Shown here: positions 1 through 34,325 of the stretch, in pieces
Numbering within the stretch: the first letter of the stretch is position 1
How the letters are laid out: each line of letters begins with the position of its first letter
Source of the DNA: an uncultured Methanosarcinales archaeon
GTDB taxonomy: Archaea > Halobacteriota > Methanosarcinia > Methanosarcinales > Methanogasteraceae
Assembly (NCBI GenBank): GCA_965369365.1
Contig: CBDUQO010000003.1
Location: forward strand, 1 to 34,325
DNA: 34,325 nucleotides
Direction: 5' to 3'
Notes under the pieces: model-generated
The model's database searches: none
What the model was told of the DNA's origin: nothing
What the model saw: the letters and a program-made list of their open reading frames with translations, nothing else
Program-made: the position numbers and the translations under genes

Positions 1-169
1 TGATGCGGGTTGATGTAGTGTGGTGCGCGTGGGTGGGGGAGTAAGTTGCTACGTGGTTAGTGGTAGCTGGCACTCTGGTTTTGGTAATTTGGTGTGTGAC
101 TGAACAGTAGTTTCAACTTATGGGATACTTTTACCATACTTTTTGGAGTGGATACTCTACATCTCTATT

Positions 170-247
170 ATTCGTGCGATTCATTTACTCGTGTCATTCG
201 TGATCCCTTCTGCCGATTTATCACGAATGGGCGAATGACACGAATTT
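170..247. repeat. REP-like imperfect inverted repeat (CACGAAT family)
   Basis: attcgtgcgattc...tcgtgtcattcgtgat is followed by atcacgaatgggcgaatgacacgaat; the same family occurs at 21053-21140. Confidence 0.7.
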
Positions 248-427
248 TAACAGGTTATTTTTTAGCAAGCCCAAAGAAGAATTTGATGAGATATAGAGTG
301 TGCTCAGGGCGCACAGGCTGATTGACAAATAACGCTCCGCAGTCTGGAAACGAGACTTTTTAATTTATTCTGGTCGGTTGAACAGCACGATATCAATCCT
401 GCAAATAGTGGTGCGATCGGACTTCCG

Positions 428-510
428 AAATCAGTGAAATCAGTGAAATCAGTGTTGATCTGTGGCAAATAACACTTTTAGCCACAGATTAACACGGATT
501 TCACAGATTA
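428..510. repeat. REP-like inverted repeat with a 9-bp tandem unit (CACAGAT/CACGGAT family)
   Basis: (aaatcagtg)x3-ttgatctgtggc pairs with gccacagattaacacggatttcacagatt; related copies at ~2320, ~4375 and ~15518. Confidence 0.75.
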
Positions 511-710
511 ACGATGTGGAGGATCTTCCAGATCGATAGTGCTCAATTCTAACAGTTGTGCTTACAGAAGACAACCCTGGGTAACCAGAAAATAATAAAA
601 AGTCTCTCAGGAGTGATTGTTTCTCACGCTTTAATTCCTCTATCGCTTTTTTCTGATTCTGATGGATTCTGTGGTTTTCAAAAGATGCCAAGGATGGTGG
701 GTTTTTCAAT

Positions 711-768
711 CTTTGCGCCCTTGCGGCTTTGTTTCCCAATTCAACGCGAAGACGCAAAGACGAGAAAG
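711..768. repeat. REP-like inverted repeat (CGCAAAG family)
   Basis: ctttgcgcccttgcgg ... acgcgaagacgcaaag form imperfect inverted arms. Confidence 0.55.
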
Positions 769-979
769 GGAGTTGTTAACCTCTGTATGCACGTCTTGGG
801 GAGAGATCAGCATCCGCGGAACAGATGTTTGTAATTGGGTGCGCCTTCGTGTCTACAATGCAGCCGCATCAGGTCCCCTAAACCCCTTAACCCACACAAC
901 ATTTATACACAAGCAGCCACAATAAGAAAGTAGTGGGTGCATTTTGGGGTCTCACGTAGGTCACAGGGGGACTTGAGCG

Positions 980-2278
980 ATGAAGATAGGGGCAAAACTG
1001 ATGGCGGGCTTTGGGATCATGCTGCTTCTGACAGCAGGTCTTGGAATCGTTGCATACACGCAGGTAGCGACCATGAATCAGGCTCTCTGCCTGACCGAGT
1101 CGACTGCAGTGATCGATGTCCATGCAGGCGAATGCAGGCAGATTGAAAAGAATTTCCAGATCAGAGAGGACCAGGAATCCATCGACACACATGCTCACCT
1201 CCTGATGCACCTAAGAGAGCACCTCGACGCGGTTAAACCGCTTGTTATGAGCAGCGAGGATGAGGCGATCATCGCAGATGCTGAATCAAAGCTCGATGCA
1301 TACGAAGTTGCGTTTGCCCAACTGGTGGCTGACACAAGGAAGATGCGCACAATCGATGATGAATGTGTAGCCAGTGCGAGAGCAATCGAAAACAGTACCA
1401 ATAACGCAGACTACCTCGATTACGCAACAACATCTGCACTGTTGCACGATGTCCTGATGATCAGGCGGCATGAAAAGAACTTACTCCTGCGCGGCGATTA
1501 CGAATACGTTGACAAGGTGAATAACTGGACAAGCACACTCAGGGCAGATATCAACGCTTCTACCCTCGCAACCTCTGATAAGCGTGCGATCACATCAGAG
1601 GTTGATGCGTATCAAGCAACCTTTATGGAACTTGTGACCACCAAAAAACAGATCGATGAATACGTTTCCGAATCAGGTCATGGTGTGACAAGAGACTGTG
1701 ATCAATACCCTGAAACGTCGGCAATAAACGGTTCCGGATCAGGTCCACTTGTGACAAGTGGAAGAGAGGCTCAGGAATGTGTCGTGAAGCTATCGGAGCG
1801 TGCGATCGCAGAAGCAGACAGGGCAGCAGCAACTGCAAGGATTGCGATCATCGGGTTTGTAATCGCTTCAATCATCCTTGGGATACTGATTGCAGCGACA
1901 ATCTCACAATCGATCACCGGACCGCTTGGCAAGGTTATGACCGGCGCAAACAAGATCAGGAACGGCGATTTCAGTTATGACGTCAGGGTTGATTCGAAGG
2001 ATGAACTCGGCGATCTTGCATCGGTATTCGGAATCATGAGGCGGGATCTGCAGGCGGTAATCAATGAGATGAAAAGGGTTGCCGCAGACGCTGCAAAAGG
2101 GAATTTCGATACCCGTGTCAAGATCGATGCAAAAGGCGAGTTTAAGGAGCTTGCGGATGGCATGAATGATATGATCGATGTGATCACGATTCCGATACGT
2201 GAGAACATCCGGATTCTTGATTCGTATGGTATAGAGAGATCTGATGGGGTGGATGATATGGAATCTGATAATCAGTGA
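980..2278 (+). CDS. MCP-like membrane receptor: TM, helical extracellular sensor, TM, HAMP repeats; no cytoplasmic signalling domain
   Basis: N-terminal MKIGAKLMAGFG TM helix; two RxxEKN helical-bundle motifs; second TM; HAMP motifs (ITGPL...GDF...DELGDL and GNFDTR...GEFKEL); ends at the start of a further HAMP. Confidence 0.8.
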   Translation: MKIGAKLMAGFGIMLLLTAGLGIVAYTQVATMNQALCLTESTAVIDVHAGECRQIEKNFQIREDQESIDTHAHLLMHLREHLDAVKPLVMSSEDEAIIADAESKLDAYEVAFAQLVADTRKMRTIDDECVASARAIENSTNNADYLDYATTSALLHDVLMIRRHEKNLLLRGDYEYVDKVNNWTSTLRADINASTLATSDKRAITSEVDAYQATFMELVTTKKQIDEYVSESGHGVTRDCDQYPETSAINGSGSGPLVTSGREAQECVVKLSERAIAEADRAAATARIAIIGFVIASIILGILIAATISQSITGPLGKVMTGANKIRNGDFSYDVRVDSKDELGDLASVFGIMRRDLQAVINEMKRVAADAAKGNFDTRVKIDAKGEFKELADGMNDMIDVITIPIRENIRILDSYGIERSDGVDDMESDNQ

Positions 2279-2319
2279 CAAGTGATTCGTTTCAGGGCAT
2301 TCCCTTCAAATTAATTGGT

Positions 2320-2370
2320 AACACGGATTTCACTGATTTAAGGCAACATCTGCGTGAATTATGAAATCCG
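2320..2370. repeat. Degenerate REP-like repeat (CACGGAT family)
   Basis: aacacggatttcactgatt matches 491-509. Confidence 0.5.
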
Positions 2371-2504
2371 GATTTACGATACATATCACAAACCACCGAT
2401 TTTTTAGATAGTGTCTCGGTTACCACTTAATTTGAAGCGGGCACCCGGGATCGACGTATTGTATAACCATCAGCCGCAGAATTAACTAACGGGACCTGGG
2501 TGTG

Positions 2505-3611
2505 ATGAACAAAGAGATCCATCGATATGAGCTGACATATATTCCTGACGCCCCATATATAGTCGCGGGTCTCCATTTCTTCAAGAAAAATGATATCCGC
2601 GACCTGTGGCAGAAAGGAACGGTTGTGCTGACCGCAACCGAGTTATGGCTCCCGAAGGAGGATCAATGGGACATCCTGCCGCTTACCGCCGTCGAGATGT
2701 TCGGGAGAACGCTCCCGGCATCATCGATGCGGGACGTGATCGCCACAACCGGGCACACATCTGTTCTTGTCGTCGATTACACAAAGCAGTCGTCGTTTGG
2801 CACACATGCGTTCACCTCAACGATCATATTCGCGGGCAAGAAGGATGCGATCGTGGACATGCGAGCCCGGATGGCGCGCCTTCTGGGCTTGTCCAGATAC
2901 AGAGATCTGGAACTGACCGAACACGACAAAAAACTGCTGTATCTGTTGTCAGAGGGGGTGAAGAAGAAACCCCTCCTTCTCATGATCTTTAATGGCAAGA
3001 AAGAGGACTTGCAAAAGAGTTTCGACAATCTGAAACATGCCAGCTTGTGCGCGAAATCGGCAGCCCTCACCAGTAAAGGATGGGACGTTGTGGCAAGAAT
3101 CACGGTTATGATGGGGGAGGAACTCGGCGAGGACGTGATAGCCATGCTTAAGGGTCTGGATCTGGGCGGTGGAAGTGAGGCGGTGAACACGGTCTCTTGG
3201 TCGAATGGAAACTCGTACATGGTCGGCAGAGTTGAGAAGGAGAAGCTCTGGCAGCAGGTCCCGTTCCCCGTAGTCGCGGATGTCGAGTTGCGCGATATGG
3301 GACTGCAGCTTCTGATCACAACGATCCACGGGGCAACGATCCGGATCAAGTCGGACAATCCAATGATTCTGATGCCGTTATTCGATATGGTGCGGACTGC
3401 CCGAGAAGGAATTTCATTTGAAAGCGAGCCGAGAAAACATATCGCGAATATGCTGGCGCTCGGTGTCCAGGAGATCAAAATCATATCGGGTATTCTGAAG
3501 ATTACAAAGAACAATGTTAAGAAGGAGTTAGATCAAATGTTTAATGAGGGAGTTATCAACGGGAAATGCGAAATGATAGCAGAAGGGGGCGATCTCGATG
3601 AGACTGATTGA
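2505..3611 (+). CDS. CheF-like archaeal chemotaxis adaptor-family protein (PH-like and winged-helix modules)
   Basis: WQKGTVVLT..ELWL...ILPL resembles the CheF PH-like segment; LTEHDKKLLYLLSEGV...LTSKG and a second C-terminal wHTH-like segment; lies next to an MCP-like gene. ATG at 2505, GTG alternative at 2502. Confidence 0.55.
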   Translation: MNKEIHRYELTYIPDAPYIVAGLHFFKKNDIRDLWQKGTVVLTATELWLPKEDQWDILPLTAVEMFGRTLPASSMRDVIATTGHTSVLVVDYTKQSSFGTHAFTSTIIFAGKKDAIVDMRARMARLLGLSRYRDLELTEHDKKLLYLLSEGVKKKPLLLMIFNGKKEDLQKSFDNLKHASLCAKSAALTSKGWDVVARITVMMGEELGEDVIAMLKGLDLGGGSEAVNTVSWSNGNSYMVGRVEKEKLWQQVPFPVVADVELRDMGLQLLITTIHGATIRIKSDNPMILMPLFDMVRTAREGISFESEPRKHIANMLALGVQEIKIISGILKITKNNVKKELDQMFNEGVINGKCEMIAEGGDLDETD

Positions 3612-4299
3612 TTCACTGGAGGGCTTGAACAGGGTCTTTGAGACCGATATAATCGAAAGCAGTATCGTAATCGTCGAAGGAGCCGAAGGCACTGCGAAAT
3701 CAGGATTTGTATATCACATGCTCTCGAATCATCTCGAATCAACAGGTAAGTATGGCATCTATGTCACGCTCGAGCAGCGGAAGGAGAGTCATCTTGCAAA
3801 CATGCACAGCATGGGAATACCCATATCAAAGCAGCTTATTATATCAGATTTTAGCGAGTACCGGCAGAAGTTTGATCATAAGACGCAGGACATAATCGGC
3901 ATGATCGAGACGAATATCATGCTCTTCAAGGAGAGAGCCGGTGACAAATTCGGCTATTTTGCGCTTGATTCACTCGGTGCACTCTATTCGCTTCTCAACT
4001 TGCAGGAAACCCCTGTACGAAAGCAGATGTACCGGTTCTTTGATGCGCTGCGGCAGGAGCGGCTAACATCATTCATCATCCTTGAAGAGACCGGGATTTC
4101 AACACAGGGTCAGGTGTTAGGCTCTGAGCCATATATTGCGGACGGAATCATCGAACTCGGAATAAGGCGGCACGGGGGCAGGTTCGCAAGGGATCTGCGG
4201 GTGCGCAAGATGCGTGCCGCAAAACACAGCATGGAACCGTGGATATTCGAGATCACTCCTTCCGGAATCGTGGTTAAGGAGGAGACGACATCGGATTGA
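3598..4299 (+). CDS. KaiC/RAD55 family single-domain RecA-superfamily ATPase
   Basis: Walker A variant GAEGTAKS, YVTLEQ, Walker B ALDSLG, YIADGIIEL, RDLRVRKMR; overlaps the upstream gene by 14 nt. Confidence 0.9.
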   Translation: MRLIDSLEGLNRVFETDIIESSIVIVEGAEGTAKSGFVYHMLSNHLESTGKYGIYVTLEQRKESHLANMHSMGIPISKQLIISDFSEYRQKFDHKTQDIIGMIETNIMLFKERAGDKFGYFALDSLGALYSLLNLQETPVRKQMYRFFDALRQERLTSFIILEETGISTQGQVLGSEPYIADGIIELGIRRHGGRFARDLRVRKMRAAKHSMEPWIFEITPSGIVVKEETTSD

Positions 4300-4374
4300 A
4301 TCTGATATGAGAAATAGCTCGTGACGAATTGTTTTGGAATCTTTCTGGTTTGTTATATGTGCGTGTTTAGGCAA

Positions 4375-4400
4375 CCACAAGATTACACCGATTTTCACGA
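4375..4400. repeat. REP-like repeat between convergent genes
   Basis: acaagattacaccgattttcacga is nearly identical to acaagattacacagattttcacga at 15518-15541. Confidence 0.55.
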
Positions 4401-4445
4401 TAAGGACTGCTGACTTCTTGCGTCAATCCCATGGTTTTCCCGTTT

Positions 4446-6017
4446 TCACTTACGCGTTAACCCCCCCCCCGTCCCATCCGTAATCTTCAGCGCATACCGT
4501 AAACCATCCTGCAGCGTCCGCCTTGTCACGAGTTCTGAAGTGTCCATGCCAAGATCAACAAGCGTATGCGCAGACTCGGGTCGCACTCCTGTGATGATGC
4601 ATGTTGCGCCGAGCAGTTGCGTGGCTCTGACGATCTTGATCAGTTGACCTGTCACGTACGTATCGATTTCATAAACGCCGGTCACGTCCAGTATCACGAC
4701 GTCTGACTGTGTCCGTGTGATCTCAGTCAGAAGCGTCTCCATGATCGTTGCGATCCTGTGTTTATCGATCATTCCGATGAGCGGCAGCGCAAGGATCCTG
4801 TCCCAGACCGCAACAACCGGCGCGGACAAGCCTTCCTGAGAGATTCGCAGTTTATCCACGAGTTCCTTTAAGTACTCCTCTGATTCTACAAGTTTTTTCG
4901 TCCGCTCCTCGACCTGCAACTCGAGGCTTACGTTAGACTCCTCCAGTGCAATCCTTGATCTCTTGATCTCGCAGATCATCTCGTCAAACGATCTTGAGAG
5001 ATCCCCGATCTCATCTTCCGCTTCTGTTCTGACTTTACGATCCAGGTTCCCGTTCTTCACCTCTTCAACGCCAATAGAAAGATTTAAAATTGGTTTTGTT
5101 ATCTGTCCGGTGAGCATCATGGAAACTGCAATGCCTGCAATCATGAGAACTATAATGAGTATCATTGCTATGCATGTCAGCTCGGCAAGCGGTGCGAGTG
5201 CTTCCTCTTCGTTCATCTCTGCAACCAGCACCCAGTCCATCTCATCAACATGTTTGTGAACCTGTAGAACACTTATGCCCCGATAATCCGTGGTCATGAC
5301 CGCGGCATTTTCACAATTCCCGCCATCCACATGTATGACCACACTGGCTTTCATATCTAAAACAGCACCCTCCACAAACCTCGATGGTGATATCATGTAG
5401 CCGTCACCGTTTACAAGATATATCTCCCCGGTTTCACCGAGACCAGTGCGCTCTGTTGTGATCGTAAATAATTCCTTTTCAGCGTCAAAATTCAGCACAA
5501 GAACTCCTGAAAATTCGCCGTTTAACAGGATCGGTGCTGATACGCTGATAACAGTGTTTCCGGTGAATTCGGAGCTGTGGATGTCTCCGATGTAAACCCC
5601 GTCTGTTCCTTTCAGGAAGATGTCACTGGTGCTTCTGTCAAACCCTGTGTCATCGTTGCTGGAGGCAATTACGGTACCATTTGTATCCAGTACTCGGATC
5701 CTTGAAACATCATCATGGCTCTCTATTACACTTTTCAACCTCCGGTTAACTTGCTCCATCCTCCACGTGTACTCTTTCTGCTCATCTACCGCGTCCCGGA
5801 AGGGATTTCCTGCCGCAAGCATCACGGTGAGCTCTTTATATCCGGTTAAAACCGTCTCAACATGATCCACCCTCGACTGTACAGTCGACTCCAGGCGGTG
5901 GTGAACCGCCTCTTCAAGCATATTCTTTGTGATGCTCTGGCTGACCATGATTGTTGCAACGCCGGTCACCATGATGAGTGCGATTGTAATTGCAAATATC
6001 TTCATCCGTATCTTCAT
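4446..6017 (-). CDS. Membrane sensor: TM-Cache-TM-HAMP-coiled coil-STAS (RsbR-like)
   Basis: Cache motifs (VLDTNGTVIAS, GLGETGEIYLVN), HAMP (ITKPI...DEIGDL), STAS (LSAPVVAVWDRILALPLIG, ILDVTGV, LLGATCIITGVRP). Confidence 0.88.
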   Translation of the reverse strand: MKIRMKIFAITIALIMVTGVATIMVSQSITKNMLEEAVHHRLESTVQSRVDHVETVLTGYKELTVMLAAGNPFRDAVDEQKEYTWRMEQVNRRLKSVIESHDDVSRIRVLDTNGTVIASSNDDTGFDRSTSDIFLKGTDGVYIGDIHSSEFTGNTVISVSAPILLNGEFSGVLVLNFDAEKELFTITTERTGLGETGEIYLVNGDGYMISPSRFVEGAVLDMKASVVIHVDGGNCENAAVMTTDYRGISVLQVHKHVDEMDWVLVAEMNEEEALAPLAELTCIAMILIIVLMIAGIAVSMMLTGQITKPILNLSIGVEEVKNGNLDRKVRTEAEDEIGDLSRSFDEMICEIKRSRIALEESNVSLELQVEERTKKLVESEEYLKELVDKLRISQEGLSAPVVAVWDRILALPLIGMIDKHRIATIMETLLTEITRTQSDVVILDVTGVYEIDTYVTGQLIKIVRATQLLGATCIITGVRPESAHTLVDLGMDTSELVTRRTLQDGLRYALKITDGTGGGLTRK

Positions 6018-6063
6018 CTGCCCAGCCCCCCGACCAATTCCGAATCCGGAACACTACAAACCA

Positions 6064-6825
6064 TCATTTCCCTGCATCCAACCGGTCTATCGCGTACCTG
6101 AGTCCTTCCTGCATATCCACCATCGTGGTAAGCTCGTCGAGATCAACACCCAGATGAACCATCGTCTGCGCAATATCCGGACCGATGCCCGTGATCACGC
6201 ATTCTGCGCCAAGCAGCCTCGATGCACTCACGATCTTCAATAAATGGCTTGTCACATTGGTATCGACCGAACGCACCCCTGTTATGTCAAGTATGATGAT
6301 CTCTGACTGGGTCGCAACGATCCGCTCAAGCATGACCTCTGTTATGGTCTGCGCCCTCTTGCTGTCGATTGACCCGATCAGGGGAAGCGCAAGCACCTGG
6401 TCCCATATCTGAACAACCGGTGTCGACAGCTCATCCTGTGCTGCCCTGAGTTGACTTGCAAGTGATGTGAGTTCCTCTTCTCGCGACACTACTTCTGTCA
6501 CGTCTTGTATCGTCAGGAGTGCCCCGAGATACACCCCCTCCGAATGCACGCCAGTGGCTAAAAAATCCAGATTGCTGTCACCGACCGCAAGTGACATCTT
6601 GACCACATCGTCAGAACCTGATCTAAACTGGTCAAGAACCTCGTTCAGGGTCTGGCTCAGTGACCCGGGATGACACGCAAGAACCTCCTTCCCAACAAGA
6701 TCCTTCGGGAGGTTGAGCATGGTCTCTGCACGGTCGTTTACAAACTCGATTATGTTATCTACGCCTACAAAGATTGTGCCCTCGGCAATGCATGTAAGTA
6801 TCGCCTCCAGTTTCTCCTTATCCAT
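6064..6825 (-). CDS. PAS-STAS protein (RsbR co-antagonist-like)
   Basis: PAS with GKEVLACHP; STAS LSTPVVQIWDQVLALPLIGSIDSKRA and LDITGVRSVDT; ATG 6825 follows a GGTGA RBS (track start 6834). Confidence 0.9.
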   Translation of the reverse strand: MDKEKLEAILTCIAEGTIFVGVDNIIEFVNDRAETMLNLPKDLVGKEVLACHPGSLSQTLNEVLDQFRSGSDDVVKMSLAVGDSNLDFLATGVHSEGVYLGALLTIQDVTEVVSREEELTSLASQLRAAQDELSTPVVQIWDQVLALPLIGSIDSKRAQTITEVMLERIVATQSEIIILDITGVRSVDTNVTSHLLKIVSASRLLGAECVITGIGPDIAQTMVHLGVDLDELTTMVDMQEGLRYAIDRLDAGK

Positions 6826-7903
6826 TGTTATCACCCATTCTGTGCTTTGGTAATGTAAAATAAAATATACTCCCTTCCCCGATCTCGCTCTCAGCCCAGA
6901 TCTTTCCGCCGTGCAGCTCTACGTACCCTTTCGCAAGCGTAAGCCCAATTCCGATCCGGTCACAGTGTCGGGTAAGTGTCGCATCCACCATAAAGAAGCG
7001 ATCAAATATTTTTGGCATATTCTTCTTTGAAATCCCGACACCGCTATCGCTAATCGTTACGATGACATCATCTCCGCGATCATCCATGGAAATTCGGACA
7101 TTTCCGTTGATCCCCATGTAATATGCCGCATTAAACACAATATTGTCTACAACGCGTATGATCTTCTGTTGATCACAGTCGATCGCCAACGACCTCGGTA
7201 TGTTCACGTCAATCGCATGGTTTTTTTCGGCGATCAATGCCTGATGTCGCGCAAGAACCTCGCTTACGACATCATACAACCGTACCGGGGTATAGTTGAG
7301 CGTTAATATGCCCGCATCAAGGTCTGCGAGGTTGAGCATGTCGTCGATCAACAATTTGAGTTTATTTGCATTGACTTTTATATTATAGCTATAACGCTTC
7401 TGCTTATCCGTGAAATCTGTAGACCGAGCCTCGAGCAGATCATTGAACCCGATGACCGCGGCAAGCGGTGTGCGCATCTCATGCGCGACCACGTTGATAA
7501 AATCCACCTTCATCCGCTCCAGTTCTTTCTGCTCGGTCACCTCGTTTGAAATCTCTATGACCCGACGGCTGCCATCGGGTAGGTGGAGTGGTGCAGCCGT
7601 TATCTCAAATATCCGCCCGTCTTTATCGATAGCTGTGTATCTGAACTGATCCGCGCCTTTATGGAGGATCTCCTTGACGCCACAGATTTCGCATGGCTCA
7701 CATCGTCCGGAAAACACTTCATAGCACTTCTTGCCGACGCCGTCACCGAATATCCTGATCAGGAACTCGTTCATGTACACGATTTCGTAGTTCTCGTTTT
7801 CGATTGCCACGCCGGCAGGCATATTCAGAAGCAGCAGTTCAAGCTCTTCCTTGCTATAATCTCCCGAATCTACTGAGTCACTGACTTTTGCAGGAGTCCC
7901 CAT
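6818..7903 (-). CDS. PAS-domain sensor histidine kinase
   Basis: H-box VAHEMRTPL, N-box NIVFNA, DSGVG, IFDRF, GIGL; Cys-rich PAS (CYEVFSGRCEPCEIC); start probably ATG 7903 (track 7921). Confidence 0.92.
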   Translation of the reverse strand: MGTPAKVSDSVDSGDYSKEELELLLLNMPAGVAIENENYEIVYMNEFLIRIFGDGVGKKCYEVFSGRCEPCEICGVKEILHKGADQFRYTAIDKDGRIFEITAAPLHLPDGSRRVIEISNEVTEQKELERMKVDFINVVAHEMRTPLAAVIGFNDLLEARSTDFTDKQKRYSYNIKVNANKLKLLIDDMLNLADLDAGILTLNYTPVRLYDVVSEVLARHQALIAEKNHAIDVNIPRSLAIDCDQQKIIRVVDNIVFNAAYYMGINGNVRISMDDRGDDVIVTISDSGVGISKKNMPKIFDRFFMVDATLTRHCDRIGIGLTLAKGYVELHGGKIWAESEIGEGSIFYFTLPKHRMGDNNG

Positions 7904-8045
7904 AGTCCACCATAATATCATTATAAAGAAAAGTACATAAACGTTGAGGTTGATGAGGGGATACTTTATGTCCCCATTACCGGTTCAGGAGCACTTGTCC
8001 GGAAAATCACTACGGTCGTTCACAGAAAAATTGGGGTCCGCCAAC

Positions 8046-8339
8046 TCAGGTTTCGGCTTTCGATGCTTCCAGCACAGTCAGCCTCTTATCAATCGCCTTT
8101 ATCTCGCCCTCCATCCCCTCGACATCACTGATGACAACATCCGGTTTCTGCAACACCCCGCCCACCTTTATGATGATCCCTGCAACGGTTGCGACCCCGC
8201 CAAAGATGGGTAGCATATCGACCCATATCGGTGAGGAAATCCACCCTATCGCCTTGTCAAGCGCCCATACGGTGACTGCTGCAATGCCAAGCCATATCAG
8301 CACATCCGCAACGTCGTAAGTACGTTCCTTCGTTGTCAT
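8046..8339 (-). CDS. Small hypothetical membrane protein (2 TM plus C-terminal coiled coil)
   Basis: Two hydrophobic segments followed by heptad-like VEGMEGEIKAIDKRLTVLE; start chosen at MTTKE. Confidence 0.6.
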   Translation of the reverse strand: MTTKERTYDVADVLIWLGIAAVTVWALDKAIGWISSPIWVDMLPIFGGVATVAGIIIKVGGVLQKPDVVISDVEGMEGEIKAIDKRLTVLEASKAET

Positions 8340-8502
8340 GATCAACTCTCTGATATGTATTGATATTAACTTGACCACCCCATGCTGTCGCTACTGCCTC
8401 AAAGATCTTAAACGGCACACACCGATTTGATCCACAAGTTACCCCGATTGTGCGCGCCGTTAGGTCGGCAGCCCATATCCCGGATACCTATTGCAGATAC
8501 GC

Positions 8503-9105
8503 TCACACAAATATCGCTGCCGCATAATACGCCCCAAAACAAAGAAGAAACACGCCACATCCTGCCAGGAATGTGCGGTATGTGCGATCAGACATCAGTT
8601 TACCGCCGCTGCCCGATATTATCGAAACAGAGACATACCAGACCATATCGGCGATCCAGTGTCCGATAATGAAGAGCACGGCAGCAACAACCCCCACCCG
8701 AAGCCCGTCCATAACCATGCTATTTCCGATGGTCAGCCACCAGACCAGGAAGTACGGGTTTGACACCGAGGTCAGAGCGCCTGTGACGACAGGACTACCG
8801 GTAACGCCACCTTTCACGTCAAACGTGGCGTTCCTTGACGAGCGTATCGTCATCATCCCGAAGATAATTAGAGCCCCACCCCCTACAAGTGATACAGCAT
8901 TAAAGATTATATCATTTGCGATCGAGAATCCAAGCAATATTACGCCACAGATCAAGACTTCGACCGCCGCATGTCCAAGCACGATCAATGGACCTGCAGT
9001 CCAGCCCCTCCGAAGTGATGCCTCAATGGTTGCAAAGAGCATTGGTCCGGGGACGGCTGCCCCGGTAAGCCCGATGAGAAACCCGATTACAAGCAGCTCG
9101 ATCAT
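8503..9105 (-). CDS. LysE family translocator
   Basis: GLTGAAVPGP, GHAAVE, SNPYFLVWW; fully hydrophobic ~200 aa. Confidence 0.9.
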   Translation of the reverse strand: MIELLVIGFLIGLTGAAVPGPMLFATIEASLRRGWTAGPLIVLGHAAVEVLICGVILLGFSIANDIIFNAVSLVGGGALIIFGMMTIRSSRNATFDVKGGVTGSPVVTGALTSVSNPYFLVWWLTIGNSMVMDGLRVGVVAAVLFIIGHWIADMVWYVSVSIISGSGGKLMSDRTYRTFLAGCGVFLLCFGAYYAAAIFV

Positions 9106-9123
9106 GCGCCATATGCCACTTGA

Positions 9124-10440
9124 TCATGCACCGTCGGGTCTTGCACGGAGGCGTGTGGCATGTTCGATCTGCTGGTCGATCAGCGCCACAGTCCCGATGT
9201 CAGACCTTGCATAGAGGTCGCCGCGTATCGCAGAAAGCCCGTGTGCAGCGATCTTCTCTGCATCTGCAATCACCTGTGCAATCCCGACAACCGCAATTGC
9301 CCGCGATCCTGTGGTATATACCTGCCCACCCTCTTCATAGACACTTGAATAAAAGAGCAGAGCATCCCCTGTATCGCCGATCTCGATGACCGAGTCCTTC
9401 ACAGGGTTTTCAGGGTAGCCTGCCGGGACCAGATACTTGCAGACGGTCGCAAAGCGCTCGAATCCAACGTCCAGGTCAGAGAGCGACTCATCTGCCACCG
9501 CCTGCAAGACGTCTATGAAATCGGGTTTAAGCAGTGTGAGCACGTTCATCACCTCAGGATCGCCGAATCGTGCGTTAAACTCAATTATCATGATTCCTTT
9601 TGCGGTCAACATAAACTGACCGTACAATATGCCTTTATAAGCGCAAGTATCATCCCTGATCTTTTCGATGACATTGCGCATGATCTCTTTCGCAGCCTCG
9701 TAGTCCGGTTCCTGCAGGAATGGCAGTAGGTCGCCTGCAGCGGAATAAGAGCCCATGCTTCCAGTATTTGGTCCCTTGTCGCCGTCGTAAGCGCGTTTGT
9801 AATCCTGCACAGCCGGTGCAAACGCAAGCGTCTTACCATCGGTGAATGCCTGCACAGTAAACTCCTCTCCTTCAAGATTTTCCTCGATTATGACCGGTCC
9901 ATCACGTAGAACCTCAGAAGCATACTCTTTTGCACCGTTCATGTCGGGAAAATGATCTCCCATCACCCGAACGCCTTTTCCACCGGTAAGCCCGGTTGGT
10001 TTCACGACGACGTTGCCAAGTTTCTCGATAAACTCGTGTGCTCCTGCATCATCGCCCTGCTCAAAGATCTCGAAGACCGGGCACCCGCTGATATTGTGCC
10101 TGCGCATGAACCTGCGAGCCCACGCTTTGTCAAGCTCGATCTGCGCAGGCGCGACTTTCGGTCCGAAGCACGGAAAACCCTCGCCTTCGAGCACGTCAGC
10201 AAGTCCGAGCGCAAGCGGCGCTTCAGGACCGATCACAACAAAATCGACGCTCTTTGATCTTGCATAAGGGAGAACCTCCTCAACAGTCTCATTTGCAATC
10301 AGGTAGTCCCTACACAATTCGGCAACCCCCGGGTTTTTCTTGCTCATAACTGCATATAGATCAGAACTGCGGCTGCCGCGTGCGATCGTCTCTGCGATCA
10401 CATGTTCTCTGCCGCCGCCGCCGATGAGTAATATCTTCAT
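9124..10440 (-). CDS. purD: Phosphoribosylamine--glycine ligase
   Basis: MKILLIGGGGREH start at 10440, IGPEAPL, GLTGGKGV, QDYKRAYDGDKGPNTGSMG, EFNARFGDPE. Confidence 0.97.
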   Translation of the reverse strand: MKILLIGGGGREHVIAETIARGSRSSDLYAVMSKKNPGVAELCRDYLIANETVEEVLPYARSKSVDFVVIGPEAPLALGLADVLEGEGFPCFGPKVAPAQIELDKAWARRFMRRHNISGCPVFEIFEQGDDAGAHEFIEKLGNVVVKPTGLTGGKGVRVMGDHFPDMNGAKEYASEVLRDGPVIIEENLEGEEFTVQAFTDGKTLAFAPAVQDYKRAYDGDKGPNTGSMGSYSAAGDLLPFLQEPDYEAAKEIMRNVIEKIRDDTCAYKGILYGQFMLTAKGIMIIEFNARFGDPEVMNVLTLLKPDFIDVLQAVADESLSDLDVGFERFATVCKYLVPAGYPENPVKDSVIEIGDTGDALLFYSSVYEEGGQVYTTGSRAIAVVGIAQVIADAEKIAAHGLSAIRGDLYARSDIGTVALIDQQIEHATRLRARPDGA

Positions 10441-10569
10441 GCTTCCGGAGTTTGGGTGAATGGCGCATAAGAGTTTTGCTGGAGTCTTGCCATGTTTTAA
10501 GAAGACCGTTGTGCGCTTGCAAGCCCCCTCCGGCAAAGGTTTATCTTCATGCGCCCCCGATTTCAGTTG

Positions 10570-12012
10570 ATGGAAAAAAATGCGCAGCAGCCAAAACTCC
10601 CACCGAAGTCACGCTTCAGTGAGTGGTACAACGAGCTGCTCGCTGCGGCAGAGATAATGGATGTCAGATACCCGGTCAAGGGTCTGTATGTGTGGCACCC
10701 ATTTGGATTTTCATTGCGAAATAAGATTTACTCGATCATACGAGAACTCCTGGACAAAGACGGTCACGAAGAGGCGTTGTTCCCGCTTTTAATTCCTGAA
10801 AACGAGTTTATGAAGGAAGCAGAGCACATAAAGGGATTTGAGGATGAGGTTTACTGGGTCACGCACGGAGGCGTTACGCCGCTGGACGTGAAACTTGCGC
10901 TAAGACCCACAAGCGAGACCGCGATATATCCAATGTACAAGCTCTGGATCAGGTCACATGCGGACCTGCCGCTTAAGCTCTACCAGATCGTGAACACCTT
11001 CCGGTACGAGACCAAGCACACGCGTCCGCTCATCCGCCTGCGTGAAATCACGTCGTTTAAGGAGGCGCACACCGTGCATACAGACTGGGACGACGCGGCA
11101 AAACACGTAGATCGGGCAATTGAGCTGTATCAGGAGTTTTACAGGCGGCTTGGAGTCCCAACCGTCGTTTCAAAGCGCCCTTCATGGGATAAGTTTCCTG
11201 GCGCGGATTACACGCTTGCAGTCGATACCCTGATGCCTGACGGCAAGGTTTTGCAGATAGGGACAGCACATCACCTCGCAGACAACTTTGCAAAGACATT
11301 TGGGATCACTTACGAAGATCCAACTGGCGAGCAAATACACGCGCACCAGACCTGCTACGGCATATCCGAACGATCCGTGGCTGCCGTTATAAGCGTGCAT
11401 GGCGATGATCGCGGGCTTGTGCTACCTCCCGAGGTCGCACCTGTGCAGGTGGTGATTGTACCGATCCTGTTTGGCGACCACGATGTTAATGAGAAGGTAC
11501 TGGAGACGTGCAGGTCCCTGAGTGACCGGTTCACAGATCAGGGGCTTCGTGTCAGGATCGATGATAGCGAGGATCGCCCTGGCGCAAAATACTACCGGTG
11601 GGAACTGCGGGGCGTTCCGTTGCGAGTCGAGCTTGGACCAAGAGACCTCGCACAGAACTCGTGCATGCTGGTGCGCAGGGACACAGCAGAGAAACGATCG
11701 GTATCGATCGACCGGATACCCGGTGAGGTGCAGGACTGCATGGACGCAGTGGTAACTGATATGTACCACGCTGCCAGAGATGCGTTAGACTCGAGAATCT
11801 TTGACTGCGAGACACTGGAAGATGTGTCCGAGAGAACAGCTAACGGGATTGCACGAATCTGCTGGTGTCTTGACGATGATTGCGGGCGCGAGATGGAAGA
11901 TGTGACTGGCGTTCACATACTCGGGATACCGGTTGAGCCACAAGGAAAGACCGGACCATGCCCCATCTGCGGAAAAGACGGGATCCCCGTACTGATGGCT
12001 CGAACATATTGA
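10570..12012 (+). CDS. proS: Proline--tRNA ligase (archaeal/eukaryotic type)
   Basis: [40 protein letters not shown], anticodon-binding domain, C-terminal Cys cluster ending ARTY; start uncertain (10549 or 10570). Confidence 0.97.
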
Positions 12013-12077
12013 AAATAAAGTGAGGGATTGATATTAAACTGAAAAAACGATCTGTTTTGCGGAAAGTGAACAGAAAT

Positions 12078-12746
12078 ATGGATGTTAATGACGTTGAAGC
12101 AGTAGATAACCCGGAACAGCCAGCACAGTCGACAGAGCCAATACAACCTGAACGGGGGAGCGCGGGTTCGAATTCAGAGTCCGAGAACCCGGGCATGTTT
12201 GTACTCCCTGGCGACTCGATATGTGCGACTGAGGAGTTTCGTGCTGGTGCGCAGACGTATGAGAATGCAGGCAATATCTACGCAACCGTCACGGGAACGG
12301 TCAAAACCAATACTAAAGACCGGACCATCGCTATAATCCCGAGTACAAGCACTCCACCAGTCCTCCAGCGAGGGGATGTGGTTATCGGGCAGGTTACCGG
12401 GCTGCGTGACTCACTCGTACTGGTGACGATTGCCGGTGTGAGTGGAGTTACCGATCGGGCTATTCCTGACGTGGGATCCGCCGTAATCCACGTATCCAAC
12501 ATCAAGAAGGCGTATGTCAAGGATATCTCGCGTGAGTTTGGATTATTCGACATCGTGAAGGCGAGAATCAGTGATCTTGGGAACATGCGTCTTGACACGG
12601 CAGAACCTGAACTTGGCGTCATGAAAGCGCTCTGCTCGAGATGCATGACCGCTATGACAAAGAACGGTTCCAAACTGGTGTGCCCGGAGTGCAACCAGGT
12701 AGAAACAAGGAAAATGTCCACGGAGTATAGAACAGGCGCCATCTGA
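12078..12746 (+). CDS. csl4: Exosome complex RNA-binding protein Csl4
   Basis: FVLPGD...EEF, S1 domain (GDVVIGQV, IHVSNI), Zn ribbon CSRC/CPEC, ETRKMS; acidic N-terminal extension; start approximate. Confidence 0.92.
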   Translation: MDVNDVEAVDNPEQPAQSTEPIQPERGSAGSNSESENPGMFVLPGDSICATEEFRAGAQTYENAGNIYATVTGTVKTNTKDRTIAIIPSTSTPPVLQRGDVVIGQVTGLRDSLVLVTIAGVSGVTDRAIPDVGSAVIHVSNIKKAYVKDISREFGLFDIVKARISDLGNMRLDTAEPELGVMKALCSRCMTAMTKNGSKLVCPECNQVETRKMSTEYRTGAI

Positions 12747-12838
12747 GCAATTGATCAGAGAGATTAGATACAAAGGATGAAAGATAGGGGTAACACTTTC
12801 ATCCTATAGAGGTATGAACTCACTCGACGAAAAGTTGA

Positions 12839-13103
12839 ATAAACGCAGATTATAATTTTGGGATTTCTGGCAGCGATGAAGGTATTGTAGACAATTTAAT
12901 CTGAAATGAGATATTGCCTGAAGATATGAAAGAGAAATTGGGATCTATGAAAGGGTTTAGAAACATCATCTCACAGATATGGAAAAATTGATGATAATCT
13001 TGCTTTTAATACAATATCAGAACATCTCGATGATTTTTACGGATTTATATCTCTAATCAACGATTATATTGAAAAACAGACCCAGCGCGGTCAAAAAAAC
13101 TAA
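12839..13103 (+). pseudogene. Decayed DUF86/HepT-like HEPN RNase toxin
   Basis: Manual translation: INADYNFGISGSDEGIVDNLI*NEILPEDMKEKLGSMKGFRNII [frameshift at ~12971] HRYGKIDDNLAFNTISEHLDDFYGF...; internal TGA at 12902; no recognisable N-terminus. Confidence 0.8.
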
Positions 13104-13406
13104 ATCTTAACCACTATATGCAGCGGTCAACCGTGCCAGTACGTTTAAACGCAATAACCACTCAAAGCATTTAAACCAAACACCCGTGCAATGAAATTAT
13201 ACTAAAAAAGCCTTTCTTCAGAACCGCGTATGATACTGCTTTCTTCCGGCATCTCCGCAGAACCGCTAACATTCGCCAGACTGGGATATTTCGATTTCAC
13301 CACCATAGTAACCTGATAAAAACCCCTCACATCGACACGTTCTTATTGTATAACAATCATGTAATAGTAAAATACAAACTAATAATAGAAACAGGAGTAA
13401 CAAAAA

Positions 13407-15440
13407 ATGGATAATTTATTATATCTTGCACCCGCAGCAGGCATTCTCAGCCTGATATTCGCAGGTCTGTTTGCACGCACGGTCCTGAAGCAGCCAACCG
13501 GCACAAAAGAGATGCAAGAGATCGCATCCGCGATTCAGGAGGGTGCGATGGCATATCTGAACCGGCAGTACAGAACGGTTGCAATCGTTGCGATCATTCT
13601 GGCTGCTGCGATCGCTTTCCTGCTTGATGACGGGGTAAAGATTGCAGCCGGGTTCCTTGCCGGCGCAGTAGCCTCTGCCGCGGCAGGATACATCGGCATG
13701 AATGTCTCGGTTCGCGCAAACGTGAGAACCGCGAATGCAGCGAAAAGCGGAGTTGAGAAAGCACTCTCCATTGCATTCAAAGGCGGCGCGGTGACCGGGC
13801 TTGCCGTGGTCGGTCTTGCGTTGCTTGGCACGAGCGGGTTTTACATATTATATGGTGGGGTTCCTGAGAACGTCAATCTGATCATCGGCTTTGCATTCGG
13901 TGCGAGCCTGATCAGCCTCTTTGCACGGGTCGGAGGCGGTATCTACACAAAGGCGGCAGATGTCGGCGCAGATCTTGTTGGTAAGATAGAAGCAGGCATC
14001 CCTGAGGACGATCCGAGAAATGCGGCGGTGATTGCTGATAACGTTGGAGATAACGTCGGCGACTGCGCTGGGATGGGTGCAGACCTCTTTGAGACGTATG
14101 TTGTGACTTCGCTTGCCGCAATGCTCCTTGGTGCGCTCGTGATAGGCGAGTACCCGAATGCGGTCACCTACCCGCTGATGCTCGGGGCGGCTGCAATCGT
14201 TGCATCGATCATCGCAGTCTTCTGCGTCAGACTCGGCAAGGATGGGAAGATTATGCGTGCGCTGTACAAAGGCGTTGCAGCCGCGGCACTGCTCAGCATT
14301 GTTGCGTTCTATTTCATCACAGACCGGCTGATGGGTGGCGATATCAGGTTCTTTTATGCGACACTCGTCGGGATCGTGATCATGGTTTTGATCGTGATCA
14401 TCACCGAATACTACACCGCAGTCACATTCAGACCTGTTAAGACGATTGCTCGTGCATCAGAGACTGGTGCAGGCACAAACATCATATCAGGGCTTGCAAT
14501 CGGTCTTGAAAGTACGGTAATGCCGGTGATCGTGATCTGTGCCGGCATACTGGTATCATTCATTGTTGTTGGTGGACTGGACGATGCGGCAATCGGCGTG
14601 TACGGCATCGCTCTTGCGGCGGTCGCGATGCTCTCAACGACTGGAATCATCGTTGCACTTGATTCGTACGGACCGATCACAGACAACGCAGGCGGCATCG
14701 CAGAGATGGCTGCACTTCCATCAAGCACCAGGGATGTGACCGATCAACTCGATGCAGTCGGAAACACCACAAAAGCGGTGACCAAGGGCTATGCAGTTGG
14801 ATCAGCCGCTCTCGGAGCGCTCGCACTCTTTGCGGATTACAGGCATCAGGTGGATCTCACTGCCGCTGGTGCGCTTGGTCTTGACAACCCGCTGGTACTG
14901 GTCGGGCTCTTCATCGGCGGGCTCCTTCCGTTCCTCTTCAGTGCTGTTACGATGAATGCGGTCAGTAAAGCCGCTTTTGAGATCGTGGAAGAAGTGCGAA
15001 GGCAGTTCCGAGAGATTCCGGGCATCATGGAAGGAACCACAAAACCCGAGTACGGGAAGGCTGTGGATATCGTGACAAAGGCTGCTATCAGGGAAATGGT
15101 GATTCCGGGCATTCTTGCGATCGGTGTACCGCTTGCTGTCGGTATCGTGCTTGGTCCGGTTGCGCTCGGCGGGTTCCTCATTGGGATTATCGTTGTCGGT
15201 CTGCTGATGGCGCTATTCATGTCAAACAGCGGCGCAGCGTGGGATAATGCGAAGAAACTGATCGAGGATGGTGCGCATGGTGGTAAAGGCTCTGACGCAC
15301 ACAAGGCAGCCGTAATCGGTGATACCGTCGGCGATCCGTTCAAAGACACCGCAGGACCCGCATTAAACCCGCTGATCAAGGTGGTCAACATCATCGCTAT
15401 ACTGTTCGCCGGGCTCTTCATGCGAGGCGGACTGATCTGA
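13407..15440 (+). CDS. hppA: Membrane-integral pyrophosphatase, K+-independent H+-pumping type predicted
   Basis: [58 protein letters not shown]; AGGAG RBS upstream. Confidence 0.96.
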
Positions 15441-15441
15441 A

Positions 15442-15585
15442 ACGCAGGTGGCGCAGGTGCATTTCCGGGTGTACGCAAAAACCCCATGCACCTGCCTCCC
15501 GGCATCGGAGATTGGAAACAAGATTACACAGATTTTCACGAGAAAGAACACCCTTCTTGTGTCAATCTCGTGAAATCTCGTGGTT
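15442..15585. repeat. Two adjacent inverted repeats between convergent genes (possible terminator or REP-like)
   Basis: gcaggtgcat...atgcacctgc stem, then acaagattacacagattttcacgaga...tctcgtgaaatctcgtg. Confidence 0.6.
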
Positions 15586-15624
15586 TTTCCACAGCAGCTA
15601 AACACATACTGGAAAACGAGATAT

Positions 15625-16869
15625 TTACTCCCGATCCATTGCTGTTTCCGACCCATTCCCGCACATACCTTCTATAATCTCTTCTATAACCTCTCCAATG
15701 GTATCAAGATCCGTCTCTTCGGACCCCACATAAGCATCATCCAGGACGTAAAACGGGCTTTTTTGTACGATACTCTCTTTTGTGATCAGTTTATCGATAT
15801 CATTGGCAACCAGAAGTTCGGCAGCCTTGAGCCCCTTTCTCTTCTCTAATGTGGCAAATGGGTTCTTCAGAAACCTCATGTCGATAAAATCGTTGCCATC
15901 TCTTCGCATATCGAATATGCAGAAGTATTCCGCCCCCCCAAAATGCCCGGAGACTTTGGACAGTAGACCATTATTCTCGGTGCATGGAACCGCATACCTC
16001 ATAATTTCCCGCTCCCCAGGTTCGATATGGATCAAAACCCGGTCAACATTCTTTATCTCGGATTTAATCCGCGTCTCGATCTTATCACTCAGTTGATGCG
16101 CCCTCTCGAGATCCTTCAGTTTTGTTCCGATCTCCAGTTCTATAAATATGAATTTTCCGGAACTTCTTGCGGCGAGGGACTGTATCGCCCCAACGCCAGG
16201 GGTCTTGGATGTGATCTCTCTTATCCGATTCAAACTCTCGTAATCGATGGATGCATCAAGTAGAACCTTTATCGAGTCTTTTAAGATTCCGTATCCGGCT
16301 CTGAAGATGAATATGGAGACTATAATGCCGGACGCTGGATCAAGGGAATGAAAACCTGCGTAGTTTCCCAGTATTCCCACAAGCACCGCTGCGGATGCAT
16401 AAGTATCCGCTCTTGTATGCCTCCCATCCGCAATCAAACTGGGGGAGTTCTCCTCTCTTCCGACTTTGAGCTTGTAACTGCTCAGAAGCAGGGTGAACAA
16501 CAGCGATACCAGCGCAGCTATGATTGCATACGGGACATTTGTCAGGGCATTCATCACGGTAAACTTCTCAACTGATGTGAGAACGATCTCATATCCTGCG
16601 TAAATGATTGCAAGAGCAAGAAAGAGGCTCACGATATTCTCCGCCCTGTAAAATCCATAAGGAAACGTCTCTGTGGGCTTACGATCCGAGATCTTAAGAC
16701 CTATGACGACCCCGACGGAACTGATCACATCCGTAAGTGAGTGGACCGCATCAGCAACCAGCGCGATACTTCCTGAGAGTGTACCAGCAATAAATTTGAT
16801 TGCCGCCAGAAATGCAGTCACCCCCACGGATATCATGGCGGCTTTCTTATCCCTCGCTACACGCACCAT
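15625..16869 (-). CDS. Cation diffusion facilitator fused to a C-terminal NifB/NifX-like domain
   Basis: SIALVADAVHSLTD, FPYGFYRAE, ADGRHTRAD, dimerisation domain ending IHIEP, then YAVP...VSGHFGGAEYF...NP; start probably 16869 (track 16953). Confidence 0.9.
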   Translation of the reverse strand: MVRVARDKKAAMISVGVTAFLAAIKFIAGTLSGSIALVADAVHSLTDVISSVGVVIGLKISDRKPTETFPYGFYRAENIVSLFLALAIIYAGYEIVLTSVEKFTVMNALTNVPYAIIAALVSLLFTLLLSSYKLKVGREENSPSLIADGRHTRADTYASAAVLVGILGNYAGFHSLDPASGIIVSIFIFRAGYGILKDSIKVLLDASIDYESLNRIREITSKTPGVGAIQSLAARSSGKFIFIELEIGTKLKDLERAHQLSDKIETRIKSEIKNVDRVLIHIEPGEREIMRYAVPCTENNGLLSKVSGHFGGAEYFCIFDMRRDGNDFIDMRFLKNPFATLEKRKGLKAAELLVANDIDKLITKESIVQKSPFYVLDDAYVGSEETDLDTIGEVIEEIIEGMCGNGSETAMDRE

Positions 16870-17181
16870 CAGGAAACAATTGTCCGGTAAACATCTAATA
16901 CTTATCCCGTGAGCGTATTTATCACAACTGCGTGACTTCCCATATATTGTCATCGTGTCCGGGAGGGAAGTTGAATGTATGAATATAGATTTATCTTTTC
17001 GAATAGTTTCAATACTGTTTTAAAAGATTGGGGTATGCAGAGCGACTAAACACGTACCTTTTTATATATCCTGCACGAGATGAAACCGTTTACGTTTTCA
17101 GGATATATTGCCAGATGAACCGGATAAACAGGATGCCAAGTTGACGACCACTACTGGGCATGGCAGGGAACTGGATCATAA

Positions 17182-19560
17182 ATGAATCGGGAGGGAATAA
17201 TGAGGCGATCGTTGCCATTGCAAGACATAATCAACTTCGACGAGCTTCAAGAGATCCAGGACGGATTTGCAAAGGTTATCTACACATCTTCAGTGATCTT
17301 TTCACCGGAAGGAGACGCCTTGACTCGTTTCAGCAACCCAACCGACTTTTGTTCGCTGATCCAGTCAACCACCAAAGGGATGCGGTGTTGTTTCCAGTCA
17401 TTTGCAGATATGGGTCAGAAAGTCCTCGAGTCAGACGAACCTGTGCTTATGCGCTGTTTCGCGCACGGTGCACACTTTGCCGCACCGATCATAATCGATG
17501 GTGAGCGCAAAGCAACGATGTTCATGGGACAATTTGTAACAGAGGAGTTATCCCCCGAGCAATTGAAGGAACTCAGAGAAATCGCTGCGCAGATCGACGT
17601 GGATCCGGACCTGCTGGTTGCAGAAGCAAGAAAGATGCGCGTGGTCCGGGAAGATGCGGTCCGGAATTATGCAGCCTCATTATCGCAGACCGTCAGGGTC
17701 ATCGCAAGGCTGGGCGCGCAGGCAATCGAACTCATGCGGGCAAAAGATGCGCTCCAGGAGTCACATGATGAACTGGAGTCACGTGTAAAAGAGCGCACCA
17801 CGGAACTTGCTTTAGCAAACACCGGACTGAAGCAAGAGATCGCCGAGCGCAAGCTTGCCGAAGATCATATTGAGCACCTGAACAGCGTTCTTAAAGCCAT
17901 CAGGAATGTTAATCAGTTGATCGTATCTGAGAAAGACCGGGACAACCTCCTCCGGAAAGCATGTGACATCCTGTTAGAGGCACGGGGCTACGATGCCGCG
18001 TGGTTCGGACTCCTGCAAGATGATGCAACCTTTGAGATGGTTCTGGGTTCCGACTCAAGACGTGATCCTCCCCGCTTCTGCGATGATATGGTTGGCAGGG
18101 GTCCGTCACAGTGTTTCAAAGATGCACTTACCCGGAAAGAGAGGATTACGATCGTTGACAAATTCGTTGAGTGCAAAGATTGTACGTTCAAGAGCGCTTA
18201 TGTCGGCAACGAAACTGTGATCATCCGTGTCGAACATGCAGAAAGGCTCTTTGGGCTGCTTGCGATCTCGCTTGCCGCCGATGTCGATGTCGCTGCCGAC
18301 GACGACGAAAAAAAACTCCTCAAGGAGGTTGCTTCCGACATAGCGTTTGCTCTACATGATATTGAACTGGATGAGGCACGTAAAGCCATTGAGAATACGC
18401 TCCGGGAGAGCGAGGAGAAGTACCGCACCTTAATTGAGAATATCCAGGATGGTGCATTCCTCATTCAGGACGGGGAGCTCACGTTTGTCAATGAGGCGTT
18501 TGCAAGGATACCGGGCTACACCGTGGAGGAGCTCCTCGGGATGAATTTCGGAGAACTTGTTGCGCCAGAGGACCTGGATATGGTTGCTGATCGCTACGTC
18601 CGGATGATGGCAGGGGAAGATGTGCCTATGGAATATGAGTTTCATGGCATGCGGAGGGGCAAAGATACGCGAATTATCCTCCACATGACTGTCGGACTTA
18701 TTGACTATAATGGCAAGCCGGCAGCGATTGGAACGGTGAAGGACATAACCGAGCGAAAAAGCATGGAAGATGCACTCCGGGAGAGCGAGATTATGTACAG
18801 AACACTCTACGATTCTTCCAGGGACGCGATCATGATACTGACACCTGAAGGGGGATTTTTCAGTGGAAATTCCGCCACTATGGAGATGTTCGGATACAAA
18901 GACGAAGAAGAGTTCACATCTATGACCCCGGCTGACATATCTCCCGAATACCAGCCGGACGGATCTTTATCCCTGCCAGAATCCCGGAAGGCAATGGCGG
19001 TCGCAATGGAGAAAGGATCGCACTCATTTGAGTGGAAACACAGACGCAGTTGGGGCGAGGAGTTCTTTGCTGATGTTTTGCTGACCAGAGTGAAGTTCGA
19101 TCACAAAGAATTTTTGCAGGCGACGGTTAGGGACATAACCAGACGCAAGATTGCGGAGGCTGCTCTGCGTGAGAGCGAGGAGAAGTACCGCACCTTAATT
19201 GAGAATATCCAGGATGGTGTATTCCTCATCCAGGACGGGGAGCTTAAGTTTGTCAATGAGGCGTTTGCAAGGATACCGGGCTACACAGTGGAGGAGATCC
19301 TCGGGATGAATTTCGGAGGACTTGTTGCGCCAGAGGACATGGATATGGTTGCTGATCGCTACGTCCGGATGATGGCAGGGGAAGATGTGCCTATGGAATA
19401 TGAGTTTCATGGCATGCGGAGGGGCAAAGATACGCGAATTATCCTCCACATGACTGTCGGACTTATTGACTATAATGGCAAGCCGGCAGCGATTGGAACG
19501 GTGAAGGACATAACCGAGCGAAAAAGCATGGAAGATGCACTCCGGGAGAGCGAGGAATAG
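17182..19560 (+). CDS. Cytoplasmic sensor: PocR, coiled coil, GAF and three PAS domains; ends at TAG
   Basis: PocR (LQEIQDGFA, FCSLI, FAAPIIIDG), GAF (AIRNVNQLIV...EVASDIAFAL), repeated ESEEKYRTLIE...DITERK PAS units. Confidence 0.88.
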   Translation: MNREGIMRRSLPLQDIINFDELQEIQDGFAKVIYTSSVIFSPEGDALTRFSNPTDFCSLIQSTTKGMRCCFQSFADMGQKVLESDEPVLMRCFAHGAHFAAPIIIDGERKATMFMGQFVTEELSPEQLKELREIAAQIDVDPDLLVAEARKMRVVREDAVRNYAASLSQTVRVIARLGAQAIELMRAKDALQESHDELESRVKERTTELALANTGLKQEIAERKLAEDHIEHLNSVLKAIRNVNQLIVSEKDRDNLLRKACDILLEARGYDAAWFGLLQDDATFEMVLGSDSRRDPPRFCDDMVGRGPSQCFKDALTRKERITIVDKFVECKDCTFKSAYVGNETVIIRVEHAERLFGLLAISLAADVDVAADDDEKKLLKEVASDIAFALHDIELDEARKAIENTLRESEEKYRTLIENIQDGAFLIQDGELTFVNEAFARIPGYTVEELLGMNFGELVAPEDLDMVADRYVRMMAGEDVPMEYEFHGMRRGKDTRIILHMTVGLIDYNGKPAAIGTVKDITERKSMEDALRESEIMYRTLYDSSRDAIMILTPEGGFFSGNSATMEMFGYKDEEEFTSMTPADISPEYQPDGSLSLPESRKAMAVAMEKGSHSFEWKHRRSWGEEFFADVLLTRVKFDHKEFLQATVRDITRRKIAEAALRESEEKYRTLIENIQDGVFLIQDGELKFVNEAFARIPGYTVEEILGMNFGGLVAPEDMDMVADRYVRMMAGEDVPMEYEFHGMRRGKDTRIILHMTVGLIDYNGKPAAIGTVKDITERKSMEDALRESEE
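18406..19554 (+). repeat. 384-bp intragenic direct repeat (18406-18789 and 19171-19554), duplicated PAS domain
   Basis: Copies offset by 765 bp; I counted about 8 substitutions by eye, all in the 5' half. Confidence 0.95.
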
Positions 19561-19566
19561 TTTGGA

Positions 19567-19920
19567 ATGATGTTTGAGAACATGAGTAACGCCATAGCCG
19601 TTTATGAGGTGATTGACGAAGGAAAAGATTTCATCTTCAAGGATTTCAACCAGTCAGCAGAGAAGCTGGCGGATATGAAGAGCGAAGACCTGATCGCTAA
19701 AAGCTTGCTCGATGTGTTCCCCGGAGTGGTTGATTTTGGACTTTTTGATATTTTGCAGAGAGTATGGCAGACCGGAAACCCGGAGCATCACCAGATCTCT
19801 CTTTACAAGGATAAGAGAATCGTTGGCTGGAGAGAAAACTATGTTTACAAGCTGCCATCTGGCGAAATCGTTGCGATTTATGGGGACGTGACCAAGCGCA
19901 AGCGGCGGGTAATGGCGTAA
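19567..19920 (+). CDS. PAS domain in frame with the upstream gene (split-gene fragment or read-through portion)
   Basis: GAG AGC GAG GAA TAG TTT GGA ATG ATG TTT GAG AAC continues the ESEE(K)F..MFEN PAS pattern; ends GDVTKRKRRVMA. Confidence 0.75.
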   Translation: MMFENMSNAIAVYEVIDEGKDFIFKDFNQSAEKLADMKSEDLIAKSLLDVFPGVVDFGLFDILQRVWQTGNPEHHQISLYKDKRIVGWRENYVYKLPSGEIVAIYGDVTKRKRRVMA

Positions 19921-20102
19921 TCTGCGATAGTTTATATGACGAAATCCGCGTTATACTCAGCACCGGCATAAACTGCACTTTTTATCGATAGACCAAAAAC
20001 AAGAGCATAAATTTAACTTACATAGAATAATTCAAATTTTTAAGTGTGATGAATAGATTATGTGGGTGTAGATTCGCGTAATGAGCGAAACGAGCCGACA
20101 CA

Positions 20103-20879
20103 TCACTCTTTGTATATGAAGATCTTGATCGAGCATAAAATCATAAAAATTCCAAAAATGATTTTTAATGTGATCGCAGGCAGGATATTTGCAACGATGG
20201 CTCCGAAAATGGCGCCGATCAGCGATGTGGGGATCAGGAATTTTATTGCGTCGATGTCTATGTTATTAAATTTCTTATGGAATATCGCTCCTGCAAGGGT
20301 GGTTGGTAGAATAACCGTTAATGAAGTAGCAACTGCTTCGTATATCGACAGTCCAAAGAAAAGGTTTAGCATTGGAACCATTATCACGCCACCACCGATG
20401 CCAAATAGGGCGGAAGCCGAACCTGCGATCAGACCCAGAATCACCAGCAAGGGGTATGCAGTGGTATTTGAAACTGCTTCTGCAGGAACATTTATTATCC
20501 CTGCTAATTTTAACCCAATAAAAAATAATAGAAAGGCAAATAATTTTGTTAATAGTTTGACACTCATCTTATGTGCCAGTTCAGCACCAAACTTTGCACC
20601 GATGATCGAGCCTGCAATGATAAATAACACGACAATAAATTTGATGTTGCTGCTTTCTATGACATAGTGTGCTATTATTCCAACAAAAGCAGTAGGAACT
20701 ATTATTGCTAATGACACACCGATAGCCTTCTTTATTTCGTAATTAAAGAAGAAGATCAACGATGAAACCAGGATCGCCCCACCCCCAATGCCCATAGCAG
20801 CGCTACAGAACCCGACGACCAGACCTATAAGTAGCAGATTGAGATTTTTCATCCTATATCCCATTTTGACGAAACCCAT
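20103..20879 (-). CDS. Sulfite exporter TauE/SafE (TSUP) family protein
   Basis: Two GIGGG repeats, AIGVSL and AVATSL motifs, about 8 TMs; AT-rich coding sequence; start uncertain. Confidence 0.9.
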   Translation of the reverse strand: MGFVKMGYRMKNLNLLLIGLVVGFCSAAMGIGGGAILVSSLIFFFNYEIKKAIGVSLAIIVPTAFVGIIAHYVIESSNIKFIVVLFIIAGSIIGAKFGAELAHKMSVKLLTKLFAFLLFFIGLKLAGIINVPAEAVSNTTAYPLLVILGLIAGSASALFGIGGGVIMVPMLNLFFGLSIYEAVATSLTVILPTTLAGAIFHKKFNNIDIDAIKFLIPTSLIGAIFGAIVANILPAITLKIIFGIFMILCSIKIFIYKE

Positions 20880-21052
20880 GTAAAAACGTTGCTCGCCGGA
20901 ACGAGCTGCGGCGCACCGGCAGATATTTTTGGGTCTCTGGTATCTTGAGTTGCAGTGACCAACGCTTATAAGAGATTGCCCATTTTATCCAAATCTCCCA
21001 ACTCTAATCTAGGAGATTTTCCGGGAATTTAGTCTATTTCTATGCAGTTTTA

Positions 21053-21140
21053 ATCACGAATTTCACGAATGGACAAATGACACGAATTTGTTCCGGCTTA
21101 ACATTCGTGAAATTCGTTTATTCGTGTCATTCGTGATCCC
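21053..21140. repeat. REP-like inverted repeat (CACGAAT family)
   Basis: atcacgaatttcacgaatggacaaatgacacgaat...attcgtgaaattcgtttattcgtgtcattcgtgat; matches 170-247. Confidence 0.75.
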
Positions 21141-21235
21141 TAAGCGCTTAATATTCCGCCAGCACAATTCATCTACGAGATGCTTGTAACTCGAATTACC
21201 AGAGAGCCATATTTTTATGTACACACGGCACAATT

Positions 21236-21940
21236 TTGATCAGGGATATGATGGTAAGGAAAATAAAAACCGGTAATGCTACAACAACGGTCTTCACCCC
21301 GGAACTGGACAAAATCATAAAGCTAGGCGGAGCTGCGATCGCAAAGATCCTGAAAAACGACCCGGGTGGAATGACCGTCCGGGATCTGATTGAATATCAC
21401 TTGCAAGAGATCGATGATAGCACACGCGATGATCTTACGATGGCTCTTGCCCTGGCGTTTGACGAGGCAGTCGAGCAGACGATAGCGTTTCCGCTATTCA
21501 CCAATGATCCGATGGTGCTTGCCGAGTACGAGCGGATAGGTGTGCCTGAGCGGGTTCGTACGTTTCTCCGTTATATTGTTTCGCTCTATGGTGCACGAGC
21601 AGAGGATGCGGTGATCTGTCTGGAGCAGCCGGACGGACTGAAACAGACCTATTTCACTACCAATTACGACGAAACAGGCATACCACGCAGCATCACGATG
21701 AAACTCACCAGAGCGGACAACGATTCGATTATCATCACCGACGAACCGGATTCGTACCTCTTTTTGGTTTATCAGATGCTTGAGCGGTTGGCTGGCATCG
21801 AGCTTCCGGATGCGCCGGATCGGAGCATCATAGACGCACTTGAAAGTATCGGGGGCAAAGTTGATGGCAGGATCCGGAACGGTGCCAGAGACCGCATCAA
21901 GAGTAGTACAAAGGACAGTATCAGAGAACCCGAATCGTGA
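21236..21940 (+). CDS. Hypothetical protein
   Basis: Long ORF with normal composition; its TGA overlaps the next ATG (TGATG); start uncertain (ATG at 21248 or 21251). Confidence 0.7.
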   Translation: MIRDMMVRKIKTGNATTTVFTPELDKIIKLGGAAIAKILKNDPGGMTVRDLIEYHLQEIDDSTRDDLTMALALAFDEAVEQTIAFPLFTNDPMVLAEYERIGVPERVRTFLRYIVSLYGARAEDAVICLEQPDGLKQTYFTTNYDETGIPRSITMKLTRADNDSIIITDEPDSYLFLVYQMLERLAGIELPDAPDRSIIDALESIGGKVDGRIRNGARDRIKSSTKDSIREPES

Positions 21941-23088
21941 TGGAAGAATATTTACTCTCAGGAAGCATTCTCTGCGGCGATGATTTTGAGGTGGTAGAAG
22001 GCTACATCCGCATCAGTGATGGTGTTATCGCAGAGGTTTGCGAAGAACCGGGACATGTGGACGCGCGGGCACACGGAATCATCGTGCCGTGTTTTGTGAA
22101 TGCGCACACGCACATCGGCGATTCGGTGCTAAAAGACCCTCAAGTCACAGATCTTGCCAGTCTTGTGCAACCCCCCGACGGACTCAAGCATCGGGTGCTG
22201 CGCACAACTGGCATGCACGATCTTGTGCGGGCGATGCGGGCAAGCATCTGTGATATGTTTGCAACCGGCACATGCGCATTCGCTGATTTCAGGGAGGGGG
22301 GCTTGCGCGGGGTGCGGGCACTGCAACATGCGGCAAGCTCTACTCCTGTGGATGCGGTGATCTTTGGCAGACCGGTAGGTTCTGGTAGTGATGACCTGGT
22401 CTGTGGCAGCGATGATGCGGACCGGGGTGGTTCGACAGACCTTAAAGATGAGATCGGTTCGATCCTTGGCTGCGCGGACGGCATCGGGATCAGCAGCACG
22501 AGTGATTACAAATACGGGGTCGCAGCGGCAATCGCGGAGTGCGCAACGAAATGCGGCGGCAGGTTTGCGATCCATGCAGGTGAACTCGATTCGACAGATA
22601 TCAAGGATGCACTGGCGTTAAACCCCAGTCTCCTGATACACTTGACGCACGCATCGACTGGTGACCTTTGCCAGGTTTATGATCAGGATATCCCGGTTGT
22701 AGTCTGTTTACAGTCAAATCTCCTGACCAGAGTTGGTGTGCCACCGGTTGAGGCGATGTTTGCTGCGGATGTGACAGTTGCTGCCGGAACAGACAATGTG
22801 ATGTTTAATTCGGTGGATATGTTTGCAGAGATGCGTTTTTTATCTTCGGTTCTCGCTCTGAGCGAGCAGCAGGTGCTCAGGATGTGTACCCGGTCTGGTG
22901 CGCTCGCACTCGGTCTAAACTGCGGGACCATCGAAATAGGGGCAGATGCGAAGGTGATGGTACTTGATAAGGATTCTTGTAACCTTGTGGGTGCAAGAAA
23001 CATCCTTAGAAGCGTGGTGCGGCGTGCAAGAGCAGGAGACATTCTGTTCTGTTCCGGTGGCACCAAACGCGTTCAGTGTGTGATATGA
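21940..23088 (+). CDS. Metal-dependent amidohydrolase (deaminase-like)
   Basis: FVNAHTHIGDS, ADFREGG, IHAGE, IHLTH, GTDN. Confidence 0.9.
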   Translation: MEEYLLSGSILCGDDFEVVEGYIRISDGVIAEVCEEPGHVDARAHGIIVPCFVNAHTHIGDSVLKDPQVTDLASLVQPPDGLKHRVLRTTGMHDLVRAMRASICDMFATGTCAFADFREGGLRGVRALQHAASSTPVDAVIFGRPVGSGSDDLVCGSDDADRGGSTDLKDEIGSILGCADGIGISSTSDYKYGVAAAIAECATKCGGRFAIHAGELDSTDIKDALALNPSLLIHLTHASTGDLCQVYDQDIPVVVCLQSNLLTRVGVPPVEAMFAADVTVAAGTDNVMFNSVDMFAEMRFLSSVLALSEQQVLRMCTRSGALALGLNCGTIEIGADAKVMVLDKDSCNLVGARNILRSVVRRARAGDILFCSGGTKRVQCVI

Positions 23089-23498
23089 GACTTGTTTGCC
23101 TGCGCAACCTCGCGTATAATGTCGCTTGCACTCAGTATTCCAACAGGTCGCTGCGATGCACCAACGCCTTTCTCCGACAGTATAAGTAGCCGGTGTGTGC
23201 CTCGCTCGGTCATGGCTCTTGCTGCCTGTTTAAGTGTGGCATTTGGCGCAATCGCAATCAGGTACGGAGACATGACATCCTCGGCAGACATCTGTTCGGG
23301 ATTTGGTTTGCCAAGCACCTTGATCACATCCATCTCTGATATGAAACCGATCACATCCCCGTGTTCACCAATCACTGCCACTCCGGATAGATGCTGGTCG
23401 GTCATCTTCTCTGCGATGTCCTTGAGCAACGTCTCCGCAGATGCGGTTACCACTCCGCGCGTCATCACGTCACGGATCAATTTTTCACATGATTTCAT
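23073..23498 (-). CDS. CBS-domain pair protein
   Basis: IRDVMTRGVVT, GFISEMD, AEDVMSP, VGILSASDII; GGTGA RBS before ATG 23498. Confidence 0.9.
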   Translation of the reverse strand: MKSCEKLIRDVMTRGVVTASAETLLKDIAEKMTDQHLSGVAVIGEHGDVIGFISEMDVIKVLGKPNPEQMSAEDVMSPYLIAIAPNATLKQAARAMTERGTHRLLILSEKGVGASQRPVGILSASDIIREVAQANKSHITH

Positions 23499-23672
23499 AG
23501 TTATCACCTGCTATCAGTCGGTATACCCGAAACTACATTCCCCGGGTGTACGCAGCCTCACATTTTCGCTAAACCCGATGTAATATTCTTAATTGGACTG
23601 CTCACAACCAGTTACAACCATATTGTATGCCAGTTAAGAAAAATGTATCGATCACTGGAATATACGCTGCCA

Positions 23673-24689
23673 TTACTGACAAACAACTCTGACAATGTGA
23701 TCCAATGGCTTTATGTCGAATCTAACCTCTGTGAATTGCTCGCTTACCCTGATATTTGTTTTTGCGTGGAGTGATAGCTCCCGCGTTGTAAACGATCCGG
23801 ATTTCGCTATAGCCATGTATGGAATCAGTTGATCTGCCAGATAAATATCCACCGCGGCTTTAGAGTCAAGTTCTCTGATAATATTATCCGCTGCGCCTGA
23901 TCCAACCACCTCGGCTGGTTTCCCACGCTCCCCAAGCGCAGATCCACCGATATGACCGCACCAGAGCGTAATTCCACTGCCTGTTGATGCAGCACCCTTG
24001 CCGGGGGGTGCCACCGTGATATCGGTATCGATCCTGCCATCGTGCCCGTGATCATGCAGTCTGGCGATAGCCGCACTACGCTGCCTTTTTGCGACGTGTT
24101 CAGGGAGCCTTGACGAGTGTGAGCAGCCATGAACCGCATCGGAAGTTTTTTCGCAAAAATCGGCACCGGAAATCCCGGATGGCTCGATCACCGCCCGGAC
24201 ACGCCCGCCTCCGCGCGGGTAATAGCCGCGCCGCATGACCTCGATGTTCACATCGCACCCCATCAGCGCGAGCGCGGGCAACAGGACATGGCGAAGGTGG
24301 TCGATCGGCGGGCTCCATTTCACATCGGTGCCGCCCGTGATGTCAAGGACGACCGTATCCGGAGCATGGAGTGCAACAGGGATCAGACACTGGAGAAGGA
24401 GTGAAATACTACCGGCTGTGCCAATATCCATGCGATACGTTCCGCCGATGATCTCGCCCGGGATAAATGTCAGTTCTGTGGACCTGATCTCATCGCCTGT
24501 TGTATCAGCCCCCGTAAGTTCAGTCATCGCCCTGATTGCTGCCAGGTGCTGAGCCGAAAGCCCTGGCTTTGGGCGGTTTTTACGAATATGGACAATCTTG
24601 ACAGGTGTTTCCGTAATCGCAGCCATGGCAACAGATGTGCGCAGGATCTGTCCGCCGCCCTCTCCGAACGAGCCGTCAATGGTTAGCAT
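23673..24689 (-). CDS. rtcA: RNA 3'-terminal phosphate cyclase
   Basis: IDGSFGEGGGQILR, RPKPGL..QH, GTAGSI, GGTDV, RGYYPRGGG, LADQLIPY, HAKTN. Confidence 0.96.
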   Translation of the reverse strand: MLTIDGSFGEGGGQILRTSVAMAAITETPVKIVHIRKNRPKPGLSAQHLAAIRAMTELTGADTTGDEIRSTELTFIPGEIIGGTYRMDIGTAGSISLLLQCLIPVALHAPDTVVLDITGGTDVKWSPPIDHLRHVLLPALALMGCDVNIEVMRRGYYPRGGGRVRAVIEPSGISGADFCEKTSDAVHGCSHSSRLPEHVAKRQRSAAIARLHDHGHDGRIDTDITVAPPGKGAASTGSGITLWCGHIGGSALGERGKPAEVVGSGAADNIIRELDSKAAVDIYLADQLIPYMAIAKSGSFTTRELSLHAKTNIRVSEQFTEVRFDIKPLDHIVRVVCQ

Positions 24690-24714
24690 ATATCCTGATC
24701 AACAATATGGTCAC

Positions 24715-25995
24715 CTAAAGCAGCCTTGCTGGCACGACCTGTTTCGCGATCAGGTCTCCGTAACTCTCCTGTCCGCGTATCAAGTCCACCTCACCCGCGC
24801 TGACCAGAACCTCGGCACACCTACAGCGTCCGTTATACTGGGAGCTCATGGAAAACCCGTACGCTCCGACATCGAGCACGGCAACCACATCACCAGGTTC
24901 GATTGGCGGCAACTTACGATCCTTTGCAATGACATCGCCTGATTCGCAGATTGGTCCCACGACAGTATACGTTTCAGTCCCGGCAAGATCCGCTTTGTTT
25001 GCAACAACCACCTCGTGGTGCGCATCATACATAGCGGGGCGGATCAGCAGATTGAGTCCGGAATCCACACCCACAAAAGTCTTTGCCGCCTTTTTTATAG
25101 TATTTACACCCGTGAGAAGAATGCTTGCATCGCCGACGATGTATCTGCCCGGTTCAAGTATCAGTTTTGGGGATATCCCAAGATTTTTCGAGCGCTCGTT
25201 AAACGTTGGGAGGATTGCGCCAGCAAGATCGCGTGGTTCTGGCGTTTTTATATCCTTCTGGTACGGAATGCCAAGCCCGCCCCCAAGATCAACAAATTTG
25301 AGATCAACGCCGAGTCTCGTGATCTGTTCGACCAGATCCATCATCTTTTCGACTGCCTCGCCGAAAGGAGCAACATCGACGATCTGCGAGCCGATGTGGC
25401 AGTGGATGCCAACCGGACGCACTCCTCTGAGTTTGTTTGCCTCTTTGTACGCTTCCACCACATCAGCATACCCGATTCCAAACTTGGAGGCTGCAAGACC
25501 GGTTGCGATCTTTGGATGGGTGTCAGGAGAGACGTCAGGGTTGACCCTGAATGCAACATCCATTGTTTTGCCGGATTTGACAGCGAGATCGGAGAGTGCA
25601 TACAGTTCGTGGAGCGAATCCATAGAGACGCGCACTCCGGTATCAATTGCCATCTGTAGCTCGTTTAACGTCTTTGAGTTGCCATTAAAAAGAATCCGCT
25701 CCGGCGGAATACCTGCAAGGAGTGCTGCGTAGAGTTCGCCGTCAGAGAAGACGTCAGCACCCGCCCCTTCGGACGCAAGGATCCGCAGGATCGCAAGATT
25801 CCAGTTTGCCTTTGCTGCATAGTATATATCCGCATCAGGAAATGCTCCCCTGAATGTGCGGAAGTTCCTGCGCACACGGTCTTCGTCGAGTACATACAGC
25901 GGCGTACCGTACTCCTGTGTGAGTGAGACTGTATCGACGCCGCCGATAGTGAGGTGGTGGTTCTGTATGCTGAGATGATCGCTTATTCCGGACAT
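24715..25995 (-). CDS. lysA: Diaminopimelate decarboxylase
   Basis: YGTPLYV, YAAKAN (PLP lysine), SKFG, HCHIGSQ, LGGG, EPGR, GPICESGD, GAYG. Confidence 0.96.
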   Translation of the reverse strand: MSGISDHLSIQNHHLTIGGVDTVSLTQEYGTPLYVLDEDRVRRNFRTFRGAFPDADIYYAAKANWNLAILRILASEGAGADVFSDGELYAALLAGIPPERILFNGNSKTLNELQMAIDTGVRVSMDSLHELYALSDLAVKSGKTMDVAFRVNPDVSPDTHPKIATGLAASKFGIGYADVVEAYKEANKLRGVRPVGIHCHIGSQIVDVAPFGEAVEKMMDLVEQITRLGVDLKFVDLGGGLGIPYQKDIKTPEPRDLAGAILPTFNERSKNLGISPKLILEPGRYIVGDASILLTGVNTIKKAAKTFVGVDSGLNLLIRPAMYDAHHEVVVANKADLAGTETYTVVGPICESGDVIAKDRKLPPIEPGDVVAVLDVGAYGFSMSSQYNGRCRCAEVLVSAGEVDLIRGQESYGDLIAKQVVPARLL

Positions 25996-26069
25996 TGGTA
26001 CTCCTAAGTATGAAATGTTACAGATATAAAAAACGTCAGTTCCAAACTACTTAAGAGTTTTTGAAAAAT

Positions 26070-26270
26070 CAGTAGTTCCGAAACCGCCTCCATCCGAACG
26101 GGAAAAACCTATGAAAGACAGTTTCACATAACTCCAAATGATTTTTACTCGTCAATCTGATAATATTGTGATATAATTTGTCTTATTCTTACTTATTTAT
26201 CTAAAAACTGTTTTTATACCACACTTACATGACAATTTCCATTTGGAATTATATTCTTTCAGAAGTGCTG
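26070..26270. mobile_element. MITE-like element, left copy (~200 bp)
   Basis: Begins cagtagttccgaaa and ends tttcagaagtgctg (imperfect 14-bp TIR); colinear with 30252-30451; preceded by AAAAT. Confidence 0.75.
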
Positions 26271-26277
26271 AATCAAT

Positions 26278-26332
26278 GCAAAAGTATATATGTTACGAGT
26301 AACCAGTGTAATCGATGTAACATGGGTGTAAT
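26278..26332 (+). promoter_or_regulatory. Putative BRE/TATA promoter with an overlapping operator
   Basis: gcaaaagtatatat, then palindrome GTTAC-ga-GTAAC (26292-26303) and GTAA boxes at 26299, 26308, 26317 and 26328. Confidence 0.5.
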
Positions 26333-26471
26333 CTCTACCACTATTCGGGACATTGATGAAAGTCTTTATCGCAAATTTAGAGCCGCATGTGTTGAAAAGA
26401 AAATGAAGACCGGAGACGGTATCAACGAAGCAATCAATCTTTGGTTGAAAAAACAGGGAAAATTAAGCTAA
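26322..26471 (+). CDS. Small ribbon-helix-helix DNA-binding protein (49 aa)
   Basis: MGVISTTIRDIDESLYRKFRAAC...TGDGINEAINLWL fits a beta-alpha-alpha pattern; the track start at 26229 falls inside the MITE. Confidence 0.75.
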   Translation: MGVISTTIRDIDESLYRKFRAACVEKKMKTGDGINEAINLWLKKQGKLS

Positions 26472-26513
26472 TATAGTATCAAAGAAATGTGAATAAAGGG
26501 GGATACTCTTCGC

Positions 26514-29500
26514 ATGGATCAAGAAGAAACATATGAAAAAGTTTGTTCTGAACTTGAATATCATTGCGGGATAATAAAGGATATAGAACAAGCTCACTCT
26601 CCTGTGCAGAGACATCTTTTCTCTGAAGCAAAACGACTAATAAGAAATATTGATGCTATGTATTTCTCAGGTGACGTACCGATCGCCTACTTTAAACTAC
26701 TGTCGTCTGATTTTGACGAAACGGAAATCATAAAGCTTCATCGTCGTGTCTGGAATCAAAGTCGCATCCCTCTTCTTTATGTTATTACTCCTGGTGAGTT
26801 GCGGATATACAATTGCTTTGAAGAACCTGCTAATCCTGAGATCGAAGAATTGGATACACAGAAAAGACTTATCAAACACTTTGATATAGCAGCAGGAATT
26901 CTTGAGGGGCTCAAGAAATTTTCAAAATCTCAGATAGATTCCGGTGCTTTTTGGAAATCGGAAGAAGGGCAGAGATTTCGAAGCGATCGAATGGTGGATC
27001 AGAGACTCCTTAAACACCTTCGTATCACTCGTGAAAAATTGCACGACCAGGGGTTAGAATATTCAGTTATCCATAATCTTTTGGGACGATCTATTTTCAT
27101 CCTGTACCTCGAAGATCGCGGTGCAATTGATAAAGATACATTCTATAATCAATTTTTAGATGGTGCAACAACGTATTCTGATGTGATCAAAGACAAGAGC
27201 GCGGTATATCGATTATTTGAAAAATTGAAAGAAGAATTCAATGGCGATCTTTTTCCTGTGACTGATGAAGAGCGAAACAGCAACGTAAATAGTACGCATT
27301 TGAAACTCATCAGAGAGCTTTTTTATGGGACAGATATGGGTACAGGTCAGCAAACGCTCTGGCGTCCTTATGATTTCGGAGTCATTCCAATCGAACTCAT
27401 AAGTGCGATCTATGAAAAGTTTCTACATAAAGAAAAAGAAAAAGGTTATCTATCAAAAGAAGGTGCTTATTACACACCACACGCCCTTGTCGAATTTATA
27501 TTGAATGAAGTGTTGCCATGGCCAAGTAACCGTGACCATCGGTATGAACTAAGCATCCTTGATCCGGCATGTGGTTCTGGTATTTTTCTTGTTGAAGCTT
27601 TTCGCCGGTTGGTCGCGCGGTGGAAGTTCAGCCATAACGATAAGGACATTTCGATTCCAGAATTGAAGCGCATTCTCACTAATTGTATTTATGGAGTTGA
27701 CATCAACAAGGATGCTATTAGAGTGGCTGCATTCAGCCTGTATCTGGCATTCATGGATTATCTTGAGCCCAAGACGATAGGGGATGAAATTCGGTTCCCG
27801 TATTTGGTATACTGCCCAGAAGATCCAGACAAGTATGGAAAGAATCTGTTTCCGATGGATATATTTGAAACGGTGCCATTCGAGAACATGAATTACGATA
27901 TCATAGTAGGTAATCCACCTTGGAAACGCGATAGTCTTCCTGAACACATATCGAATTATCTTAGTAGCAGAGGTTTTGCTCGGGAGATTGCACAAGCCTT
28001 CCTATGGCGCGTCCGCGATTTTTCGTCCAATGGAAAAATCGCTTTATTGGCAACAAGTAAGATTCTATTCAACACTGAAACAAAAGATTGTCACTTCCGC
28101 AGGGAATTTTTCGGACAAAACTATGTAGAAATGGTTGTAAACTTCTCTGCGCTAAGAAGAACAAAGGGTAAGAAAGGGAGGCAACTTTTTGTATCCGCGG
28201 TTGGACCTGCTACTCTTTTCTTTTATCGTACGAATACACCCGAACAACCTAAATCTGCCATATTGTACTGTACACCCAAACCAACGAGGGCAGATAATGC
28301 ACTACCTGGAATTACCATAGACGCGTCTGAGTTCAAATTTCTACCCAGAATGAAATGTAGCACCTCTGATATGATCTGGAAGGTGGCAATGTGGGGAACT
28401 CAGCGAGATTTGGAGCTTATAGAACGACTCCAAAAATATGATACTTTGACAGCATATTTCGGTTCCTGCAAGAGTGATTTATCGTGGAAAAAAGCACACG
28501 GGTTTCAAACGTCATCCAGCCACAATAAAAACAAACCTAACGATCGCTTATCAAATATGCCGTTCATTGATGCGAAAGACGTCACACGTTTCTGGATAAA
28601 TCCCGATAAAATTACGAAAGTGAAACCAAATGCTTTTTTCAGATTCGGATGCACGGAAACATATTCCGGACCGCACATTATTATAAAAGAAGGGCAGGCG
28701 AATAAGAAGTTTTGTGCCGCGTTTACTGAGCATGATTGTGCTTTCCGCAAGACAATAACTGGGGTGTCCGGACCTTCGGATGAATCTGCTTTGATGAAAG
28801 CAATCACGGCATACCTAAATTCTTCTTTTTCATCGTATTTTCTATTCTTGACCGCTTCAACTTGGGGGATAGAACGTGAAAGTGTATATCCCACAGAGGT
28901 TTTTCGATTGCCGGATTTACCATTTCGTTTTACGGATGAGCAGATAGATAAGCTGGCAGGCAATGTTGATGCGATTGGTAAATTGATGGCAGATGGGTTG
29001 CCTGATACCGATGCGTATATCTGCAAAATCGAAGCTGAGATAGATCAAATTATTTATAAAAGTCTTGATCTGTCCAAATCCGAGCGATTTTTAATCGATG
29101 ATGTACTCGAATATAGTCTGGATTTTTTCCAAGAAGGTGAGAACTCCAAAGCCTGTAACATAGTGGATACTAAAGACCTTGAAGCTTATTCAGAAACGTT
29201 CTGTGATGCGGTTAACAGCATTCTACAATTTGGAGAATCGAGAGCAAAAGCAACGGTTTATCGTGGTGATGCACCACTTCGTGTAGTATCCATTCGCTTC
29301 AACGAAGTTGATGACGAAAGAACTGTAACGGTATCTGATTCGACCGATGAGTTGGAAAATGTTCTATCAAGACTCGACAGGCAGATTATAGAAGAATATT
29401 CCGGAAGTATATATGTTAGGCAAAATGTGAAAATCTATGATAAGAACACGCTCCATATAACAAAGCCTGATGAAAAACGCTTCTGGACTCGTTCGATGGC

Positions 29501-29552
29501 CCTGCGTGATGCAGATGAAACATTAGCTGAAGGATTGCGGCGGAGTAGTTGA
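26514..29552 (+). CDS. Large N6-adenine DNA methyltransferase, type IIG/Eco57I-like, with a TRD region and an apparently degenerate N-terminal nuclease domain
   Basis: GAYYTP, motif I LDPACGSGIFL, YGVDI, motif IV GNPPW, FNGDLF, IPIELISAIYEKF, C-terminal AYLNSS. Confidence 0.9.
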   Translation: MDQEETYEKVCSELEYHCGIIKDIEQAHSPVQRHLFSEAKRLIRNIDAMYFSGDVPIAYFKLLSSDFDETEIIKLHRRVWNQSRIPLLYVITPGELRIYNCFEEPANPEIEELDTQKRLIKHFDIAAGILEGLKKFSKSQIDSGAFWKSEEGQRFRSDRMVDQRLLKHLRITREKLHDQGLEYSVIHNLLGRSIFILYLEDRGAIDKDTFYNQFLDGATTYSDVIKDKSAVYRLFEKLKEEFNGDLFPVTDEERNSNVNSTHLKLIRELFYGTDMGTGQQTLWRPYDFGVIPIELISAIYEKFLHKEKEKGYLSKEGAYYTPHALVEFILNEVLPWPSNRDHRYELSILDPACGSGIFLVEAFRRLVARWKFSHNDKDISIPELKRILTNCIYGVDINKDAIRVAAFSLYLAFMDYLEPKTIGDEIRFPYLVYCPEDPDKYGKNLFPMDIFETVPFENMNYDIIVGNPPWKRDSLPEHISNYLSSRGFAREIAQAFLWRVRDFSSNGKIALLATSKILFNTETKDCHFRREFFGQNYVEMVVNFSALRRTKGKKGRQLFVSAVGPATLFFYRTNTPEQPKSAILYCTPKPTRADNALPGITIDASEFKFLPRMKCSTSDMIWKVAMWGTQRDLELIERLQKYDTLTAYFGSCKSDLSWKKAHGFQTSSSHNKNKPNDRLSNMPFIDAKDVTRFWINPDKITKVKPNAFFRFGCTETYSGPHIIIKEGQANKKFCAAFTEHDCAFRKTITGVSGPSDESALMKAITAYLNSSFSSYFLFLTASTWGIERESVYPTEVFRLPDLPFRFTDEQIDKLAGNVDAIGKLMADGLPDTDAYICKIEAEIDQIIYKSLDLSKSERFLIDDVLEYSLDFFQEGENSKACNIVDTKDLEAYSETFCDAVNSILQFGESRAKATVYRGDAPLRVVSIRFNEVDDERTVTVSDSTDELENVLSRLDRQIIEEYSGSIYVRQNVKIYDKNTLHITKPDEKRFWTRSMALRDADETLAEGLRRSS

Positions 29553-30232
29553 ACATGTTGATGGATATTCAAAACACAATTGGGCGGGCAAGTGACGTTC
29601 TTCCGATTGTTGATTCCAAATTCGAGAAAGCATGCCTCTGGATTATGACCGAAGCCTTCAAACAAATGAAACGAGAAAAACGCTATGATGTAACATGGAA
29701 AGAAACTTGTTTTTCTGCTTGTTTAGTTGGGCACATGCAAAAAATAAGACATGAAAATGATATCGCATTGAGAATCGATCCGGAAAGCCATTTATACCGA
29801 GAAGAGATGTTAAACTGTACTGAAGATCCTGATACTGCTCCCAGAATTGACATTAAAATCTCTGGGGGCTGGGTACACGAGAACGTATATTATGGAATAG
29901 AAGGAAAAGTTTTGGTAGAAAACGATTGGGGAACACGCACTGCCAGTGATTCACGTCGTCGATATATCGCTACTGGAATTGATAATTTCGTCAACGGTAG
30001 ATATTCGGACAAACTGGATATGGGCTGTATGGTGGGATATGTAGTTCAAGGGCGCGCCTCTGGAATTGCCTCAAAAATCAACAATTTGCTGGCACGCGAT
30101 GGACGAAATAAAGAAAAGATGATGAATCCGCACTCAATTAACGGTTGTTCAGATTGTTTTCGGTCAAACCACACACGTACCACGGACAATAAAGAAATAA
30201 AACTCTGCCACGTCTTTTTAACATTTGTTTAA
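29549..30232 (+). CDS. Hypothetical protein, predicted PD-(D/E)xK nuclease
   Basis: E...RIDIKI...GIEGK followed by YI..GIDNFVNGRY and GCMVGYV; TTGA overlap with the MTase stop. Confidence 0.7.
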   Translation: MNMLMDIQNTIGRASDVLPIVDSKFEKACLWIMTEAFKQMKREKRYDVTWKETCFSACLVGHMQKIRHENDIALRIDPESHLYREEMLNCTEDPDTAPRIDIKISGGWVHENVYYGIEGKVLVENDWGTRTASDSRRRYIATGIDNFVNGRYSDKLDMGCMVGYVVQGRASGIASKINNLLARDGRNKEKMMNPHSINGCSDCFRSNHTRTTDNKEIKLCHVFLTFV

Positions 30233-30251
30233 GGGATTTATTCAATGTACT

Positions 30252-30451
30252 CATCAGTTCCGAAACCCCTTTACTTCCAAACCGGAAAAGCATATGAAAG
30301 ATGGTTTCACCCAATTCCAAATGCTTTTTACTCTTCAATCTGGTAATATCTTGATACGCCCCCCATTTTGATTATCTCTCCAAAATATCCTTTTCCATGC
30401 CGCATTTGCATGACAATCTTCATCCAAAACTACGCCATTTCGGAAGTACTG
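30252..30451. mobile_element. MITE-like element, right copy (~200 bp)
   Basis: Begins catcagttccgaaa and ends tttcggaagtactg; shares tatgaaaga, tccaaatg.tttttactc.tcaatctg.taatat and catgacaat with the left copy; followed by AAAAT. Confidence 0.75.
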
Positions 30452-30517
30452 AAAATGGTGTGGGGCAAACGATTCCCGCCTGACAGCCCGTTTCACCGAT
30501 CGTTATCGTCCGTCCCA

Positions 30518-31336
30518 TCATGCCTCTGGAAATCGCTGCTTCCGCTTGATCTCCTCGACCCGAGCATTCAAACTCCGGTTAAGCTCCTCTCGCACCCCCA
30601 CCACGTCGCTGTCGCTGTAATAGTCGATCCGTGCGGCGATCGTTAGTTTCGAGGCGAACATGCGTGCGATTTTGCCGCGCAGGTGGCGAGGGGACGCGTG
30701 GATGATGGGGTGCATGAAGATGATGCCGTGCTTTGGGGGGGAGGCTCCGCGCAGGTGGCGAAACATCGCCCGGTTCGCACCAAGCACCTGCAGGCGGCTT
30801 GCTGGCATCCGGGATAGTTTATCGAGACCGCCTGCGATGGCAAGCAGCCTTGCAGCAAGCAGGGCACCTGCAAGGTGTGTGAGGTTTGGGGAAACGCATG
30901 GCATCTGATCCTGAATATGTGCAACAAGCATTTTTTTGCTCTCGCTTATGTCCCGTAGATTCTGTGCAAGGCTGCGCATAGCATCCGGGACGTTATTATG
31001 ATGATCTTCCACGATTTTCCTGGCAAGTTCTCTTGACTCCGGGATTGACCCCTGGTAAAAAGAATACCATTCAAACAGACGCTCACTAAGAAGGTTTGAG
31101 ACTTCGTTCAGCGTGTCAAGCGCTTCGATGTCCTGGATAACTCGTTTATCCCCGGATGCAAACAACGGGAGTAAAATTTGCTTTTTTGCAAGTTCGATGG
31201 TTATCTCATGCAATAAAACTCGATATTCATCTTCAGAACTGACAACCCCCGAATCGAACAACCACGCACGAAGATTTGTTACCGGACTTTTAAAGCCCGG
31301 TAATAACCTGCGAACAATCGCAGATGGATCTGCCAT
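30518..31336 (-). CDS. nop5: Box C/D RNP scaffold Nop5/Nop56
   Basis: NLLSERLFEWY, PNLTHLAG..LAARL, MPASRLQVLGANRAMFRHL, PPKHGII, RGKIAR..A.KL.IAARID. Confidence 0.92.
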   Translation of the reverse strand: MADPSAIVRRLLPGFKSPVTNLRAWLFDSGVVSSEDEYRVLLHEITIELAKKQILLPLFASGDKRVIQDIEALDTLNEVSNLLSERLFEWYSFYQGSIPESRELARKIVEDHHNNVPDAMRSLAQNLRDISESKKMLVAHIQDQMPCVSPNLTHLAGALLAARLLAIAGGLDKLSRMPASRLQVLGANRAMFRHLRGASPPKHGIIFMHPIIHASPRHLRGKIARMFASKLTIAARIDYYSDSDVVGVREELNRSLNARVEEIKRKQRFPEA

Positions 31337-31337
31337 T

Positions 31338-31760
31338 TCAATCCTTGATCACGATTGGCACATTCGCCTCGCGTGTGAACATGATTGGCAGAACATTCAA
31401 CACCCCAATCAGGTCACCTTCCTCAATCTCACCAGTCTCCTGCCCGAGTATGTATGCAACCTTGATGCAGCGGTCACTCTCAACAGGGGCAATACCTGCT
31501 CCGGATCCAACACGCACAACCGACACGAGTGCGTGAGGGGAAAATGCGCACAGAAGGGCAAGTAAATCTCTCTGCAAAACGATCTCCCTAATTCTGATCT
31601 TCTCAAACGCACCCTTTGCAATCGTTATATTCTCATCTGCAACGACCATCTCCCATTTGGCGCGGGTCGCTATCGTGAATTCGTAAGGCGATGCCTCGAC
31701 CCTGACTCTTTTTGGTCCATGGTCGGTTGAAGAAACTATCTGTATGGTTTGAGATGCCAT
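31338..31760 (-). CDS. DUF22 family archaeal protein
   Basis: RAKWEMVVADE, HALVSVV, GEIEEGDLIGVLNV; start chosen at MASQ 31760 (track 31859). Confidence 0.7.
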   Translation of the reverse strand: MASQTIQIVSSTDHGPKRVRVEASPYEFTIATRAKWEMVVADENITIAKGAFEKIRIREIVLQRDLLALLCAFSPHALVSVVRVGSGAGIAPVESDRCIKVAYILGQETGEIEEGDLIGVLNVLPIMFTREANVPIVIKD

Positions 31761-32007
31761 GTCTTCACATAATGATTTATGATATAATAGTTTTTCCAAA
31801 AACCGCAAAGCCATAAAATGGGGTGCGATGGGGTGCGCTCGCCTGCTCATGACGTGCATTAGCCCAACAACAGTCAGAACCCCCCGAATGCCCCCTAATT
31901 TTCTTGCACCAAATCAGGATAACTACGACTTATTTCGAAGTTTAAGCAAAGCATATATCCAATTAATCCACAATTCCATCTGTACCCGATCTGAAAGGTG
32001 AATCGCA

Positions 32008-34325
32008 ATGAGAAAAGCATTAGTATCTGACATTCTATCACTGACATGCATCGCAGTGATTGTCTTGTCAGGCTGCATCGAGACCGGCACCCTCTCTGAT
32101 AGGGGCAACGATACGCCCGCCGAGGTTGCCGATTACCTGATACTTGCCCCGAAGACACTCTTTGTCGGAAGTGAGAGTTCGATTAGCATGTCCGCGTTTA
32201 CAGGCGACGAACACATCCCCGCCGAACGGCACATTGAGTGCGCGCTTCTGGATAGCAACAAAACTAAAGTTTCTCTCGTTCGCGCATCAACGGGCGAATC
32301 CGGGCACTCGGTCGCACGATTCGAGGTTCCTCTAATCGAGGAAGGCACGTATTCGCTAGTTGCAGAGCCTGTTGGTACTGATGAGTCATACACTGCAACA
32401 GTCAGGGTTTTGAAGAGCAACCCGATCTTTATCGAGACTGACAAGCCAATCTACAAGCCCGGACAGACGATCCACGGCAGACTCCTCCTCCTGAACAACA
32501 ACCTCTTACCACTTGCAGATTCCGTGGAACTGGAGATTGCCGACGCGAAAGGGATCAAAGTCTTTCGGGAGACGCTTGGCACGAATGATTTCGGCGTAGC
32601 CACGTTCGATCTGCCACTATCAACCGAACCGAATCTCGGGACATGGAAGATCAAAGCAGTCTCTGGCAAATCAAAGGCGGTCCTGGATATCCTGGTCGAG
32701 CGCTACGTGCTCCCCAAGTTTGGGATTGAGTCGGATATGGGAAAAGACTGGTTCCTTGTCTCTGACCTGATCACGGGCACCGTCTCCGCGAACTACTTCT
32801 TCGGAAAACCGGTCGAGGGTTCTCTTGAGATCGAGGCGTCAAAGTATGTCGGCACCTGGGAAACTTACGCCACATACAGCGCAATTCTCGAGAACGGCTC
32901 TGCCAAGTTCGAACTACCAGCCGTAAAGTGGATCGCAGGGACTTACGGTGCAGGTGGGCAGGGCAGCCTCATGCTGAACATTTCGGTCACAGATACGGGG
33001 AATCACACCGAGACTACGACAGAACTCCTGAAAATCGTGGAATCGGACATGATTCTCAATCTGATCCCCGAATCCAACATCGTGAAGCCAGGACTCCCGT
33101 TTGAGGTACTGATCGTGACCGAAGACCCTGACGGAAACCCAATCAATGCGGACGTTGATGTGAGAACCACGTTCCGCCAGGAGGGTTACACTGAAACCGG
33201 TAGAGAAGATGCTGTTTCGACTAAAAATGGGGTTGCTATCGTGAGTTACGTTATCCCGGGCAATTGCACAGGCACCCTAATCGAAGCAACATGCTGTGAC
33301 TCAAGCGGCTCAACAGTGTGGCAGTGTGTGGATCTTGATGCTGCGTACTCCCCCGGTGCAAGCTTCATCCACATCGCACAGACGAGCGAGGGCGTGCCAT
33401 ATATCGGCGACACGATCACCTTTACCATACGCTCGACCAACCCCGGCACGGTATTCTATGACATCTACGCGAACGGTAGAACCGTGTACTCGGGCACTGG
33501 TGAGCGATCAGAGATTGCGGTTCGGGTCACGCCACAGATGAGTCCATCTGCAAAGATCGTGGCATATATGATCAACCCGAATTGTGAGGTCTCTGCCGAC
33601 GTCTTACCATTTGACGTTCGTTTCGAGACGAGCGTTGATCTAACGTCGGCTTTTGATAGCGAGACCGTATCCCCGGGTGACTCAGTGCGAGTTGCCTTTG
33701 ATGCAGGGGAAAAGTCGATGATCGGCGTCGCAATCGTTGACGAATCGGTCTATGCGCTGAGTGCTGGCAGGCTCAACCTCAAGCAGGTCTTTGACGAGCT
33801 GGAAAAGCGGTTCATGGAACCTCAGATCGAGATCCATCCGGAATATGGCTATTATGACCGGCGTATCGGAACATACGAGATTCTGGATGATGCAGGCATG
33901 CAAGTGCTCGCATCGTCGTCGTTTAAGATTCCAAAGACGCCTGAGTCGGAAATGCAGGTTCCGGATGCAGTGGGGAAGTGGAAAGGGGGCGCAAACAGGG
34001 AGTTTGCGATGGACGTGGCGGTTGAGGAAAGTTTGGACGGGGCATCGGCGGTGGACGGGATGGGGGAACCTGTGCCCGGTACTGCACCAAACGCGGCAGA
34101 GACTGGCGAACTCGCAGTGGTCAAGCGCGTGCGCCAGTTTTTCCCGGAGACATGGCTCTGGCTGCCGAACCTCCTCACCGATGAAAATGGTCGTACGTAC
34201 ATCGATCTCACCACACCGGACAGCATCACGACATGGCGGCTTCATGCGGTCTCGTCATCAGGTGCGGGCATCGGGATATCAGAGGACAGTCTCACAGTAT
34301 TTCAGGAGTTCTTCCTCGATCCTGA
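32008..34325 (+). CDS. Alpha-2-macroglobulin/thioester-protein family lipoprotein (partial, runs off the window)
   Basis: Open frame from ATG 32008 (GGTGA RBS) to the window edge, 772 codons; lipobox LSGC; FIETDKPIYKPGQ, VERYVLPKF, YFFGKPV, KPGLPF, IVDESV, VRQFFPETWLW, PDSITTW, VFQEFF. Confidence 0.93.
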   Translation, partial: MRKALVSDILSLTCIAVIVLSGCIETGTLSDRGNDTPAEVADYLILAPKTLFVGSESSISMSAFTGDEHIPAERHIECALLDSNKTKVSLVRASTGESGHSVARFEVPLIEEGTYSLVAEPVGTDESYTATVRVLKSNPIFIETDKPIYKPGQTIHGRLLLLNNNLLPLADSVELEIADAKGIKVFRETLGTNDFGVATFDLPLSTEPNLGTWKIKAVSGKSKAVLDILVERYVLPKFGIESDMGKDWFLVSDLITGTVSANYFFGKPVEGSLEIEASKYVGTWETYATYSAILENGSAKFELPAVKWIAGTYGAGGQGSLMLNISVTDTGNHTETTTELLKIVESDMILNLIPESNIVKPGLPFEVLIVTEDPDGNPINADVDVRTTFRQEGYTETGREDAVSTKNGVAIVSYVIPGNCTGTLIEATCCDSSGSTVWQCVDLDAAYSPGASFIHIAQTSEGVPYIGDTITFTIRSTNPGTVFYDIYANGRTVYSGTGERSEIAVRVTPQMSPSAKIVAYMINPNCEVSADVLPFDVRFETSVDLTSAFDSETVSPGDSVRVAFDAGEKSMIGVAIVDESVYALSAGRLNLKQVFDELEKRFMEPQIEIHPEYGYYDRRIGTYEILDDAGMQVLASSSFKIPKTPESEMQVPDAVGKWKGGANREFAMDVAVEESLDGASAVDGMGEPVPGTAPNAAETGELAVVKRVRQFFPETWLWLPNLLTDENGRTYIDLTTPDSITTWRLHAVSSSGAGIGISEDSLTVFQEFFLDP

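Follow-up and report, generated by a model that had tools for sequence, protein, structure and literature searches.

The window analysed in this study, a stretch of 34,325 nucleotides from the genome of an uncultured Methanosarcinales archaeon (G000; a fragmented metagenome-assembled genome, or MAG, of 294 contigs, as all genomes compared here are MAGs), carries between a lysA-like gene and a gene for a Nop-domain protein a unit of 4382 bp (positions 26070-30451), of which the features are listed in Table 1. The unit is bounded by two elements of about 200 bp with imperfect terminal inverted repeats, which are colinear over about 200 columns with a mean column identity of 82%, and which the first-pass annotation of this DNA had described as two diverged MITEs. 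The left MITE starts with CAGTAGTTCCGAAA and ends with TTTCAGAAGTGCTG, the latter being its degenerate inner terminus, and its outer terminus reads CAGTAGTTCCGAAAC; the right MITE starts with CATCAGTTCCGAAA, its inner terminus being likewise degenerate (CATCAGTTCCGAAAC), and ends with the intact outer terminus TTTCGGAAGTACTG. After comparison with the pattern CAGTASTTCCGAAA, no mismatch was found at the outer ends and two at each of the inner ends, in good agreement with the earlier remark that the outer ends are better kept. At up to 3 mismatches this pattern gave 9 hits in the window, of which the 5 besides the MITE ends have 3 mismatches each, with a mean of 4.4 hits for shuffled sequences at the same threshold. 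The subterminal repeat of the right outer end is decayed (GTAGTTTTGGAT vs GTAGTTCCGAAT). By direct reading, the 5-bp sequence AAAAT flanks the unit at the outer ends only, and the inner flanks of the MITEs are AATCA and GTACT, as previously noted. The cargo is AT-rich and set among housekeeping genes, also as first described, with a GC content of 0.33-0.43 in the unit interior against 0.51-0.58 in the flanks and 0.499 in the whole genome.

Table 1. Features of the 4.4-kb unit and of its two flanks (positions in the window)
Feature	Positions	Strand	Basis
Flanking lysA-like diaminopimelate/ornithine-type PLP decarboxylase	24715..25995	-	Pfam Orn_Arg_deC_N, 2e-61
Left copy of 5-bp target-site duplication, AAAAT	26065..26069		Read directly; single in the empty sites of G005, G007, G001 and G002
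Left MITE, 201 bp	26070..26270	+	Direct reading, alignment, terminus scan; family member
A/T-rich box (AAAAGTATATAT...) at left edge of cargo	26280..26299	+	Conserved among all examined versions of the cargo, MITE-bounded and MITE-less alike
49-aa ribbon-helix-helix-like protein	26322..26471	+	Weak ParG match only
1012-aa Type IIG-like restriction-modification protein	26514..29552	+	PADLOC and Pfam profiles, motifs
225-aa PD-(D/E)xK restriction-endonuclease-like protein	29555..30232	+	Invariant motif, predicted fold
Right MITE, 200 bp	30252..30451	+	Direct reading, alignment, terminus scan
Right copy of 5-bp target-site duplication, AAAAT	30452..30456		Read directly; empty sites
Flanking Nop5/Nop56-like housekeeping gene (Nop-domain protein)	30518..31336	-	Pfam Nop, 4e-43

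The cargo, for which a defence-like nature had been proposed, consists of restriction-modification genes and includes no transposase: no transposase match was found among the coding-strand ORFs of at least 60 aa between the MITE ends, and neither the ORF list nor the profile scan gave an integrase or recombinase gene in the 4.4-kb unit. The largest product, of 1012 aa, matches the PADLOC model REase_MTase_IIG (PDLC03603; E 4e-90) over residues 71-1002, corresponding to positions 67-1004 of the 1016 of the profile, and the Pfam families N6_Mtase (8e-19), Eco57I (2e-17), MmeI_Mtase and, weakly, TaqI_C. With the motifs DPACGSGIF and NPPW read in it, the protein is, as judged from its sequence, a Type IIG-like fusion of a gamma-class N6-adenine methyltransferase and a specificity part, with an N-terminal domain without assigned role; no Pfam family and no D...(D/E)xK motif were seen in residues 1-290. 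BREX was considered, and its best model (PglX-type) gave 56 bits vs a cut-off of 400, covering the methyltransferase core only, and no further BREX genes were found in the 4.4-kb unit. A separate PD-(D/E)xK-like gene follows downstream of the Type IIG-like gene.

The ATG of this downstream gene lies 2 nt past the upstream stop, and its 225-aa product, which was assigned to no family by Pfam, PADLOC or NCBIfam, has 83 homologues, all unnamed. Within 35 sequences of this family, E77, D99, E116 and K118 are invariant. An AF2 model built on the 35-sequence alignment reached a pLDDT of 84.4, against only 32 for the single-sequence fold, and the structures closest to it were OkrAI, BamHI, BglII and BstYI, with VIA-align Z scores of 6.2-6.8, which are middling by the tool's own scale. 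A Foldseek search against PDB gave no match at E <= 0.001, and the assignment is therefore based on the Z scores and the invariant motif, by which a BamHI/BglII-like fold is predicted. Upstream of the Type IIG-like gene, the 49-aa protein has no PADLOC or NCBIfam match, and the longer ORF 26229-26471 scored 19 bits with ParG (E 0.0016), below the cut-off of 21.4; this ribbon-helix-helix-like protein probably acts in the module as a controller of transcription. The A/T-rich box at the left edge of the cargo is possibly the module's own archaeal promoter. The module as a whole would restrict foreign DNA.

A genome-wide search for the MITE, as had been suggested, revealed a multi-copy family with matches in 13 of 41 genomes, full-length (about 200 bp) in 8 including G000, that is, in 7 of the 40 relatives. 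Among these genomes, G021 had 11 matches (8 full-length), G016 had 4 (2 full-length) and G023 had 3 (1 full-length), and both window MITEs align over their full length with the solo members. For 12 solo copies in register, a perfect 5-bp duplication was found in 9, and a 13th copy showed a perfect one after its register was corrected by eye. As a control, two MITEs situated 3.4 kb apart in one relative (G021:C86) each carry a duplication of their own (GTTTA and AGCTG). In G000 itself only two diverged MITE copies and one truncated third are present.

We then looked at the lysA-nop5 spacer in eight congeners, in all of which the lysA-like gene is 83-93% identical. In 4 of the 8 (G005, G007, G001 and G002), lysA and nop5 are contiguous and one AAAAT stands exactly at the insertion point, about 70 bp upstream of the lysA-like start codon in the window; in G005 and G007 nop5 directly adjoins lysA. 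The closer congeners, with 92-93% identity in lysA, have this empty site. In three others (G004, G006 and G008), a junction AAA(A/G)AT-GGT(G), with GGTC in G008, is kept by eye for 8-35 nt before the sequences diverge. An environmental contig also joins position 26064 to position 30452 with 5 shared letters, which is weak evidence, one side being only 27 nt long. The empty site with a single AAAAT, proposed as a check, thus exists in relatives, and the caveat that a 5-bp A-rich match might arise by chance is thereby removed.

The same unit was identified at other sites. In the sister species G003, positions 8772-13157 of contig C114 correspond to window positions 30452-26070 with 91.9% identity over 4388 bp, with the same outer ends, unrelated flanks and a 5-bp repeat of its own, GGTGT. 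For this locus a native context could be assigned to the right flank only; the left flanking gene is truncated 11 bp from the element, and no clean empty site was found, the relatives having its two flanks on different contigs. At least two further insertion sites were recognized in metagenome contigs: L086 and L093 carry a complete composite at another locus, and L087 and L094 share another left junction. In addition, L072 and L074 are decayed copies in yet other contexts. The flanking repeat of L086 (AATAT) matches only when one extra C is allowed beside the left terminus. G000, G003 and L086 have kept their outer MITE termini intact, and the inner terminus of the right MITE is mutated in a different way in each copy (CATCAG, CCGTAG, CAGTAGTTAG, CAATTT); the left MITE is 93.5% identical to its orthologous copy in G003 and the right MITE 83.3% to its counterpart. 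Between G000 and G003 the composite is 92% identical, and the core genes are 83-86% identical. The MITE/cargo junctions are identical in all composite copies, as are two substitutions at the inner end of the left MITE, and we therefore consider that the composite was assembled once. The finding of the same unit with the same outer ends at other sites with other flanking repeats bears out the earlier proposal that the 4.4 kb moved as one.

Two other accounts of the locus can be weighed on these observations. The first is that two MITEs inserted independently around a restriction-modification island already present between lysA and nop5. Independent insertions close together do happen, as the pair in G021:C86 demonstrates, and copies of the cargo lacking MITEs are known at other loci (see below); however, each of the window MITEs lacks a 5-bp duplication of its own, vs the 9 of 12 solo copies that have one, the whole 4.4 kb including the cargo is missing from the four congeners with one AAAAT, which contradicts independent insertion, and the unit with its outer ends recurs elsewhere, so that this course of events is very unlikely. 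The second is that the junctions are artefacts of assembly, such as a MAG contig chimera at the repeated MITEs, as assemblers can mis-join at such repeats in a fragmented MAG. Against this, the same structure is present in a second MAG and in metagenome contigs of other projects, and an independent assembly of a public run, which may be the source sample, gave the flank-unit-flank structure in one 11.7-kb contig with 5 differences at depth 92; moreover, just two diverged MITE copies and a truncated third exist in the genome. We regard an artefact as having a negligible chance of being the explanation.

The cargo also occurs without MITEs. In these copies, located at other loci, homology ends at most a few bp from the inner MITE ends, and the contexts are several, including, in a related genus, an intergenic hotspot where other inserts are found too. 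The flanks of two copies in this hotspot (154 nt in L073 and 37 nt in L077) had looked MITE-like by eye; as decayed MITEs they were rejected, since in local alignment against 7 members of the MITE family the observed score was reached by 308 of 500 shuffles for L073 and by 40 of 500 for L077. Cargo without MITEs had been named in the first-pass annotation as a sign against composite transposition, and such copies do occur, but at other loci, leaving the lysA-nop5 evidence unaffected. They suggest that some other route of mobility or recombination acts on the module, and a second way of moving it may thus exist alongside the MITE ends. One could go further and suppose that the block in the window was itself gained by a route that ignores the MITE ends (DNA uptake followed by illegitimate or homologous recombination, for instance, or the action of a site-specific recombinase), the 5-bp repeats being coincidental, which would fit with the failure to detect a transposase in the carriers G000 and G003. 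Such a route is disfavoured by the boundaries, which fall exactly on the outer termini at two independent sites with direct repeats of the family's own length, by the chance of about 0.001 per site for a match of an AT-rich 5-mer (estimated from base composition), and, for a recombinase, by the lack of an integrase or recombinase gene in the unit; we consider it improbable.

Transposition by way of the MITE ends requires a transposase, and the similarity of these ends to the archaeal ISH3 family had been pointed out in the first-pass annotation. ISH3 elements are about 1.2-1.5 kb in size and generate target duplications of 4-5 bp (ISfinder). Ten loci beside stray matches to the inverted repeats were tried as sites of an autonomous IS and rejected, all of them being flanking housekeeping genes. 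Using a transposase fragment from a decayed copy as query, we identified the cognate IS in a related genus (G016:C341, positions 2-1558), 1557 bp in length, with terminal and subterminal repeats matching those of the MITEs. It contains one stop-to-stop frame of 404 codons (400-aa ORF, L062:271-1470), the product of which passes the ISH3 model NF033541 with 234.5 bits (cut-off 225) and matches DDE_Tnp_1 (2e-9). MITE positions 1-29 are 93% identical to the right end of the IS, and at both ends the MITE and the IS share the terminus CAGTA[C/G]TTCCGAA and the subterminal repeat TTCCGAA, the likeness being limited to about 30 bp at each MITE end. The duplications of the MITEs are 5 bp; that of the IS is unreadable on the left, the contig starting 1 nt before the element. 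Searches of G000 (84% complete) and G003 (90% complete) with NF033541 and with the G016 transposase gave no match. Within the genus, 6 of the 9 genomes yielded ISH3 transposase only as fragments with stops or truncations, and the sole intact copy of the cognate IS found is that in the other genus. Of the earlier claim that a transposase acted in trans, the existence of a cognate ISH3 element has therefore been established, but neither carrier assembly yielded the enzyme, for which reason its supply in trans is only inferred.

From this comparative evidence, the segment 26070-30451 is very probably a composite (compound) transposon without transposase of its own, moved as one by an ISH3-family transposase. 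Two copies of an ISH3-type MITE in direct orientation bracket the three-gene restriction-modification module, and an ISH3-family DDE transposase made elsewhere would have recognized the two outermost MITE termini, that is, CAGTA[G/C]TTCCGAAA plus the subterminal TTCCGAA repeat, inserting the whole 4382 bp into the lysA-nop5 intergenic spacer under duplication of the 5-bp target AAAAT. The composite, built once, would then have reached several sites, and several species of this ANME-2/Methanosarcinales-related family, between species presumably at least in part by horizontal transfer; as to a vector, a search of viral contigs for relatives of the Type IIG protein gave none. In G000 the composite is probably dormant now, because the assembly contains no cognate transposase and the right subterminal repeat is decayed. 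The overall interpretation first put forward, the MITE-mediated mobilization of defence genes in an archaeon, is largely supported by the empty sites, the further insertion sites and the cognate IS.

The mechanism itself is not new, MITE-bounded composites being already known in bacteria. The examples given in a 2024 review of prokaryotic MITEs include class 1 integrons of Acinetobacter with a MITE on each side, and mcr-5, mobilized via MITE ends with the transposase in trans, and cargo mobilization is given there for bacteria only (PMC10969869). As in these units, two non-autonomous copies surround a cargo without internal transposase, the outer ends are used (with the transposase in trans inferred here) and the target duplication is found outside; unlike them, the host is an archaeon, the MITE is derived from ISH3 and the cargo is restriction-modification instead of antibiotic resistance, and, unlike those units with identical MITEs, the two MITEs are diverged, being 82% identical (PMC10969869). 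The arrangement also resembles the classical composites Tn5 and Tn10 (see also Figure 1 of PMC10969869): their cargo lies between two copies of one element, transposition of the complete unit uses the outer ends, and the inner ends are weaker or can be dispensed with. Unlike in Tn5 and Tn10, the flanking elements here encode no transposase.

In 2010, Furuta, Abe and Kobayashi described restriction-modification units that resemble transposons in having terminal inverted repeats and a target duplication (PMC2853133). They share with the present unit the location of restriction-modification genes inside inverted ends and a short direct repeat that is single in an empty-site genome, but those cases are bacterial, as in Xanthomonas with its 8-bp duplication, whereas here each end is a complete MITE whose parent IS family has been identified; as that survey states, its empty-site selection was passed by no archaeal system (PMC2853133). 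With the archaeal ISH3 insertion sequences the window element has in common the CAGT termini, and the 5-bp duplications of its MITEs would agree with theirs; a single DDE transposase ORF is present in the cognate IS, from which the window element differs in carrying no ISH3 coding sequence. No archaeal MITE composite, nor one carrying restriction-modification genes, was found in the open-access literature searched.

For the origin of the composite we propose, tentatively and as a possibility that falls short of being likely, that two MITE insertions enclosed a module that was once chromosomal, with the MITE-less loci representing the donor state, and that pairs of ISH3 MITEs may serve marine methane-cycling archaea as a device for capture and delivery of defence genes. 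The resulting composite would still be moving from species to species within sediment communities, using the ISH3 transposases of whatever element or genome is met. If this reading is true, it would be the first documented mobilization by a MITE composite in Archaea, and the first of restriction-modification genes in any organism. The movement of defence genes between archaeal genomes is poorly documented, and the comparative evidence, from empty sites and target duplications to multiple insertion sites and a cognate IS, is unusually full for an uncultured archaeon. The defined pair of DNA ends together with the transposase would be testable as a genetic tool, and the unit would offer a concrete mechanism for the patchy content of defence genes among closely related methane-cycling archaea.

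Two colinear but diverged elements of about 200 bp with AAAAT at their outer ends only had been described here in the first-pass annotation, and reading of positions 25800-30700 confirmed this observation: AAAAT adjoins both outer MITE ends, and the inner ends are flanked by AATCA and GTACT. The alignment of the two MITEs gives a mean column identity of 82%. Scanning the window for the degenerate terminus CAGTASTTCCGAAA gave 0 mismatches at the outer ends and 2 at each inner end; the other matches (n=5), all with 3 mismatches, were close to the expectation from shuffled sequence. The GC content is 33-43% in the element interior, 51-58% in the flanks and 49.9% for the genome. The source assembly comprises 2.2 Mb in 294 contigs (84% complete), and the window is its contig C3 (34.3 kb) in full. 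A chimeric contig is argued against by an 11.7-kb counterpart, one contig of a public run in which the unit is covered together with both flanks, 5 differences being present, the run possibly being the source sample itself.

Features of the composite, its neighbours in the window and the cognate insertion sequence (IS)
Feature	Position	Size	Strand	Ends or remarks
lysA-type PLP decarboxylase	24715-25995		minus	neighbour
Left MITE	26070-26270	201 bp		CAGTAGTTCCGAAA...TTTCAGAAGTGCTG; read directly
A/T-rich box	26280-26299			left cargo edge; kept in every cargo version
RHH-like protein	26322-26471	49 aa		weak ParG match only
1012-aa protein	26514-29552	1012 aa		E 4e-90 with a Type IIG restriction-modification profile of PADLOC, matched end to end
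225-aa protein	29555-30232	225 aa		gene start 2 nt after stop of the large gene
Right MITE	30252-30451	200 bp		CATCAGTTCCGAAA...TTTCGGAAGTACTG; read directly
Nop-domain protein	30518-31336		minus	neighbour
Cognate IS	G016:C341 2-1558	1557 bp		CAGTACTTCCGAAAC...TTCCGAAC; reverse complement CAGTAGTTCCGAATAC...CTTCCGAATAC

An empty site was searched for with the 6.6-kb stretch from lysA to nop5 against the eight other genomes of the genus. The flanks abut in two of these (G005:C160 and G007:C175), the alignments overlapping by 4 bases, and BLAST with 80-nt flank probes found both flanks contiguous in G005, G007, G001 and G002, with the reading ...GAGTTTT(T/C)AAAAATGGTG..., in which AAAAT occurs once. 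Among these four genomes with a clean empty site are those most closely related to the genome carrying the window (G000), with lysA 92-93% identical. As judged by eye, the junction is retained over 8-35 nt in G004, G006 and G008, whose sequences diverge beyond it; the sequence of G003 diverges at the site. In a public run on marine sediment, from a different study, positions 26064 and 30452 are joined on one contig, 5 letters being common to both sides; the shorter side of this contig is 27 nt, and it was counted as weak support.

The proposal in the first-pass annotation that the 4.4 kb moved as one unit is supported by the presence of the same unit, with the same outer ends, at other sites. 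In the sister species G003, contig C114 (8772-13157) matches window 30452-26070 with 91.9% identity over 4388 bp, the outer termini being the same and GGTGT standing on both sides; the rest of this 13.8-kb contig gave no other match to the window. Between G000 and G003, the left and right MITEs are 93.5% and 83.3% identical and the RHH region, the large gene and the 225-aa gene 93.1%, 92.8% and 90.0%, as against 83-86% for core genes. Since the unit is more similar than the core genes, it is younger than the split of the two hosts; at least one of them obtained it horizontally. The insertion in G003 is not a clean one: relatives have its two flanks on separate contigs, the native context is recognisable for the right flank only, and the gene to the left stops 11 bp away from the element, truncated relative to homologues in four congeners (record L009, 8750-8771). 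A rearrangement lies beside this insertion.

Searching with the large cargo protein, we found other records of the composite. A complete copy occupies a third site in L086 (and in L093, from another sample), with AATAT(C) before and AATAT after it. A fourth left junction, ...GAAAT/CAGTAG, is common to L087 and L094, the right ends of which lie beyond the contigs. In L072 and L074, in two further contexts, the copies are decayed, the left tip being mutated and the right MITE breaking off after 55 or 47 bp. BLAST of flank against flank among the contexts detected no similarity except within the pairs L086/L093 and L087/L094. The L072 record is titled as the MAG of an Anaerolineales bacterium; the contig carries the archaeal composite and, over 1 kb of its left flank, matches G000:C104 with 77% identity. 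Binning of an archaeal contig into a bacterial MAG is the probable explanation. Two independent insertion sites are alike upstream of the element, with GAGTTTTTGAAAAAT at 26050-26069 of the window and ACTTTTC(C/A)TGAAAT in L087/L094; this may point to preferred targets in which a T-run precedes GAAAT or AAAAT.

All MITE-bounded copies have the same MITE/cargo junctions, ...GTGCTG/AATCAAT... on the left and ...GTACT/CAGTAG... on the right. The left MITE has, at its inner end, two substitutions (TTTCAGAAGTGCTG versus TTTCGGAAGTACTG of the family) that are common to G000, G003 and L072; L086 carries both and one change more, and divergence there is greater in L087/L094. The common junctions and substitutions indicate that the composite was built once and spread afterwards. 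In the right MITE, the inner terminus has decayed in a different way in each lineage (CATCAG in G000, CCGTAG in G003, CAGTAGTTAG in L072/L074 and CAATTT in L086). The three complete copies, in contrast, all have intact outer termini, the pattern that would be expected if movement depends on the outer ends alone.

The left MITE gave matches in 12 of 40 relatives, with full-length copies of about 200 bp in seven (8 of 11 matches in G021, 2 of 4 in G016, 1 of 3 in G023, two copies in G003 and one each in G014 and G004); G018 has partial matches only. Thirteen full-length solo copies were fetched, and one out-of-register copy, with AGAGT on both sides after correction of the register by eye, was left out. 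A perfect 5-bp direct repeat stands at the ends of nine of the 12 solo copies counted (GTTTA, AGCTG, TTGTG, TCATG, GTATG, GTACG, TTTCC, TAACG and TGTTT) and is absent from three; the duplications have no obvious consensus. As a control, two MITEs of the same orientation on G021:C86, separated by 3.4 kb, each have their own duplication, which reads as two independent insertions, the opposite of the pattern in the window. The elements on either side of the cargo belong to a genuine MITE family that makes 5-bp duplications. G000 holds just one further copy, outside the window on the minus strand of C2 (~29296-29644), truncated after about position 129 and interrupted by a nested element of ~220 bp with hairpin-like ends CCCCGCTACAAGTAGCGGGG, which has many copies on other G000 contigs, e.g. 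C60, C47, C205 and C75.

No transposase gene lies within the unit. G021:C114 carries a decayed element of 1.8 kb whose ends are the same and which retains fragments of a DDE_Tnp_1 gene; a search of the relatives with one of these fragments led to an intact IS in G016, of another genus. Its single 404-codon frame encodes a protein that scores 234.5 bits with the NCBIfam ISH3 model (cut-off 225) and also matches DDE_Tnp_1; the IS is an autonomous partner with the same ends. The MITE has only ~30 bp in common with the IS at each end and is thus an ends-only derivative. A second MITE family in G000, ~315 bp long, derives from the IS, namely its left 315 bp; its copy at C61:9844 onward is the first in a stack of three other repeats (C61 9844-10462, record L043), followed by a repeat of ~180 bp and one of ~55 bp that recurs with near-100% identity at a great many positions of each genome in the archaeal family. 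In the genus of the window, the searches turned up no more than fragments of the transposase gene, present in 6 of 9 genomes, and none was detected in G000 or G003 by protein and family-model searches of these incomplete MAGs, in which repeats are often unassembled. Movement of the unit via its MITE ends, as originally interpreted, is supported, and we infer that the transposase was supplied in trans. The subterminal repeat at the right outer end in the window is decayed and, taken with the absence of a transposase from the G000 assembly, indicates that this copy is probably dormant.

The 1012-aa protein of the cargo matches Pfam N6_Mtase, Eco57I and MmeI_Mtase and, weakly, the TaqI_C specificity domain, and SAM-binding and NPPW motifs are readable in its sequence. 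Its first ~290 residues match no family, and no nuclease motif was seen there. Assignment as BREX PglX was rejected, the models matching the methyltransferase core only, far below cut-offs. The 225-aa protein has no family in three libraries, and 83 of its 83 homologues are unnamed; E77, D99, E116 and K118 are invariant in an alignment of 35 sequences. The model built from this alignment (pLDDT 84.4) is closest to OkrAI, BamHI, BglII and BstYI, with Z 6.2-6.8, the middling range of the tool, for 125-136 residues at 3.7-4.0 Å. The majority of its top 50 structural matches are PD-(D/E)xK nucleases; a Foldseek search with the model gave nothing significant. Because of fold and motif together, the protein is a putative PD-(D/E)xK nuclease, and we infer that it would be the nuclease of the system, the 1012-aa protein providing methylation and specificity. 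The RHH-like protein is probably a controller.

The cargo was also found without MITEs, 89-96% identical, in G023 (record L077) and in L073, located in an intergenic hotspot between two convergent genes of a related genus, and its homology to the composite breaks off no more than a few bp from the inner ends of the MITEs. The hotspot is empty (7-9 nt) in G024, G013, G010 and G015, and carries inserts of ~270-280 bp in G019 and G017 and a 3.7-kb insert with a 1142-aa ORF in G021 (C11 50073-53798; L078 274-3999). The extra 37 and 154 nt of the hotspot were considered as MITE remnants and are not detectable as such. Since a donor locus and two MITE insertions would yield exactly this boundary pattern, capture of a resident module by two MITEs is an attractive possibility, one that the few bases at the boundaries, being diverged, do not confirm. 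Records labelled as Methanoperedens, and others, hold more distant cargo versions of 72-87% identity, which have the two large genes only; in L075 and L076, both Methanoperedens-labelled, the RHH gene upstream of the large gene is replaced, as seen by eye, by a different small ORF. The regulator of the module appears to be exchangeable.

Published accounts describe, for bacteria, cargo between two MITEs moved by an in-trans transposase, e.g. Acinetobacter integrons and mcr-5 (PMC10969869), and transposon-like restriction-modification units with empty sites (PMC2853133). According to the latter survey, no archaeal system passed its screen; in a 2026 survey of archaeal insertion sequences, the word "composite" is absent and MITEs are mentioned once (PMC13343696). 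In the open-access papers searched, no archaeal MITE composite or MITE-bounded restriction-modification unit was found. With a host domain and a cargo for which no earlier example was found, the composite is a mobile element of a kind already known.

Follow-up and report, generated by a model that had tools for sequence, protein, structure and literature searches.

A candidate split, two-subunit type IIG-like restriction-modification system in an ANME-2-like archaeon

Two closely coupled genes in the window studied here (a 34,325-nt stretch of DNA, contig CBDUQO010000003.1, from an ANME-2/Methanosarcinales-like archaeon) encode a 1012-aa N6-adenine methyltransferase (MTase; 26514..29552, + strand) and a 225-aa partner of the PD-(D/E)xK type (29555..30232, + strand), which is the predicted catalytic R subunit. 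We think it somewhat probable that together they form a split, two-subunit type IIG-like restriction-modification (RM) system, in which the MTase aims a nuclease lacking specificity of its own. The 1012-aa protein would read a DNA motif via one exchangeable recognition cassette and methylate adenine at that motif, and its N-terminal domain (N-domain) would either dock the partner or clamp the DNA. The partner, a BamHI-like PD-(D/E)xK nuclease whose translation is coupled to that of the MTase, would bind the MTase and cut unmethylated DNA only at sites where the MTase subunit positions it. Since cutting would be set by this placement, a cassette swap would retarget protection and cleavage together. 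A small RHH protein encoded upstream would control expression of the module in a lineage-specific manner.

The conserved unit is the two genes, MTase and partner, which are the only conserved gene families across 81 loci. Of the 80 loci found with the MTase as seed, 74 have the partner as the next gene downstream. A contig edge cuts off five of the other six, which leaves 75 assessable loci, 74 of them with the partner; the linkage spans at least nine phylum-level groups. Searching from the partner, the C-terminus of the MTase is found directly upstream in 19/20 Bacteroidota and 5/5 archaeal loci (24/25 together). The co-occurrence check proposed in an earlier, sequence-only reading of the window thus comes out positive from both sides. 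Spacing between the genes is tight (median -1 nt; ≤20 nt in 65/68 loci, with overlap in 36/68), and plasmid relatives at 25-28% identity retain the partner. The single assessable locus with no partner at a threshold of E 1e-3 (L082) has the same N-domain type. A 169-codon frame downstream of it was not counted as a partner, as the resemblance is faint and out of order. One partner (L099) has no recognisable MTase upstream, and the 420-codon open frame that precedes it does not match the MTase profile.

The MTase matches the Pfam families N6_Mtase (7.9e-19), Eco57I (2e-17) and MmeI_Mtase (7.4e-8). When PADLOC protein models were scanned against the proteins, the type IIG model REase_MTase_IIG (PDLC03603) matched residues 71-1002 at 4.1e-90. 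The catalytic domain (residues ~290-590; 27381..28283, + strand) contains motif I, DPACGSG, at 350-356 and motif IV, NPPW, at 467-470. D350, C353-G356 and N467 are invariant (n=34 homologues), and by these motifs the domain is predicted to be an intact gamma-class N6A MTase. Homologues are full-length at ~1000-1060 aa, and relatives are encoded by at least 580 stretches (one genome per species); none was found in a phage collection at E 1e-20. HsdM-like matches are confined to the MTase core. Assignment to a BREX, DISARM or MADS MTase was rejected, with PglX models scoring 37-56 bits against cut-offs of 400-900 and MAD2 27 against 720.

The N-domain has a conserved core (residues 45-110; 26646..26843, + strand) with an MmeI-nuclease-like strand/helix layout, including IDAMYF at 46-51, PIAYFK at 56-61, VWN at 79-81 and LRIYN at 96-100. 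Tyr59 stands at the position of the ExK acid, and this position is Y, F, L, C or H in the family, with D or E in 0/115 and 0/69 homologues. W80 is invariant and N81, P56 and P105 almost so; residues 51-100 are conserved to the same degree as the MTase motifs. D47, K61 and E95 are conserved at 83-96% in the close clade. Across the wider family, 60/69 homologues have D47 and 48/69 have K61, and plasmid-borne relatives lack both, yet retain WNQ and the partner. The sequence-only reading had named this region a dead nuclease domain. The missing acid is upheld, but the nuclease identity comes from a layout compared by eye, as the hhalign comparison with 13 MmeI_N sequences falls short of significance (E 0.093 over 20 columns). 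Pfam MmeI_N matches 0/69 MTase homologues, and an MmeI_N search of a genome carrying the family (G401) returned nothing; MmeI_hel, the helical spacer, gives weak matches in 24/69. No relation between the N-domain and the partner is detected by hhalign (probability 0.2%). As part of the favoured reading, the N-domain is probably the remnant of an MmeI-type nuclease without its catalytic acid. It would be kept under strong selection, most likely as a partner dock or DNA clamp.

The open frame of the partner (29549-30232, + strand) would give 227 aa from a TTG codon, with RIDIK at 99-103 and IEGK at 117-120. As homologues are 224-226 aa long, the ATG at 29555, 2 nt past the MTase stop codon (29550-29552), is the likely start. 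Both frames and all of the motifs named in the sequence-only reading were located, and the candidate D...ExK site it had proposed is supported by conservation, with E52, D101, E118 and K120 invariant or nearly so. Conservation across the family also means that the motifs of both proteins are more than chance. The AlphaFold (AF2) model of the partner (pLDDT 94.4) has a core of alpha-beta-beta-beta-alpha-beta order (helix 52-69; strands 74-81, 99-106 with D101, and 115-123 with E118 and K120; helix 132-148; strand 158-167), so that the second strand bears D and the third ExK. The closest folds are those of OkrAI, BglII, BamHI, BstYI and MunI, which are type IIP enzymes. On this model the partner is a member of the PD-(D/E)xK superfamily and a predicted nuclease. 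The earlier proposal of a nuclease split from the MTase/TRD protein is supported by the linkage in both directions, the invariant E...D...ExK residues and the restriction-endonuclease-like model, and its check on the fold and linkage of the second gene gave a nuclease-like model and conserved linkage.

The partner family has no entry in Pfam, NCBIfam, PADLOC or PHROG, and its members are annotated "hypothetical protein". A Pfam scan of 79 members gave no match, and against PDB sequences the profile returned a chance-level E of 0.66 and the single sequence no match. One partner cluster was auto-named Eco47II family (PF09553) in the Atlas, a name we reject, as there is no Pfam match, the family search of G401 is empty and hhalign against two members gives a probability of 0.15%. 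The family comprises 362 clusters at 50% identity in many phyla, and was present in 18/401 sampled Bacteroidota genomes and 5/401 genomes of the window's own phylum. Fusions of the partner, those with the MTase included, were not found among proteins of 428-2000 aa, which is weak evidence against the favoured reading. Searching plasmids with tblastn returned nothing, whereas a profile search does recover plasmid-borne partners. We know of no assayed member of the family.

Exchange of the recognition region is seen between close relatives. In the pairs L034/L041 and L069/L071, MTase residues 1-620 and 967-1012 are ~90% identical and residues 622-960 only 18-52%, which defines an exchangeable cassette (residues ~620-960; 28371..29393, + strand) and a constant C-terminal tail (967-1012; 29412..29549, + strand) that is retained on the scaffold through cassette swaps. 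The tail is 88-95% identical in cassette-swapped pairs, with a mean column identity of 0.57 over residues 976-1000, and the least conserved stretch of the MTase is 651-700. TaqI_C matches residues 683-781 weakly and under the cut-off (E 0.0019), and is on record for some homologues. Cassettes are thus exchanged without a matching change in the partner, which is 71-78% identical in cassette-swapped pairs (TRD 44-45% identical) and 59-92% identical in unswapped pairs of similar core identity; no swapped segment was seen in the partners of cassette-swapped pairs. Two 20-residue stretches of the partner (32-51 and 203-225) are more divergent, by a few residues, in cassette-swapped pairs, and some co-variation of the partner with the cassette may occur.

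The module lies on a low-GC island at 26.0-30.5 kb of the window, with a G+C of 0.36-0.42 over 26-30 kb and ~0.5 in the adjoining DNA. An imperfect direct repeat of ~200 nt brackets the island (26072..26275 upstream and 30258..30460 downstream, both + strand, from a repeat search and alignment). The repeat search gives a core of 83% identity (26093-26173 against 30276-30356), which alignment stretches to ~200 nt. A third, partial copy is present at G000:C2:29296-29387. The genes flanking the island, RNA 3'-phosphate cyclase, Orn/DAP decarboxylase and Nop5, are housekeeping genes. As the sequence-only reading had stated, there is no HsdR or HsdS among the flanking genes in the window, and neither is conserved across loci; PglZ, BrxC and Drm genes are also absent from the flanks. 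There is no tRNA in the window, and an Rfam scan of 25.5-31 kb found no family, with a single chance-level match (E 0.56). Defence proteins with strong matches adjoin the module in 9/34 loci, a raw count without background control. It is part of the favoured reading that the island was probably acquired horizontally.

A 49-aa ORF (26322..26471, + strand) lies upstream of the MTase gene. Its match to ParG (Pfam E 6.6e-4) scores 20.2 bits against a cut-off of 21.4, and its match to FitA-like RHH has an E of 0.11, so it is called RHH-like; the match behind the RHH assignment made earlier falls just short of the threshold. The three-gene system that had been proposed is reduced to a two-gene core, as, apart from the window, the RHH gene is conserved in just L003 (94%) and L009 (69%), the two nearest ANME relatives, and in other lineages MerR or HTH+S24 (LexA/CI-like) regulators take the upstream position instead. 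The RHH-like protein probably regulates transcription of the module, in a lineage-specific way.

The nearest folds of the partner are sequence-specific type IIP enzymes, and they also fit a classical type II pair, in which the small protein would be a sequence-specific endonuclease that recognises the MTase's site unaided, with the large one an oversized cognate MTase. At 225 aa, the partner has a typical size for type IIP enzymes, and the Atlas matches include MunI-type clusters (score 0.75-0.76) as well as the cluster auto-named Eco47II, although that name is unsupported. We regard such a pair as rather improbable. Cassettes are swapped on near-identical scaffolds, yet the partner is no more divergent than in unswapped pairs and has no swapped segment. 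Its recognisability as one family over 362 clusters and many phyla also argues against a classical pair, as such breadth in a single family is unusual among type IIP enzymes.

The strong conservation of residues 51-100, and of D47, K61 and E95 in the close clade, would be expected if the N-domain were a non-canonical but active nuclease that nicks one strand and the small subunit cut the other. In Cfr10I-type enzymes the catalytic acid is supplied from another part of the fold. There is further precedent for a heterodimeric nuclease in BtsI, BsrDI and BspD6I, as described in passages of PMC1950550, PMC2909958 and PMC6261011. We nevertheless consider this unlikely, given that no homologue has an acid at position 59, that K61 in particular is often lost and that the plasmid relatives dispense with both D47 and K61 but not with WNQ or the partner. 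The tight coupling and constant company of the two genes, their occurrence on plasmids and islands, and their upstream regulators, among which some lineages have LexA/CI-like HTH+S24 repressors, could alternatively suggest a toxic or abortive nuclease restrained by the MTase (addiction or abortive infection), or a role in epigenetic regulation or repair, rather than restriction proper. This seems quite unlikely, as an MTase with a variable cassette and a PD-(D/E)xK nuclease has the architecture of an RM system, and cassette swapping is a hallmark of specificity diversifying under pressure from invaders. Addiction overlaps in any case with the favoured split RM reading, because every RM system also acts as an addiction module.

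The MTase family is common and the partner represents a large nuclease family without a database entry. With the MTase labelled a self-sufficient type IIG enzyme by PADLOC-type annotation and the partner assigned to no family, surveys miscount type IIG systems and overlook the nuclease family. If specificity does come from the MTase subunit, nature would offer in this pair a simple scaffold on which a single cassette swap redirects cutting and protection. That would make it of interest for enzyme engineering and for the question of how single-chain MmeI-type enzymes originated or broke up. More tentatively, the pairs could constitute an unnamed and very widespread RM class, in which a vestigial nuclease domain docks a free-standing BamHI-like nuclease without specificity and one cassette reprograms both methylation and cleavage. 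Lineage-specific repressors would govern it, the LexA/CI-like ones possibly making restriction inducible by DNA damage, and defence-finding tools would count it as one-protein type IIG and miss the nuclease.

Among known systems, the MTase resembles type IIG/IIL enzymes (MmeI, DrdV, BpuSI, Eco57I) in its order of N-domain, helical spacer, gamma-class N6A MTase and single recognition region. The N-domain shares the strand-turn-strand-helix-strand-strand layout of MmeI_N, although the sequence alignment is not significant. Unlike in these enzymes, the N-domain lacks the catalytic PD-(D/E)xK acid, and the 225-aa nuclease has a gene of its own, in obligatory linkage with that of the MTase; the MmeI motif VD70-X9-E80MK82, as given in passages of PMC2582602, corresponds to ID47-X11-Y59FK61 here. 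As in type III systems (Mod + Res), one subunit would recognise and methylate DNA and aim a separate nuclease subunit, but Res has a helicase motor, whereas the partner is a single domain with no sequence match and no helicase gene conserved nearby. Type I systems differ in having separate HsdS and HsdR genes, which this locus lacks. The homodimers BamHI, BglII, OkrAI and BstYI read their own palindromic sites, whereas the partner, at 7-10% sequence identity to them and without a profile match, co-occurs with exchangeable MTase cassettes. BtsI, BsrDI and R.BspD6I (heterodimeric type IIS) are large-plus-small heterodimers (passages of PMC1950550, PMC2909958, PMC6261011), but their large subunit is a nuclease, methylation is by separate enzymes and there is no sequence relation.

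Searching the literature for this pairing of an MTase with a PD-(D/E)xK partner gave only Blow et al. (2016; PMC4752239, passages). The passages describe 'Type IIG-like' systems, labelled IIG*, in which a neighbouring gene encodes the endonuclease as its own peptide, so that 'undescribed', as the sequence-only reading had it, is too strong; PADLOC, moreover, places the MTase in type IIG. The systems described there likewise have an MmeI-like MTase/TRD protein without a PD-ExK motif and an endonuclease encoded separately nearby. The three illustrated examples, AchA6III, OspHL35III and MexAMORF1192P, have a PLD nuclease-translocase, a translocase with GIY-YIG, and an HNH with two translocases, respectively. 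The pair described here differs from them in its stand-alone PD-(D/E)xK nuclease, with no translocase conserved across the 81 loci, and may be among the 'IIG*' entries of the 76 systems in that study, the comparison being by names and motifs rather than sequences. Since the 2016 study had already reported split type IIG-like systems that use other nucleases, the novelty of the pair is that of a variant of such systems.

Across 26.0-30.5 kb of the window the G+C content is 0.36-0.42, against ~0.5 on either side, and this low-G+C region holds three ORFs, all in the same direction (+): a 49-aa RHH-like ORF (26322-26471), the 1012-aa methyltransferase (MTase; 26514-29552) and a small protein of 227 or 225 aa with two possible starts (29549/29555-30232), referred to below as the partner. 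Housekeeping genes on the opposite strand flank the island, encoding RNA 3'-phosphate cyclase (23673-24689, -) and an Orn/DAP-type decarboxylase (24715-25995, -) on one side and Nop5 (30518-31336, -) on the other. The nearest relatives are named ANME-2 cluster archaeon, Methanosarcinales archaeon and Candidatus Methanoperedens; the source assembly comprises 2.2 Mb in 294 contigs and is rated 84% complete. The sequence-only reading had proposed a three-gene system of RHH regulator, MTase with a dead nuclease domain and separate nuclease. Its observations are borne out, with the ORFs and every quoted motif found in place in the large and small proteins, and its interpretation is supported in part: a type IIG-like character with a predicted nuclease in trans stands, and the third gene does not. 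Clustering of ORFs of ≥70 aa left the MTase and the partner as the only two families common to 81 loci. Judged from their sequences, the two genes form a restriction-modification module of type IIG-like character, with a predicted nuclease in trans, and this module is widespread and unannotated.

Linkage of the two genes was followed from both sides. With one genome scanned per species, at least 580 stretches were found to encode a relative of the large protein, whose full-length homologues (~1000-1060 aa) are numerous. Going by record titles, the best 80 of these came from Bacteroidota (44), Chloroflexota (21), Planctomycetota (4), Acidobacteriota (3), Archaea (3) and Campylobacterota (2), with one each from Gammaproteobacteria, KSB1 and Deferrimicrobium, and in 74 of the 80 the next gene downstream, on the same strand, is that of the partner. 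Of the six misses, five end at a contig edge, leaving one locus (L082) as a real miss. When the partner profile was used instead, the window's own phylum gave matches in 5 of 401 genomes (that of the window included) and Bacteroidota in 18 of 401; all five other loci in the phylum have the partner after an MTase homologue (31-36% identity), and the C-terminus of such a homologue precedes the partner in 19 of 20 Bacteroidota loci. The two genes lie close together: the median gap is -1 nt, 65 of 68 loci have one of ≤20 nt, and in 36 of the 68 the genes overlap. Even plasmid relatives with 25-28% identity, from Mameliella, Bradyrhizobium and Clostridium sporogenes, retain a 'hypothetical protein' of 217-222 aa, which hits the partner profile with values of 1e-20 to 1e-25. 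In two loci, L024 (6972-7585) and L046 (6814-7547), the partner gene is broken across two reading frames, probably through a frameshift, pseudogene formation or an assembly error.

Searches of Pfam, PADLOC, NCBIfam, PHROGs and PDB sequences gave nothing for the partner, whether it was entered as a single sequence, as 79 members or as a profile. An exhaustive HMMER search gave 362 representative clusters at E ≤0.001, and the homologues inspected by name are all called 'hypothetical protein' in their sources. The 79-sequence alignment shows no variation at E52, E118, K120, Y139, G143 and H221 and almost none at D101; among 67 independent partners taken from loci, D101, E118, K120 and Y139 are each present in 67/67, and E52 and H221 in 66/67. 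The AlphaFold2 model (mean pLDDT 94.4, pTM 0.89) has helices at 52-69 and 132-148 and strands at 74-81, 99-106 (carrying D101), 115-123 (E118 and K120) and 158-167, an arrangement which, as modelled, is that of a PD-(D/E)xK core. Foldseek returned nothing at E ≤0.001 with this model, the weak top rows including SduA, McrC, EcoO109I and the DrdV nuclease domain; in a VIA-align comparison with 48,161 chains, the closest folds were the type IIP enzymes OkrAI, BglII, BamHI, BstYI and MunI. One partner homologue (P0234, 392 aa) has a C-terminal extension of ~170 residues.

The large protein matches N6_Mtase, Eco57I and MmeI_Mtase in Pfam, with a weak TaqI_C match at residues 683-781, and the PADLOC protein model REase_MTase_IIG (PDLC03603) covers residues 71-1002 (4.1e-90). 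Models from BREX, MADS and DISARM matched its catalytic core only, with scores far below their cut-offs. No solved structures of close relatives were found.

The N-domain was compared with that of MmeI, whose catalytic motif is VD70-X9-E80MK82 (PMC2582602). Conservation over residues 51-100 equals that of the methyltransferase motifs, and Tyr59 occupies the position of the catalytic Glu in MmeI, with an acid there in 0/115 close and 0/69 wider homologues. In the close set D47 (83%), K61 (89%) and E95 (96%) are conserved; in the wider set D47 is found in only 60/69 and K61 in only 48/69, and plasmid-borne relatives lack both, yet retain W80-N81 and the partner gene. Pfam MmeI_N matched 0/69 family members and MmeI_hel weakly matched 24/69, while hhalign against 13 MmeI_N sequences was not significant (E 0.093). 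By eye, the order of elements is alike: IDLFWKG-VEHKS-helix-PKYILVSDF-FRLYD in the MmeI type and IDAMYFSG-AYFKL-helix(WNQ)-PLLYVITPGELRIYN here. Together, the conservation, the never-acidic position 59 and the MmeI-like order are best read as a putative nuclease-like domain without its catalytic acid, retained for another role.

Specificity appears to reside in the large subunit. Its recognition cassette (residues ~620-960) has been cleanly exchanged between MTases otherwise ~90% identical: in the pair L034 and L041, identity is ~90% over residues 1-620 and 88% over 967-1012, and 18-48% over 622-960, a pattern repeated in L069 and L071. The last ~45 residues remain with the scaffold. Partner identity is 71-78% in cassette-swapped pairs and 59-92% in same-cassette pairs of similar core identity; no swapped segment was found in the partners of the swapped pairs, where two 20-residue windows (32-51 and 203-225) differ by a few residues more. 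Exchange of the cassette with no matching partner change argues that the partner would not itself read the DNA sequence. If the large protein behaves like MmeI, its target motif should be asymmetric, with one strand methylated.

Upstream genes vary between lineages. The RHH-like ORF scores 20.2 bits against ParG (cut-off 21.4) and is present only in L003 (94%) and L009 (69%). In loci of Saprospiraceae and Fulvivirga an HTH_3 and Peptidase_S24 repressor lies directly upstream on the same strand (L014 3144-3926, L017 3081-3863, L019 3223-3957); this is LexA/CI-like, raising the possibility that DNA damage induces restriction in those lineages. The same position is taken by a MerR protein in L020, L026 and L027, and by a 158-aa ORF, weakly MerR-like in one case, on two alphaproteobacterial plasmids. 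The 146 flanking ORFs compared with PADLOC came from 34 loci. As raw counts, 17 of these loci had some match at 1e-10, and in nine of the 17 there were strong matches to proteins dedicated to defence: HmaC, a type IV enzyme, a dGTPase, GajA/GajB, RmrA, AbiEi/AbiEii, PDC-S02, another type IIG-like MTase and AbiEi. The surroundings of L012 (31-3782) form a dense defence island: directly upstream of the family member are a second type IIG/DrmMI-like methyltransferase fragment and an SMC/AAA ATPase matching MADS mad3, and downstream of it is a dCTPase-like gene.

The archaeal module is bracketed by an imperfect ~200-nt direct repeat (26072-26275 and 30258-30460) with an 81-nt core that is 83% identical between the copies. 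A third, partial copy (75% identity; G000:C2:29296-29387, or L139 7297-7388) lies elsewhere in the same genome, in another low-GC patch just upstream of a response-regulator gene. Possible explanations for the repeat are a shared promoter region and a cassette boundary. One contig from a metagenome run (X7) joins window position 26064 to 30452, leaving out 4387 nt, and could represent an island-free 'empty site'; the joint has a depth of 9 and a shorter side of only 27 letters at a likeness threshold of 85, and such joints are often artefacts. Unrelated to the module, the window also encodes a PocR-GAF-PAS sensor protein (17182-19560) and an alpha-2-macroglobulin-like protein (32008-34323; MG2, MG3, MG4, bait region and A2M) that runs off its end.

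The principle of split type IIG-like systems is already in print, and literature searches for this pairing led only to the split systems of Blow et al. (2016; PMC4752239). That study reported 76 'type IIG-like' systems, some with an MmeI-family MTase/TRD lacking a PD-ExK motif and an endonuclease on a separate peptide. Those illustrated are AchA6III, with a PLD nuclease-translocase, OspHL35III, with a translocase and a GIY-YIG nuclease, and MexAMORF1192P, with an HNH nuclease and two translocases. Unlike all three, the archaeal pair has a stand-alone predicted PD-(D/E)xK nuclease and no translocase, and this variant is what is new here, although its family may be among the 'IIG*' rows of the table in that study. 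By mechanism, the nearest tested analogues in the sources cited are three type IIS heterodimers, BtsI, BsrDI and BspD6I, in which a small nuclease subunit is active only with the large recognising subunit (PMC1950550, PMC2909958, PMC6261011).

Follow-up and report, generated by a model that had tools for sequence, protein, structure and literature searches.

A complete A2M-type thioester protein with a predicted lipid anchor in an uncultured ANME-2c-type archaeon

Introduction

The described proteins closest to the one reported here belong to the alpha-2-macroglobulin (A2M) family of animals, bacteria and archaea. Among the animal members, CD109 is described as membrane-bound at the cell surface with a predicted GPI-anchor site (PMC7016707), and A2ML1 as a monomer in which inhibition requires covalent conjugation (PMC9156758). 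A catalytic residue is defined about 110 aa past the thioester (PMC7016707); PMC7016707 and PMC9156758 deal with its role and with the dependence of monomeric inhibitors on covalent conjugation, and thioesters of the His type are reported to react with hydroxyls (PMC9156758). The bacterial proteins are described as carrying two extra N-terminal MG domains (PMC9156758). A 2026 review still quotes bacterial A2Ms as having come from metazoan hosts and as being found mainly in host-associated Gram-negatives, and the word 'archaea' does not occur in it (PMC13069473).

Archaeal homologues are already in print (PMC8416519). Those of Halobacteria and others, A2M/TEP homologues specific to archaea, are described there as secreted proteins with Ig-like MG domains and a thioester domain (TED) with a CxEQ motif, and Makarova et al. 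(2021) placed WP_015053894.1 of Methanolobus psychrophilus, which we do not equate with AFV24188.1 of the same species, close to bacterial ECAM-type A2Ms (PMC8416519). In the databases, AFV24188.1 is annotated as 'A-macroglobulin like protein', and Q12VC6/ABE52600.1 of Methanococcoides burtonii as 'Protease inhibitor, alpha(2)-macroglobulin-like protein'. Since members of the family already carry annotations in related archaea, the gene described below is in itself ordinary and is not new as a kind. Our literature searches found no biochemical data on, or characterisation of, any member of the prokaryotic clade.

Results and Discussion

Gene, contig join and integrity

The sequence analysed (the window) is an entire contig (C3) of 34,325 nt from an ANME-2c-type, methane-oxidising Methanosarcinales archaeon. 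An ORF on the forward strand (32008..34323) begins with ATG, specifies 772 aa and is still open at its 3' end, where the contig stops. The first-pass annotation pointed out that it was missing from the ORF track, which is consistent with open-ended ORFs being left out by default. A second contig of the assembly, C271, begins with the last 55 bases of the window, an overlap that is unique, and the joined frame runs without internal stops to a stop codon after 1,417 aa. The features of the gene are as follows.

32008..32076, + strand: signal peptide (MRK and hydrophobic core) to the lipobox L-S-G-C, from the translation; helix at residues 3-20, then disorder, in the model
32077..32127, + strand: flexible linker, residues 24-40; pLDDT <50 at 22-36, identity to relatives 0.27-0.46
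32128..32412, + strand: MG1, residues ~41-135, beginning YLILAPK; from the amphioxus A2M alignment, beta strands from residue 41 and the invariant P48
32425..32661, + strand: MG2, residues 140-218; Pfam PF01835, 5.6e-24
32701..32913, + strand: MG3, residues 232-302; Pfam PF17791, 1.2e-8
33076..33303, + strand: MG4, residues 357-432; Pfam PF17789, 4.6e-6
33373..33759, + strand: bait-region domain A2M_BRD, covering MG5 and the beginning of MG6, residues 456-584; PF07703, 4.4e-22
33898..34146, + strand: bait region proper, residues ~631-713; hypervariable and indel-rich, with predicted disorder
34150..34323, + strand: opening part of the A2M domain, with the latter part of MG6 and with MG7, residues 715-772; PF00207, 2.6e-15
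C271 (L003 3-1991): continuation of the gene: remainder of the A2M domain, TED, receptor-binding-type MG8 and the stop

The division of the gene over two contigs, joined by an overlap of 55 bases, would suit an artefact, whether from animal contamination, chimeric assembly or a decaying pseudogene, but the remaining evidence makes this next to impossible. The frame is free of internal stops, as noted, and a database protein (P0001) has the same length of 1,417 aa and differs from the joined product at two residues. In a relative, the orthologue lies uninterrupted on a 44.6-kb contig and is 91.5% identical, and the archaeal genes for DUF22 and Nop5 stand directly upstream in the same order there as in the window. 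The junction is also crossed by contigs from RNA libraries (X2, X3), which extend from 33475 over the window end into C271 sequence. This evidence consists of assembled contigs of RNA libraries, which may contain DNA, and is confined to covered stretches, with the small-share runs X4 and X6-X15 set aside. The gene is present and intact in 23 of the 27 genomes of the host's family; in the other four, among them the two of genus g3, no match was found, and all four are incomplete (75-90%). The gene is thus undisrupted downstream of the window, a point that the first-pass annotation had singled out for checking.

Matches in relatives carry a '1 TAG' flag, and recoding by pyrrolysine was considered for them. 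The flags proved to mark the natural stops of slightly shorter orthologues, whose ends lie a few residues upstream, and recoding was rejected. At the far end of C271 there is a reverse-transcriptase match that stays below threshold; the final 178 bases occur once in the assembly, and no other contig there overlaps that end.

Domain architecture and conserved motifs

All the motifs named in the first-pass annotation occur in the translation, at residues 20-23 (LSGC), 43-51 (YLILAPKTL), 141-153 (FIETDKPIYKPGQ), 230-238 (VERYVLPKF), 263-269 (YFFGKPV), 362-365 (GLPF), 577-581 (VDESV), 708-718 (VRQFFPETWLW) and 737-743 (PDSITTW). RQFFPETWLW and PDSITTW belong to the start of the A2M domain, in the region of residues 715-772. 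In an alignment of 35 archaeal, bacterial and metazoan members, invariant columns fall inside these motifs: P48; D145, Y149 and P151; Y233, L235 and P236; Y263, G266, V269 and G271; V577 and D578; R709, F712-W716 and W718; and P737, D738, I740, T741 and W743. The agreement with the family is far beyond chance.

The Pfam set of the full protein (MG2, MG3, MG4, A2M_BRD, A2M, TED_complement and A2M_recep) is that of amphioxus A2M. No Pfam model matched the MG1 stretch, and an NCBIfam scan of the window-encoded half returned no families. MG1 follows the signal peptide directly, and extra N-terminal MG domains are absent. The order of domains is MG1-MG6, with the bait inserted in MG6, then MG7, the TED and an MG8/receptor-binding-type domain. 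The protein has 14 cysteines, compared with 9-14 in the metazoan rows.

A low-complexity stretch had been described as bait-like from the letters, and this impression proved sound. Among 96 full-length archaeal-type relatives, residues 631-690 form the least conserved internal segment (identity 0.34-0.36, gaps 0.20-0.37), flanked by segments with identities of 0.72-0.86, and the model shows disorder over residues 650-713 (pLDDT <50). The predicted fold of the window-encoded half has a mean pLDDT of 81.7 and consists of beta-sandwich domains, the first of them beginning at residue 41. Foldseek ranks human CD109 first (E 3.8e-43, TMq 0.71), and C4b, C3b, C5b and A2ML1 are among the other leading matches; structure-based alignments with CD109 and A2ML1 give about 18-20% identity. 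All 50 of the 50 top chains listed are eukaryotic, as are all 53 and all 56 PDB sequences found at E<=0.001 in two sequence searches.

Predicted lipid anchor

The residues L20-S21-G22-C23, which come after the hydrophobic helix 3-20, fit the archaeal lipobox consensus, given as [L/V/I][A/S/T/V/I][G/A/S]C after the hydrophobic core of a signal peptide (PMC12462473), and Cys23 is the predicted lipid-attachment residue. Archaeal lipoproteins are described as prevalent in Euryarchaeota (PMC12462473). A lipobox is found in 78 of 107 archaeal-type relatives and is absent in 25, the other four being N-terminally truncated, so that not every member of the clade would be lipid-anchored.

The thioester half

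The first-pass annotation had placed the thioester beyond the window edge, and both the GCGEQ motif and a receptor-binding-type domain were found there, on C271. The frame continues with PYGCGEQNM, in which the thioester motif is Cys926-Gly-Glu-Gln929, within a TED_complement domain (Pfam 3.6e-81, 271 bits), and ends with A2M_recep, the MG8/receptor-binding-type domain (Pfam 1.2e-12). The Pfam CUB model gave no match to the protein; the two halves of the CUB are covered by the collinear amphioxus A2M alignment. His1041 lies 115 residues after Cys926 and aligns with a His in CD109 and with an Asn in human A2M. GCGEQ and the downstream His motif occur together in 120 of 120 among the relatives listed. 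The catalytic His is of the complement/TEP/CD109 type and not of the vertebrate-A2M type, so that surface tagging is possible in place of inhibition.

Comparison with animal, bacterial and archaeal relatives

Against amphioxus A2M, BLASTP gives an alignment that starts at residue 43 of the query and 33 of the subject and is collinear to the C-terminus (30% identity, 498 bits, E 3e-155), whereas YfhM is matched only in fragments of 45.8 and 43.5 bits. The protein had been called animal-type rather than YfhM-type at first pass, and these alignments bear this out. With CD109 and A2ML1 it shares a collinear canonical architecture that lacks extra N-terminal MG domains, and GCGEQ with a catalytic His; CD109, the best structural match, is also the best sequence match for the N-terminal half and for the TED. 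It differs from CD109 in its predicted anchor, an N-terminal lipobox Cys and not a C-terminal GPI signal, and from both CD109 and A2ML1 in lying outside the metazoan clade in trees. Unlike complement C3, C4 and C5, it has no anaphylatoxin or C345C/NTR domains detectable in P0001 by Pfam (E<=1e-4).

YfhM (ECAM) of E. coli and the Salmonella A2M resemble the archaeal protein in having a lipoprotein signal, a bait, a CxEQ thioester, the logic of a monomeric trap and a presumed part in protecting the envelope from proteases. The same Pfam scan, however, finds bMG1, A2M_bMG2, bMG3, bMG5, bMG6, CUB_A2MG and bMG10 in YfhM and none of them here, while A2M_recep is present here and lacking in YfhM. The motif is CLEQ in YfhM and CGEQ in the archaeal protein, and yfhM adjoins pbpC in E. 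coli, whereas no pbpC stands beside the archaeal gene. It would be wrong to take the long bacterial relatives for proteins devoid of a thioester motif: 93 carry CFEQ and two CMEQ. In the rows inspected this motif occupies the homologous position, except in P0212, where CFEQ lies elsewhere.

The orthologues of Methanococcoides and Methanolobus, which belong to a different family of the same order than the ANME-2c-type host, have 1,403-1,407 aa, match its Pfam set, carry a lipobox, GCGEQNM and the His downstream of it, are 58-59% identical to the host protein over the C-terminal half, and form one well-supported clade with it. The Halobacteria-type homologues are set apart by their description, with varied, archaea-specific domain organisations and conflict-system neighbourhoods (PMC8416519); the host protein shows the canonical architecture in full, and its neighbours are housekeeping genes.

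Phylogeny and the origin of the family

In two trees the host protein falls in an archaeal clade (SH-aLRT 99 and 100) that sits among bacterial GCGEQ forms. In both trees, the second of them from a 46-row alignment under LG+F+G4, the animal sequences sampled, which do not include complement C3, C4 and C5, make up a clade of their own (100), and this clade groups with Chloroflexota. A constraint uniting all prokaryotic GCGEQ forms was rejected (p-AU 0.0009; AU test of two trees in iqtree2 with PMSF site frequencies). The grouping of animals with Chloroflexota is robust, in trees that are unrooted with respect to the direction of transfer; in these trees, the archaeal form is not specially close to animals. 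The first-pass annotation had set the protein apart from ordinary bacterial A2Ms, and this stands as regards the YfhM type, outside which it falls, but not as regards the bacterial GCGEQ forms that surround the archaeal clade. Its suggested relevance to the origin of the family was likewise upheld in part: the relatives do bear on the origin of animal A2M, but the host protein itself has no special animal kinship.

The full animal-type architecture is common in free-living archaea and bacteria of sediments, with a spread over free-living anaerobes of the Methanosarcinales, Altiarchaeota, Undinarchaeales, Planctomycetota, Hydrogenedentota, Acidobacteriota and Chloroflexota. We tentatively raise, as a reading that we still find somewhat doubtful, that the canonical MG1-8/CUB/TED protein with GCGEQ and His may be an old prokaryotic invention, and that animal A2M, CD109 and TEP, and hence complement, may derive from a single Chloroflexota-like transfer into the animal stem. 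If true, this would reverse the long-quoted hypothesis that bacteria acquired the protein from metazoan hosts, and in the ANME protein the ancestral form, lipid-anchored and CD109-like, would survive to the present. Should a properly rooted tree that includes complement C3, C4 and C5 confirm the placement described above, the origin of the complement/A2M family would become directly testable. Methanococcoides and Methanolobus, which are in culture, would also be tractable prokaryotes in which to study the canonical molecule.

Proposed function

By analogy with its relatives, the protein is probably a lipid-anchored, monomeric, covalent protease trap resembling CD109 and A2ML1, and this is the explanation that we hold to be the best. 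The 'protease trap' part of this is an inference from homology. In a mechanism modelled on the monomeric members A2ML1, CD109 and bacterial ECAM, the Sec signal peptide would export the protein and the lipid on Cys23 would tether it on the outside of the archaeal membrane. An attacking protease would cleave the exposed, hypervariable bait (~631-713), upon which the cleaved molecule would rearrange and expose the Cys926-Gln929 thioester. His1041 would then attack the thioester to give an acyl-imidazole, which would react with an amine or hydroxyl of the protease. The protease would thereby be held at the cell surface by a covalent bond and shielded sterically, and the envelope proteins would be protected. 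Counting against such a trap, insect TEPs of the same architecture are described as not known to be protease inhibitors (PMC9156758).

The thioester could instead serve as a complement- or TEP-like covalent tagger or adhesin that couples to hydroxyls on foreign or partner cells or on viruses and inhibits no protease. The catalytic His, found also in complement factors, CD109 and several TEPs, would allow reaction with hydroxyls, the structural matches include C4b, C3b and C5b besides CD109, and the host lineage inhabits cell consortia, where a sulfate-reducing partner would be an example of a target. The same orthologue, however, occurs with the same motifs in free-living, methylotrophic methanogens such as Methanolobus, Methanococcoides and Methanomethylovorans, which have no obligate partner, Pfam found no anaphylatoxin or C345C/NTR domain, and an N-terminal anchor would hold the molecule on its own cell. 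A2ML1, which also has the His, is described as a protease inhibitor (PMC9156758), and on balance we consider tagging unlikely. We give a slightly smaller chance still to a role in building the envelope, in which a single-use thioester would bond the protein to surface glycans or the S-layer of the same cell, as a structural or shielding layer that senses no protease. The reactivity of His-type thioesters with hydroxyls would suit such a role, as would a large, surface-located and lineage-conserved protein, but a hypervariable, disordered bait set between conserved domains is the signature of protease-triggered activation and would be purposeless here, and anchoring is already supplied by the lipobox.

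With the protease trap as the preferred reading, the new annotation is of a complete, conserved, predicted surface-anchored thioester protein in uncultured methane-oxidising archaea. A candidate envelope defence against foreign proteases is of interest in these archaea because cell surfaces are central to their syntrophy.

Genomic neighbourhood

Partner genes had been proposed as a further line of evidence, but no partner or regulator is conserved beside the gene, an absence that we counted against the trap reading. Conservation is limited to the upstream pair of DUF22 and Nop5, and on the relative's contig these neighbours are joined by an unassigned 119-aa ORF, followed by a beta-CASP nuclease and others.

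The A2M gene and its continuation on a second contig

The gene is divided between the 3' end of the window and a second contig of the same assembly:

Window 32008-34323 (+), ORF of 772 aa with an ATG start, open at the 3' end of the sequence
C271 (2,207 bases), contig carrying the rest of the A2M gene, to the stop codon

The first-pass annotation had described an archaeal lipoprotein A2M with motifs of the animal type, and all of the motifs it quoted were found in the translation of the window ORF. In a 35-row alignment that spans archaea, bacteria and metazoa, the positions invariant in the N-terminal half lie within these motifs. Pfam assigns MG2 (5.6e-24), MG3 and MG4 to this half, then a bait-region domain (4.4e-22) and the beginning of the A2M domain (2.6e-15); an NCBIfam scan of it gave no matches.

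The host genome (2.2 Mb, 83.8% complete) is in 294 contigs, one of which (C3) is the window in its entirety, and C271 is the sole other contig that begins with the last 55 bases of the window. The reading frame runs on into C271 to give a joined CDS of 1,417 aa; at the far end of C271, no overlapping contig was found in the assembly. The join is backed by three independent lines of evidence. A database protein (P0001) is exactly 1,417 aa long and differs from the joined product at two residues; the gene is uninterrupted in relatives, including a 91.5% identical orthologue on a 44.6-kb contig and many genomes of the family; and, in two RNA libraries of one sample, contigs of roughly 1.15 kb span 33475-34319 and continue for another 255 letters, the start of which matches the unique part of C271.

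The thioester motif that had been expected beyond the window is present on C271 as PYGCGEQNM (Cys926, Gln929). The same contig encodes the remainder of the A2M domain, the thioester domain (TED_complement, 3.6e-81) and a receptor-binding-type MG8 (A2M_recep, 1.2e-12).

Animal-type architecture

Phmmer searches against all PDB sequences (E<=0.001) returned 53 distinct matches for the N-terminal half and 56 for the C-terminal half, all eukaryotic (CD109, A2M, A2ML1, C3/C4/C5, cobra venom factor and TEP1), with no bacterial A2M among the matches of either half. By BLASTP, amphioxus A2M aligns with P0001 in a single collinear alignment from residue 43 (YLILAPK) to 1403 (30% identity, 498 bits, E 3e-155), whereas E. 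coli YfhM (K-12 record), a type I bacterial A2M, gives just fragments of 45.8 and 43.5 bits. In one Pfam scan the domain set of P0001 was that of amphioxus A2M; YfhM, in the same scan, showed bMG1, A2M_bMG2, bMG3, bMG5, bMG6, CUB_A2MG and bMG10, and lacked A2M_recep. An AlphaFold model of the window-encoded half, built with the 35-row alignment (mean pLDDT 81.7, pTM 0.72), has a signal helix (residues 3-20) and a disordered linker (22-36); MG domains start at residue 41, and 650-713 is disordered. A Foldseek search of the PDB ranked human CD109 first for this model (E 3.8e-43, TMq 0.71), with only eukaryotic proteins among the 50 top chains listed. Given these sequence, domain and fold comparisons, set against the fragmentary similarity to YfhM, the description of the protein as animal-type is correct.

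Relatives and conserved features

The best 120 database relatives are all of full architecture, and many are named 'alpha-2-macroglobulin family protein' (NCBI) or 'CD109 antigen' (JGI). They include the cultured species Methanococcoides burtonii (Q12VC6), M. methylutens, Methanolobus psychrophilus and M. tindarius. The kind of gene is therefore already known and annotated, and it is its placement that may be new. Parts of Makarova et al. [quoted passage not shown] The Methanosarcinales proteins are canonical and not ECAM-like, which refines that picture. Open-access texts and part of the PMC8416519 supplements yielded no paper on a canonical GCGEQ/His clade shared by free-living archaea and bacteria, or on its link to the animal proteins.

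A lipobox is carried by 78 of the 107 archaeal-type rows and by one of the 13 other rows among the 120 listed relatives. Another 25 archaeal-type rows have a full N-terminus but no lipobox; most of them belong to an ANME-2 subgroup that has a hydrophobic anchor at the N-terminus. The remaining four are N-truncated. A subgroup of ANME-2-type orthologues (P0020-P0030, P0035, P0036 and others; 1,392-1,398 aa) have no lipobox cysteine and show a conserved N-terminal hydrophobic segment followed by 'PTITQPISNLINQP', features that suggest a different mode of anchoring or secretion in this subgroup. Internal conservation across the 96 archaeal-type rows of full length is lowest at residues 631-690 (identity 0.34-0.36, gaps 0.20-0.37), with identities of 0.86 just before and 0.72-0.74 after this stretch.

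An exhaustive search with the C-terminal half gave 8,360 cluster representatives at E<=0.001. The best 150 of these carry GC(G/A)EQ (53), CFEQ (93) or CMEQ (2), or are short fragments (2). The CFEQ/CMEQ site is homologous to the thioester site in the rows inspected, except in P0212, where CFEQ lies elsewhere. Names looked up for 20 representatives assign some GCGEQ rows to Trichoplax, Branchiostoma, Ptychodera, Anneissia, Mya, Potamilus, Thrips and Danionella, and some prokaryotic rows to Undinarchaeales, Acidobacteriota and Armatimonadota. Four rows without names (P0174, P0175, P0179 and P0181) share 50-61% identity with genes from named Dehalococcoidia and Thermomicrobiales MAGs.

CFEQ in place of CGEQ marks a large bacterial clade of long (~1,500-1,900 aa) A2M-like proteins (P0210, P0306 and ~90 other representatives). 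In two members that were scanned, the N-terminus bears a zf-HC2 anti-sigma-factor zinc finger, which suggests a membrane-spanning anti-sigma factor with an A2M-like outer module, possibly a protease-sensing switch. Planctomycete-type P0113, P0115, P0116 and P0120 (loci L041, L048, L052; 1,555-1,655 aa) have an extra N-terminal Laminin_G_3 (PF13385, precomputed Pfam) ahead of the canonical body, and Acidobacteriota-type P0180 (1,905 aa) bears an IPT/TIG extension at its C-terminus.

Phylogeny

Tree 1 (IQ-TREE, LG+C20+F+G4 by PMSF, short search, SH-aLRT; 58 rows by 1,391 columns) comprised YfhM, used as the root, and 57 full-length or near-full-length rows of the 270 listed, with fragments and most near-duplicates left out. 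The CFEQ clade branches first, followed by a 48-row GCGEQ clade, within which 13 metazoan/eukaryote-like rows form one clade (100) that joins Chloroflexota-type rows (100). The query, P0001, falls in a 17-row clade (99) with seven unnamed rows, where all named rows are archaeal (Methanosarcinales, Altiarchaeota and Undinarchaeales), and this clade is sister to planctomycete rows (89). The composition test was failed by 54 of the 58 rows. Tree 2 (46 rows, LG+F+G4), with named Chloroflexota, Hydrogenedentota and Planctomycetota genes added and three long branches removed, again recovered Metazoa (100), Metazoa plus Chloroflexota (100) and the archaea (100); support for any bacterial group as sister to the archaea is too low there to resolve it (44.5). 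Uniting the 35 prokaryotic GCGEQ rows as one clade was rejected (cost 49.7 log-likelihood units, p-AU 0.0009).

YfhM is a very long branch, C3/C4/C5 were left out of the sampling, and the tree is in essence unrooted, since a root on the metazoan stem would unite all prokaryotic forms as one clade. Within these limits of rooting and sampling, the topology shows that other prokaryotic proteins are closer to the animal ones than the archaeal proteins are, and that the animal proteins attach to Chloroflexota; it leaves the direction of transfer unfixed. An archaeal clade within the GCGEQ forms was recovered and a special closeness to animals was not, Chloroflexota being closer. Transfer from metazoa to bacteria is a hypothesis still quoted in a 2026 review, as seen in part of its text (PMC13069473).

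Reactive centre and proposed function

According to passages of two papers, thioester reactivity is set by a residue about 110 positions downstream, which is His in complement factors and CD109 and Asn in vertebrate A2M (PMC7016707), and such a His forms an acyl-imidazole reactive with hydroxyl and amine groups (PMC9156758). In the archaeal protein this position corresponds to His1041, 115 residues past the thioester cysteine; when aligned, human CD109 has His there and human A2M has Asn. GCGEQ and G-x-x-x-H-x-x-(M/L/I)-x-G-G are kept in all of the best 120 relatives listed.

The same sources describe A2ML1, whose monomers need covalent conjugation for inhibition (PMC9156758), and the surface location of CD109 (PMC7016707). 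Taking these as models, we consider the protein to be probably a Sec-exported, lipobox-anchored, monomeric thioester trap. Cleavage of the bait region by a protease would expose the thioester, His1041 would aid covalent capture of the protease, and the captured protease would remain fixed at the cell surface. Among Euryarchaeota, lipoproteins are predicted to be common, and the archaeal lipidation enzymes AliA/AliB were identified in Haloferax, as described in part of PMC12462473. Complement-like tagging or adhesion, a role in keeping with the His shared with complement factors, appears rather unlikely, and attachment of the protein itself to the envelope is improbable. The chance that the protein is an artefact is negligible.

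Distribution, neighbouring genes and RNA libraries

Matches to P0001 at E<=1e-30 occur in 23 of the 27 genomes of the host's family, including the host. By genus, without the host, these are g1 7/8, g2 11/12, g3 0/2 and g4 4/4, and completeness is 75-90% in the four genomes that gave none. Among named records, those closest to the gene come from ANME-2c and Candidatus Methanogaster MAGs (74-95% identity, 25/49 loci). Flags of '1 TAG' in matches of relatives proved to be natural stop codons.

The A2M gene is preceded upstream by a DUF22 gene and Nop5 on the opposite strand, an order also seen in the contig of a relative. Downstream in that contig are a 119-aa ORF without assignment, a beta-CASP nuclease, a TSP3-repeat protein and a TPP enzyme, all unrelated, and no partner gene is apparent.

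RNA-library contigs from three studies map to the gene, which establishes its presence in RNA libraries and falls short of proof of transcription; in run X1, four of five pieces match at >=99% identity. One RNA-library contig of run X2 lacks 87 bases in the MG1 region (window 32325-32413; one side 27 letters only), which probably reflects either a mis-join or a related strain in which this region differs in length.

Other features of the contigs

Window 26514-30232, low-GC island (0.36-0.42 against about 0.5 in the surroundings)
C271 2005-2205, 67-aa frame past the A2M stop, open at the contig end

A 1,012-aa ORF of the island has N6_Mtase, Eco57I and MmeI_Mtase domains, by which it is classed as a type IIG-like restriction-modification enzyme, and the 227-aa ORF after it had no Pfam match. 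In the syntenic relative contig (L006), a diaminopimelate/ornithine decarboxylase-type gene directly follows Nop5 with nothing between, and the island therefore looks like an insertion. The 67-aa frame has an RVT_1 match (E 1.9e-4, 21.6 bits) under the 29.6-bit cut-off, and the last 178 bases of C271 are single-copy in the assembly; this end may be a retroelement remnant or edge at the contig break.
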